A stretch of 63,347 bases of DNA, filler included. It is 9 parts of 9 records of this genome, joined end to end, with 100 filler letters (N's around TTAATTAATTAA, not from the genome) between each part and the next. Parts side by side here need not be neighbours in the genome. Positions count along the whole stretch, not along the records: positions 30,394 to 35,502 come from SRR31147125_18166; 8 more parts are not named here. One strand, 5' to 3'. Under the pieces are notes generated by a model, which was given only the letters and a program-made list of their open reading frames with translations, was not told the origin of the DNA and did no database searches. Made by a program: the position numbers and the translations under genes. This document shows positions 1 to 63,347 of this stretch, one piece after another (within the stretch, counting starts at the first letter, position 1; each line of letters starts with the position of its first letter).

Positions 1-85
1 GCTTCGCTCGCAATGACAATCTTTGTAAAACACGTCTAGATCCCCGGATCCCTCTAAAGGCGTACACGCAAGTCCAGGATGACAT
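1..85. repeat. Palindromic (REP/RPE-like) element halves
   Basis: GCTTCGCTCGCAATGAC at 1-17 and CTAGATCCCCGGATC...CAAGTCCAGGATGAC at 37-83 match the element ends seen at 3001-3083 and 10936-10965. Confidence 0.6.
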
Positions 86-124
86 AATGGTTATTCATAG
101 AAATTAATAAAGACAACAAATAAA

Positions 125-952
125 TTACTTAGTGGCTTTGACTCTTACGCTTAGGACTGAGTGATCTAGGTCTTGAATATCTTTTTCTGAGAGTTTCGCA
201 GTCTTGATGATGGCTTTGGCTGTAGGGTCATTTAACATGTTATTAATTTCAAAGTAGGTCTCTTCAACAATCTCCACATCATTAAAACCAGCTTCTTTAA
301 TTAAGTTCACATACTCTTCAGTAAAAACAGCTCCGGAAAGACAACCAACATAAGCTGCAACACACTTCTTTATCTCGTCAGGAAGTTCTTTATGAAGAGT
401 GATATCAGAAACCATCAACCTTCCACCTGGCTTTAAAACACGATTAGCCTCACTAAAAACTCTAGACTTGTTTGGAGAGAGATTAATAACACAATTTGAA
501 ATAATCACATCGACTGAATTATCACCGGCAGGAATGTTTTCAATTTCGCCAAGACGAAATTCAACATTTTTGTATCCGCCCTTTTCAGCATTTCCTCTAG
601 CCTTATCGAGCATCTCATGAGTCATGTCTACGCCAATTACATGCCCTCTATCTCCAACCTTATTAGCAGCTAAAAATGAATCAAACCCAGCGCCAGACCC
701 AAGATCCATTACCACTTCTCCCTCTTTCAAAGAAGCTAAGGCTATTGGATTTCCGCAACCAAGTCCAAGATTTGAACCTTCTGGAACCGAAGTCATCTCT
801 TTTTCGCTATAACCAATGTTGCTGCTTATATGTGATGCAGTATCATTTTTACTGCCACAACATGTTTTCTTTGGAGCGCAACAAGACTTATTCTCTTTTG
901 CTATACTTGCATACCCTTCTCTAACTATCTTTTTAACATCGCGTTCGTTCAT
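125..952 (-). CDS. arsM: Arsenite S-adenosylmethionine methyltransferase
   Basis: N-terminal CC...CC motif, NLGLGCGNP, SAM motif DLGSGAGFD, IISNCVINL and GCLSGA, all typical of ArsM. Confidence 0.9.
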   Translation of the reverse strand: MNERDVKKIVREGYASIAKENKSCCAPKKTCCGSKNDTASHISSNIGYSEKEMTSVPEGSNLGLGCGNPIALASLKEGEVVMDLGSGAGFDSFLAANKVGDRGHVIGVDMTHEMLDKARGNAEKGGYKNVEFRLGEIENIPAGDNSVDVIISNCVINLSPNKSRVFSEANRVLKPGGRLMVSDITLHKELPDEIKKCVAAYVGCLSGAVFTEEYVNLIKEAGFNDVEIVEETYFEINNMLNDPTAKAIIKTAKLSEKDIQDLDHSVLSVRVKATK

Positions 953-961
953 CTTTTTCCC

Positions 962-2899
962 TTACTGTCTTATCTCACTTCTATTATAATTTTCTTTTTT
1001 ATTTGAAGAATCGTCAGCTCCAATACCATTCATAATCTGATGTACAGCCTTAACAATCCCATTAGAATCCAAACCAAACTTCGCTTTTTGTTCGGCTTGA
1101 GTTGCATGAGAAACAAAGACATCGTTGTAGCCTAGCTGTTTTAAATCTACATCTTTAATATTTTTTGAAGCCAAGTATTCAGCAAAGGCAGAACCAAAGC
1201 CACCTGCCAACATATTATCCTCAACAGTAATAATTCGTTTGCAATGTTTCATCAATTTTTCAAGCAAATCAAAATCTATTGGCTTAATAAAACGAGGATC
1301 AACAACTGTAACCTTCACACCTTCACCTTCGAGTTGTTTTGCAGCAGTCAACGCATCATAGACCAAGTGACCAACAGCCCAAACCATAACATCAGCATTT
1401 TCAATATGATGTAAAATTTCAGCTCTCCCCATTTTCAAAACTTCCGAAGAGTCTTTGGTCGTCTCTGGAACAGTTCCACGTGGATAACGAATTGCCATTG
1501 GACCATTATGTTTCATTGAAAATCTAAGCATTTCTTCAAGAACTCCGGCATCTCTAGGAGCAGAAATTGTCATATTTGGAATAGATCTCAAATATGAAAG
1601 ATCAAATGTGCCATTATGTGTTGCCCCATCATTTCCAACAACACCTGCTCTATCAATTGCAAAAGTTACTGGGAGATTCTGCAAACAGACATCATGCACA
1701 ATATTATCATAAGCACGTTGCAAAAATGTTGAATATATCGCAACCACCGGTCTAAACTTTTCAGTAGCTAAACCGGCTGCAAATGTCACAGCGTGGCCTT
1801 CTGCTATACCTACATCATAAAAACGATCTGGATATTGTTTGGCAAACGCATCTAGCCCAGTTCCTGTGGACATCGCAGCTGTTATACCTACAATTCTCTC
1901 GTCTTCACTGGCAAGCTTACACAGTGAATTACTAAAAGCCTTTGTAAAATTTAGCTTACCATTCGATACAGGTTTTCCTGTTTTTCTATCAAAGGGTCCC
2001 AAACCATGGAACTGCGTCGGGTTCTCAAGTGCAGGCTGATAACCTTTTCCTTTTTTTGTAATAACATGAAAAAGAATAGGTTTATCGCCAACAGGAGATG
2101 ACTTTATTTTCCTAAAAGCATCTATCAATTCCTGCAAATTATGCCCGTCAAACGGCCCAATATAATCAAAACCAAATGCTTCGAACAAAAAACCAGGTGT
2201 AAAGAAGCTAACAGCAGCCTCTTCCGCTTTTTGAGCGACTGCATACATCCTCTTTCCCCATATCGGAACTAGAAGGAGAAGTTTTTTTACATGACGTCTT
2301 AGTTTTCCGGCAACGCGACCATGAATGTGCGAAGAGAGAAACTTTGAGACAGCGCCAACATTTGGAGAAATGGACATTTCATTATCATTCAGAATGACCA
2401 TCAAGTTTCCGACCTTGTGGCCTGCTTGGTTCAAACCCTCAAAAGCCAAACCACCTGTCATAGAACCGTCACCGATGACAGCTATTGCACGGTTTTCTCT
2501 GCCCTTCTTGTTAATAGCCTTAGCAATTCCAAGAGCTGCTGAAATTGAAGTGGAAGAATGTCCAACACCAAAAGCATCATGAGGACTCTCTTTGATGGCA
2601 GGAAAACCACTGACACCACCGGCCTGCCTGAGTGTATGAAAATTCTCTCTTCTACCTGTCAAAATCTTATGAGCATATGCCTGATGACCAACGTCCCAAA
2701 CAATTTTATCATTTGGAGAGTCAAAGACATAATGAAGGGCAACAGACAACTCAATCACACCTAAACTTGGGGCGACATGGCCACCATTCTTAGATGTGAC
2801 ATCTATTATAAGATCTCTTAGGTTCTGACAAACGTCAGGAAGGTACTTTCTTGAGATTTTTTTCAGGTCGTCTGGATTACTTATATTTTGTAATATCAT
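962..2899 (-). CDS. dxs: 1-deoxy-D-xylulose-5-phosphate synthase
   Basis: GGHVAPSLG, WDVGHQAY, TPP motif GDGSMTGG...LNDN, DVGIAEGHAVT, DGATHNG and IRYPRG motifs; 645 aa. Confidence 0.97.
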   Translation of the reverse strand: MILQNISNPDDLKKISRKYLPDVCQNLRDLIIDVTSKNGGHVAPSLGVIELSVALHYVFDSPNDKIVWDVGHQAYAHKILTGRRENFHTLRQAGGVSGFPAIKESPHDAFGVGHSSTSISAALGIAKAINKKGRENRAIAVIGDGSMTGGLAFEGLNQAGHKVGNLMVILNDNEMSISPNVGAVSKFLSSHIHGRVAGKLRRHVKKLLLLVPIWGKRMYAVAQKAEEAAVSFFTPGFLFEAFGFDYIGPFDGHNLQELIDAFRKIKSSPVGDKPILFHVITKKGKGYQPALENPTQFHGLGPFDRKTGKPVSNGKLNFTKAFSNSLCKLASEDERIVGITAAMSTGTGLDAFAKQYPDRFYDVGIAEGHAVTFAAGLATEKFRPVVAIYSTFLQRAYDNIVHDVCLQNLPVTFAIDRAGVVGNDGATHNGTFDLSYLRSIPNMTISAPRDAGVLEEMLRFSMKHNGPMAIRYPRGTVPETTKDSSEVLKMGRAEILHHIENADVMVWAVGHLVYDALTAAKQLEGEGVKVTVVDPRFIKPIDFDLLEKLMKHCKRIITVEDNMLAGGFGSAFAEYLASKNIKDVDLKQLGYNDVFVSHATQAEQKAKFGLDSNGIVKAVHQIMNGIGADDSSNKKENYNRSEIRQ

Positions 2900-2979
2900 A
2901 ATAGTTTCGTATATTTATATGTATGATCTATTTGTGCAACAAAAAAAGAAAGTTAGCTCGATTTATATTGAAATATCAA

Positions 2980-2997
2980 ATTGATAAGCTTATCAAT
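2980..2997. promoter_or_regulatory. Perfect 18-bp palindrome between divergent dxs and Rieske gene; possible operator
   Basis: ATTGATAAGCTTATCAAT is its own reverse complement. Confidence 0.35.
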
Positions 2998-3000
2998 ATC

Positions 3001-3083
3001 GTCATCGCGAGGAACCTGAAGGGTTACGCGGCGATCCAGCTTCTCAATATCTAGATTGCTTCACCCCTAGGGGTTCGCAATGA
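3001..3083. repeat. Complete palindromic REP/RPE-like element
   Basis: GTCATCGCGAGG...GCGGCGATCCAG...CTAGATTGCTTC...TCGCAATGAC has terminal inverted repeats and internal hairpins. Confidence 0.7.
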
Positions 3084-3101
3084 CATATAAAGGGTATAAT
3101 C

Positions 3102-3413
3102 ATGACTGAAAACAAAACACTCGTCGCTAAAAAATCGGGAATTCCTAATAATGGACACATACTCACCCGAATAGGAAAGAATGAAGTGGCCATATTCAAT
3201 TGTGATGGCAATTTCTATGCGATCAAGGATGCCTGTCCACATCAGAGCCAATCACTATCTAGAGGAACTCTCATGGGCAAGGTTATCGCCTGCCCAGGTC
3301 ATAATTGGCAATTCGACATATCAACTGGAAAGTGTATCAAGGGTGATCTAGAGCTATCACTTAAGACTTATGAGATCGTTACAGAAGATGATAGTATCTT
3401 TATTGTAGACTGA
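3102..3413 (+). CDS. Rieske [2Fe-2S] ferredoxin (NirD/dioxygenase ferredoxin-like)
   Basis: Rieske motifs CPH (DACPHQ) and CPGH (IACPGHNWQFD). Confidence 0.9.
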   Translation: MTENKTLVAKKSGIPNNGHILTRIGKNEVAIFNCDGNFYAIKDACPHQSQSLSRGTLMGKVIACPGHNWQFDISTGKCIKGDLELSLKTYEIVTEDDSIFIVD

Positions 3414-3416
3414 TTA

Positions 3417-4022
3417 TTACTCAGGCCTATCACTTTGTGGTAGATAAACACCAATCCAACCACTGAAAGCATTCCGAACAGTCCCAATAGTATCAACTTC
3501 AGGCCTTGCTAAGGTTTCTATCAGCCTTCCCATTGGCCATCTAGAAATTACTCTTGCTACAGATACCCCCAAAGTTAGACCAATTCCCCAAGGTCCAAAA
3601 AGATGAATCTCTGCACCATCTCGTATCGATTGAGCATGTCTATCTGCAACTTCAGAAGTTGATTGGTCTTCATCAGGTATACGCGCATCTGAACGATACG
3701 AAAAATGAGCTCCTAATACAGAAAGTGCCTTATCTAAAAATTTTACAGTTCCGATCATCTGAGATGTTTCTGAAAGTGCTGATGATATACCTAAAGGACC
3801 TGTAGCAAATATATCTTCTGCGGTGTGTATGCCCGACTGACCCGTTTGCATAGGACTATCATCATTCGCAGCAAACTGCTGAGAACGTCTATCATGAAGA
3901 GGAACAACCTTCGGCCCCATCTCAATATACACTGCTGGTCCCCTTTGTGGAGCACCTTTTGATGGAGCTTGAACCGCCCCTTTTGTTGGTTTAATTGGAG
4001 TTACAACTGGTCCCGCTCCCAT
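3417..4022 (-). CDS. Orphan protein, 201 aa; shares N-terminal motif with the 1048-aa orphan
   Basis: AAGGAG RBS upstream; 21 nt downstream of the 1046-aa gene; P/G-rich N-terminus; QTGQSGIHTAEDIF motif. Confidence 0.75.
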   Translation of the reverse strand: MGAGPVVTPIKPTKGAVQAPSKGAPQRGPAVYIEMGPKVVPLHDRRSQQFAANDDSPMQTGQSGIHTAEDIFATGPLGISSALSETSQMIGTVKFLDKALSVLGAHFSYRSDARIPDEDQSTSEVADRHAQSIRDGAEIHLFGPWGIGLTLGVSVARVISRWPMGRLIETLARPEVDTIGTVRNAFSGWIGVYLPQSDRPE

Positions 4023-4043
4023 ATTATCTCCTTGGTAATAGTG

Positions 4044-7000
4044 TTAAATATTTGCACACAATAATTGATCTTCTGGTTTTTGTTCACTTGGTTCTTCAAC
4101 ATCCTGTGGATGATCTGGATGTAGGCCTCTCTCTTTCAAAATTTCTTCAGCCTGATCCAAAATACTTAGACTTCTATCAAAGCTAGCTTCAATGCGATCT
4201 GCCTGTTCATACCAACGCTTGCTTGCGCCAGCTCTTCCAACTCTCTCTTTAACAAGTTCTAGTCTTGTCTTTCTCCACGAACCAATATCCGAATATAGAT
4301 TTTCCGAATACTGATCTCCAAAACACTCAACCATAATTTCTCTTATAGGTTCATGAACCTCTTTTCTTCGCTCATAACATGCATTAGCTACTTGTCTATC
4401 CCCATACTGTTCAACAGTCTCCAATCTATCCTCATCTTCGACATCAACTATAGGAGGTGTAATCTGATGAAAAGTGGGATTACCATATACAGTTTTAAGA
4501 CCACCATGCTGTAACTGACAAATTTCCATTGCAGATGCAAGCAACCTACCTTTAAAAAATGGTAATTCAAATCTTTCATTTGCGGCAAAATAGCGATCTG
4601 TAATAGCATCTTCATTTACCCATATATTTATAAAAGTTGACTTATAGTAATCGAGCAATGATAACATTCTTTCACCTTCAGAACGATGAAATGCTATTCT
4701 ATGTAGTAAATCTTTTGCTTCATCTTCTGTTTCAACACCTCTTGCCTCTCTCCACAAAGGCTCTACATTATCTGTAAATATTGAAGTGGCCTCTTCAGCA
4801 TGGCGTATCCAAGCAACCGCTTTATAGAGAGGTTTCTTGATGAAGTTGTCTAAGATATCTTCTTCATAAGCTTCAGAAAGATCGTAGTCCATCTTTGCTA
4901 CAGCACCATATCCAGCTAATGTTATTACACCATATGGAGCCATCCCTGTAACCGTATTTGTCAAACCCTGTGCCCAAATACTTGTCGCGATACCAGTTCC
5001 AACAATTGAAGGTGTTGCATAATCAGCAACATCAATTGCAGTCTCCAATGCCTCTGGGACTTCTTCTCCATTAACTTCATATGTCATCTTCCAGACACGT
5101 AAACCTGCATCAATCAATAAAACTGGAGCCATCACAAAATTTGCAACATTTGCGATGCGAGCTCTCATTGCTTCAGTGAATGCAAAATCTGTATTAGCTT
5201 CAAGAGCTGAACGACCTTCAGCAACCTCTGGTTTTGCAACTTCTACAGCTTCAGCTTCAAGGGCTGGAACTTCTACAGGCACGGGCTCTGCCACCCTCAC
5301 AGCAGCAGCTTCAGCTCTGGGAGATCTAATTAATTCTGCTCTTGCTTCCTCCATTAATCTTCCCCACTCTGCACTTCTTGGATTAATAGGAGACTCATGC
5401 TGAGCTCTCCAATTGGCTTCTGCTATTTCAACTGTTCTCCGCGCTGTTCTTGTAGCCTCGGCAATTCTCTCTCTAGTCGGTATTCCTTCCTGTTTACTTT
5501 CAAGAATTCTCCCAGTCTCCTGCAAAGCAGCCTCGCTCCTTGCAGCAACATCTGCTACAGAGTCACACCTCTGACTCGTTCTATCAAAGCTCACTTCTGA
5601 AGTTGCTTCTAGGCTTGAAGTTTCTTGCCTTCCACCAATACCAATACTTTCTCTATAAACAGTTTCTCTCCAGACATCTATCGGCACAGTTCCAGAAACT
5701 CTAGAAGAGGCCTTTGCATGCATCTCCCTTAATCTTGGCAACTCTTCAGAAAGATCATAACGAACTCTTGTAGAATCGGCTTTACCCTCCTCAAAATAAT
5801 TAACTTTTCTCAAAGTCCTCATTGCACTCTCAGAACCCGCCTGTGTCATTTCATGCAGAACCTGGGCATCTCTAAAAGCTTCTTTATAACCTCTTGTGTG
5901 GTAGTTCGCTTCTGGATTTTTTGTGGTATATCTCAACCTATAGATACTCTCTGCCGTCCTTACAACTCGATATTGTTCAATCCCCATTACCCTAGCTTCA
6001 GAAAGACCTTTCGGAACAGGGTTTGCACGGCGTTTTAGATTTATATAGTATATGAAAAAAGGGACTGAAGGGATTATACCAAGCAATCCCATAATTATAA
6101 TCCAATCAATGAACTTATCAGTCTGCCCCTCACCTGAGGCCTCACCTCTTCGACTTTTAATTTCATCTGAAATATGACCTAACACAGCAACTAATTTAAT
6201 AGTGCTTGGACTTTTTTTGTTTGGAGTACAATCATAAACAATGTTCAACCCTATCTCTACCTGCATTAAGACTTCAAGATTTCTCGGAATAGCCAACATC
6301 ATAGACCCATCTGTATAGTCAGCCTGAATAGGATTTTTCACTCGATAGATATCTTCAGCACCAGCAAGTTTTGCATAAAGATATAGGTATGCCTGAAGCG
6401 ATGGGGTCACCGCTTCACGAGTAATTATATATTCTTCTGCATCCAACTCAGTTGTCGATGAAATTAATGGAAGTCGTGAATCCAAATTCTGCATTGTCTC
6501 TTCAAATTCATCTCTCATATCTGGAGTTATGCTTTTTAAAACAGCTTCTAAATTGGGATCATTTGCATAGACTTCGCTAAATAGAATCTTTATGGCAACT
6601 ATGGCCTCATCCAATTCGAGACTTGCACCGGAATCCATTTTCTTTCGAACCACAACAAGTGGCTCAAACACCGGTTCATCTTTTCTCGGAATAATAAGCG
6701 CAGTTCTAAAATTGTTGACTAAACGCGTGATCAAATTATTGTCTCGAACTCCTTCAGCTTCTTGACGTGCAGCCACTCTTACACTATCTATACCTAGGAG
6801 ATCACTATTCTGCATATAATAAGATTGAGCTTTCATAAAAGATTTCTTAATTCTAAGAATTTCTTCGTCCCATCCCCTTTGGGCTTCTTTTCTCAACCTA
6901 ATAGGAATTTCCCTCCAAGCTACTTCCAAACTTTCTATCAATTTAAAAGTATCCTCAAAATCTGGCGACAAAAGTTTGAATTCGGCCTCAGGAGGCGAAA

Positions 7001-7184
7001 CAGGCTGACCACCCGCAACGACAGTTGTAAGCTGTTTGTCGGGAGCTTGTTCTAATGCAACTCCCACTGAATCAGCCTTAACCTTTGAAATGTTGGGATC
7101 TCTTTGAATTATTGTAGTATTAGGATCACCTGCTGAACCCAGCGTGACATCTACTTTTGGCTTATCTGATTTGATACCTATCAT
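4044..7184 (-). CDS. Large orphan protein, 1046 aa, with membrane-like segments; putative secreted effector
   Basis: Long uninterrupted ORF with GGAGAGGGAG RBS; hydrophobic segment WIIIMGLLGIIPSVPFFIYYI and Gly/Ala-rich hydrophobic hairpin region; no family recognised. Effector call is inference. Confidence 0.75.
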   Translation of the reverse strand: MIGIKSDKPKVDVTLGSAGDPNTTIIQRDPNISKVKADSVGVALEQAPDKQLTTVVAGGQPVSPPEAEFKLLSPDFEDTFKLIESLEVAWREIPIRLRKEAQRGWDEEILRIKKSFMKAQSYYMQNSDLLGIDSVRVAARQEAEGVRDNNLITRLVNNFRTALIIPRKDEPVFEPLVVVRKKMDSGASLELDEAIVAIKILFSEVYANDPNLEAVLKSITPDMRDEFEETMQNLDSRLPLISSTTELDAEEYIITREAVTPSLQAYLYLYAKLAGAEDIYRVKNPIQADYTDGSMMLAIPRNLEVLMQVEIGLNIVYDCTPNKKSPSTIKLVAVLGHISDEIKSRRGEASGEGQTDKFIDWIIIMGLLGIIPSVPFFIYYINLKRRANPVPKGLSEARVMGIEQYRVVRTAESIYRLRYTTKNPEANYHTRGYKEAFRDAQVLHEMTQAGSESAMRTLRKVNYFEEGKADSTRVRYDLSEELPRLREMHAKASSRVSGTVPIDVWRETVYRESIGIGGRQETSSLEATSEVSFDRTSQRCDSVADVAARSEAALQETGRILESKQEGIPTRERIAEATRTARRTVEIAEANWRAQHESPINPRSAEWGRLMEEARAELIRSPRAEAAAVRVAEPVPVEVPALEAEAVEVAKPEVAEGRSALEANTDFAFTEAMRARIANVANFVMAPVLLIDAGLRVWKMTYEVNGEEVPEALETAIDVADYATPSIVGTGIATSIWAQGLTNTVTGMAPYGVITLAGYGAVAKMDYDLSEAYEEDILDNFIKKPLYKAVAWIRHAEEATSIFTDNVEPLWREARGVETEDEAKDLLHRIAFHRSEGERMLSLLDYYKSTFINIWVNEDAITDRYFAANERFELPFFKGRLLASAMEICQLQHGGLKTVYGNPTFHQITPPIVDVEDEDRLETVEQYGDRQVANACYERRKEVHEPIREIMVECFGDQYSENLYSDIGSWRKTRLELVKERVGRAGASKRWYEQADRIEASFDRSLSILDQAEEILKERGLHPDHPQDVEEPSEQKPEDQLLCANI

Positions 7185-7217
7185 AGTTCTCCCTCTCCAA
7201 TTTGATTACTTAAGTAA

Positions 7218-7279
7218 TTATCGGCAATTAGAGAGAAATGTTGTGGAATTGGAAATAAAAGCGTTATCAACCTGAACAC
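7218..7279 (-). promoter_or_regulatory. Sigma28-like promoter with upstream inverted-repeat operator (copy 1)
   Basis: Minus strand reads GTGTTCAGGTTGATAACGC-N15-CACAAC-N14-GCCGATAA. GCCGATAA is the sigma28 -10 consensus. Same layout as copy 2. Confidence 0.7.
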
Positions 7280-7310
7280 AGTTTAACTTCTTGTAATTGT
7301 TTGTCATTTT

Positions 7311-7394
7311 TATCATTGCGAGAAGTCTGAAAAGACGACGCGGCAATCCAGTGAAAACAATTATTAAACAGGTTCTCGACTTAGCTCGAACACT
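7311..7394. repeat. Partial palindromic REP/RPE-like element plus small hairpin
   Basis: TCATTGCGAG...GCGGCAATCCAG resembles the left half of 3001-3083; followed by GTTCTCGAC-TTAG-CTCGAAC. Confidence 0.55.
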
Positions 7395-7496
7395 ATTATT
7401 TTCAATTTCGTAAATAGTCTTCGACTTTGTGGAAAAGCCTATTTTTTTAAAATTGAGCTTTGTCGAGAAGATACTGAGTTTAAACCCTTAAACCCA

Positions 7497-10400
7497 TTAT
7501 CTGAGTTCAAAATGGTGCTCAGAATCTACTATCCAAGATTTATGTGATGAGCGAACAAAATAGACATCAACACTGTTAACCGAATCAAAAGTATCTATTC
7601 TTCTCCTAATCTCTTCAGCAAGCAAGCCTAGTAGTTCCCTGCGTTTTGAGGGTTCATCATGGCTATCAATATACAATACAATTCTACCATTTATCTCGTC
7701 ATATCTGGTTCTTCTAGAAAAAGAGCTAATCTGTTCAGCAGCTGAAAATAGAGCAGATGTTAAGTCTCTAAAACTTTCAGAACCTTCCCATCTTCTTGAC
7801 TTGATTTCAACAGCTTCAGGAACGCCACCATTAAAAACCAGAAAGTCCGGTGTTCTCTCTCTTGCGCTTGGATCTGGTCTTAGAATTCTAATAGATTTAC
7901 CTTCTTCTATATATCTTTCCAAAGTCTCTAGCTCTGCGTGTGCACCCCTCTCTCCACCAAGATATCTTCTATGTAATAATCCGAGGAGATCTCCATGAAC
8001 CTGTTCTGAATTCACATAGCCCATTGCAGCAGTAAAAAGATATTCAACAATATCTCTATAATCACCATTATGACGATTTACAAAATCACCTATTTCTAAA
8101 ACTGAATAAAATGAATCAAAACTTCTGTCATCAATCGCAGCTCTTATCATCTCTCTCATTGCTAGAGCTGAACCTTCAGTATATTCACCTTGGAGAATTG
8201 ATGTAATTCCAGATATAGCATTGTTCAAATTGCCATTTCTAAAAAGACTATATCGTTCCCTCAAAAAAGCTGGCACATCCTGGCCAGAAAAGGATCTAAC
8301 AGCCCTTACTGTCTCACTTCTTAAGTTAACAATACTAGCAATTAAATACTCCCACTCATTGGGTAACAGATAAGTTGTTGCACTTCTAAATGCAGACATT
8401 ACATCTGATTGAATAGCTAAACTTGCAACACCTGCAACTTCGGCTCTATTTATATCAAATGATTGATCATACGGAAATGCAACATCCTGAAGCAATCGTT
8501 GAAATATAATTCCCGAAGGATCATTAGCTGGATCATAAGCAGCAATTCGTTCTCTTACCTCTCGCTCCGACATTGCATCTCCCAAAGAGGTAACCCAAAC
8601 ACTGAGCAGTTCCTCATCATTATCTAAGGCTGAAATCGCGCCAACAAAACTCTCTCTAACCACATCTCTTTTATCTCCGCGAACAGAGCGCATAATCAAA
8701 CGCCAAGCCTTACCAACGGCATCACTTTGACGTTCTATGGAATGAAACAGTTTAGTTGCAATGAAAGTTGGCGATTCTTCACTTTCTAGTTCTTCCTTTA
8801 TCGTTCTCATAAGTTGATCTGCATAAGGAATGTGTTCAACATATGCTCGTCTTACTTCTCGCCTTAAACGCCTGGAATCATCTCTATTTTGCTTTACTAA
8901 ACGCACAATCTCTTCAAAATAATCTAGATCAAATTTTGCAACCTGAATGAAGAGGTCAAAAACCATAACACGGACATTATGATCTTCAGACTCATCACTT
9001 AAATAATCAATCATATATTCATTATCCTGCCAGTGACTTTCAAGATCTCCACCTTCTCTAATTCTTGCTTCTCCAACAAGGGCAACAGCTCTTCCACGAG
9101 TTGAAGCATAAAAGCTGACATGTTTTCTTAGATCATGAAACAAATTGTAACTTATAGAAGGCATTAGTTCACCTTCTTCTTGATCTCGCCAGAGTCCCCA
9201 AAAATGCATTAAATTTGTAATTCGTCGAAACCTGACATCAGCCACAGGTTCTGACAATGGAGCACTTCTTTGAACAGCTTGCCCTGAGAATCTTGATTCA
9301 ACGAATTCGGAGTGAAGTTTTGTAACTGCTGCTTCAGTCTCTGCAACACCTAATGTCACATTTTCTTGAGCGCCAAAATATTCAACGACAATACCATCAT
9401 TACCTAAAAAATATACCAGCGCCATCTTCTTTTTAAGCTCTTCATCAATATCCGTTCGATCAAGCCATGCCCTTCCAGCCCTATTTACAGGTAAAAAATG
9501 GGCAATATATTCTCGATCTCTGCGTGTAAGACCAACTCTTCTTTTAGTCAGCTTTGCAATTTCATAATCGATACACCCGTTAAACAATTCTAGCAATTTA
9601 TCATCATCAAAAACTATCGGACCAAAAATAGCCTTGCCATCAACGAACTGAACTTCATCTCTTAAAATATTTGCATACTCAACCATTCTCAAGGTTAGTT
9701 CATAGATAACCTCTCCTCTTTCACCCGATTCATATCGTTCCCAAAGCTGATAGAGCTCCGTCCACATGCCGTGCTCTGTCGGAATAAATGAAAGGTCTCC
9801 AAATATACGGGTTAGACTTCTATTCGAAAACTCACGACCCCACTCGTATGTGATATCCCCAAGATCAATCTCTGTAAATTCTTGCTCTGCCTGATCATCG
9901 CCTACTGAAGCAACCAATGCAGCTCGCATATACTCAGCATCTGTACCATTTTCCTTTACAACATCTATCATCCTAAGAATTTTTCTATATACTACTTCTT
10001 TTCGGGCGCCATCTCTAACATCTCTGTGTATCTTAACAACATATGCAAAAAAGGGTTCTCTCTTATCATGATTTATCTGAACTCCCTCTGGAGTTATATG
10101 AACATAGTCTCCATTAATTAGAATTCTGGGGTATTTATCATCTTCACCCCCAGTCTGTTTTCTTTTTTTCTTTGCAGCTTTTTCACGGCTTTTCTTTCCC
10201 ATTAGAAGCATTTGATCTGTTTCTATTTCAACTTCTCCACCATCGGGAGTTAATGCCTTAAGCACAAAATCAAATATAGGTAGTTGTGAAAGTGGACCTA
10301 GATCTCTTGACAACTCTTCCGCTACTTGGCCGGGGCCTAAATCGCGTAACCTTCTCGCTAGTTCAATTTGAAATTCCACTGCATCTGAATCGCGAGAACC

Positions 10401-10643
10401 CACTAGGGGAACCAAATCTGAAAATATTGAAGGACAACTATGAACTGAACTATTTGACGTTTGATGCTGAGGATCAGCATCAACTCCTCTCAACAATTCG
10501 GGTCTAACAACTATTGGTGAGGAAGATGGAGCTACACTTATCGTCTTGCCTTGACCAGCAATATGAGGTACCGAGGTACTCCCTATCTGTTTAGAAGGCG
10601 AAACTCTGGGATTAGGCCCGAGTCCCACTTTTAGTCCTGCCAT
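7497..10643 (-). CDS. Large orphan protein, 1048 aa, with C-terminal PD-(D/E)XK (restriction-endonuclease-fold) nuclease domain
   Basis: C-terminus has AHAELE...RTPDFLV...AVEIKS...AAEQ...IVLYID; basic patch KKSREKAAKKKRK at aa ~150-162. Confidence 0.75.
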   Translation of the reverse strand: MAGLKVGLGPNPRVSPSKQIGSTSVPHIAGQGKTISVAPSSSPIVVRPELLRGVDADPQHQTSNSSVHSCPSIFSDLVPLVGSRDSDAVEFQIELARRLRDLGPGQVAEELSRDLGPLSQLPIFDFVLKALTPDGGEVEIETDQMLLMGKKSREKAAKKKRKQTGGEDDKYPRILINGDYVHITPEGVQINHDKREPFFAYVVKIHRDVRDGARKEVVYRKILRMIDVVKENGTDAEYMRAALVASVGDDQAEQEFTEIDLGDITYEWGREFSNRSLTRIFGDLSFIPTEHGMWTELYQLWERYESGERGEVIYELTLRMVEYANILRDEVQFVDGKAIFGPIVFDDDKLLELFNGCIDYEIAKLTKRRVGLTRRDREYIAHFLPVNRAGRAWLDRTDIDEELKKKMALVYFLGNDGIVVEYFGAQENVTLGVAETEAAVTKLHSEFVESRFSGQAVQRSAPLSEPVADVRFRRITNLMHFWGLWRDQEEGELMPSISYNLFHDLRKHVSFYASTRGRAVALVGEARIREGGDLESHWQDNEYMIDYLSDESEDHNVRVMVFDLFIQVAKFDLDYFEEIVRLVKQNRDDSRRLRREVRRAYVEHIPYADQLMRTIKEELESEESPTFIATKLFHSIERQSDAVGKAWRLIMRSVRGDKRDVVRESFVGAISALDNDEELLSVWVTSLGDAMSEREVRERIAAYDPANDPSGIIFQRLLQDVAFPYDQSFDINRAEVAGVASLAIQSDVMSAFRSATTYLLPNEWEYLIASIVNLRSETVRAVRSFSGQDVPAFLRERYSLFRNGNLNNAISGITSILQGEYTEGSALAMREMIRAAIDDRSFDSFYSVLEIGDFVNRHNGDYRDIVEYLFTAAMGYVNSEQVHGDLLGLLHRRYLGGERGAHAELETLERYIEEGKSIRILRPDPSARERTPDFLVFNGGVPEAVEIKSRRWEGSESFRDLTSALFSAAEQISSFSRRTRYDEINGRIVLYIDSHDEPSKRRELLGLLAEEIRRRIDTFDSVNSVDVYFVRSSHKSWIVDSEHHFELR

Positions 10644-10667
10644 AATTAACCTCTTAGTTGAGTCTAA

Positions 10668-10729
10668 CTATCGGCAAACACCTATATTTGTTGCGTTTTT
10701 CAGGAATTTAGCGTTGTCAGAATGACAAC
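10668..10729 (-). promoter_or_regulatory. Sigma28-like promoter with upstream inverted-repeat operator (copy 2)
   Basis: Minus strand reads GTTGTCATTCTGACAACGC-N15-CGCAAC-N14-GCCGATAG. The operator GTTGTCA-N3-TGACAAC is a perfect inverted repeat. Confidence 0.7.
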
Positions 10730-10805
10730 AAGTTTGTGAATAGTAATTTGTGAGTCGTGAATAGTAGGGAGTTCAGTATGCCTCATCCCTAAGCTTATTC
10801 GCCAC

Positions 10806-10966
10806 TGTCATTCCTGCGAAGGCAGGAATCCAGTGNNNNNNNNNNNNNNNNNNNNNNNNNNNNNNNNNNNNNNNNNNNNTTAATTAATTAANNNNNNNNN
10901 NNNNNNNNNNNNNNNNNNNNNNNNNNNNNNNNNNNCTAGATCCTCGGATCAAGTCCGAGGATGACG
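10806..10966. repeat. Palindromic REP-like element spanning the first gap
   Basis: Left GTCATTCCTGCGAAGGCAGGAATCCAG and right CTAGATCCTCGGATCAAGTCCGAGGATGAC look like two halves of one element, suggesting contigs 1 and 2 are adjacent. Confidence 0.65.
10836..10935. other. Artificial contig spacer
   Basis: N run with TTAATTAATTAA linker. Confidence 0.98.
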
Positions 10967-10986
10967 TAAAAAAATGGCCACAATTC

Positions 10987-12348
10987 CTACTTCTCTTCAT
11001 TATCAATTAAAGATGTCTGATAATCTCCAGAGAAACAAGCATCACAATACCATTCTCTTGGCTTCTCTTTATCAAACCAGTAGAGGCCCTCATAATTTAG
11101 ATACCCCAATGAATCAGCTGTTGTAAAATCGCAAATTTCATCTACTGATTTGTGAGCTCCAATAAGTTCTTCTCTCGTCGGAGTATCTATACCATAATAA
11201 CAGGGCCATGCAGTTGGTGGAGAGGAAATTCTTAGATGAATTTCTTTTGCGCCAGCCTTCCTAAGCATATTGACAATCTTTTTACTTGTCGTTCCCCTAA
11301 CTATCGAATCATCAACAACAACAATCCTTTTACCCTCTAAAAGTTCACGAAGAGGATTCAACTTTATTTTCACTCCGAAATGACGAATCTCATTTTCAGG
11401 CTCAATAAAAGTTCTGCCAACATAGTGATTCCTAATCAGCCCAAGTTCAAAAGGAATACCGCTCTCTTCTGAATAACCTATGGCAGCAGGAACTCCAGAA
11501 TCAGGAACGGGGATAACCATATCAGCTTCAACTGGATGATCTTTTGCTAACTGGCGACCAAAACCCTTTCTCATTTCATAAACATTTCTTCCAAAAACCA
11601 AACTATCAGGCCTAGAAAAATAGATGTATTCAAAAATACACAAGTGATTTTTCTTTGGTTTATCAAAAGGTTTATAAGATTTCATTCCCTCTTCATCTAC
11701 GACTATGATTTCGCCAGGCTCAACCTCACGAATATACTCGGCTTCAACCAAATCCAGAGCACAGGTCTCAGATGCGGCAACTATAGCATCTCCAAGCTTT
11801 CCAAGAACCAGCGGTCTAAAACCACCTGGATCTCTAGCAACAATCATCGACTTTTCATCTAGAAAGACTAGTGAATATGCGCCCACCACCTGCTTTAAAG
11901 CGTCGACAATTTTGTCTTCAAAAGTCTTCTTTTTTGATAATGCAATTAGATGCATTATCACTTCAGAATCCATAGTCGATTGAAAGATCGACCCCTCAGA
12001 TTCCAGCTTATTTCTTATATGACTCGCATTTGTAAGATTACCATTGTGTGCCAGCGCCATAGTTCCATCTTGATATTCAATAATAAATGGCTGTGCATTC
12101 TTTCTCTCTGATGATCCCGCTGTTGAATACCTAACGTGGCCAACAGCACTATTGCCGGGCAATTTATCCAAAACGGGTTGAGTAAAAATATCGGCAACTA
12201 ACCCCATCTCTCTGTACTGATGAAGTGTTTCTCCAGTGGAAGTAGCAATTCCAGCACTCTCTTGCCCCCTGTGTTGCAATGCATAGAGACAAAGATACGC
12301 CAGATTTGCCGATTCAGGATGACCATAGATTCCTACAATTCCACACAT
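10987..12348 (-). CDS. purF: Amidophosphoribosyltransferase
   Basis: N-terminal [18 protein letters not shown] and PRPP motif [12 protein letters not shown]. Confidence 0.97.
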
Positions 12349-12360
12349 GTAAACCTCGAT

Positions 12361-14574
12361 TTAGGATTCAACTATACTTGGTATAGCTTTTTCCCATTTA
12401 GCTTTTAAGTTATTTAGATCGATATCGATTAAATTATTTACAGAAAGTTTCTCACCACTAACCATACCAATTGACTTAGCGGGGCAATTTAATGACTGAG
12501 CTATACTTAATAAAGTTTGAGCGTTTCCAGGAGAAACCGAAACTAATATCCTCTCAGGAGCTTCACCAAAGAGCATAACATCAGACCTTACTTCTTCATT
12601 AATCTCAACTGTTGCTCCGACAGCATTTTCACCAGTCATACATGATTCAAGAAGTGCTATAGCCAGTCCACCATCGCTAATATCATGAGCCGATTTTATC
12701 AACCCCCTCTTTATTCCAGTCAAACACGCGCTAATAACTGCCTGACCTCTGTCAAAATCAAGTGTTGGTGGAGCACCTTTAACAATACCGTGGACCTTTT
12801 CTAAATAGGTTGTTCCACCTAGTTCATTGCGATTCTCACCAAGGACAATAATAACATCACCTTCGTCTTTAAAATATTGTGTTGTGTGATGATTTAAATC
12901 TTCAAGCAGACCAACCATACCAACCGCAGGAGTTGGGTATATAGGCACACCATTTGTTTCATTGTAAAAACTGACATTACCACTAACAACCGGAGTATTA
13001 TATCTACGGCAAGCTTCTGACATTCCCAAAACAGCCTGCTCAAATTGCCACATAATCTCTGGCTTTTCTGGATTACCAAAATTCAAGCAATCAGTGATTG
13101 CCAACCCCTTAGCTCCACTACAAGCCAAGTTTTTAACAGACTCGAAAACAGCCAATGCTGCACCCCAATAAGGATCTAAATAGCAATACCTGCTGTTACA
13201 ATCGACAGTCATTCCCACGCCCTTTTGAGTCCCTTTGACTCTCATAACTCCGGCATCAGAACCAGGCATCACAACACTATCCGTTCCAACCATATGATCG
13301 TATTGTGTATAGACCCAAGCCTTGGAAGCATATGAAGGATCAGTGATTATTGCCTCTAAAGCCTGATTATAATCAGAAGGTTCATTAACTGAATTCAGAT
13401 CGAATGTCTGCAACTCAGCCATCTCCTCAGATTTTTTGATTGGGCGTTTATATTCAGGAGCAGCATGTGCAACAGGTGCAATAGGCATATCGACAACAAC
13501 TTCACCATGCCATTCGATTATCATCCTTCCTGTATCAGTCACTTCACCAACAACGACAGCCTCTAAATCCCACTTATCGAAAATCTTCTTAATGACATCT
13601 TCTCTTCCCTTATCAACAACCATCAACATTCTCTCTTGCGATTCCGAAAGAAGAAGTTCGTATGGTGTCATCCCCTCTTCGCGTTGAGGAACAACATCAA
13701 GATTCATTTTGATTCCAGTTCCGGATCTTGAAGCCATTTCAAAAGAAGAACTCGTCAAACCTGCAGCTCCCATATCCTGAATTCCAACAATAACGTCTGT
13801 TTCAAAGGCTTCCATACAAGCTTCAAGAAGAAGCTTCTCTGTAAAAGGATCTCCAACCTGAACGGTTGGTCTCTTCTCTTCACTATCTTCGTTAAATTCG
13901 TCACTGGCCATTGTTGCACCGTGAATCCCATCGCGGCCAGTCTTTGAACCAACGTATATCACAGGGTTACCTACACCTGATGCATATCCTCGGAAGATTT
14001 TATCATGAGCAACTATGCCAGCCGTGAAAGCATTAACCAAGTTATTACCATTATAACTTGCATCAAAACTTGTCTCGCCACCTACTGTTGGGATCCCCAT
14101 GCAGTTTCCATAAGCAGCAATTCCTGCAACCACACCTTTTAACAAATATGGAGTTTTAAAATGTGAAGCCTCACCAAAACGTAGCGAATTTAGATTTGCT
14201 ATAGGCCTTGCACCCATTGTAAAGACGTCTCTAAGAATCCCGCCAACTCCAGTTGCCGCGCCTTGAAAAGGTTCAATAAAGGATGGGTGGTTATGAGATT
14301 CCATCTTAAATGCAACTGCCAGGTTGTCACCGATATCAACGATACCAGCATTTTCACCCGGTCCTTGAAGAACATGAGAACCCGTTGTAGGCATCTTTTT
14401 TAGATGAACCTTTGAACTTTTATAGCTACAGTGTTCAGACCACATGACAGAGAAAATACCAAGCTCTGCAATATTCGGTTTTCTACCAAGAAGTTCTTCA
14501 ATTTTATTATACTCTTCCTGACTTAAACCATGCTCCTTAATCACTTCTTCCGTTACAACAGTATCTTGTTTCAT
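12361..14574 (-). CDS. purL: Phosphoribosylformylglycinamidine synthase subunit PurL
   Basis: [34 protein letters not shown] and HDISDGG. Confidence 0.97.
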
Positions 14575-14612
14575 AATTAAACCCTATTGATTTGAATTAC
14601 ACCGGTTAACTG

Positions 14613-15305
14613 TTAACTACTAAAATGATGAATTAATGATTCGAAAAGATCTCTTCCATCTACACCTGATAAAATTTCTTCACTGCATCTCTCAGGATGA
14701 GGCATCATCCCTAAGATATTGCCGTCTTTATTACAAACGCCTGCAATGTTATCAACTGATCCATTTGGGTTGGCTTCGTCTGTTACATTGCCTTTTTCAT
14801 CGCAATACCTGAAGACTATCTGATTATTTTCTTTTAAGCTCTCTAGAGATTCATCGTCGATAAAATAATTGCCATCCATGTGAGCAATTGGAACTCTAAG
14901 GACATCACCAACATTATACTTATTTGTATAAGGCGTTTTATTATTTTCAACTCTGAGATAGATATCTTTACAGATAAATTTAAGACCCGTATTTTGCATC
15001 AATGCACCAGGCAGAAGACCTGTTTCGACGAGAACCTGAAAGCCATTACATATTCCCAAAAGATAGCCACCACTTTTAGCGAAATCGATAACTGACTTAA
15101 CAATTGGAGATCTCGAAGCAATTGCGCCTGCTCTCAAATAATCACCATAGGAAAAACCGCCTGGCAAAACAATACAGTCAGCACCCTTTAGATCAACCTC
15201 TTTATGCCAAAGAAACTCGGCCTCTTTACCACAAACACCCGTTAGTACATGGTGACAATCTCTGTCACAATTCGAACCAGGAAAAACAACGACACCGAAT
15301 TTCAT
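14613..15305 (-). CDS. purQ: Phosphoribosylformylglycinamidine synthase subunit PurQ
   Basis: [25 protein letters not shown] and MMPHPER. Confidence 0.97.
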
Positions 15306-15320
15306 TTCACACTCCTTAAA

Positions 15321-16687
15321 TTATTGGTTCGCGGCCTTCGCGCCTAAACCAAGAATTGATTTTACATCATCGTCTGTAATTCTCAAACCAGCACCAACAA
15401 ACCAATCGGTTGGCTGATATGGATTCAACATATCATCAGCACCACCAACCAGGTAAAAACCCTTGAAAATATCAACATTTGCCATTGCTTTTAAGTGGGG
15501 CTTTTCTCCGAATCTTGAACCAAAATCAAACGCGCTAAAACTAGCTCCAACTGGACCTTTCTGATAATCGATACCTAAACCACCGCTCGACTCGATGATA
15601 CCGCCTCTGAATCTAAAGTCATAAAACTTCTTAGCGAGCATTGCTGAAAATTTAAACTTGGAACGATCAATTGTTGCTGTATCAGTTTGGACAGTTGATG
15701 TTGTTCCGCCAGCTGTAATAGTTACGTCACGCTCAACCCAGGACGGTCTTGGATCAGGATCTGAAATAAACTCGAACAAGAAAGCTTCGTCAGGTGTAGG
15801 TTTTAAATCCAAATGAACATAATGTTTAACCTCTTTGCTATTACCAAGATACTCAGCGTGATAACCAATATCAGTTTCAAGTCTCTTCATTCCACCTAAT
15901 GTCTCATTTAGATTATCGATTGCTTCATTTAAATTATTAATGGTTGTTTCATCATTAACGAGTCTACCCAAAGTACCTTTTCCCTCGTTAACCTTCTGAG
16001 TTATATCTGAAATATTCGCCACTGTAGATTCTATATCGTACCTACTTCTCTGAACAACTCTCTGCAACTGATCTGTAAGAATTGCCATATTACTGATTAC
16101 ACGATTCAGATTCTGTTCATTCTTCAAAGTTATATCTGTAAGAGCAGCGGTGAACTTATCGAGGTTGTTTACAGTTTTATAGATAGGTGAATCTTTATCG
16201 GCTTCGTCAGTACCTCGAAGAGCAGAAGAGACAGATTTTATATCTCTGGCAATGTCATTAAACTGGCCCATCAACATATTGAGATCACCTCTGACACCAC
16301 CATAAGGAATGTCGGTACCTTTTTCTAAATAGAGTTCCCCTGTCCCAGGAACAATTTCGATATAAGTCTGACCTAGAAAACCTTTTGATCTAACATAGGC
16401 AACTGTGCCATCAGGCAAAGCAACTTTACGGTTCAGTAAAAGTGTAACCATAGCTTGATGATCATCAGCCAATTTGATTTTCTTAACGACACCTATTTGA
16501 ATTCCAGCGATTTCAACAGGCGTTTTATTTTTAATACCAATGGCACTCTTCATTACTACGTCCATGGTATAACCACCACCCGCAACAATCGAACGATCAC
16601 CCACCTTGATAGTGAAAACTATAATTATCGCCAAACAGATAACAGAAAAAATACCAACTTTTGCTTCAGCACTAAGCTTTTTAGCAT
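15321..16687 (-). CDS. mlaD: MCE/MlaD family protein with long helical and C-terminal beta-rich extension
   Basis: MCE domain (PVEIAGIQIGVV, KGFLGQTYIEIVPG) and GKGTLGRLVND. In-frame KLSAEAKVGIF upstream of the called start points to a true ATG at 16687, separated by a 1-nt slip in an A run. Confidence 0.8.
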
Positions 16688-16697
16688 ACTTTCCCCT

Positions 16698-17446
16698 CTA
16701 ATGAATGCCGTTAGCATTACCAGTCAGAAAACTTTGAACAAATGGATGCTTTGATTTTCTAAACATCTCCGGTGCTCCCTCTTCAATCACTTTTCCCTTT
16801 TCAATCATTGCAATATTATCTGCAATTTTGAAGGCGGAATTAATATCATGACTAATAACAACATTCGTAATATTCAAATGTCTTTGTGTATTTAAAATTA
16901 ATTGATCAACCGAATCGGTCATCAAAGGATCAAGACCTGTCGTCGGTTCATCATACAAAATAATTTCAGGCTCCAAAGCAATAGCCCTGGCAAGCCCAAC
17001 TCTCTTCTTCATACCACCAGACAATTCAGACGGCATTTTCCGTCCTATATCTTTCAAACCAACTAACTCCAACTTCTCTTTAACTATTTTTTTATCGAGG
17101 CTTTATCAAGCGCAGAATGTTCAACCAGCGGAAAAGCAACATTGTCAAAAACACTTAAAGAGTCAAAAAGAGCTGCTCCTTGAAACAGCATCCCAAACTT
17201 TTCTCTAAAAAAAGTAAGGTCTGAAGATTCTAGAGTTTGAATATCCACACCATCAACAAAGACCTTACCACTATCCGGCCTGATCAAACCAATCATATGT
17301 TTTAAAAGAACTGACTTTCCAACTCCGCTTCGGCCTAAAATCACAGTGATTTTATTTTTGGGTATCTTTAGGTTTAATGAATCTAGAACCTTCTGTTTCC
17401 CAAAAACCTTACTTACGTTAACGATGTCGATACAAGTCTGATCCAT
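16698..17446 (-). CDS. mlaF: MlaF-type ABC ATPase (frameshift in homopolymer near 17090)
   Basis: Walker A GRSGVGKS and GMLFQGAALFDS in one ORF; LSGGMKKRV and YDEPTTGLDP in the next; junction in a poly-T run. Confidence 0.9.
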
Positions 17447-18277
17447 TTATTGACCTATGCCTCCCTTGACATACTCGAGTATCCACGTCGTTAAAAAATA
17501 ATCCGAAATCAAAACAGTAACAGATGAAATCACAACCGCGCTTGTTGTAGCCCTACCAACACCAGCAGCACCCATCTTTGTGTTATATCCCTGATAACAG
17601 CTGATAAGTGAAATGAAAAAACCAAAAATCGTAGCCTTCAAAAGACCGCCCAGAAAGTCACCTATATCAACATAGTAGTAGAGCTTATCCATAAATGGAC
17701 CTGAAGGAATTGAAAGCAATTCAACACCGACAAAATAGGCACCAACGACAGCCACAAAACAGAAAAGACCAGTCAATAGTGGTGTCATAAGGATTGTTGC
17801 AAGGAGCCTTGGAACAACGAGGTAGTGCACCGGATTCACGGCCATCGTATGAAGGGCATCTATCTGTTCTGTAACACGCATTGTACCAAGCTCAGCAGCC
17901 ATCGAAGAACAGCACCTCGCCGTAATCATCAACGCCGTGAAAACTGGGCCGATTTCTCTAGTAATCGAAAGACCGATGGTTGCTCCCACCATGCTCTCAA
18001 CATGAAACATCTGAAAAGCCTTACCGGTTTGTAAAGCAAAAACAGCGCCAACAAAAAAACCAGTTAAGGCGATAATCGGAACTGATCTAACACCGATGAA
18101 TTCCATCTGTTTAAAAATATTTTTAACACGGAGAGGTTTTTTGTACAACCAGGAAAGTGAACGCCAAACGAACATCATCCAGCGCCCAAAAGCTAGAACG
18201 ATCTCAACTAATGAACTCCCAAAGGTTTCTAGGAGAGTCATTATCTTATTTCCAATTGCTTCGCTGTTTACGTTCAT
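17447..18277 (-). CDS. mlaE: MlaE family ABC permease
   Basis: REIGPVFTALM, AELGTMRVTEQIDAL and GVGRATTSAVV. Confidence 0.93.
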   Translation of the reverse strand: MNVNSEAIGNKIMTLLETFGSSLVEIVLAFGRWMMFVWRSLSWLYKKPLRVKNIFKQMEFIGVRSVPIIALTGFFVGAVFALQTGKAFQMFHVESMVGATIGLSITREIGPVFTALMITARCCSSMAAELGTMRVTEQIDALHTMAVNPVHYLVVPRLLATILMTPLLTGLFCFVAVVGAYFVGVELLSIPSGPFMDKLYYYVDIGDFLGGLLKATIFGFFISLISCYQGYNTKMGAAGVGRATTSAVVISSVTVLISDYFLTTWILEYVKGGIGQ

Positions 18278-18299
18278 TTTATATATCCAAACCTATACA

Positions 18300-19436
18300 T
18301 CAATTTTTGTAGATTCTTGGCATTCTTTTAGAAATTCTGCAAAAGAATTCATAAGAAATCGAACCCGACAACTTTGCCAACTCATCAACCGTTATCTCTT
18401 CTTCGCCTTGCTTACCCATTAAAACAACTTCGTCGCCTATCGAAACATCTATGTCTGTCAAATCGACAACTATCATATCCATAGTCACACGGCCAACAAC
18501 CGGAACCCTCCTGCTATTGACCAAAACTTCACCCTTGTTTGAGAGCGACCATGGATAACCATCTGCATAACCGATAGGAATGATGCCGAGCTTAGAATCT
18601 CTCTTGGTAGTAAAAGTGCAATCGTAGCTGACCTTTGTCCCCTTTGGCACTGACTTGATCAAAACAACCGAACTTTTTAGCGACATAACCGGTTTCAGAG
18701 CATTCAATTCATCACTGTTACCTGTCGGTGAAGCTCCATAGAGCATCAAACCCGGTCTAATCCATGTTTTTGAATCGGAATCTGTCTCGATAAACCTTTT
18801 CGCTAGAATTGCTGTACTATTTGCCACATGACAGACTGAAATTGGCCCAAAAACGGCCTCGACCTCGCCCACCGCCTGCTTGAAAATCTCCAGCTGAAAC
18901 TTAGTATAATCCTCATCATTTGCCTCTGCAAAATGAGTCATAATACCTTTAAGTTTTATATACTTACACTCTTTTAGTTTATGAATTAGTTTAGGTAATG
19001 ATGCCGGTAAGATCCCCAGTCTCGTCATGCCTGTATCGATCTTTAGATGGATATCTATAGCCTTACCAGCCGCCTTACTCACTGCTTCAAGATAGTCTAG
19101 GATGTCCTCGCTATGAACAACTGGTGTTAAAGCAGCACCTAGCATCATTCCAGATGCAGGCGACCCCATCCCCATCAAGCCACCCATCACTATAATAGGA
19201 CTTTTTATTCCAGCTTCCCTTAGCTCCAGCCCCTCTTCAACGGTAGCCACTCCAAAACCAGATACACCCTGGCTCTCCAAACGCTTTGAAACTTGAATGG
19301 CACCATGCCCATAGGCGTCAGCCTTCACCATGGCAACAACACCGTCACCATCTGGCAAGGACCCTCTGGCGAGATTATAGTTCTCGACCAGTGCCGAAAG
19401 ATCAATTTCGGCATATGTCGGTCTGAAAAATCCCAT
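18300..19436 (-). CDS. alr: Alanine racemase
   Basis: PLP motif VKADAYGHG, HLKIDTGMTRLG, GYADG and GRVTMD. Confidence 0.96.
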   Translation of the reverse strand: MGFFRPTYAEIDLSALVENYNLARGSLPDGDGVVAMVKADAYGHGAIQVSKRLESQGVSGFGVATVEEGLELREAGIKSPIIVMGGLMGMGSPASGMMLGAALTPVVHSEDILDYLEAVSKAAGKAIDIHLKIDTGMTRLGILPASLPKLIHKLKECKYIKLKGIMTHFAEANDEDYTKFQLEIFKQAVGEVEAVFGPISVCHVANSTAILAKRFIETDSDSKTWIRPGLMLYGASPTGNSDELNALKPVMSLKSSVVLIKSVPKGTKVSYDCTFTTKRDSKLGIIPIGYADGYPWSLSNKGEVLVNSRRVPVVGRVTMDMIVVDLTDIDVSIGDEVVLMGKQGEEEITVDELAKLSGSISYEFFCRISKRMPRIYKN

Positions 19437-19554
19437 TGACTTTCATTTGCCTTTCTGATTCTTAAAGGATTTCAAGCTGTTCAGGGGGCTCTCTATCAAT
19501 TTGAACTAGATTTGTCAATTGCTCAAATAGTACAAATATAAGGATTTTTTGATT

Positions 19555-19661
19555 ATGACTGATACAAAACTCACATTTATTGGCCATTCAACGGTGCTCA
19601 TAGAATCAGGCGATAAGAGACTCATCACGGATCCTCTTTTCAGCGATAAAGTCCTCTTTTT
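19555..19661 (+). CDS. MBL-fold metallo-hydrolase, N-terminal fragment
   Basis: Manual translation MTDTKLTFIGHSTVLIESGDKRLITDPLFS; truncated by the gap. Confidence 0.7.
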
Positions 19662-19761
19662 NNNNNNNNNNNNNNNNNNNNNNNNNNNNNNNNNNNNNNN
19701 NNNNNTTAATTAATTAANNNNNNNNNNNNNNNNNNNNNNNNNNNNNNNNNNNNNNNNNNNN
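19662..19761. other. Artificial contig spacer
   Basis: N run with TTAATTAATTAA linker. Confidence 0.98.
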
Positions 19762-24798
<5,037 letters not shown>

Positions 24799-24898
24799 NN
24801 NNNNNNNNNNNNNNNNNNNNNNNNNNNNNNNNNNNNNNNNNNTTAATTAATTAANNNNNNNNNNNNNNNNNNNNNNNNNNNNNNNNNNNNNNNNNNNN
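24799..24898. other. Artificial contig spacer
   Basis: N run with TTAATTAATTAA linker. Confidence 0.98.
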
Positions 24899-25902
24899 GA
24901 TTCTGTATTCTGAACTGATAATATAGACTCACAACTGATTTTATTTGCGCTATGCTCCAGTTTAATATCGTACGATTTTACTGCAACGTGTTTGTCATCT
25001 ATAAATTCATCATTCAAAATCAGCATCTGCTCCCGCATTTCTCTATCAATCAAAAAAGAATGAACATGTGAATACCCCAGATACAAGCTACCAACAAAAC
25101 AAACTGTCCCGAAAATGAATGAAAACCATCGCATTGTTTCTGAGTGAGGCAAACGCTTTAGTAAAAGAACTGAGTAAAAAATAAAAGCTATTCCAAAGCC
25201 CAAATACATCCCCCGGTGTGTTAGAATAGTTTCAATATTTCCAAAGCCAACAAAATCGGAATATGCCAGAGGAATATTGAATGCCATATAATCAAACAGG
25301 TAATAAAACTTGTCTTGCAAATAAAATAAAGAGATGGCTACATACCCAAGTAAAACCACAAATGTAACTGCCTGATTCCTGATAAGAGACATGATCACAA
25401 AAGACAAGCCCATAATGAAAATTAGGGTAGGAACACTAATCACAATAAAATAATACAAATAACTAATCCAGTTTACTTCTGTATTTTTTGTTGCAAAATT
25501 AAATATGAGTGCAATAAGAAGAATAATAAAATTCAATACAGCAAACACCAAAAGGTTCCCAAGGGTCTTCCCAATTACATATTCCCCATTGGTCATTGGT
25601 CGCATGTAAATTACCTCGGTGGTATCCAGCTTTTTATCACGCTTCAAGAAATCTGAGGCCAGAAAAATAGCAATTACAGCCTGAACGACATTGAGTAATA
25701 ATAGATTAACATATGGTATAAGTGATGGCAAACCTTTAATAGCCCACTCACCCGTTCCTCCATTTGATTCAATTAAAACACCAAAGTTGAAGAACGATAA
25801 AAACACCATTGAGATAATGGCAAATATTCGAAAGAACCAGCTTCGAAGAAGTGTTTTTGTTTCGTAGCGGGCAATGGATTGTATATTGTGAATTGAAATC
25901 AT
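24899..25902 (-). CDS. ABC-2 type permease (3' truncated)
   Basis: Multiple TM segments, RDKKLDTTEVIYMRPM motif, directly downstream of an ABC ATPase. Confidence 0.8.
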
Positions 25903-25913
25903 TGTTTTCGATT

Positions 25914-26807
25914 TTAACCGTTAGTCCATTGATTATGCTTACTCTCCATGAAATAGACATAAGCATGCTCTAGGTTTGGATCAATGCGATGTCCGTAATA
26001 ACCATTTATCTCATCGGCAACTACCTGAATTTCCCAACCTTCACTGGTAGGCACATTTGAGATAACAGGGAACTTTTCATTAATTTCCATGTACTCACTT
26101 TCAGTAGCTTTTATCAACCAAACCTTACCTGCTGCTTGAGCAACCAAATCATCAGGCGAACCACAGTAAGCTAGCTCCCCACTATTTAACAATGCCATAT
26201 TTTCACAGGTACTGGAAATATCTCCCACAATATGGGTAGATAAAATAATAATTACATCATTGGTTGAAATGGTAGAAAGCAAATTTCGAAAGCGAATTCG
26301 CTCTTCAGGGTCAAGCCCAGTAGTAGGCTCATCAACCACAATAATCTGAGGACTATTAATTAATGCCTGTGCAATACCAAGTCGGCGCTTCATTCCTCCA
26401 GATAATTTATTGGCTTGCCTATCACGTGCTTCAAAAAGGCCAACTTCCTCCAGCATCTTATCACAGGCATTTGCTCTTTCTGCTGGTGATTTCATTCCTG
26501 CCAACCGTGCGGCATAATCCAAAAATTCGTATGTTTTCAATTTTGAAAAGAAACGGAAATCCTGCGGCAGATATCCCAGCATTTTTCGAATTTCCTTCCG
26601 GTTTTTCACCAAGTCATAGCCATTTACTTTTACCTGACCTTCTGAAGGCTTCATTAAGGTAACCAGAATGCGCATCAGGCTAGACTTTCCTGCTCCATTA
26701 GGGCCAAGCAAACCGAACATACCATTTTCAATTTCTAAATCTACATTGCTTAATGCCCGGTTGCCGTTGGGGTAAATTTTACTTAGGTCGTCAATCTTTA
26801 TTTTCAC
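25914..26807 (-). CDS. ABC transporter ATP-binding protein
   Basis: GPNGAGKS, LSGGMKRR, VDEPTTGLDP and STH. Confidence 0.95.
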   Translation of the reverse strand: MKIKIDDLSKIYPNGNRALSNVDLEIENGMFGLLGPNGAGKSSLMRILVTLMKPSEGQVKVNGYDLVKNRKEIRKMLGYLPQDFRFFSKLKTYEFLDYAARLAGMKSPAERANACDKMLEEVGLFEARDRQANKLSGGMKRRLGIAQALINSPQIIVVDEPTTGLDPEERIRFRNLLSTISTNDVIIILSTHIVGDISSTCENMALLNSGELAYCGSPDDLVAQAAGKVWLIKATESEYMEINEKFPVISNVPTSEGWEIQVVADEINGYYGHRIDPNLEHAYVYFMESKHNQWTNG

Positions 26808-26971
26808 TGCTTTTCAGGATCAATTTATTAGGTAGACTACTATTATTCAGAATCGTTTAATTGCTTTGACCATTAAATTACACAGAAGTTACTGAAATAT
26901 TGAACTTTTTTCGATGAACAATAGATTAATTAGGATGTATCCTTGATTTGTACAAGTCAGATTTCTACAAT

Positions 26972-27003
26972 AAAAAAAGACCCTCATAAAATGAGAGCCT
27001 TTT
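26972..27003 (-). terminator. Probable intrinsic terminator of the 27042-27722 gene
   Basis: Minus strand AAGGCTCTCAT-TTT-ATGAGGGTCTT followed by a T run. Confidence 0.55.
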
Positions 27004-27041
27004 GCAACAGTGTCTAATTGTTTCTAAGCTTTGCTTACTGT

Positions 27042-27722
27042 TTAATCTTCTTCAATAACTTCAACTTCTACATCCACATCAATCTCCTCAGCTTCACTTT
27101 TCTTTCGTATAATTTCAATTTTTTCGCGCCCTCCACTTAAATCTTTCTTTTTAAAAGAAATGATATCTGGATCTTCCAGGAAGATAACCATCTTGTCATC
27201 CAAATGCTTCTTAATTATTTTACAGGGCATTGGTGGATGAGGAACATCAGGAAATTTTACCATTACATGAGGACGTTTCATTCGTATTATCTTTTCCTTA
27301 CAAGTCCCATCTCCGTGTTTCATCATAATAACTTTCACAATCGAATCACCATCAACGATTGTTTCGGTGTCAATATCAAAGTCAAAGTCCATATCAAAAT
27401 CTTCATCTCCAAAAGCGAACACCTTCACTTTTTCGTTACCATTTACCTCATCAATAATTACTTCTATTTTCTTGAGTTTTTCTTTTACAACCGAGTCAAT
27501 ATCCGAACCTAAATCGTAATGAGAGAACCATTCAAACGCATCTTCATCACCAGCTAAAACGGTATCGATAACGGTTTTTTTGCCATCTTCCACTTTTACC
27601 ATTTTCAGCTTTTTCTTTTTCTCTCCTCGTGGAGGATCTTCAGGATTTTCCCTAAGAGAAAAACCCAACAAAACAAAGAAGCTCAGAATAGCTAATAAAC
27701 TTGTTTTCAATACTGTCTTCAT
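27042..27722 (-). CDS. Hypothetical exported protein, acidic/Lys-rich
   Basis: N-terminal signal-like segment MKTVLKTSLLAILSFFVLLGFS; divergent from the histidine kinase. Confidence 0.75.
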   Translation of the reverse strand: MKTVLKTSLLAILSFFVLLGFSLRENPEDPPRGEKKKKLKMVKVEDGKKTVIDTVLAGDEDAFEWFSHYDLGSDIDSVVKEKLKKIEVIIDEVNGNEKVKVFAFGDEDFDMDFDFDIDTETIVDGDSIVKVIMMKHGDGTCKEKIIRMKRPHVMVKFPDVPHPPMPCKIIKKHLDDKMVIFLEDPDIISFKKKDLSGGREKIEIIRKKSEAEEIDVDVEVEVIEED

Positions 27723-27756
27723 AACATTATTTTTTTGGTTTGAATTTATTCTGAAA

Positions 27757-27859
27757 CAAAGGTATGGGGAGTAAACACCAAAACTCAGTTAATGCCTGGT
27801 TAAAATCTGTTAAGGGAAAGTTAAAACCCAACAGTCTCTTTATGAAATGCTTATCTTTG
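27757..27859. promoter_or_regulatory. Divergent Bacteroidota promoters with four GTTAA direct repeats (OmpR-family box)
   Basis: TAnnTTTG -7 elements on minus (27757-27764) and plus (27852-27859); GTTAA at 27788, 27799, 27809 and 27820. Confidence 0.65.
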
Positions 27860-27863
27860 AATC

Positions 27864-29513
27864 ATGAGCAAACGGTTTTTCACTTTTCTGCTGGTTTTAA
27901 TGGGGCTTTCTATTCTTGGAGTGATTGCGGTTCAGTTGGTATGGATGAAAAATGCCATTCAGGTGAAAAACGAGCTATTCGACAGAAGTGTAGCAGAAGC
28001 ACTTAGTCAAACAGCACAAAAAATTGAGTTAGAGCAGGACATTCAAATTATTGCCGGCTTCTCAAATCTGGAAGATGAGAATTGGGATTTTGCACCAAAA
28101 GTCTTGCCTCCAAAGCCACCCAAAGTACCTGTTAAAATAATTCGCGAGTTCAAAGATCAGGGAAAATACAGATTCAAAGTTGAAGTAGAAAATGATGACG
28201 ACAACGATAATGAAGTTGAAGTATTTGCTTTTTCAAGCTCAGGAGAAGATTCATTTGAGCATGAAGTTCATATTACACATAAAGATACTGTTCTCACGAC
28301 TACAGATATTATTTTAGCAACCAGCGAAATCTACCTCGATTCTATCACCCGTGTAATAGATTCAATTGTTGAACTATCTCCGGAAATAATATCACCGAAG
28401 ATTCATGAACGGGTTCAGTTTAAAACGAAGAAACTAAAGAATCTAACCCGCCAGGTAGTTTCTGAAATAACGACAAGTGATAGCTTGAATATGGAAGAAA
28501 TTCAGGAAATTGTTCAGTCCGAGCTCGAAAATAGAAACATTGATATTGATTTTGAATTTGCGGTACTGGAAAGTGATACCATTCAGTCAATATCAAATAA
28601 ATCCGACAGTTTAAAATTAACCAACAGTAACTACCAAGTACATTTGTTCCCTGATGCAATTTTTGCTAAAGACAAAAAATTATCGCTATTCTTCCCCGCC
28701 CAAAACAAATACATCTACCGTTCGGTTTCCTGGCTATTAGCTGCATCATTTTTATTCTCAATGATCATCTTATTGACATTTGCTCTTAGTATCTTTTTCA
28801 TATTAAAACAGAAAAAAATATCTGAAATGAAATCGGACTTTATCAACAACATGACCCACGAATTTAAAACGCCAATTGCCACTATCTCGGTTGCTGCCGA
28901 TTCAATTTCTAATAAGAAAGTAATCAGTGATGCTGAGCAGATCAACTATTTTGTTGGGATGATCAAAAAAGAAAACACAAGAATGAACAGACAGGTAGAG
29001 GATATTTTAACTATTGCTCGTTTAGATAAGAAAGATTTTGAATTTCATTGGGAAACCGTAAATATTCACCAGATAATTGAGGAAGCAATTCAGAGTATTG
29101 TTTTGCAGGTTGAACGCCGAGGCGGGAAAATTGAAAAGAAAACTGCTGCCACAAATCCAATGGTCACTACTGATAAAAATCATTGTGCTAACCTAATTTA
29201 CAACCTGTTGGACAATGCTAATAAATATTCTCCTGAAAATCCGGAAATTACTGTTGAAACAAAAAACACATCGAAAGGTATTATTATTAGTATAAGTGAT
29301 AAAGGAACAGGTATGAGCAAACAAGTGCAAGCACGTATTTTTGAACGGTTCTACCGACAAAGTAGCGGTAATATTCACAATGTAAAAGGATTTGGACTAG
29401 GGCTTAGCTATGTAAAAGCCGTTCTTGAAGCTAACCATGGAGATATTAGCGTACAAAGTGAACCAGGAAAAGGCAGCAGCTTTGAAGTGTTTTTACCTTT
29501 TTCGAGAATATGA
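27864..29513 (+). CDS. Sensor histidine kinase
   Basis: Two TM segments, H-box NNMTHEFKTP, N-box NLLDNANKY, G-boxes DKGTG and GFGLGL. Confidence 0.95.
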   Translation: MSKRFFTFLLVLMGLSILGVIAVQLVWMKNAIQVKNELFDRSVAEALSQTAQKIELEQDIQIIAGFSNLEDENWDFAPKVLPPKPPKVPVKIIREFKDQGKYRFKVEVENDDDNDNEVEVFAFSSSGEDSFEHEVHITHKDTVLTTTDIILATSEIYLDSITRVIDSIVELSPEIISPKIHERVQFKTKKLKNLTRQVVSEITTSDSLNMEEIQEIVQSELENRNIDIDFEFAVLESDTIQSISNKSDSLKLTNSNYQVHLFPDAIFAKDKKLSLFFPAQNKYIYRSVSWLLAASFLFSMIILLTFALSIFFILKQKKISEMKSDFINNMTHEFKTPIATISVAADSISNKKVISDAEQINYFVGMIKKENTRMNRQVEDILTIARLDKKDFEFHWETVNIHQIIEEAIQSIVLQVERRGGKIEKKTAATNPMVTTDKNHCANLIYNLLDNANKYSPENPEITVETKNTSKGIIISISDKGTGMSKQVQARIFERFYRQSSGNIHNVKGFGLGLSYVKAVLEANHGDISVQSEPGKGSSFEVFLPFSRI

Positions 29514-29615
29514 GAAGAGAAGAAGATGGGAATGGGAGAACAATTAAATGACATCAAAGAAAAATACATACTAGTTCTTGGCGAAAACTTAGCGTACTTG
29601 GCGGTTAAATAGAAG

Positions 29616-30293
29616 ATGATGAAACAAAATCCACATATTTTTTTGGTAGAAGACGACCTTAGTTTTGGGGCAGTTTTAAAATCATATCTGGAATTGAATG
29701 AATTTGACGTGAGCTGGGTAGATGATGGGAAGCTGGCAGTTGACCGTTTTCGCACAGGGAACTACGATATTTGCCTGCTTGATGTTATGCTTCCTAACGT
29801 TGATGGGTTCACAATAGGAGCAGAAATACGCAAGCTGAATGAAAAAATTCCGTTTATTTTTCTAACGGCAAAAACCCTTAAAGAAGATGTTCTAAAAGGC
29901 TTTAACATTGGTGCTGATGATTATGTGACCAAACCTTTTGATACCGAAGTTCTCATTTGCAAGATTAAAGCTATTCTAAATCGTGATGGGCAAAACCCCA
30001 ACAATAAGTCAACCACAAAATATCAATTGGGAAAATATGAGTTTGATATAAAACTACGTACCATTCAGAAAGATGAAACTCAACAAAAACTATCACCTAA
30101 AGAAGCTGAATTGTTACAATTGCTGTGTGAAAATAAAAATGAACTTCTGCCACGCGAAACAGCTCTGTTAAAGATCTGGGGTGATGATGGCTATTTCACT
30201 GCCAGAAGCATGGATGTATATATTACCAAGCTCCGTAAATACCTGGCAGATGATCCCTCTCTTGAAATTAAAAATATTCATGGCAGCGGTTTT
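29616..30293 (+). CDS. OmpR-family response regulator (3' truncated)
   Basis: LVEDD, LLDVMLP, FLTAK, DYVTKPF and winged helix RSMDVYITKLRK. Confidence 0.95.
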
Positions 30294-30393
30294 NNNNNNN
30301 NNNNNNNNNNNNNNNNNNNNNNNNNNNNNNNNNNNNNTTAATTAATTAANNNNNNNNNNNNNNNNNNNNNNNNNNNNNNNNNNNNNNNNNNNN
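30294..30393. other. Artificial contig spacer
   Basis: N run with TTAATTAATTAA linker. Confidence 0.98.
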
Positions 30394-31945
30394 TTCTTTT
30401 TGAACCCGTTCGAACGTCCATTTTCGATAGGATTTAGGGGGAGCATATGTTGGCAAACCTCGTCCATCCAGCCCTTCTCTCTTGCTACATTTGCTGCACC
30501 ACACGATTTTTTCGCAAATTCGGTTCGTGATTTGTGCCGCAAGGCTTCAGCCTTAAGTCTATCTTTGGTCCAATAACTACGAGGCTTTTTCACTGCTTCC
30601 ATATGACTACAAACCCCTTCCAACCAATCATTCTTCTTAGCCGTTGAATAAGCACCTGGATAATTAGCCCTAAAATCTTTCTTCGTAGTGTAATTCATAG
30701 CAACAGACAAAACCGAATCATAGTCCCAGTAATCAACGCTTCCGCCTAGCCCACCAAGAGCAAAGAAGCTATTTAGCATGGAGTAGCCCCATTTTTTATA
30801 AACGCCAAAATAATGCTTTTCTAATTCAACAGCTTCCTTTGCGGGAGGTAGTCCGTCAGCCGTATACTCTGAAGATCTCGGTTCTGGACAAGTTTAAATG
30901 TTGATTTGTTGTGCCCTGACATATGAGAGAGCATTCTTTTATCATAATCGAAAGTTAAGCCGACATAGGCCTCTTTGGCCGATTCTGAAACAAGTACATA
31001 GATACATCTGCTAAGCCTGTCTCCACACCTTCTCATGTGTGAGCAAACATCATTAAGCCAACTGTTTCTATGTGCTGCAGCATACGCATTCTTATTACCT
31101 AGATAGAAGTCCATGCGAGTTTCAAAGCGAAGAGCTATTTGCCGAACCCTATGTAGAGACCAATAGTTGGGAGGGCGAATGACTGAAACCATATGATTGC
31201 ATACATCATCCAGCCAATTATGGCGTTGGGCAGCTTGATAAGCATGTTTGTGTTTGCCATGGAACTCTTTTCTTGTTTTACAAAGGAGAGCTAAGGCATG
31301 AACCTCCTTCTTGGACCAATGATGATTTTGTTGAGCCATATGACTGCAAACTTCATCCAGCCACTGTTTATTCCTTGCTTTTGCATAGGCCGTAGGCTCC
31401 CCTATAGAGAATTCCTTCCTTGTCTTGAATTGCCTAGCTTTTTGATGAACAACTTCTTTTGTCCAATACCCATCGCGCCGTTTCATGTAACTCATATGTG
31501 AGCAGACATCCTGAAGCCAGCCATTTCTCTGTGCTGCCTGATAGGCATTCTTATATGCTTTGTTGAAATCCGAACGGGTTTGACACATGAGGGCTAATTT
31601 TTGAACTCTCCCCTTTGTCCAGTAACCTTTTGATACTCCTGGCCTCTTCATATGGACACAAACATCATCCAGCCACTGCCGACTTATCGCTTGCTTATAA
31701 GCAGTAGGGGCTTGCCTCCTAAAAGTTTCTCTACTGTTAAATTCCTTTGCTTTCTTATGAATAGCCTCTTTTGTCCAATCACTATTTAATTTTTTCATAT
31801 GAATGCAAGCAACTGTAAACCACCCATTTTTCTTCGCCGCAGCATACGCCCCAGGAGCATTATTATGAAAATCAGATTTTCGCTTGTACTTAAGAGCCTC
31901 CCGAATAACCCGTTCCTTGGTCCAAAAATTCCTTGGTCTACCCAT
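30394..31945 (-). CDS. GIY-YIG nuclease flanked by at least nine ~50-aa W-T-K...VCxHM repeats (one gene split by two apparent 1-nt slips; 3' truncated)
   Basis: Six repeats, then CIYVL...AYVGLT...KRMLSH. A frame change near 30845 gives AKEAVELEKHY...GYSMLN and joins the 30342-30779 ORF (repeats 7-8). A second change near 30445 gives RKWTFERVQKE (repeat 9). Confidence 0.8.
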
Positions 31946-32054
31946 CTCTCATATCACCAATACTCAACTTAACCACAGTTTAGACACTTTATAAGTTACG
32001 TCCCAATAGAGACGTAACTCATTGATTTATAGTTATCTCGAATTGAGGCCGAGT

Positions 32055-32285
32055 TTAGCGAGATCTCTCAATCAACAGCTTGATGCTATGCCAGAGTCGT
32101 TTATACCAAGGCACTCGTTCATAGATACGTTTGAGGGGTAAAAAAGATGGTACATGAGCTTCTGGGCAAGGCTCATCACGAACATTGGATTGCTCAGGTT
32201 CTAACTTGTCTTGCCGCATGCACTCCATTCTCTCCGATACATCGAGGATTTCGAAAGGGAGCTGAAGAGGCTCTTTTTCTTTCAT
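32055..32285 (-). CDS. Small hypothetical protein
   Basis: AAGGAG RBS upstream of the ATG; same strand as and upstream of the repeat nuclease; no recognisable motif. Confidence 0.45.
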   Translation of the reverse strand: MKEKEPLQLPFEILDVSERMECMRQDKLEPEQSNVRDEPCPEAHVPSFLPLKRIYERVPWYKRLWHSIKLLIERSR

Positions 32286-32756
32286 TTAGCACTCCTTTTA
32301 ACGCTGTCTGATCTCAGTTTAACTCAAAGAGATTTAGCTCCAAAAAGACTAAAAAAGACTATTTCAACACCCCTTGAAAAACCTAAAATCAAGTAAATTT
32401 GTGATAGTGTTCACTAACATCATTTTAAGCCCTGTGAAGGTGTTTTGGGACCTTCACCTACAGGCTAGATCCTGGCCGATAGAATCGCTCTCTGAACAAA
32501 CTTCCAACACGAAAAGGATAACAATAGATAACCTTAAACCCTCTTTAAACACACTTTCAACACATTCAGCGATAGCAAACACTAACCTATTTTTTGCTTT
32601 CCATCAGCTCACTATCTGGTGCCCCTACGTCAGATAGTCCTTCCCAAACATCGAGATTTCTAACTAAAAATTATATATTTCTTGCTCTTACCCGCTTTAC
32701 TGGTCAAAACAGTCGTTATAATAGCCCAAGCTTAGGACAAGCCTGTAGGAACTGAC

Positions 32757-35502
32757 ATGGCGTCAAACTTCGAATTCTTAGAGCAGCACGATCCAATATT
32801 TTTGCAGCTGGCGACGAGCGCTGAGAGGGTTTTCGCTGCCGATCCAAACACCACTCTTATTAAGCTACGGCAGTTTGCAGAGGCGCTAGCACAAGATATT
32901 GCGGTGCGCTGTGGTGTTCAGTTCGACAATCAAACAACCCAAGCGGATCTCATTCACCGTATTGATCGAGAATTACGGCTAGACCCTGCTGCACGACAGC
33001 TTTTCCATACATTGAGGATTGAAGGCAACAAAGCCACACATCAGTTCCGCACCAAACACAAAGAGGCTATGGATGGGCTGAAAGTGGCTCGGGCTCTTGC
33101 CATCTGGTTCCATCGGTCATTTTCATCGTCCGCTACTGCATTTAAGCCTGGTCCATTTATTCTTCCTGAAGATCCAAGTGAACACCTGCGCAAGTTACAG
33201 TCTGAAATCGCTAACCTTCGAACAGAGCTTGAAGATGCTAGTGAGCAACTCGATTCCAATCAGAAGCTCAACAACTTACTGGCTCAGGAAAAAGAAGAGT
33301 ACGAAGCCCTGGCCCATCAAATGGATGTCGAAGCCAGAAGCCTTGTGGAGCAGGCCAGATCTCATGAACAACAACTGACAGAACAACGACAGGAATTTGA
33401 AACCAAACTAGCCAAGTTACAACAACAACTGGCAGATAAAGCGCTTGCTGATACCAGCATCAAGCAAACAGCACAAAGGGTTAAGCAAGCGGCCGGCAAT
33501 ATTGAATTAAATGAAGAGCTCACTCGCATCATCATTGATCAACAGTTGGTGGAAGCCGGCTGGGAGGCAGACACCCAAGAGCTCACATACAAGAAAGGTG
33601 TTCGTCCAGAAAAAGGCCGTAATCTAGCCATTTCAGAATGGCCAACTCAAGGTAAACAGTCAGCCGATTACATCTTATTTGTCGATCTCACCCCTGTTGC
33701 GGTCGTAGAAGCCAAGCGGGTGAATACCAATGTCGCAGGCAAGATCACCCAGGCTGAGCGCTATGCCAAAAACATGAATATCAAAGCACCTATGCAAGGT
33801 GCATGGGAGCTCGAAGGACGCACAGTAGCCTGGGCCGATGATGCCGATGGCCATTACTTAGTGCCTTTCGTCTATTCTTGCAACGGCAGACCCTTTATCA
33901 AACAATTGAAAGAGCAGTCGGGTACTTGGTTTCGAGATGCTCGGGATGCCAGCAACACCAAGCAACCCTCCCCTCATTTCATTCACCTGCTGGCTTGATA
34001 GATAGACTCAAACGTAGCCGTCAGCAGGCAGAAACCAAATTGCAAAGCGAACCATTTGGCTATTTAAAACTGCGGAATTATCAGAAGAAAGCGATTCAAG
34101 CAACAGAGGCAGCGCTGGCTAACGATCAGCGAGAGTGTCTGTTGGCCATGGCAACCGGTACAGGTAAGACTCGTACCATCATTGGTCTGATTTACCGTTT
34201 TCTCAAAGCAGAGCGATTCAAGCGAGTTCTATTCTTAGTGGACAGAACCGCACTGGGTGAACAAGCACAAGATGCCTTTAAAGAAGCACCTCTGGAGCAA
34301 AACCAAACGCTGTCGAAAATTTATAATGTATCAGAGCTGGGTGACATGCAGGCCGAGGCTGAAACTCGCGTTCAGGTCGCTACCGTTCAGGCCATGGTCA
34401 AACGTATTTTCAGCTCAGATAACCCACCAACGGTTGATCAGTTTGATTGCATCATTGTGGATGAAGCCCACCGTGGTTACACCCTCGATCAGGAGATGAC
34501 AGAAGGCGAGCTAAGCACCCGAGATGCCAGTCAGTATCTGTCGGCATATCGTCGCGTTCTGGACTACTTTGATGCCGTCAAAGTCGGGTTAACGGCAACT
34601 CCCGCCAAGCACACAACTGAGATCTTCGGTAAGCCGGTTTACACCTATTCATATAGAGAAGCAGTGGCTGATGATTGGCTCATCGATCACGAATCCCCCA
34701 TTCGCTACGAAACCTTGCTGACCCAAAACGGCATTCAATTCACCAAAGGTGAGTCCGTTTCTGTGGTCAATACTCAAACGGGTGAACTTGACCTGGCTGA
34801 GCTGGATGACGATCTAAGTTTTGAGGTCGAAGCCTTTAACAAGCGCGTGATCAACGAATCTTTCAACCAAGTCATTTGCCAACAGTTAGCCCAGGAACTC
34901 GACCCGCTTGGCGATGAAAAGACCATGATCTTCTGCGCCACTGACCGCCACGCCGATATGGTAAAACGTCTGCTGGACCAATCCTTTAAGGACATTTATG
35001 GCAGTGAATACAACCAAGCAGCAGTTGAAAAAATTACTGGCCAGAGTGACAAGGTCAGCCAGTTAATCTCACGCTATAAGAATGAGCGCTACCCAAATAT
35101 TGCTATCACCGTCGACTTGCTCACCACGGGGATTGATGTACCTAAAATTTGCAACTTAGTATTCATGCGTAGGGTGCGCTCGAGGATCTTATACGAACAA
35201 ATGGTTGGCCGAGCCACCCGCCGTTGCGATGAGATCGGCAAGACAGTGTTCCGAATTTTCGACCCAGTTGATATCTACGCTGCTCTGCAAGATGTCTCTA
35301 CCATGAAGCCTTTGGTAAAAGATCCCAATGTGACTCTGGAGCAACTCGTGAACGAGCTGACCGATCCTGAGCAGCTAGAAAAAGCACTTGAAGCACCAGG
35401 AGCCCAAGAGGGCCAAAGCCACGCCGATGACGTACTCGATCAAGTCAGCCAAAAGGTCATGCGGATCTTACGCAAAGCCGATAAAAGAGCCGAAGACAAA
35501 CC
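32757..35502 (+). CDS. hsdR: Type I restriction endonuclease subunit R, EcoKI-like (frameshift near 33968; 3' truncated)
   Basis: N-terminal DUF4145-like domain and coiled coil, nuclease ADY...VVEAK, helicase MATGTGKT, DEAHRGY, GLTATP, LLTTGIDVP and QMVGRATR. Confidence 0.93.
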
Positions 35503-35602
35503 NNNNNNNNNNNNNNNNNNNNNNNNNNNNNNNNNNNNNNNNNNNNTTAATTAATTAANNNNNNNNNNNNNNNNNNNNNNNNNNNNNNNNNNNNNNNNNN
35601 NN
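35503..35602. other. Artificial contig spacer
   Basis: N run with TTAATTAATTAA linker. Confidence 0.98.
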
Positions 35603-38601
35603 AAAAAATTCAGAAAAAGGCAGCACAGCGTTTATATGATATGGTCATAGAGAATGTGCCTGTAAAAAAACGAGTATTTGGCACGGAAAAGGATGCACTC
35701 AGGCCTTCTTTTCTGCAACCTGTTGAATGTGAGAATGTACTCATCGAAGGCATCACCCTCATTGATGGTCCCATGTGGACGGTTCATCCCATCTATTGTG
35801 AAAATATCATTGTTCGGGACATACATGTACAAACCAACGGCCCCAACACAGACGGTATCAATCCGGATGCCTGTAAAAATATGCTTATTGAGCACTGTTT
35901 TTTCGACACAGGGGACGACTGCATCGTGCTGAAATCCGGTCTGAATGAAGAAGGATGGCGAATAGGTCGACCTTGTGAAAATATCGTCATCCGTCACTGT
36001 CAGACCAAACGGGGCCATGGCGGTGTGGTCATTGGCAGCGAAATGTCTGCTGGTGTTCGCAATGTGTTTGTGCACGATTGCCAGTTTGATCAGACAGATC
36101 AGGGTATTCGCATGAAATCCATGCGCGGTCGCGGCGGTATTGTGGAAAATGTCTGGATTCAGGATATCAGCATGGGCGAGATAAAGGTGGATGCCATTCG
36201 TCTGAACATGTTTTACAAGGCCAGCACCCTGGAACCACGAACAAAAGTACCTCCACTGTTTCGAAATATCTTCATTAAAAACATCCAGTGTCAGAAGGCA
36301 AAAAATGCGGTTTGGGTTATCGGTCTACCGGAAAAGTTATTGCAAAATGTAATCCTGGAAAACATCTCGATTCATGCTCAGAACGGCGCGGACTTTACCG
36401 ATGCGCGGGATATAAAAATAAAAAACATGCACCTGGGAGTGGAAAAAGGACCGGCTTTTCAATTTAAAAACTGTCAGGATGTAAAAATAGAGGGTTCACG
36501 CTGCCTGACCACAGCCGATGAGTTTTTACGGGTCCAGGGCGAAAAATCTAAAGGATTCCGTCTCAAAGGAAACGACATGTCAAACAGCAAGGTTAAAGTA
36601 TCCGTTTCATCTGAGGTTCCTGCTGACGCTGTTATCCTGGAAAGTAACGAGCACAACAAGGACAATTTGGAATCGTTATCTATTGACAGGGAAAACATCT
36701 TGCACAGCTATCTTATGTCTCAGGCCAATGTGCAGTTTGAGGAGCGACTCAAAGAGATCAACGAGGCTGTCAATTCCAAAGAAACCATGATCGCATACCA
36801 ACAAAAGAAAAAGCAAAATTATGCTGAAATTCTTGGTGCCTTGCCGGAGCGTACCCCATTGAATGCAAAGATCACAGGAAAAATCGAGTGTGATGGCTAT
36901 CGTATCGAAAATATCGCTTATGAAAGTCGGCCTCACCATCATGTCACAGCCAATCTTTATCTTCCCACGAATAAAAAAGGCCCATTTCCCGGTGTTCTGG
37001 TGCCCTGCGGACATTCGGCAAACGGTAAAGCAGCGGAGGCCTATCAAAAGGTTTGCATTCTGCTGGCTAAAAACGGTTTTGCCGCATTGATCGTGGATCC
37101 AATCTGTCAGGGCGAGCGATACCAATTTTTAAAAGCAGACGGACAACCGGCAACAAGAGGCGGAACAACTGCCCATACTCTGCTCGATGCCGGATCGAAA
37201 CTGGTGGGCACATCAGTGACCGCTTATGAGATTTGGGATAATATACGCGGCATAGACTATCTTCTGAGTCGTCCTGAAGTTCGAAAGGGCAAGGTTGGCT
37301 GTACCGGTAATTCCGGTGGCGGCGGACAAACGAGATTTTTAATGTCCCTGGACGACCGAATCGCTGTGGCAGCTCCTTCCTGTAACATCACCATCATGAA
37401 ACGGCGTTTTGAAACGCTCGGACCCGGTGATGGTTGTCAGCATCTTGCCGGCGAAGGTATGGTTGGCATTGACTATCCGGATTACATAACATTGTTTGCA
37501 CCCAAACCAACATTGATTCTGGCTGCCGAATATGATTTTGTGGATATCAACGCCACATCCAATGCCTTTCGCGAGGTGAAACGTGTTTATAAAGCTCTCG
37601 GCGCCATGGATCACGTGGATATGTTTACGAATGTTGGTCCACATGGATTTAGCAAAGCGCAAAGAGAAGCCATGGTCCATTGGATGAAAAAATGGCTGGT
37701 GGGAGAAAATATATCGATTATCGAAAACCAAGCAATCGTACAAAAGGATGAGGATCTGTGGGTGACGGAAACCGGACAGGTTGGCTCTTATTTTAAGAAA
37801 GAAATCACTGTAGCAGACATGAACCTGGCACGAGCACAGGAATTAAAGTCGACTCGGAAACAATATTGGCAGGAACACTCGAGAAAGAATTGTCTGCAAA
37901 AGGTGAGACAGCTCATCGGTCTGGATAACACCAGTGAAAAAATATCCTGGATATCCGCTGGCACCATCAATCGTCCGGGATATCTCATTGAAAAATATGT
38001 TATAACCGGCTCAGATTCTTTACCCCTACCCATTCTCCTCTTTCGTCCTGAGAAAAACCTTTTAAAATATCCGGTGACACTCGTTGTTGACGGCAGAGGC
38101 AAGGAAACGGAGGTTCAGGACGGACTTTTCACCAGACTTTTAAATCAGGATCGGATGGTGCTCTCAATAGATGTTCGAGGATGCGGAGAAACAACGGATG
38201 ATCCTGAAAAAATCGTGAAAAAATTCTGGAACAAGGAACAACGCAATGCCATGCTGTCCATGCACATTGGCCGCCCGCTTTTGGGGCAACGTGTAAAAGA
38301 CACCCTGACGGCATTACAATTTCTTCTGCAACGGTCTGATGTGGACACAACGAATATCCACCTCGCAGGTATTGAACTCGGTGGTCCTGTAGCTCTGCAT
38401 GCGGCATATCTGGACGAACGATTTCGGGAATTAACACTGAAACAATCTGTCACCTCATGGGTAGATTTATTATCCAGGCCAATGGCACATGATCATCTTA
38501 CCCATGTAGTGCCCAATGCCCTTGCTTACTATGATCTGCCTGATCTTGTCAGGGCTATTCACCCCCGAACAGTTAACATTGATAAATCAAACCAGGAGTG
38601 A
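35603..38601 (+). CDS. GH28 polygalacturonase-like domain fused to acetyl-xylan-esterase-like alpha/beta hydrolase (5' truncated)
   Basis: GH28 motifs NTDG, GDD, GHGG and RMKS; then VPCGH, nucleophile GNSGGG and GPHG; then a second alpha/beta domain without the nucleophile Ser (GIELGG). Confidence 0.85.
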
Positions 38602-38696
38602 GTTTAAATTCTATGATGTTTATGCCAGCTCATACGAAAATACCCGCTATCAACTGTTACCCTCATTTTATAGATATCCATTTATAATTCAATTGA

Positions 38697-38722
38697 ATGG
38701 GTCGTAAAAGTTTACGACCCAT
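38697..38722. terminator. Hairpin downstream of the GH28 fusion gene
   Basis: ATGGGTCGTAAA-AG-TTTACGACCCAT inverted repeat. Confidence 0.45.
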
Positions 38723-39001
38723 CATTTGCTCATTTTTTATAAAAATTATCCTCATAATCAAAAAAATAGTAGTAAACATCGATTCGAATTATTATCTTTG
38801 CTGTCTATCCCATGTTTCGTCAACGTAGATTTTACCTTTTTTAAATCCAGATACGTCAATTGGATCTGACCTGATTTTATTATAATCCCTCATTAAAACC
38901 GGGATCGATATCATGAAAACCGAGCTGCATTGAGAAAATTTTAGAGATAGATATCTAACATATTTAATCACAAAGGGCATTACCAGAAATACGGAGAAGA
39001 A

Positions 39002-41509
39002 ATGGATAAAAGTAAGCTAAAATATACTGTCATCGGTCAGGCTCATTTGGATCCTGTTTGGCAATGGAATAAATCAGAAGGCTATCAGGAAGTTTTCGCG
39101 ACTTTTCGCTCGGCACTGGACAGAATGAACGAATTCCCAATGGTGTATTTTGTCTCCAGTTCAGCCCAGTTTTACGAATGGGTGGAAGAAATGGACCCGG
39201 CGTTGTTTAAAGAGATACAAAAACGAGTGGATGAAGGCCGATGGACCTTGGTTGGCGGCTGGTGGATTGAGGCCGATCTCAACTGCCCTCAAGGTGAATC
39301 CATTGTACGACAGGGACTTTATGCCCAACATTTTTTCAGAAAAAAATTCAATCGAATCGCAGAGATTGGTTTTAGTCCGGATACTTTCGGTCATCCATGG
39401 ACACTGCCACAAATATTAAAGGGTCAGGGCATGTCGTCTTATTTCTTTATGCGACCAGAAAAACACGAAAAAGATATCCCGGCACCCATTTTCCAATGGC
39501 AGGGCCAGGATGGATCAACAGTCCTGGGTTTCTCTATTTTAACTTCCTATAATGCCCACGAATCTGATATTGACGAACGGCTTGCGGAATATAGGGACAG
39601 ATTTCAAAAAGATCTGCCGGACTGTGCTGAGGCGGTTATATTATACGGAGTTGGAAATCACGGCGGTGGGCCAACCATAGCCACGATTAAAAAAATCCTT
39701 AAAATGAAAGAAGACGAAAAGGTTCCGGTTGTTTTTCAATCATTACCACAGTATGTTGAAAAAATTCAGCAAAAACAGGAATCATTCCCCCTGGTTCACG
39801 ATGAACTCCAGCATCATGCCCGTGGCTGCTATTCTGCCTGTGCTGATGTAAAAAAATGGGACCGTCAGACCAGCTGTAAACTTTTGACAGCTGAAAAACT
39901 GGCATCCATGGCAACCCTGATATCCAGTTATAAATATCCGGCGAATGAATTAACATCCGCCTGGAAAAATGTCCTGTTTAATCAGTTTCATGACATTCTC
40001 GCCGGTAGTTCCATTGAGGAAGCATATCTCACTACTGAAAATGAATATAAATACGCTCAAAAAATCGCTGATGATGTGTTAATGAAATCTATGCACTGTT
40101 TGGCAACGCAAATAACAACCAAAGACCCTCAATTCCTATCCAGTCTGCCGTTTATTGTTTTTAATCCTTGCTCATGGGCGGTGGAAAAATATGTCGAGTT
40201 TGAGACTGAAATGCCTGATATCTCACACATGGAGGAGGAACTCGCTAGTGGTCGGAATCCGTTATACAGGGAACGACCACGGGATAAATTTATTTTAAGG
40301 GATTCCTCGGGCAATAGTATTCCTTTTCAAATCCTGCCCACAGCTGCATCAAAGCAGGAAGAAAAACCATTTCGGTGCCGAGTGCTTTTGAAAGCCATCC
40401 TGCCAGCGATGGGCTACCAGGTATATCGCCTTGATTTCAAGGAAACCAACATCCAATCCGACACAGACTATATATCTGTTACTGAAACAAGTCTGGAAAA
40501 CAATAAAATCAAAATCACGTTTGATCCGGAAACAGGCGCCATCTCGTCCTATTATGATAAAGAAAACAACAGGCAAATTTTTCAGGATCCCGCAGCTTGT
40601 CCAATCGTGCTCAAAGATCCTGATGATACCTGGGGTCACAACATTACGGCATATGATCAAATACTGGGGACCTTTTCAAAAGCCCACTTTAAGATTGTTG
40701 AAAAAGGCCCTTTGCGTTGTCGATTGCAGGTGAAATCCTATTATGGCGGATCCTCTATTCTGCAGGATTTTATTCTTTTTCCTGACAGCAGAGAACTGGA
40801 AGTCCGGGTCACGGTCAACTGGCATGAAAAATACAAAGTATTAAAAATCAGTTTCCCGACCGGCATTGAGGAGGGTACGTGCACCTATTCCATTCCGTAT
40901 GGTTTTATTGAAAGAAAAATGAATGGTGATGAAGAACCAGGGCAGGCATGGGTGGACGTTACTACATCGGACAACTCTCACGGTTTTGCTTTGCTCAATG
41001 ACAGCAAGTGTGGTTACAGTGTTAAAGATGGTGACATACGGTTAACGGTTTTTCACAGTACAGCGTGGTCTCATCATGAGCCACAGGTCATTACAGAGGA
41101 GGATAACTGCCGTTACATGGAACAGGGAATTCATGAATTCAACTATAAATTAGTACCCCATGATGGTGATTGGCGCCAGGGACATATCGTCAAAAAGAGT
41201 GAAGAATACCTGTTCTCTCCCCGCATCATGCACGCGACACCGCATCCGGGCTCTCTACCTTCTCAGGGACACTTTATCGAGGCAGATATAACAAACGTTA
41301 CTGTTTCCGTTGTCAAAAAGGCCGAAGATGAACAAGCCCTTGTATTACGTTGTGTAGAAAATCACGGTGAGCCAGCTAAAGGTAACATAATATTACCATA
41401 TATGAATCGTGAATTTAATATAGAACTGGATCCTTGTGAGATAAAATCCATTCTGATCCCCTTTGATCCGCAGCAAGAAATCAGGATTGTGAATCTGTTA
41501 GAAGAGTAA
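39002..41509 (+). CDS. GH38 alpha-mannosidase
   Basis: AHLDPVWQW, PDTFGH, YGVGNHGGGP and NQFHDILAGSSI. Confidence 0.93.
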   Translation: MDKSKLKYTVIGQAHLDPVWQWNKSEGYQEVFATFRSALDRMNEFPMVYFVSSSAQFYEWVEEMDPALFKEIQKRVDEGRWTLVGGWWIEADLNCPQGESIVRQGLYAQHFFRKKFNRIAEIGFSPDTFGHPWTLPQILKGQGMSSYFFMRPEKHEKDIPAPIFQWQGQDGSTVLGFSILTSYNAHESDIDERLAEYRDRFQKDLPDCAEAVILYGVGNHGGGPTIATIKKILKMKEDEKVPVVFQSLPQYVEKIQQKQESFPLVHDELQHHARGCYSACADVKKWDRQTSCKLLTAEKLASMATLISSYKYPANELTSAWKNVLFNQFHDILAGSSIEEAYLTTENEYKYAQKIADDVLMKSMHCLATQITTKDPQFLSSLPFIVFNPCSWAVEKYVEFETEMPDISHMEEELASGRNPLYRERPRDKFILRDSSGNSIPFQILPTAASKQEEKPFRCRVLLKAILPAMGYQVYRLDFKETNIQSDTDYISVTETSLENNKIKITFDPETGAISSYYDKENNRQIFQDPAACPIVLKDPDDTWGHNITAYDQILGTFSKAHFKIVEKGPLRCRLQVKSYYGGSSILQDFILFPDSRELEVRVTVNWHEKYKVLKISFPTGIEEGTCTYSIPYGFIERKMNGDEEPGQAWVDVTTSDNSHGFALLNDSKCGYSVKDGDIRLTVFHSTAWSHHEPQVITEEDNCRYMEQGIHEFNYKLVPHDGDWRQGHIVKKSEEYLFSPRIMHATPHPGSLPSQGHFIEADITNVTVSVVKKAEDEQALVLRCVENHGEPAKGNIILPYMNREFNIELDPCEIKSILIPFDPQQEIRIVNLLEE

Positions 41510-41889
41510 AAACTTTCTGTGAACGCCCGGGATTGGGAGTTCCCGGGCAAATGATATATTAAACCTCCAACAAACAATGGTAATTCAATTTGGACGTTAA
41601 CAGCTTCTTTTATCCCCTATTCAACATATTACTTGCAACTCAACAGTATATTTATTATAATCAAATTAGAATCATTGATATCACTTTGACTGGGGAATCT
41701 TGATGACATTGTAAAAAAGGTAAAACTGTTACAGGAAAAGAAAAACAATCGAGTTTTTGTGTTCAGAATATGGCTTTATATTTTCACAATCCCCATTTTA
41801 TTATTTTCTTTCCAATATTCACTTTTAAAAATCCACAAGTAAAATGACCACATCTAAATTGCTTTACCTTAATAAAAGGAGGCGTGCCT

Positions 41890-41960
41890 ATGGCAGAAGA
41901 ATTTAAACCTGGTTGTGCCAGACCAACTGGTGGTCCTGTCGGTGAACCGGCAGCAAAAAA
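41890..41960 (+). CDS. N-terminal fragment, possibly PrxU-type peroxiredoxin
   Basis: Strong AAGGAGG RBS; MAEEFKPGCARPTGGPVGEPAAK recalls the N-terminal extension of PrxU-type peroxiredoxins (from memory, unverified). Confidence 0.35.
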
Positions 41961-42060
41961 NNNNNNNNNNNNNNNNNNNNNNNNNNNNNNNNNNNNNNNN
42001 NNNNTTAATTAATTAANNNNNNNNNNNNNNNNNNNNNNNNNNNNNNNNNNNNNNNNNNNN
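41961..42060. other. Artificial contig spacer
   Basis: N run with TTAATTAATTAA linker. Confidence 0.98.
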
Positions 42061-42215
42061 TGGTACAAATCGAAAGCCAGTGTTTTTCCCAACAACTCCT
42101 TATTTGGTTTTAAATCATCGTGACTATAAACCATTACCAGAGGGTGCTTTGGCTTACCCAGTCCCAGCGCTTCCTGAATTTGACTTATCGTTTTTATTCT
42201 TAGTATGTCTGTCAT
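42061..42215 (-). CDS. AraC-family regulator, N-terminal fragment
   Basis: MTDILRIKTISQ...KPKHPLVMV is the typical start of Bacteroidota AraC proteins; truncated. Confidence 0.6.
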
Positions 42216-42286
42216 TCGTTCTTGTGTTATTATGCAATTACAAATCTGTTTTTCAATTCCTTTGTTCATCTATATTATCGGCAATA

Positions 42287-42390
42287 AGTCTTCAGTCAAC
42301 AGTCTTCAGTCCATAGTCTTCAGTCAACAGTCTTCAGTCAACAGTCTTTAGTAGGTTTAACTGCCGACTGCTTACTGCCGACTGCCGACT
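42287..42390. repeat. 7-nt-period tandem repeats forming an imperfect hairpin
   Basis: (AGTCTTC AGTCAAC)n followed by (ACTGCCG/ACTGCTT)n; CAGT and ACTG cores are complementary. Confidence 0.85.
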
Positions 42391-42398
42391 TATTATTG

Positions 42399-42758
42399 CT
42401 ACCTAAACTTATCCGGGTTATTCATCATGTAATTCAACAACCTACCAACCTCTTCCGACTCTTCAATTAATTCATTATAAACAGTTTTAACGAAATAATC
42501 AGAAGCAAGTGCAAAATCCAGCCATACTTGTGTTTCCGTATTTTCACTGTCAGAATCGCTCAATTTGCTTACGAAATGCTTCGGATATCTCCTTTTTCTA
42601 TACCCCTCACCAATATTTGCACATACCGACCGCGACGACCTGCGAATTTGGTCTGTTAAAGAATACCTTTCTTCCGGTGGAAAACTTTTCGATAATTTAT
42701 AAATCTTCATTGCCAGCGCAAAAGCCTTTTTATAAGCGAGTAACTCTCTGAATCCCAT
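42399..42758 (-). CDS. Four-helix-bundle protein (23S rRNA IVP / TIGR02436-like)
   Basis: FPPEERYSLTDQIRRSSRSVCANIGEG and SENTETQVWL. Confidence 0.9.
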   Translation of the reverse strand: MGFRELLAYKKAFALAMKIYKLSKSFPPEERYSLTDQIRRSSRSVCANIGEGYRKRRYPKHFVSKLSDSDSENTETQVWLDFALASDYFVKTVYNELIEESEEVGRLLNYMMNNPDKFR

Positions 42759-42806
42759 TTCGTTTTCTTTTCAAATCACAATATTTCTACTGACCAACAA
42801 AACCAG

Positions 42807-42852
42807 GCTGTGGACTACCGACTGCCTACTGCCTACTGTAGACTGTAAACTA
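42807..42852. repeat. 7-nt-period tandem repeats upstream of the four-helix-bundle gene
   Basis: GCTGTGG ACTACCG ACTGCCT ACTGCCT ACTGTAG ACTGTAA ACT. Confidence 0.8.
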
Positions 42853-44025
42853 TTATAACTCCATCATCAAAGTTTCATGCGTCTCTTTCAACATTTCTCT
42901 AATTTTAATTCCCTGCGGACAATGTTCTTCGCACTTGCCACATTCAACACAGGCACTGGCTTTTTCTTTATCTTTTAATAAACGTGTGTACATTATTTTG
43001 GTGCTGAATTTTGTACTTGCAACATCATAACGGTGGAAATCGTTCAGGTAAGCAAAATTCTGTGGAATATTTACACCAACCGGGCACGGCATACAATAGC
43101 CACACGCTGTACAACCAACTTTTACTTTGCTTTTAAAAACAATTTTCGCTTCTTCTATTGTTGCAATTTCGGCATCAGAAAGAGAATTAACGGGTGCATT
43201 GTCAGCTATTCGTACGTTTTCAACAACATGCTCCATTACCGACATTCCGCTCAAAACCACACTTACTTCGGGCTGATTCCACAACCAACGTAACGACCAT
43301 TCAACAGGAGTTTTTTCAGCATCAGCTTCGTTAAAAACTTTCATTGTTGCATGGGGCAAATTCGCGGCAAGACTACCACCTTTCAGCGGCTCCATAATTA
43401 CTACGCCCAATCCTTTGTCGGCAGCATATTTTAAGCCTTCTTTCCCGGCTTGGTAATTTTCGTCCATATAATTATACTGAATCTGACAGAAGGTCCAGTC
43501 GTAAGCATCAATAATTTCTTTAAAAACCTCAACGCTATTATCGTGGAACGAGAAACCTGCATTCTTTATACGTCCATCTTTTATAGCCCGGTCGAGAAAA
43601 TCGGTAACGCCATGATTTTCCACCAATTGCCACAAATCATTATTTAACGAGTGAATCAGATAATAATCAAAGTGGTCGGTTTGTAAGCGCTCTAACTGCA
43701 TGTTCAGATACTTGTCCATATCCTCACGACTTTGAACCAGCCAGCTTGGCAATTTGGTAGCCAATTTCACTTTTTCGCGGTAACCATTTTTTAAAACTTT
43801 GCCCACAAAAGGTTCGCTGTTACCCGGCTCTGTCATTCCTGTTCCATGATACGGGAATGCAGTATCGATATAATTCACGCCACTATCGATGGCAAAACGC
43901 AACATTTCTGCTGCTTGTTCTTCATCAATTTTTGCCATGTCGTTATCAATTACCGGGAAACGCATACACCCGAATCCCAGTGCAGATATTTTGTCTCCTG
44001 ATTTTGGCATTTCTCTGTAAAGCAT
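42853..44025 (-). CDS. Aldo/keto reductase with C-terminal 4Fe-4S dicluster
   Basis: LGFGCMRFP, YIDTAFPY, LATKLP, GFSFH, CTACGYCMPCP and CVECGKCEEHCP. Confidence 0.92.
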   Translation of the reverse strand: MLYREMPKSGDKISALGFGCMRFPVIDNDMAKIDEEQAAEMLRFAIDSGVNYIDTAFPYHGTGMTEPGNSEPFVGKVLKNGYREKVKLATKLPSWLVQSREDMDKYLNMQLERLQTDHFDYYLIHSLNNDLWQLVENHGVTDFLDRAIKDGRIKNAGFSFHDNSVEVFKEIIDAYDWTFCQIQYNYMDENYQAGKEGLKYAADKGLGVVIMEPLKGGSLAANLPHATMKVFNEADAEKTPVEWSLRWLWNQPEVSVVLSGMSVMEHVVENVRIADNAPVNSLSDAEIATIEEAKIVFKSKVKVGCTACGYCMPCPVGVNIPQNFAYLNDFHRYDVASTKFSTKIMYTRLLKDKEKASACVECGKCEEHCPQGIKIREMLKETHETLMMEL

Positions 44026-44307
44026 ATTTTCTGTTTTTAGTTAATTTCTACTCTTTAAAATTACCTCTTTTTAGCAACTTTCTTTATCTGATTCGGAGGT
44101 TGAATTACAATAGCAGTATTTACCAACCAATACATTGCCACAAATGCTACGATTATAATTGCTGTTTCCATTATTCAGACTTTTAAGTTTACAATACAAA
44201 AGTACGGCAGGCAAATTTGTGCCACGTATATATTTTACTGATTGATGAATACTTTTTACAGAATTAGTAAAGGGGTAAGAGTAAAAAATGGAGAATAAAA
44301 AACTGAA

Positions 44308-44610
44308 TTATAGATTCAATCTTTCAGGATTTTTTCTGTTATCGAAAACAGATAATATTCGGATATCATTTTCTTCTATCTGAAAATAAATGGAGGTCAA
44401 TTTAGCAACCAACGCTCGTCTTACCAAGTTAGGAGAATATTTGATGGGAAATGCTGTCGGGTTATTCTGTATATTAAAAATTTGTTTGTGAAATTTTTTA
44501 GCGAAATTCTTCACTTCTTTTTCCGAAAAGTTAGTTTCCAGATAGTGAATAATTTCACTTAATCCATGTAAAGCTTCGTCAGACCAAACAATTCTATATG
44601 TACTTTTCAT
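44308..44610 (-). CDS. RelE/ParE family toxin
   Basis: IVWSDEAL..L..I..Y N-terminus and IRILSVFDNRKNP C-terminus; overlaps the upstream small acidic gene. Confidence 0.85.
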   Translation of the reverse strand: MKSTYRIVWSDEALHGLSEIIHYLETNFSEKEVKNFAKKFHKQIFNIQNNPTAFPIKYSPNLVRRALVAKLTSIYFQIEENDIRILSVFDNRKNPERLNL

Positions 44611-44818
44611 AGAGTTTTTTTACAGCCTCATGCGAATGCACCCTTCCCTCTTTAAAATCATTTAATCCTTTTTCAATTGAATCTAATTCAGCTTTGCTTA
44701 ACATTTCTTCTTCTTTTGAATAGTCCTCTCTGATTTGCAAAAGACGTTCAATTACTGAAGAATCCTTTAGCCGTGCAATCCATTCAATTAAATCCAATTT
44801 TTCAGTCTGAATATTCAT
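44594..44818 (-). CDS. Putative antitoxin (addiction module component)
   Basis: MNIQTEKLDLIEWI...SIEKGLNDFKEGRVHSHE; overlaps the toxin start; TATCTTTG -7 element at 44839-44846. Confidence 0.8.
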   Translation of the reverse strand: MNIQTEKLDLIEWIARLKDSSVIERLLQIREDYSKEEEMLSKAELDSIEKGLNDFKEGRVHSHEAVKKLYEKYI

Positions 44819-44877
44819 TACAAAAAAATTATGTACTTCAAAGATACAAAGAATAAAAATTAATCTGGCAACTTACT

Positions 44878-44909
44878 AAAAACGGGTAGCCAAAACTGAC
44901 CACCCGTTT
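44878..44909 (-). terminator. Intrinsic terminator after the nfnAB fusion
   Basis: Minus strand AAACGGGTGGTCA-GTTT-TGGCTACCCGTTTTT. Confidence 0.65.
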
Positions 44910-44933
44910 CCTATAATATTTGAATTTTCGTTA

Positions 44934-47198
44934 TTAATTCAGCTTTAACTTCTCATCAATGGATTGCGCCGCCGTTTTCCCCGCTCCCATGGCTAGAATT
45001 ACGGTTGCTGCACCAGTTACCACATCGCCACCGGCATATACATTTTCTTTGCTGGTTTCCAGCGAATCCTGATTAACGATAATTCCGCCCCAAGAGTGAA
45101 AATCCAAACCTTTTGTGCTTTGTGTAATCAGTGGGTTTGGCGACTGACCAACAGCAATTACCACTTTGTTTACATCGAGCGTAAAGTTTTCGCCTTCAAC
45201 AGGAACCGGTCTTCTCCTACCCGATGCATCAGGCTCGCCCAATTCCATTCTTTCGTTTTCCATTGATGTTACCCAACCTTTACCGTCGCTGTTAATTTTT
45301 ACCGGGTTACAAAGAAAGTTGAATTGTATACCTTCTTCTTTGGCATGTTCAATTTCTTCAGCGCGTGCAGGCAATTCTTCGGCACCGCGGCGGTAAATAA
45401 TAAAAACTTCTTTGGCACCCAATCGCAATGCAGTTCGGCAGGCATCCATGGCAACGTTTCCTCCACCAACAACAGCTACTTTATCGCCCGGCTGCACCGG
45501 ACTTGGAGTATCGCTTTTGTAGGCTTCCATAAGATTTACACGTGTCAGGAATTCGTTGGCCGAATACACACCGTTCAGGTTTTCGCCTTCAATATTTAAG
45601 AATCGTGGCAAACCTGCTCCGGTTGAAATAAACACCGCTTCGTAGCCGTCTTCTTTCAAATCGTCAACCGTAAGTGATTTACCTACAATCACATTTTTCA
45701 CGATTTTAACTCCCATATCTTTTATGGAGTTTATTTCATCTTTTACAATCTGCTTTGGCAAACGGAACTCGGGAATACCGTACATTAACACGCCACCCGG
45801 AGTGTGCAGTGCTTCGAAAACAGTAACCTCGTGGCCTTTTTTTGCCAACTCGCCGGCACATGCAATTCCGGCCGGACCGGCGCCAATAACAGCAACTTTA
45901 TGTCCGCCGTTAAGATGTGGCATTTCTTCTTCAAAATTGTGTTCTTTGGCGTAATCGGCAATAAAACGCTCTAAACGACCGATGGCCACCGGCTCACCTT
46001 TTTTGCCTCGCACACACAATGCCTCGCACTGGTTTTCCTGCGGACAAACGCGGCCACAAATGGCAGGCAGGCTATTATAAGATTTTATGCTTTTATATGC
46101 AGCTTGAAAATCTTCTGCGGCAATATTCGCAATAAACTCAGGAATATTTACATTAACAGGACAGCCGCTAACGCACGCCGGCTTTTTACACTGAATACAG
46201 CGTTTAGCTTCGTTTATAGCTTCTTCAACGGTGTAGCCCATTGCAACTTCCTCAAAGTTTTTGTTTCTCTCGTTCGCCTTGAGTTCCTGCATCGGTGTCT
46301 TTTCAGGCTGCATATTGAATTTGCCTTTCATTTGGCCTTCAATGGCTTCGTGTTTCAATCCATTTTCATGGTTATGCGAAAGTCCAATTCGGCATTTGTG
46401 CCCTTGTTCCTGGTCTTTGTACATTCCCTGGCGGCTCATTATTTCTGCGAAATCAACTTCGTAGCCGTTAAAATCGGGACCATCAACACAAGCAAATTTT
46501 GTTTTCCCGGCAATACTTACCCGACAGCCGCCACACATTCCGGTTCCGTCAACCATAAGCGGATTCAACGAAACAGAGATTGGTATATCAAAAGGTTTCA
46601 CCACATCAACCACTGCTTTCATCATCGGAATCGGGCCAATGGCAATAACCTCGTCGTATTGTTTACCTTCGTCTAAAAGCATTTGAACAACCGTAGTTAC
46701 AAAGCCTTTGGTTCCGGCACTACCATCGTCGGTAGCAACATGTACGTTTTTAGCCAGCGCCGAAAATTCTTCCTGAAGAATAACATAGTCGGTACTGCGG
46801 CCACCAAGAATAATATCGATTTCAGCATTATTATCGGCATGCATTTTAATTTGTGGATACAAAGGAGCTGCGCCCACACCACCACCAATTCCGAGTACAC
46901 GTTTTGGTTTGTGGTTAACACATGGTAAACCAAGAGGTCCGGCAACATCGCTAATGTAATCGCCTTCGTTTTTCTCGCTCAGTAATTTTGTCGATTTTCC
47001 AACCACCTGGTAAATCATGGTAACCGACTTCTCTTCGCGGTTATAATCGGCAATGGTAAGCGGAATGCGCTCACCACCTTCTTCAACAATAATAATTATG
47101 AATTGTCCGGGTTGACATTTTCTCGCCACAAAAGGTGCTTCAACAACCATTTCTTCAACGGTAGGATTCAACACCCTTTTTCTTAATATTTTATGCAT
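44934..47198 (-). CDS. Fused NfnA-NfnB (SudB-SudA/GltD-like) electron-bifurcating transhydrogenase
   Basis: N-half PyrK-like (PGQF, ERIPLTIAD, DGTGMCGGCRV, CVDGPDF); C-half GltD-like (RCIQC, CPV, CGRVCPQE, GAGPAG, GGGNVAMD, GGDVVTG). Confidence 0.9.
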   Translation of the reverse strand: MHKILRKRVLNPTVEEMVVEAPFVARKCQPGQFIIIIVEEGGERIPLTIADYNREEKSVTMIYQVVGKSTKLLSEKNEGDYISDVAGPLGLPCVNHKPKRVLGIGGGVGAAPLYPQIKMHADNNAEIDIILGGRSTDYVILQEEFSALAKNVHVATDDGSAGTKGFVTTVVQMLLDEGKQYDEVIAIGPIPMMKAVVDVVKPFDIPISVSLNPLMVDGTGMCGGCRVSIAGKTKFACVDGPDFNGYEVDFAEIMSRQGMYKDQEQGHKCRIGLSHNHENGLKHEAIEGQMKGKFNMQPEKTPMQELKANERNKNFEEVAMGYTVEEAINEAKRCIQCKKPACVSGCPVNVNIPEFIANIAAEDFQAAYKSIKSYNSLPAICGRVCPQENQCEALCVRGKKGEPVAIGRLERFIADYAKEHNFEEEMPHLNGGHKVAVIGAGPAGIACAGELAKKGHEVTVFEALHTPGGVLMYGIPEFRLPKQIVKDEINSIKDMGVKIVKNVIVGKSLTVDDLKEDGYEAVFISTGAGLPRFLNIEGENLNGVYSANEFLTRVNLMEAYKSDTPSPVQPGDKVAVVGGGNVAMDACRTALRLGAKEVFIIYRRGAEELPARAEEIEHAKEEGIQFNFLCNPVKINSDGKGWVTSMENERMELGEPDASGRRRPVPVEGENFTLDVNKVVIAVGQSPNPLITQSTKGLDFHSWGGIIVNQDSLETSKENVYAGGDVVTGAATVILAMGAGKTAAQSIDEKLKLN

Positions 47199-47380
47199 AA
47201 TGCTTTATTTTATAAGCTTACTGTCTGTTCTTATTTTCGTGCCACAAAATTAATGGTATGTGCTAATCATAAAACATTAGCCTGATTTTTTTCTTGATAT
47301 TTAACACTGCTGACCGGGAAACAATCAACAGCTTCTGTTTAGAGTATTAAATACCTTTTCGGTTTTAAACGGTTAGGAGT

Positions 47381-47863
47381 TTATTTTTTCTGTAAATCTT
47401 TTAATTCAGCAAGAATAACTTTCTGTAAATCTTCAACTTGAAGTTCTACCTGAAGACCAACTTTTCCGGCACTTACAATAATTGTTTCATGCTGAGCAGC
47501 ACTACTATCAATAAAAGTACGATAGAGCTTTTTCATTCCCAATGGCGAACAACCTCCTTTTTGATAGCCCGTGTATTTGGTTAATTCTTTATGGGCCAGC
47601 ATTTCAACCTTTTTCTCTGAAGTAGCTAAGGCGGCCTTTTTCAAATCAAGTTCGCCTAAAACCGGAATAATAAACACATACAACTCTTTGCTGTTTCCGT
47701 GGGCAACCAAGGTTTTATACACCAACAAACCATCTTTCCCATATTTATCAACTATGGCCAAACCATTAACCACTCCTTCAATATTTTCCGAGTTCAAGGC
47801 TTCGTATTCGATTTTATTCCGATCTAAAATGCGGAGCGCATTGGTTTTAATCTTTTTTGCCAT
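47381..47863 (-). CDS. ybaK: Cys-tRNA(Pro) deacylase
   Basis: KTNALRIL, VYKTLV, TGYQKGGCSPLG and SAGKVG. Confidence 0.9.
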   Translation of the reverse strand: MAKKIKTNALRILDRNKIEYEALNSENIEGVVNGLAIVDKYGKDGLLVYKTLVAHGNSKELYVFIIPVLGELDLKKAALATSEKKVEMLAHKELTKYTGYQKGGCSPLGMKKLYRTFIDSSAAQHETIIVSAGKVGLQVELQVEDLQKVILAELKDLQKK

Positions 47864-48085
47864 CGATATAGTTTTTGAAACACAAAATTAAAGACTTCAC
47901 CTGGAAATGAAATAAGGATTTAAACCCAGAGTAAGAAATTATAAAAGAAAAAACCCGGAAAAATCCGGGCTAATCTTTTTGCTTTGAAAGCGACTCTATA
48001 ATTGTTGATCTGTGTTCATTAAAAATCAAATGATTTATAACCATTTGAATTACCTAAAATACCCGGTTAATCGAATTATTTTAGT

Positions 48086-48378
48086 TTATACAGAAACAGC
48101 TTCGTTAACTTGTTTTAAAATTGCACGTTTTGTTTTAACGCCAACAACTCTTCCAACTTCTTTTCCATTTTTCAAGATTACCATGGTTGGAATACTTTTT
48201 ACTTTAAATTTTCCTGCCAACTGCTGATTATGATCGACATTTACTTTGGCTACCATAAAATCGTTTTGCGAATCGGCAATATCGTTTAAAGTTGGAGCAA
48301 TTACTTTACAAGGTGCGCACCACGATGCCCAAAAATCGACTAAAACAACTCCTTTTTTTGTAGCTGCTTTAAAATTTT
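48086..48378 (-). CDS. Thioredoxin (5' truncated; absent from ORF track)
   Basis: Manual translation VLVDFWASWCAPCKVIAP...VNVD...SIPTM. Confidence 0.9.
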
Positions 48379-48478
48379 NNNNNNNNNNNNNNNNNNNNNN
48401 NNNNNNNNNNNNNNNNNNNNNNTTAATTAATTAANNNNNNNNNNNNNNNNNNNNNNNNNNNNNNNNNNNNNNNNNNNN
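48379..48478. other. Artificial contig spacer
   Basis: N run with TTAATTAATTAA linker. Confidence 0.98.
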
Positions 48479-48840
48479 GCAACAGTATGCAAAAGTTTTT
48501 GTATTTGCCTTACGGTGAATCTGACTTTATTTTTGCAATTGTTTGTGAAGAACTAGGCTTTTTTGGCGCAGTAATTATTATTTCTTTATTCCTTGTTTTG
48601 ATCTACCGAGGAGTAAAGATAGCACTTAAAGCGCCTGATGTTTTTGGTATGCTACTAGCCACGGGGATAACGATAATGCTGGCCACGCAGGTTATAATTA
48701 ATATTGCTGTTGTATCAAAATCAATGCCGCCTACTGGTGTTTTGTTGCCATTTATTAGTGCAGGAAGTACTGCTTTGATCATTTTTATGGCAGAAATAGG
48801 TATACTGCTAAATATCTCTCACCACGGTAACAGGCTTTAA
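48479..48840 (+). CDS. ftsW: FtsW/SpoVE SEDS protein, C-terminal fragment
   Basis: QKFLYLP..ESDFIFAIVCEELG and PTGVLLPFISAG. Confidence 0.85.
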
Positions 48841-48945
48841 TTTAATAACTGATTGAATATGCGCTGATGTAACCAATTTATCTATAATTGAATAATATAC
48901 TCTATACGTATGTCGAATTTCTTGACAAGTGGCTGGAGGTATTAT

Positions 48946-50199
48946 ATGGCAAAGTTTTTGATAAATGGTGGATCAAAACTCAATGGTGAGGTTGAAATAC
49001 AAGGTGCAAAAAATGTGGCACTTCCTATATTTGCGGCGGCGGTGCTTACAGATGAAAAGGTAGTTATTCATGGATGTCCGCTTATCCGTGATGTACATAA
49101 TATGCTTTCTATGTTAAAGATAATAGGTGCAAGTGTTGTAATAGAAGGTAATACGGTAATTATTGATTGTAAGTTTACCGATACATGGGAGATGCCGGAT
49201 TTTCTTGCAAAAGAGATACGATCTTCTATATTTATGTTAGGTACAGTTATCACTAGATTTAAAAAAGCTAAGTTTTCTTACCCTGGAGGATGTGAAATTG
49301 GAACTAGACCAATAGATTTACATCTAAGGGGACTTAGAGAAATGAACATTACAGTCAGAGAGTTTTCTGGCTATATTTATTGTGAAAGCGATGAGATAAG
49401 AGGTGCTCAAATTCATCTTGATTATCCAAGTGTTGGAGCAACCGAAAACATTATGATGGCTGCTGTGAAAGCTAAAGGTGAAACTATAATAACGAACGCA
49501 GCACGCGAGCCGGAAATTGTTGAATTGCAAAATGTCATCAATTCTATGGGTGGCAAAATAAAAGGTGCAGGTACTAGTACAATTACTATAATGGGTGTCA
49601 AAAAACTTGGCGAGCTTACCTATACTTGCCTTTCGGATAGAATCGTAGCTGGAACATATATGACTGCTGTTGCGATGACGAGAGGAAATTTAACACTAAG
49701 AAATGCAAAGGAAGACCATTTATATTCGATTATTTCAAAATTAAAAGAGGCTGGCGCTAAAATAAAGACGTATAAAGACGCTATAAATATAAATGTAACA
49801 ACGCGGATAAAAGAGATGCACCTGATAGAAACAGCACCATATCCTGGTTTTCCTACGGATATGCAGGCTATAATGTGTTCTGCCGCTTGCATAGCTGATG
49901 GCACTAGTATTATAATAGAAAATGTATTTGAAAATAGATTTAAACATATTGCAGAGCTTATACGTATGGGTGCTAATGTGACCATTAAAAATAAAGTTGC
50001 AATTATAAGAGGTGTGAAGACACTTTATGGTACTGATGTTGTAGCTATGGATCTTAGAGGCGGGGCAGGTTTGCTGTTAGCTGGGTTAAGTGCCGAAGGC
50101 ACAACAACACTCGAAAATATTGAGCTCATTGAACGCGGATATGAAAAAGTAGACGAGGTTTTAAGAGGGCTTGGGGCTAATGTTGTTAGGTCAAGATAG
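48946..50199 (+). CDS. murA: UDP-N-acetylglucosamine 1-carboxyvinyltransferase
   Basis: GAKN, PGGCEIGTRPIDLH, SVGATEN, PGFPTDMQ and DLRGGA; GGAGG RBS supports the start at 48946. Confidence 0.95.
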   Translation: MAKFLINGGSKLNGEVEIQGAKNVALPIFAAAVLTDEKVVIHGCPLIRDVHNMLSMLKIIGASVVIEGNTVIIDCKFTDTWEMPDFLAKEIRSSIFMLGTVITRFKKAKFSYPGGCEIGTRPIDLHLRGLREMNITVREFSGYIYCESDEIRGAQIHLDYPSVGATENIMMAAVKAKGETIITNAAREPEIVELQNVINSMGGKIKGAGTSTITIMGVKKLGELTYTCLSDRIVAGTYMTAVAMTRGNLTLRNAKEDHLYSIISKLKEAGAKIKTYKDAININVTTRIKEMHLIETAPYPGFPTDMQAIMCSAACIADGTSIIIENVFENRFKHIAELIRMGANVTIKNKVAIIRGVKTLYGTDVVAMDLRGGAGLLLAGLSAEGTTTLENIELIERGYEKVDEVLRGLGANVVRSR

Positions 50200-50211
50200 G
50201 GGATAGGTGTA

Positions 50212-50934
50212 TTGGAAAACGAGCAGAGAAAAAATACTATATTGATATTGTTTTTAGTAATTGTAATCTTAATTGCGGTTGCATTTATTGGTTATAAATA
50301 TTTTAGAGTAGTTGTAATAGATATTCACGGTAATAATAGACTTGACGATAAATATATTTCGGACCTTTCGGGTATTAGAGTTGGTCAAAATTTGTTTTCT
50401 ATCAGTGAAGAAAAAGTAAAAAATAATATTAATTCTGACCCATATTTAGAATATTTTGATATGAAACGAATATATCCTTCTACTGTAAGTATAGAAATAT
50501 ACGAAAGAAATCCTGTAGCGCAAATAGCGTTTGATGATAAGTATGCTCTTATTGATGAGAAAGCAAATGTGCTGCAGATAAATGTAGATGAACAAGGTGA
50601 GCTATTGGTTATTCTAGGAGTGCAAACTTCTGAAGCGGAGCCAGGAAAGAAAATAGAACTTGCAAATTATTATGAATTTGAAATATTAAGAAAACTTATA
50701 AATCAATCAAATTTTGATTTGCTTTGTAAGTGTATTTATTCCATTGATATGTCTGATATTAATAATATTTTCATGTATACTGAGGATAGGATTGTTATAA
50801 AATTTGGAGATTCAGAAAACATGACAGATAAGATAACTTGGATTGATGCTGTTCTTAAAAAACTGGATGAAAAAGGGATAACCCAAGGCACTGTCAATGT
50901 TTCAACAGGCACAAATGCTACATATAAAAGATAA
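50212..50934 (+). CDS. ftsQ: FtsQ/DivIB POTRA protein
   Basis: N-terminal TM, I.GN, GQNLF and RIYPSTVSIEIYER; dcw context. Confidence 0.85.
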   Translation: MENEQRKNTILILFLVIVILIAVAFIGYKYFRVVVIDIHGNNRLDDKYISDLSGIRVGQNLFSISEEKVKNNINSDPYLEYFDMKRIYPSTVSIEIYERNPVAQIAFDDKYALIDEKANVLQINVDEQGELLVILGVQTSEAEPGKKIELANYYEFEILRKLINQSNFDLLCKCIYSIDMSDINNIFMYTEDRIVIKFGDSENMTDKITWIDAVLKKLDEKGITQGTVNVSTGTNATYKR

Positions 50935-51046
50935 ATATCACCTATAAAGTGTTTTTTTAGTAAAAAATATTATAAATTTATTGACTATACATTAAAGTTA
51001 ATATAATATATAAAGGAATTTTACTATAGAAGAAAGAGGTGTCTAT

Positions 51047-51394
51047 ATGCCAGAAATGTGTGTTGGTACATCAGGTGTTTCATTAGGTGGAGGTGCTGCT
51101 GAAGGCGGTAGTTCTAGCATGTTGTTTTTGATTTTGATGCTGGCAGTTTTCTTTTTTATGATGATATTGCCGCAGAGAAAGCGCAATAAAAAAGTAAAAG
51201 AAATGCTTGCTGGAGTAAAAAGTGGTGATAAAGTTAAAACTATTGGTGGTTTTTATGCTACTGTCGAACAAGTTAAAGACGAGTTAGTTACGATTTTATG
51301 TGATCCTGATAAAAACAGAATGGTTATTTCAAAATCTGCTATTGCAGCAGTTGAAAATTCAGAAGTTGAAAATGATATTGAGCCTTCGAAATAG
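51047..51394 (+). CDS. yajC: Preprotein translocase subunit YajC
   Basis: TM then ILPQRKR and GDKVKTIGG. Confidence 0.9.
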   Translation: MPEMCVGTSGVSLGGGAAEGGSSSMLFLILMLAVFFFMMILPQRKRNKKVKEMLAGVKSGDKVKTIGGFYATVEQVKDELVTILCDPDKNRMVISKSAIAAVENSEVENDIEPSK

Positions 51395-51428
51395 TTTTTG
51401 ATCAGAATTTTTAGAAAAGTTAACAATG

Positions 51429-51462
51429 AACGTTTTTTGTATAATACAAAAAGCGTTTTTTT
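51429..51462 (+). terminator. Terminator after yajC
   Basis: AACGTTTTTTGTAT-A-ATACAAAAAGCGTT followed by a T run. Confidence 0.55.
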
Positions 51463-51572
51463 ATAAAATATATATTTGCTAATTTGTTAGAGATATAATA
51501 AAAAAAGTTAGTTTAAAAAGTACTAACTTGATTGGATTTGGATTTTTACATGTTGAAAGGATGTTAGTTAAA

Positions 51573-52763
51573 ATGGATTTATCGAAAAAGTTACAAACAA
51601 TTACACCATCTGCTACTTTGCAGATTACTGCTAAAGCAAAAGCTTTAAAAGCAGAAGGAAAAGATGTTATCAGTTTTGGTGCTGGTGAACCGGATTTTGA
51701 TACACCGAATTTTATTAAAGAAGCGGCTAAAGAGGCTCTTGATATGGGGCTTACTAAGTATACAGATGCATCTGGAACAGTTGAACTAAGAAAAGCTATT
51801 TGTGACAGACTAAAAAGAGAATATGATTTAGATTATTCTATCGATCAAATAATTGTTTCAAACGGAGCAAAACATTCGCTTACGAATGTATTTCAAGCTA
51901 TATTAAATCCAGGAGATGAGGTCATTGTTCCATCTCCATATTGGGTATCTTACCCTGTAATGGTAAGCATGGCTGATGGCGTCCCTGTTTTAGTTTCGGC
52001 TTCTGAAGACGAAGAGTTTAAAATTGATGCAGAAAAAATTAAAAAAGCAATTACGCCTAAAACTAAGGCTATTATAATCAACTCTCCATCAAATCCATGT
52101 GGTAGTGTATACACAAAGGATGAATTGGCTGCAATTGCTAAAGTCTGTAAAGAAAATGAAATATTTATTGTTTCTGATGAGATTTATGATGAGCTTACAT
52201 ACGAAGGTGATCATGTATCTATTGCTACATGTGACGTTGATACAAAGGATATTACGATTGTTGTAAATGGACTGTCTAAATCATTCTCTATGACTGGATG
52301 GAGAATGGGCTATATTGCGTGTGATGCTAAGATTGCTAAAATCATTAAAGCTTTTCAAAGTCATACTACTTCAAACCCAAATACTATGGCTCAATATGCT
52401 AGTACAGTTGCGCTTAATGCTCCTAAAGATGGGCTTTTAGAGATGAAAGCAAAGTTTGATGAAAGAAGAAAAGCTTTACATCAAATGATAAATGATACAG
52501 AATACTTTAGTTGTCATCTACCAAAGGGTGCTTTTTATGCTATGGTTAACGTCAGTAAAGTTTATGGCAAAAAGTTAAGTGGCGAAGTAATAAACAATTC
52601 TATGGATTTTGCTAAATTCTTGTTAGAGGATAGTTTAGTTGCTGTTGTGCCAGGATCCGCTTTTGGTGCAGATGATCTTGTTAGGATTTCTTACGCTTCT
52701 TCTATCGAAAACATTACCGAAGGTATTAAAAGAATGGATGAGTTTTCTAAGAAATTAGTGTAG
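51573..52763 (+). CDS. PLP-dependent class I aminotransferase (aspartate aminotransferase-like)
   Basis: GEPDF, NSPSNPCG, SDEIY and SKSFSMTGWRMG. Confidence 0.92.
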   Translation: MDLSKKLQTITPSATLQITAKAKALKAEGKDVISFGAGEPDFDTPNFIKEAAKEALDMGLTKYTDASGTVELRKAICDRLKREYDLDYSIDQIIVSNGAKHSLTNVFQAILNPGDEVIVPSPYWVSYPVMVSMADGVPVLVSASEDEEFKIDAEKIKKAITPKTKAIIINSPSNPCGSVYTKDELAAIAKVCKENEIFIVSDEIYDELTYEGDHVSIATCDVDTKDITIVVNGLSKSFSMTGWRMGYIACDAKIAKIIKAFQSHTTSNPNTMAQYASTVALNAPKDGLLEMKAKFDERRKALHQMINDTEYFSCHLPKGAFYAMVNVSKVYGKKLSGEVINNSMDFAKFLLEDSLVAVVPGSAFGADDLVRISYASSIENITEGIKRMDEFSKKLV

Positions 52764-52836
52764 ATTTATAACAAATAAATTACGAATAAAATTCTTGTTT
52801 ATTTTATGATTTATGTTATAATCATTACAATATGTT

Positions 52837-53078
52837 AAAAGCTATGATTATGTATAAACCTTTTGTATAATTGTATTTAGAGATTGGCTGTTGTTGCTGA
52901 AATATAGCCTTGCATGATAAAAGGAATTTTCGACATAGGAGCTGCTCGTTATGAGCCGGTTGGTTTTTAAAAACCAGTCGTTAAGTTATTCAAATTAAGG
53001 CGCAATATTTGTGTGAATTTGGGTGGTACCGTGAAATGATTTTTCGCCCCAAAATATGTTATATATTTTGGGGCTTTT
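52837..53078 (+). ncRNA. T-box riboswitch (Phe) leader with terminator
   Basis: AGAGA and GCTGAAA stem I motifs, TTC specifier candidate (GAATTTTC), T-box AATTTGGGTGGTACCGTG at 53016-53033, terminator GCCCCAAAATAT...ATATTTTGGGGC-TTTT; upstream of pheS. Confidence 0.92.
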
Positions 53079-53106
53079 AATTTATAAAAATTGAGGAGTA
53101 ATAGAT

Positions 53107-54147
53107 ATGAAGATTAACGAAACTGTTAAAGCTAGGCTAGATAGTCAAGTTGAACGAATGAAAGAAACTATCAACAAAGCTGTTGATAGCGTTGAACTGA
53201 AAAATATCGAGGTTAATATCATTGGTAAAAAAGGTGAAATAACAAACCTTATGAAAATGATGAAGGATCTTGATCCGAGTGAAAGACCTGTTTTTGGTAA
53301 GGAAGTCAATAAACTAAAAAGTATGGCTATAGATTTAATTGATAAACAGCGTGAAAAATTGATTAAACAAGAGCAATCTAAAAAGTTTGAGAAAGAGAAA
53401 ATTGATGTAAGTTTGCCAGGTAAAAGAACCCAAGTTGGGTCATTACATCCAATTACAAAAGGCTACTATCAAATACGTGAAATCTTTTTGGGGATGGGCT
53501 TTGATATTATGGAAGGTCCCGAAGTTGAATACGATAAGTATAACTTTGAGATGCTTAATATCCCTAAGGACCATCCAGCAAGAGATATGCAGGATACTTT
53601 TTACGTTTCTGACGACATAGTATTAAGAACGCATACTTCGCCTGTTCAAATTAGAACTATGCTAAAACAAAAACCACCAATAAGAATGATTTGCCCTGGC
53701 AGAGTTTATAGAACGGATGATGTTGATGCTACTCATTCACCTGTCTTTAATCAAATTGAAGGACTTGTTATCGACAAGGGTATCAGTTTTGGCGATTTAA
53801 AATCTACGCTTTCTACCTTTTTAAAAGAGCTATATGGCGAAGAAACTCAAATAAGATTTAGACCTGGACATTTCCCTTTTACTGAGCCAAGCGGTGAGGT
53901 GGATGCTACATGTAAAACATGTGGTGGTAAGGGCTGTTCTATATGTAAAGGAACAGGATTGATTGAGCTTTTAGGAAGCGGAATGGTTCATCCTAATGTA
54001 CTTAGAAACTGTGGTATAGACCCAGATGTTTATTCTGGTTTTGCTTTTGGAATGGGGCTTGATAGAATAGTGAATATTAAAAATTCTATTACAGACATAA
54101 GGCTGCTTTTCGAAAACGATGTGCGTTTCTTAAAACAATTTAGATAA
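53107..54147 (+). CDS. pheS: Phenylalanyl-tRNA synthetase alpha subunit
   Basis: HPARDMQDTF, LRTHTSPVQ, FPFTEPS and GFAFGMGLDR. Confidence 0.97.
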   Translation: MKINETVKARLDSQVERMKETINKAVDSVELKNIEVNIIGKKGEITNLMKMMKDLDPSERPVFGKEVNKLKSMAIDLIDKQREKLIKQEQSKKFEKEKIDVSLPGKRTQVGSLHPITKGYYQIREIFLGMGFDIMEGPEVEYDKYNFEMLNIPKDHPARDMQDTFYVSDDIVLRTHTSPVQIRTMLKQKPPIRMICPGRVYRTDDVDATHSPVFNQIEGLVIDKGISFGDLKSTLSTFLKELYGEETQIRFRPGHFPFTEPSGEVDATCKTCGGKGCSICKGTGLIELLGSGMVHPNVLRNCGIDPDVYSGFAFGMGLDRIVNIKNSITDIRLLFENDVRFLKQFR

Positions 54148-54164
54148 TAAGGAGATTTAAAGTT

Positions 54165-56566
54165 ATGATTGCTTCATATAGATGGATGAAAGATTATGTG
54201 AATATAGATTTAACACCAGATGAGCTTATGCTGCATCTTATTAAAACAGGTACGGGTGTTGAGGGATATACTTCTCAATTAGATGGTGTAGAAAATGTTG
54301 TTGTAGGGAAGATAGAAAAAATTGAAAAGCACCCAGATGCTGATAAGTTAGTTGTGTGTAAAGTTGACGTTGGTGACGAAGAGCTTCTTCAAATTGTTAC
54401 TGGCGCAAATAATATATCAGAAGGTGATTATGTTCCTGTCGCTTTGGTTGGGGCTAAGCTTCCAAACGGCATGAAGATTAAAAAAGGCAAGCTAAGAGGA
54501 GTTTTATCTCTTGGAATGATGTGTTCGGGCGAAGAGCTTAACATATCTGAAGCTGACTATGAAGGTGCTGGTGTTTATGGGATTCTTATTTTAAAAGGTG
54601 ACCATAAGGTAGGAGAAAACATTGTAGATGCTCTTGGTATGGATGATGCGTTTTTTGAATTTGAAACAGAATCAAACAGACCTGACTGCTTAAGTATTAT
54701 TGGTATTGCAAGAGAAGTAGCTGCTGCTTGCGATGTTGAGATTAAAATGCCAGAGGTTCAGTTTACGGAAAAGGGCGATGATATAAGCGATTATATCAGT
54801 GTTGATGTGCAAAATACTGAATACTGCTCAAGATACTTTGTTAAAGCTGTTAAAAATATAAGAATGGGCGAATCGCCAGACTGGATACAAAAAGGCTTAG
54901 AAGCGCTGGTGTTAGACCGATAAGCAATATTGTTGATATCACTAACTTTGTAATGTTAGAGATGGGTCAGCCTCTTCATGCTTTTGATGCCGCTGATATT
55001 GGTGGTAAAAAGATTATTGTAAGGACAGCAAAAAAAGGCGAAAAGATAGTAACACTTGATGATAAAGAGCGTACTTTGAGTGAAAAAAACTTACTTATCT
55101 GTGATGCTGATAAACCTATTGGTATTGCTGGTATTATGGGTGGACAAAATTCTGAAATTAAAGATACAACAAAAACAGTTATATTTGAGTGTGCAACATT
55201 TACTTATGCCAATACAAGGCAATCTATGAGAGAGCTTGGCATGATGACTGAGTCTGGTATGAGATATTCTAGAGGTGTAGATGCTGGAAATGCAAGAAAC
55301 GTTATGGATAGGGTATTGACTCTGGTTGAAATGCTGGACGCTGGTGATATTGTTGAAGGCGAAATAGATATTATTAACTGTGATTTAGAACCTAAGATTG
55401 TTGAGGCAGATTATAACAAAATCAACAAATTGCTTGGGACAGATATATCGGTTTCTAATATGTCTAAAATGCTTAATAGATTATTTATTCCTACAGTCTT
55501 TGAAGGTGATATATTAAAATCTACTATTCCTTCCTTTAGAAGCATGGATATGAGCCAAAGTGCCGATTTAGCTGAAGAAGTTGCTAGAATGTATGGCTAT
55601 GATAACATTGAAGAAACAACCATGACAAGTGGTGTTGTGCGTGGAGAAGTTCCGTATATGGTTCGTCAAGTTGATAGAACTAAGAGTTTGCTTGTTAATT
55701 CTGGCTATTTTGAGGCCATTACATATTCGTTTATGAGTGGGAATGAGCTTGATAAGCTTGAGCTTTCTGATGATGACTACAGACGTAAGATGGTTGAGAT
55801 TATTAACCCTTTAGGAGAAGAATATGCATTTATGAGAACGACAATGATACCTGATATGCTTAAAGTGGTTTCTAGAAACGTAAATATGAAACAAACGGAT
55901 GTTAGATTGTTTGAAGTTGGTAAAATATATCTTACTGAAAAGATGCCTATTGACGATTTGCCTAACGAAAAGACATGTGTTTGTATGGCTGTTTGCGGTA
56001 AAGATGAAGATTTCTTTACTCTAAAAGGTGGAGTCGAAAATTTAGCAGATATTTTTGGAATCAAAAAAATGAAGTTTGAATTTGGAGGAGACGAATATTA
56101 TCATCCAGGAAGAAAAGCAACTATCTCTATTGCTGGAAAAAACATAGGTGAGATAGGTGAAGTGCACCTGGAAATACTTAAAAACTATGATATTTCAAAT
56201 ACTGATGTTTACATTGCACAAATTTGTCTTGATGATTTAATTGAATTTATAAGCGAAGATAGAACATATAAGCAACTGCCTAAATACCCAGCTGCCGAAA
56301 GAGATTTGGCTTTAATAATAAAGGATGATGTTCCTGCAGCTAAGATCGAAGAATGTATTATCAAAAACGGCGGAAAGTTTTTAGAGGAAGTTAAGCTATT
56401 TGATGTTTACAAAGGTAAGCCATTAGAAAAAGATCAGAAATCGTTAGCTTACTCAATGAATTTTAGAGCTCCTGATAGAACTATGAAGGACGAAGAAGCG
56501 AATGAAGCTATAGAAAAAATTATAAAAGCGGCAAAGGATAAATTTGATGCGTTTATTAGACAATAA
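54165..56566 (+). CDS. pheT: Phenylalanyl-tRNA synthetase beta subunit (frameshift near 54893)
   Basis: HPDADKL and NRPDCLS, then in shifted frame RLRSAGVRPISNIVDITN, GQPLHAFD, DLAEEVAR and the FDX-ACB C-terminus. Confidence 0.95.

Positions 56567-63347: not shown

Follow-up and report, generated by a model that had tools for sequence, protein, structure and literature searches.

A GIY-YIG nuclease gene with arrays of a 43-residue helical repeat on both sides of its catalytic core

Locus and gene features

The window, the whole stretch of DNA analysed here, is 63,347 nucleotides long and consists of nine contigs joined via N44-TTAATTAATTAA-N44 linkers. The contig under study is probably gammaproteobacterial and carries a nuclease gene and a divergently oriented type I restriction gene, hsdR. 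The features are listed in Table 1. On the minus strand, three-frame translation and a motif scan showed six repeats followed by a GIY-YIG core, behind which come two more repeats and the beginning of a ninth. The first six repeats are in the frame of the ATG start codon, and in that frame the core carries CIY, YVGLT and KR..H. A first frame change leads to ELE, LN and two repeats, and a second to KWTFERVQKE, which runs to base 30394. As this base is a contig end, the nuclease gene is cut there and not finished. The first-pass annotation, made from the sequence alone, had described a nuclease embedded in a repeat array, which is borne out by translation, motifs and a repeat HMM; every one of the six-residue strings that it had listed around the AY pair was found in the motif scan.

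The closest relatives, P0001 (624 aa) and P0002 (618 aa), are 54-56% identical to the window protein. Repeat 3 is the positional orthologue of repeat 3 in P0001 (67%) and P0002 (63%), repeat 4 is 63% identical to repeat 2 of P0001, and repeat 6 is 60% identical to repeat 4 of both proteins. A 180-nt unitig of the public run X1 has the start of repeat 9 at both ends, and therefore at least one further unit of about 150 nt exists. By analogy with the closest relatives, the complete protein probably has about six modules after the nuclease and about 12 modules and 700 residues in all.

The hsdR gene matches the PADLOC model REase_I over positions 5-910 of 1170, and its product is 79-83% identical to HsdR proteins of about 1173 aa from marine Gammaproteobacteria. 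The spacer between the two genes has no Rfam match, and promoter-like sites in it are no more numerous than in shuffled sequences. A hairpin with a 9-bp stem is located in the spacer at 31994-32019.

Table 1. Features of the nuclease and hsdR locus (positions in the window)
Feature	Position	Strand	Remarks
Repeat-armed GIY-YIG nuclease gene	30394..31945	-	ATG start at 31945; 3' end missing
Repeat 1 (43 aa)	31796..31924	-	repeat HMM E 3e-19
Repeat 2	31649..31777	-	repeat HMM E 3e-16; 53% identical to repeat 4
Repeat 3	31493..31621	-	repeat HMM E 6.4e-21
Repeat 4	31337..31465	-	repeat HMM E 1.2e-19
Repeat 5	31190..31318	-	repeat HMM E 1.2e-17; 58% identical to repeat 3
Repeat 6	31034..31162	-	repeat HMM E 2e-17
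GIY-YIG nuclease core	30729..31033	-	in two frames in the window; undercall at 30843-30845
Repeat 7	30600..30728	-	repeat HMM E 7.4e-17
Repeat 8	30444..30572	-	repeat HMM E 5.3e-20
Repeat 9, first 9 residues	30394..30420	-	matches the start of repeat 7 of P0001
Slip 1, GGG run one G short	30843..30845	. (run on + strand)	X1 contig has an extra G behind 30842, depth 9.1
Slip 2, GGGGG run one G short	30437..30441	. (run on + strand)	X1 contig has an extra G behind 30436
Spacer, 811 bp	31946..32756	.	between the divergent nuclease gene and hsdR
hsdR, type I restriction subunit gene	32757..35502	+	cut by contig end; Pfam DUF4145, HSDR_N, ResIII, Helicase_C

Apparent frameshifts

In addition to the two slips in the nuclease gene, a third was identified in hsdR, a one-base homopolymer undercall at 33965. 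In the contigs of run X1, an additional base is found at each of 30436, 30842 and 33965, with a depth of about 9, and from 30394 to 35502 they are otherwise identical to the window. From run X2, no contig could be placed on this stretch. These contigs represent a second assembly, not a second sample, and X1 may be the source sample of the window. As X1 restores one base at each slip, the split ORFs are an artefact of assembly. The two slips in the nuclease gene had been taken for sequence errors in the first-pass annotation, and this holds: both are one-base deletions in G runs, with the base present in X1. The nuclease gene is intact over all 1,552 bases present, and the frame changes in the window, including that in hsdR, are to be read as assembly errors.

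A pseudogene, or two separate genes as suggested by the ORF track, would account for two frame changes in the nuclease gene and one in hsdR in the window sequence, but is very improbable: all three are one-base homopolymer deficits, the extra base is found in X1 exactly there, and with the base restored the halves are colinear with the relatives with zero residues missing. The first-pass annotation had itself named these outcomes as fatal to its reading, and the X1 contigs, which hold both missing bases of the nuclease gene, answered the other way.

Nuclease core

When the two frames are combined, the catalytic Tyr, Tyr, Arg, His, Glu and Asn are all present and colinear with those of the relatives. 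The core thus has the motifs and the Arg, His, Glu and Asn, within about 100 residues, by which the GIY-YIG superfamily is recognised. It is internal, at about residues 305-410, with arrays on either side, so that the reading as one gene with repeats flanking a catalytically complete core is supported. Pfam PF01541 matches the first half of the core at E 0.001 with 19.8 bits, below the cut-off of 22.6 because the frame change splits the domain; on seven intact relatives the same model gave 24-40 bits for six and 18.3, also below the cut-off, for one.

A search of the PDB with the family profile gave the catalytic domain of I-TevI as the best match (1mk0, E 9.7e-5; 1ln0, E 3.5e-4). By structure, too, the P0002 model came closest to I-TevI, with a probability of 1.00, a target TM of 0.59-0.67 and an rmsd of 2.8-3.3 Å. 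The NCBIfam model for group I intron endonucleases was matched at E 0.15 only. Judged by these sequence matches and by the modelled fold, the nuclease is I-TevI-like. NUMOD, IENR and zinc-finger families of Pfam were detected neither in the window protein nor in seven relatives.

Repeat module

The repeat core is 43 residues long, and the starts of successive repeats lie 49-52 residues (147/156 nt) apart. An HMM trained solely on 748 repeats from other proteins matches exactly the eight complete repeats, with E values from 3e-16 to 6e-21, and has no further match in the 63-kb window, which was searched as 1,767 six-frame segments. The array is far beyond chance. W1, A10, F19, A26, A30, W35, C40, H42 and M43 are invariant in the repeats of the window, which are 28-58% identical to each other. 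At the DNA level, repeats spaced 312 nt apart connect repeats 2-3 with repeats 4-5, a two-repeat unit having been duplicated within the array. Tandem Repeats Finder detected no DNA-level array, as the repeats are diverged as DNA.

Variation among the columns of the repeat was analysed in 307 pairs that are 60-98% identical and in which both repeats come from one protein. Columns 17, 20, 24, 28 and 31 differ in 70-81% of these pairs, as against less than 10% for the scaffold columns. The differences are spread across columns 17, 20, 21, 24, 25, 28, 29, 31 and 32, and in the model the variable columns map to one face of helices 2 and 3. Between P0001 and P0002, the only two proteins compared in this way, identity is 61% for repeats in matching positions and 42% for those in different positions, and the variable columns agree in 54% of the positional orthologues versus 17% of the paralogous pairs. 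By sequence comparison of these two proteins, the repeat at a given position retains its individual character from one orthologue to the other. Structure models have a pLDDT of 93 and 90 and a pTM of 0.57 and 0.38, with low-confidence linkers; as modelled, the array folds as flexible beads on a string.

No named family for the repeat was found in Pfam (window protein and relatives) or NCBIfam. Its sole match in PHROGs is phrog_20046, annotated as 'unknown function', and matches in BFVD are solely to uncharacterised members of the family. The ESM Atlas returned unnamed clusters only, at 0.86-0.88, and none among the named clusters. The precomputed label PF26058.1 is given for 11 of the 120 relatives listed; PF26058 is not among the families of the Pfam copy used, and a text search of the literature for the accession found no paper. 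Precomputed PF05265 labels on relatives were not reproduced at E ≤ 0.001. A PDB sequence search with the repeat gave no match, nor did a Foldseek search of the PDB with the module at E ≤ 0.001. The highest Z in a VIA-align comparison with about 48,000 chains was 3.3, within the range that the tool calls non-informative; the weak matches of this comparison include protein-binding FF domains and also HTH domains, and PPR entries turn up amid the noise of the structural searches. Literature searches, whose reach ended at paywalled papers, found no description of the module, and it is not mentioned in the accessible parts of PMC3468402 and PMC1564403. The module is very common, apparently without a published description, and may already be catalogued as PF26058.

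Family and phage relatives

A word-indexed search identified 668 relatives of the window protein. Among representatives of 50%-identity clusters, 7,913, 5,463 and 2,050 matched at E 1e-3, 1e-10 and 1e-30, respectively, with up to 18 repeat matches per protein. With the repeat HMM, 304 proteins with 3-18 repeats were found, confirming the variation in copy number that the first-pass annotation had proposed to look for with such a model. The GIY domain of the family is present in 268 of the 304 and absent from 36, some of which are repeat-only and may be fragments that stem from short contigs. The position of the nuclease in the array varies among relatives from 0:6 to 8:2. The array is also joined to other heads, namely HNH (P0282), T5orf172 (P0102) and an REase_MTES_1575-like domain (P0230). 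The calculated pI is 10.05 for the N-terminal part of the window protein, with a median of 9.4 for 120 relatives. The array had been proposed to be a modular DNA reader. Its modular build stands, and DNA binding, which we infer, is supported indirectly by the basic proteins, the variation on one face, the identity kept by each position and the swapped heads.

The family is also represented in 26 phage records, at about 30% identity to the window protein. Rhizobium phage RHph_TM3_3_9 has three copies, one beside the helicase gene and two that flank the primase gene. The sister phage RHph_Y5A has zero repeats and an empty deaminase-helicase junction with flanks of 92% nucleotide identity, and in RHph_Y21 this junction is occupied by other genes. 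All four long or medium metagenome loci are phage-like; the family gene adjoins phoH in three of them, and other homing-endonuclease genes are found nearby. Judged by these gene arrangements, the phage relatives appear to behave like free-standing homing endonuclease genes. Of the two possibilities raised in the first-pass annotation, a free-standing homing endonuclease therefore fits the relatives, these being distant phages at about 30% identity and not the lineage of the window. A search for related loci based on P0002 gave distant loci only and, among viral contigs, none; a search based on P0016 found none.

Proposed function

It is well established that homing endonucleases can have modular DNA-binding parts. 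We consider it reasonably probable that the window protein is a homing endonuclease of the free-standing kind which, self-contained in one chain, cuts DNA at specific sites, and that its adjacency to hsdR is incidental. Its single active site would be that of an I-TevI-type GIY-YIG domain, flanked on each side by a flexible string of independently folded four-helix modules of 43 residues. The basic modules would lie along the DNA as beads on a string, each giving a few contacts via the exposed face of helices 2 and 3, and would jointly read a long target flanking the cut site, placing the nuclease to nick both strands. In phages, such genes would spread to related genomes beside conserved replication genes, and the copy in the window would be a stray or resident copy of a mobile gene. 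The anatomy of the gene, its open frame, its catalytic residues, the size of the family, the presence or absence in phages and the exchange of heads are established; DNA binding, site specificity and homing are suggested by the relatives and by the features of the array, the evidence of homing type coming from the distant phages and not from the window's own lineage. Counted against homing were the cellular-looking contig, the adjacent defence gene and the three cellular relatives in islands, as well as the internal nuclease, unlike the N-terminal one of I-TevI, a NUMOD-type module that was not detected, and the fold searches, which gave no significant match for the module.

A further-reaching proposal, which we hold to be rather unlikely, is that the repeat, with its 43 residues, represents a new natural unit for reading DNA, of which each bead reads a few base pairs through about 5-8 surface residues, and that arrays could be mixed to retarget the head to which they are joined. 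The reading columns would then be 17, 20, 21, 24, 28, 29, 31 and 32 on helices 2 and 3, and arrays of 1-18 beads would be a zinc-finger-like, re-programmable scaffold, already in natural use with heads of GIY-YIG, T5orf172, HNH and restriction type. The family adds to the known homing enzymes a common helical module that occurs in variable number, on both sides of the nuclease and with several types of nuclease. Provided that DNA binding by the beads is additive, the family would be a natural source of a monomeric nuclease scaffold whose targets are long and adjustable, and many "hypothetical" genes of large phages and bacterial islands would be explained.

The divergent position next to hsdR could also point to an anti-phage defence nuclease that works with the neighbouring type I system or shares its island, the array recognising foreign DNA. 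Some cellular relatives do have island-like settings: one gene (L033) lies by an integrase fragment and a DUF6527/ThiF/Prok-E2/multiubiquitin cluster (E1/E2/ubiquitin-like), one (L034) in a P4-like island that also carries integrase and D5 primase, and a tandem pair (L046) near WYL and T5orf172 genes. Against this, a Pfam scan found hsdR, hsdM or hsdS at none of 11 other loci, no neighbour gene is shared across eight cellular loci, four cellular copies (L047-L050) stand alone among housekeeping genes, and many copies are encoded by phages of lytic type, several per genome. PADLOC-DB 2.0 (2023) has no family for either piece of the window protein or for P0002, and P0016 gave only a stray match to PDC-S70 (E 0.0021). 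A role in defence is thus unlikely; neither a link to the type I gene nor membership in a known defence family is supported. The place of the nuclease beside hsdR looks coincidental, and this neighbourhood should not be taken as a system. In bacteria the gene is patchy, as the homing reading would have it: within one family the repeat was found in 6 of 201 species genomes.

Two other readings retain the array but change what it does. Helical-repeat proteins with a nuclease that read RNA exist, and instead of reading double-stranded DNA the repeats might recruit the nuclease to a different ligand: a protein, RNA, or a nucleic acid that is single-stranded or modified. FF domains, which bind peptides, make up five of the 50 VIA-align matches listed (Z 2.4-3.2), and the PPR entries mentioned above point the same way, but every structural match is within the non-informative range of the tool. 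Moreover, the proteins are strongly basic, the array is exchanged among four DNA-nuclease heads typical of homing endonucleases, and the genes occupy homing-endonuclease positions in phages; such a ligand is therefore quite unlikely. A domesticated or idle remnant without current cutting, either a former homing gene retained as a DNA-binding regulator or one not yet decayed, is a distinctly improbable reading of the copy in the window, as the frame is intact over the bases present and all six catalytic residues are retained. The family members without a GIY domain would suit a remnant, unless the repeat-only ones are contig fragments, and so would the copies alone among housekeeping genes. There is also precedent, in the accessible text of PMC10448857, for the reuse of DNA-binding parts of homing endonucleases as repressors (CapR; autorepression by I-TevI).

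Comparison with known systems

Enzymes of the I-TevI and Seg type consist of an N-terminal nuclease, a linker and a C-terminal DNA-binding region of zinc-finger, NUMOD or HTH modules. The window protein resembles I-TevI, I-BmoI and the T4 Seg enzymes in its I-TevI-like catalytic domain with the same catalytic residues, and in a beads-on-string build with the nuclease tethered to separate, here putative, DNA-binding modules. According to the accessible part of PMC3664794, I-BmoI works as a monomer, with sequential nicking. In contrast to this type, the nuclease here is internal with arrays on both sides, and the zinc finger and NUMOD/HTH modules are replaced by 1-18 copies of one 43-residue helical module. 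The phage relatives share with the type a free-standing location beside replication genes and presence or absence between sister phages.

TALE arrays are built of near-identical helical repeats with one or two code residues, which form one continuous superhelix around the DNA. Like them, the present array consists of helical repeats in tandem whose scaffold is fixed while a few surface positions vary; here, the array is naturally fused to a nuclease. Unlike in TALEs, the repeats are only 28-58% identical, at least eight columns vary, and the models give loose beads (pTM 0.38-0.57) instead of a rigid superhelix. On these grounds a simple repeat-to-base code, which the first-pass annotation had thought possible, is not supported.

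NUMOD DNA-binding modules are common to GIY-YIG, HNH and Vsr-like (EDxHD, I-Bth0305I) homing enzymes, as described in the accessible part of PMC3239194, and are thus likewise small modules that move between unrelated nuclease heads. The present module differs in having no Pfam NUMOD match and far higher copy numbers, and its DNA binding is putative.

In the T5orf172 homing endonucleases of ICP1-like vibriophages, zinc-finger DNA-binding domains of the CapR type are present as repeats (Barth et al. 2023, PMC10448857, accessible text). As far as that text describes them, they too combine a head of the GIY-YIG superfamily with a variable number of independently folded, presumed DNA-binding repeats, the number of which changes by recombination; here, a two-repeat unit was duplicated. 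The repeat itself is a different domain: the CxxC...CxC motif of the CapR type, as given in that text, is absent from the eight window repeats and from the column profile of the 748 repeats, and the arrays flank the nuclease on both sides. The 26 matched phage records include none from a phage named ICP1. The T5orf172 head itself is carried by one member of the present family, P0102.

Structure of the nuclease gene and correction of its frame

The window consists of nine contigs joined by linkers of the form N44-TTAATTAATTAA-N44 and is not one stretch of a genome. The G+C content of the pieces ranges from 33% to 52%; pieces side by side need not adjoin in the genome, and they may not all derive from one organism. 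The nuclease gene occupies the left-hand part of one of them, 5,109 bases long. Three-frame translation gave one minus-strand gene, which runs off the contig end. It encodes six repeats, the first half of a GIY-YIG core and, past a frame change, the rest of that core with repeats 7 and 8; after repeat 8, a second frame change is followed by the initial nine residues of a further repeat. The repeat core comprises 43 residues, with a start-to-start spacing of 147 or 156 nt, and nine columns are invariant in all eight copies (W1, A10, F19, A26, A30, W35, C40, H42 and M43). An HMM trained on 748 repeats from other proteins, with the window repeats left out, recovered exactly these eight (E 3e-16 to 6e-21) and none elsewhere in the window (1,767 further six-frame segments). 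The first-pass annotation, which had described a GIY-YIG nuclease within a repeat array interrupted by two slips, was right in all details that could be checked by translation, motifs and HMM.

Features of the window and of two cellular loci
Feature	Position	Strand	Remark
Linkers	10836-10935, 19662-19761, 24799-24898, 30294-30393, 35503-35602, 41961-42060, 48379-48478, 58246-58345
Piece with nuclease gene and hsdR	30394-35502
Nuclease gene	30394-31945	-	ATG at 31945
Extra G in X1, nuclease gene	behind 30436
Extra G in X1, nuclease gene	behind 30842
Hairpin	31994-32019		9-bp stem, 8-nt loop; in spacer towards hsdR, 50-75 bases upstream of nuclease start
hsdR	32757-35502	+	split into 32757-33998 and 33878-35554 by one-base homopolymer undercall at 33965
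Extra C in X1, hsdR	behind 33965
L033 (G004:C10)	7125-12415		569-residue family member
L046 (G009:C26)	6776-11792		tandem pair of family members

At each of the two frame changes of the nuclease gene, and at a third in hsdR, a run of G or C is one base short. Independently built contigs of X1, a public sequencing run holding 97% of the sampled words of the piece, were compared with the window across 30394-35502; X1 is possibly the source sample of the window and hence counts as a second assembly, not a second sample. Only three differences were found, all of them extra bases in X1 at a depth of about 9. Once these bases are put in, the nuclease gene reads as a single open frame as far as the contig end, and both halves of the core align to relatives with no residue missing. 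All three slips are assembly errors; the two noted earlier in the nuclease gene are homopolymer undercalls whose missing bases are present in the X1 contigs. Similar undercalls may underlie other frameshifts of this assembly.

The X1 contig ends at 30394 too. The 27-30 bases next to this contig end occur at either end of a 180-nt X1 unitig; the array therefore extends past the contig end by a minimum of one unit of about 150 nt, and it is the repeat that broke the assembly here. The closest relatives, P0001 and P0002 (624 and 618 residues), have six repeats after the nuclease, and by this comparison the complete window protein would probably have about twelve.

Nuclease domain and protein family

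All six catalytic residues (Tyr, Tyr, Arg, His, Glu, Asn) are present in the window core. The I-TevI catalytic domain was the top match of the family profile among solved structures by sequence (E 9.7e-5) and the top structural match of the AlphaFold model of P0002 (probability 1.00; rmsd 2.8-3.3 Å over 83-92 columns), with UvrC ranking behind.

A word-indexed search with the 374-residue frame gave 668 relatives; the best are 54-56% identical and carry no fuller name than 'GIY-YIG nuclease family protein'. A profile of the eight window repeats, searched against 1.84 billion cluster representatives, matched 7,913 proteins at E <= 1e-3 and 2,050 at E <= 1e-30, with up to 18 matched stretches per protein among the matches listed. 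By the repeat HMM, the 304 repeat-bearing proteins examined hold 3 to 18 repeats each, and 268 of them also contain the GIY domain of the family as defined by its own HMM. The position of the nuclease in the array is nearly free (repeats before:after from 0:6 to 8:2). Compared with P0001 and P0002, the window protein has one additional two-repeat unit; its repeats 2-3 resemble repeats 4-5, with DNA repeats 312 nt apart.

The repeat module

The model of window repeats 1-3 (pLDDT 93.1, pTM 0.57) places helices at columns 3-10, 16-22, 24-32 and 36-39, and the full-length model of P0002 (pLDDT 90.0, pTM 0.38) has low-confidence linkers. The models picture the array as well-folded four-helix beads on a flexible string and not as a rigid solenoid. 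The fold was named by none of the sequence or structure searches run; the weak rows, FF domains mixed with HTH domains, have little meaning.

Four indirect lines point to nucleic-acid binding by the module. The proteins are basic (pI 10.05 for the N-terminal part of the window protein; median 9.4 over 120 relatives). Among 307 repeat pairs, 60-98% identical and each from one protein, columns 17, 20, 24, 28 and 31 are most variable (70-81% of pairs differ), followed by 21, 25, 29 and 32, whereas scaffold columns differ in fewer than 10% of pairs. The variable columns lie helically spaced on helices 2 and 3 and are mainly polar or basic. Between P0001 and P0002, same-position repeats are 61% identical and those at other positions 42%; agreement at the variable columns was 43 of 80 for positional comparisons, as against 121 of 720 for paralogous ones. 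Judged from the sequences of these two proteins, each bead keeps its own identity between orthologues.

Fourthly, the array is portable between nuclease heads, as read from domain matches. Relatives combine it with an HNH head (P0282; 23.1 bits, above cut-off), a T5orf172 head (P0102; 20.1 bits, at cut-off) or two REase_MTES_1575-like segments (P0230; 29.8 bits, below the cut-off of 38.2), and in P0064 the nuclease position is taken by some 140 inserted residues that bear a D..E.HG-type motif and were matched to no family. PMC3239194 describes the same kind of sharing for NUMOD DNA-binding modules, which are common to GIY-YIG, HNH and Vsr-like homing endonucleases.

Relation to known systems

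The window protein is predicted to work like I-TevI or Seg-type enzymes, and is likened to the T5orf172 homing endonucleases with repeats that ICP1-like phages carry (PMC10448857). It departs from the architecture of both groups: the nuclease lies within the protein, and the repeat is neither of the NUMOD type nor a CapR zinc finger. The type of enzyme is ordinary; what is of interest is the module, which is abundant and portable and may serve as a DNA-reading unit. No description of the 43-residue module was found in the literature searched. It may be catalogued already, since Pfam accession PF26058 is attached to 11 of the best 120 of the 668 relatives. The protein is not TALE-like.

Genomic distribution

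Family genes occur in many copies in phages, beside conserved replication genes, are present or absent between sister phages, and are spread patchily and without partners in cells; such a pattern is the hallmark of homing endonuclease genes of the free-standing kind. The 26 matching phage records are Vibrio, Rhizobium and Burkholderia jumbo phages and one uncultured phage. Three copies, with three repeats apiece, are present in Rhizobium phage RHph_TM3_3_9: one separates the dCMP deaminase gene from the helicase gene, and the other two flank the primase gene. In RHph_Y5A, with flanks 92% identical, the deaminase-helicase junction is empty and the repeat was found nowhere in the phage; RHph_Y21 has unrelated genes at this junction.

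All four metagenome loci of long or medium length are phage-like; at one, the family gene stands amid primase, exonuclease and SbcC-like genes. On three different phage-like metagenome contigs (L040, L041, L042), a short member (1-2 repeats and a GIY-YIG head matching phrog_3339 'homing endonuclease') adjoins a phoH-like gene on the opposite strand, which suggests a recurrent insertion site; further homing-endonuclease genes lie nearby. At least three members (L030-L032) lie on a 106-kb contig (G001:C3) binned with a Cellvibrionaceae genome. This contig, which looks like a large phage, also carries genes for gp30.3, an NAD-dependent ligase, a Dam-type methylase, IF3, PTH2 and an SbcC-like ATPase.

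The neighbouring hsdR was confirmed by PADLOC (REase_I, positions 5-910 of 1170) and shares 79-83% identity with HsdR of marine Gammaproteobacteria; this likeness suggests where the contig comes from, although hsdR genes of this type are themselves widely shared. The two genes are divergent and differ in G+C content (nuclease gene 42.7%, hsdR 48.7%), and Rfam and promoter scans of the 811-bp spacer between them found no notable feature. The nearness to a type I restriction gene noted earlier did not recur, a type I gene being found at none of the 11 other loci scanned. We read the adjacency as incidental.

In cells, only 6 genomes out of 201 species in one bacterial family contain the repeat. 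No neighbouring gene recurs among the eight cellular loci, and neither these nor three phage-like loci examined alongside hold a type I restriction gene. Four copies stand alone among housekeeping genes, three are in island-like settings, and the eighth (L035) is a short remnant amid metabolic genes. At L033 the family member adjoins an integrase fragment and clustered genes for DUF6527, ThiF-type E1, Prok-E2_E and multiubiquitin proteins, apparently an island-borne system for ubiquitin-like conjugation. The tandem members at L046 have 6 and 7 repeats, and a 576-residue T5orf172/MUG113 protein and a WYL-WCX regulator are encoded in their vicinity.
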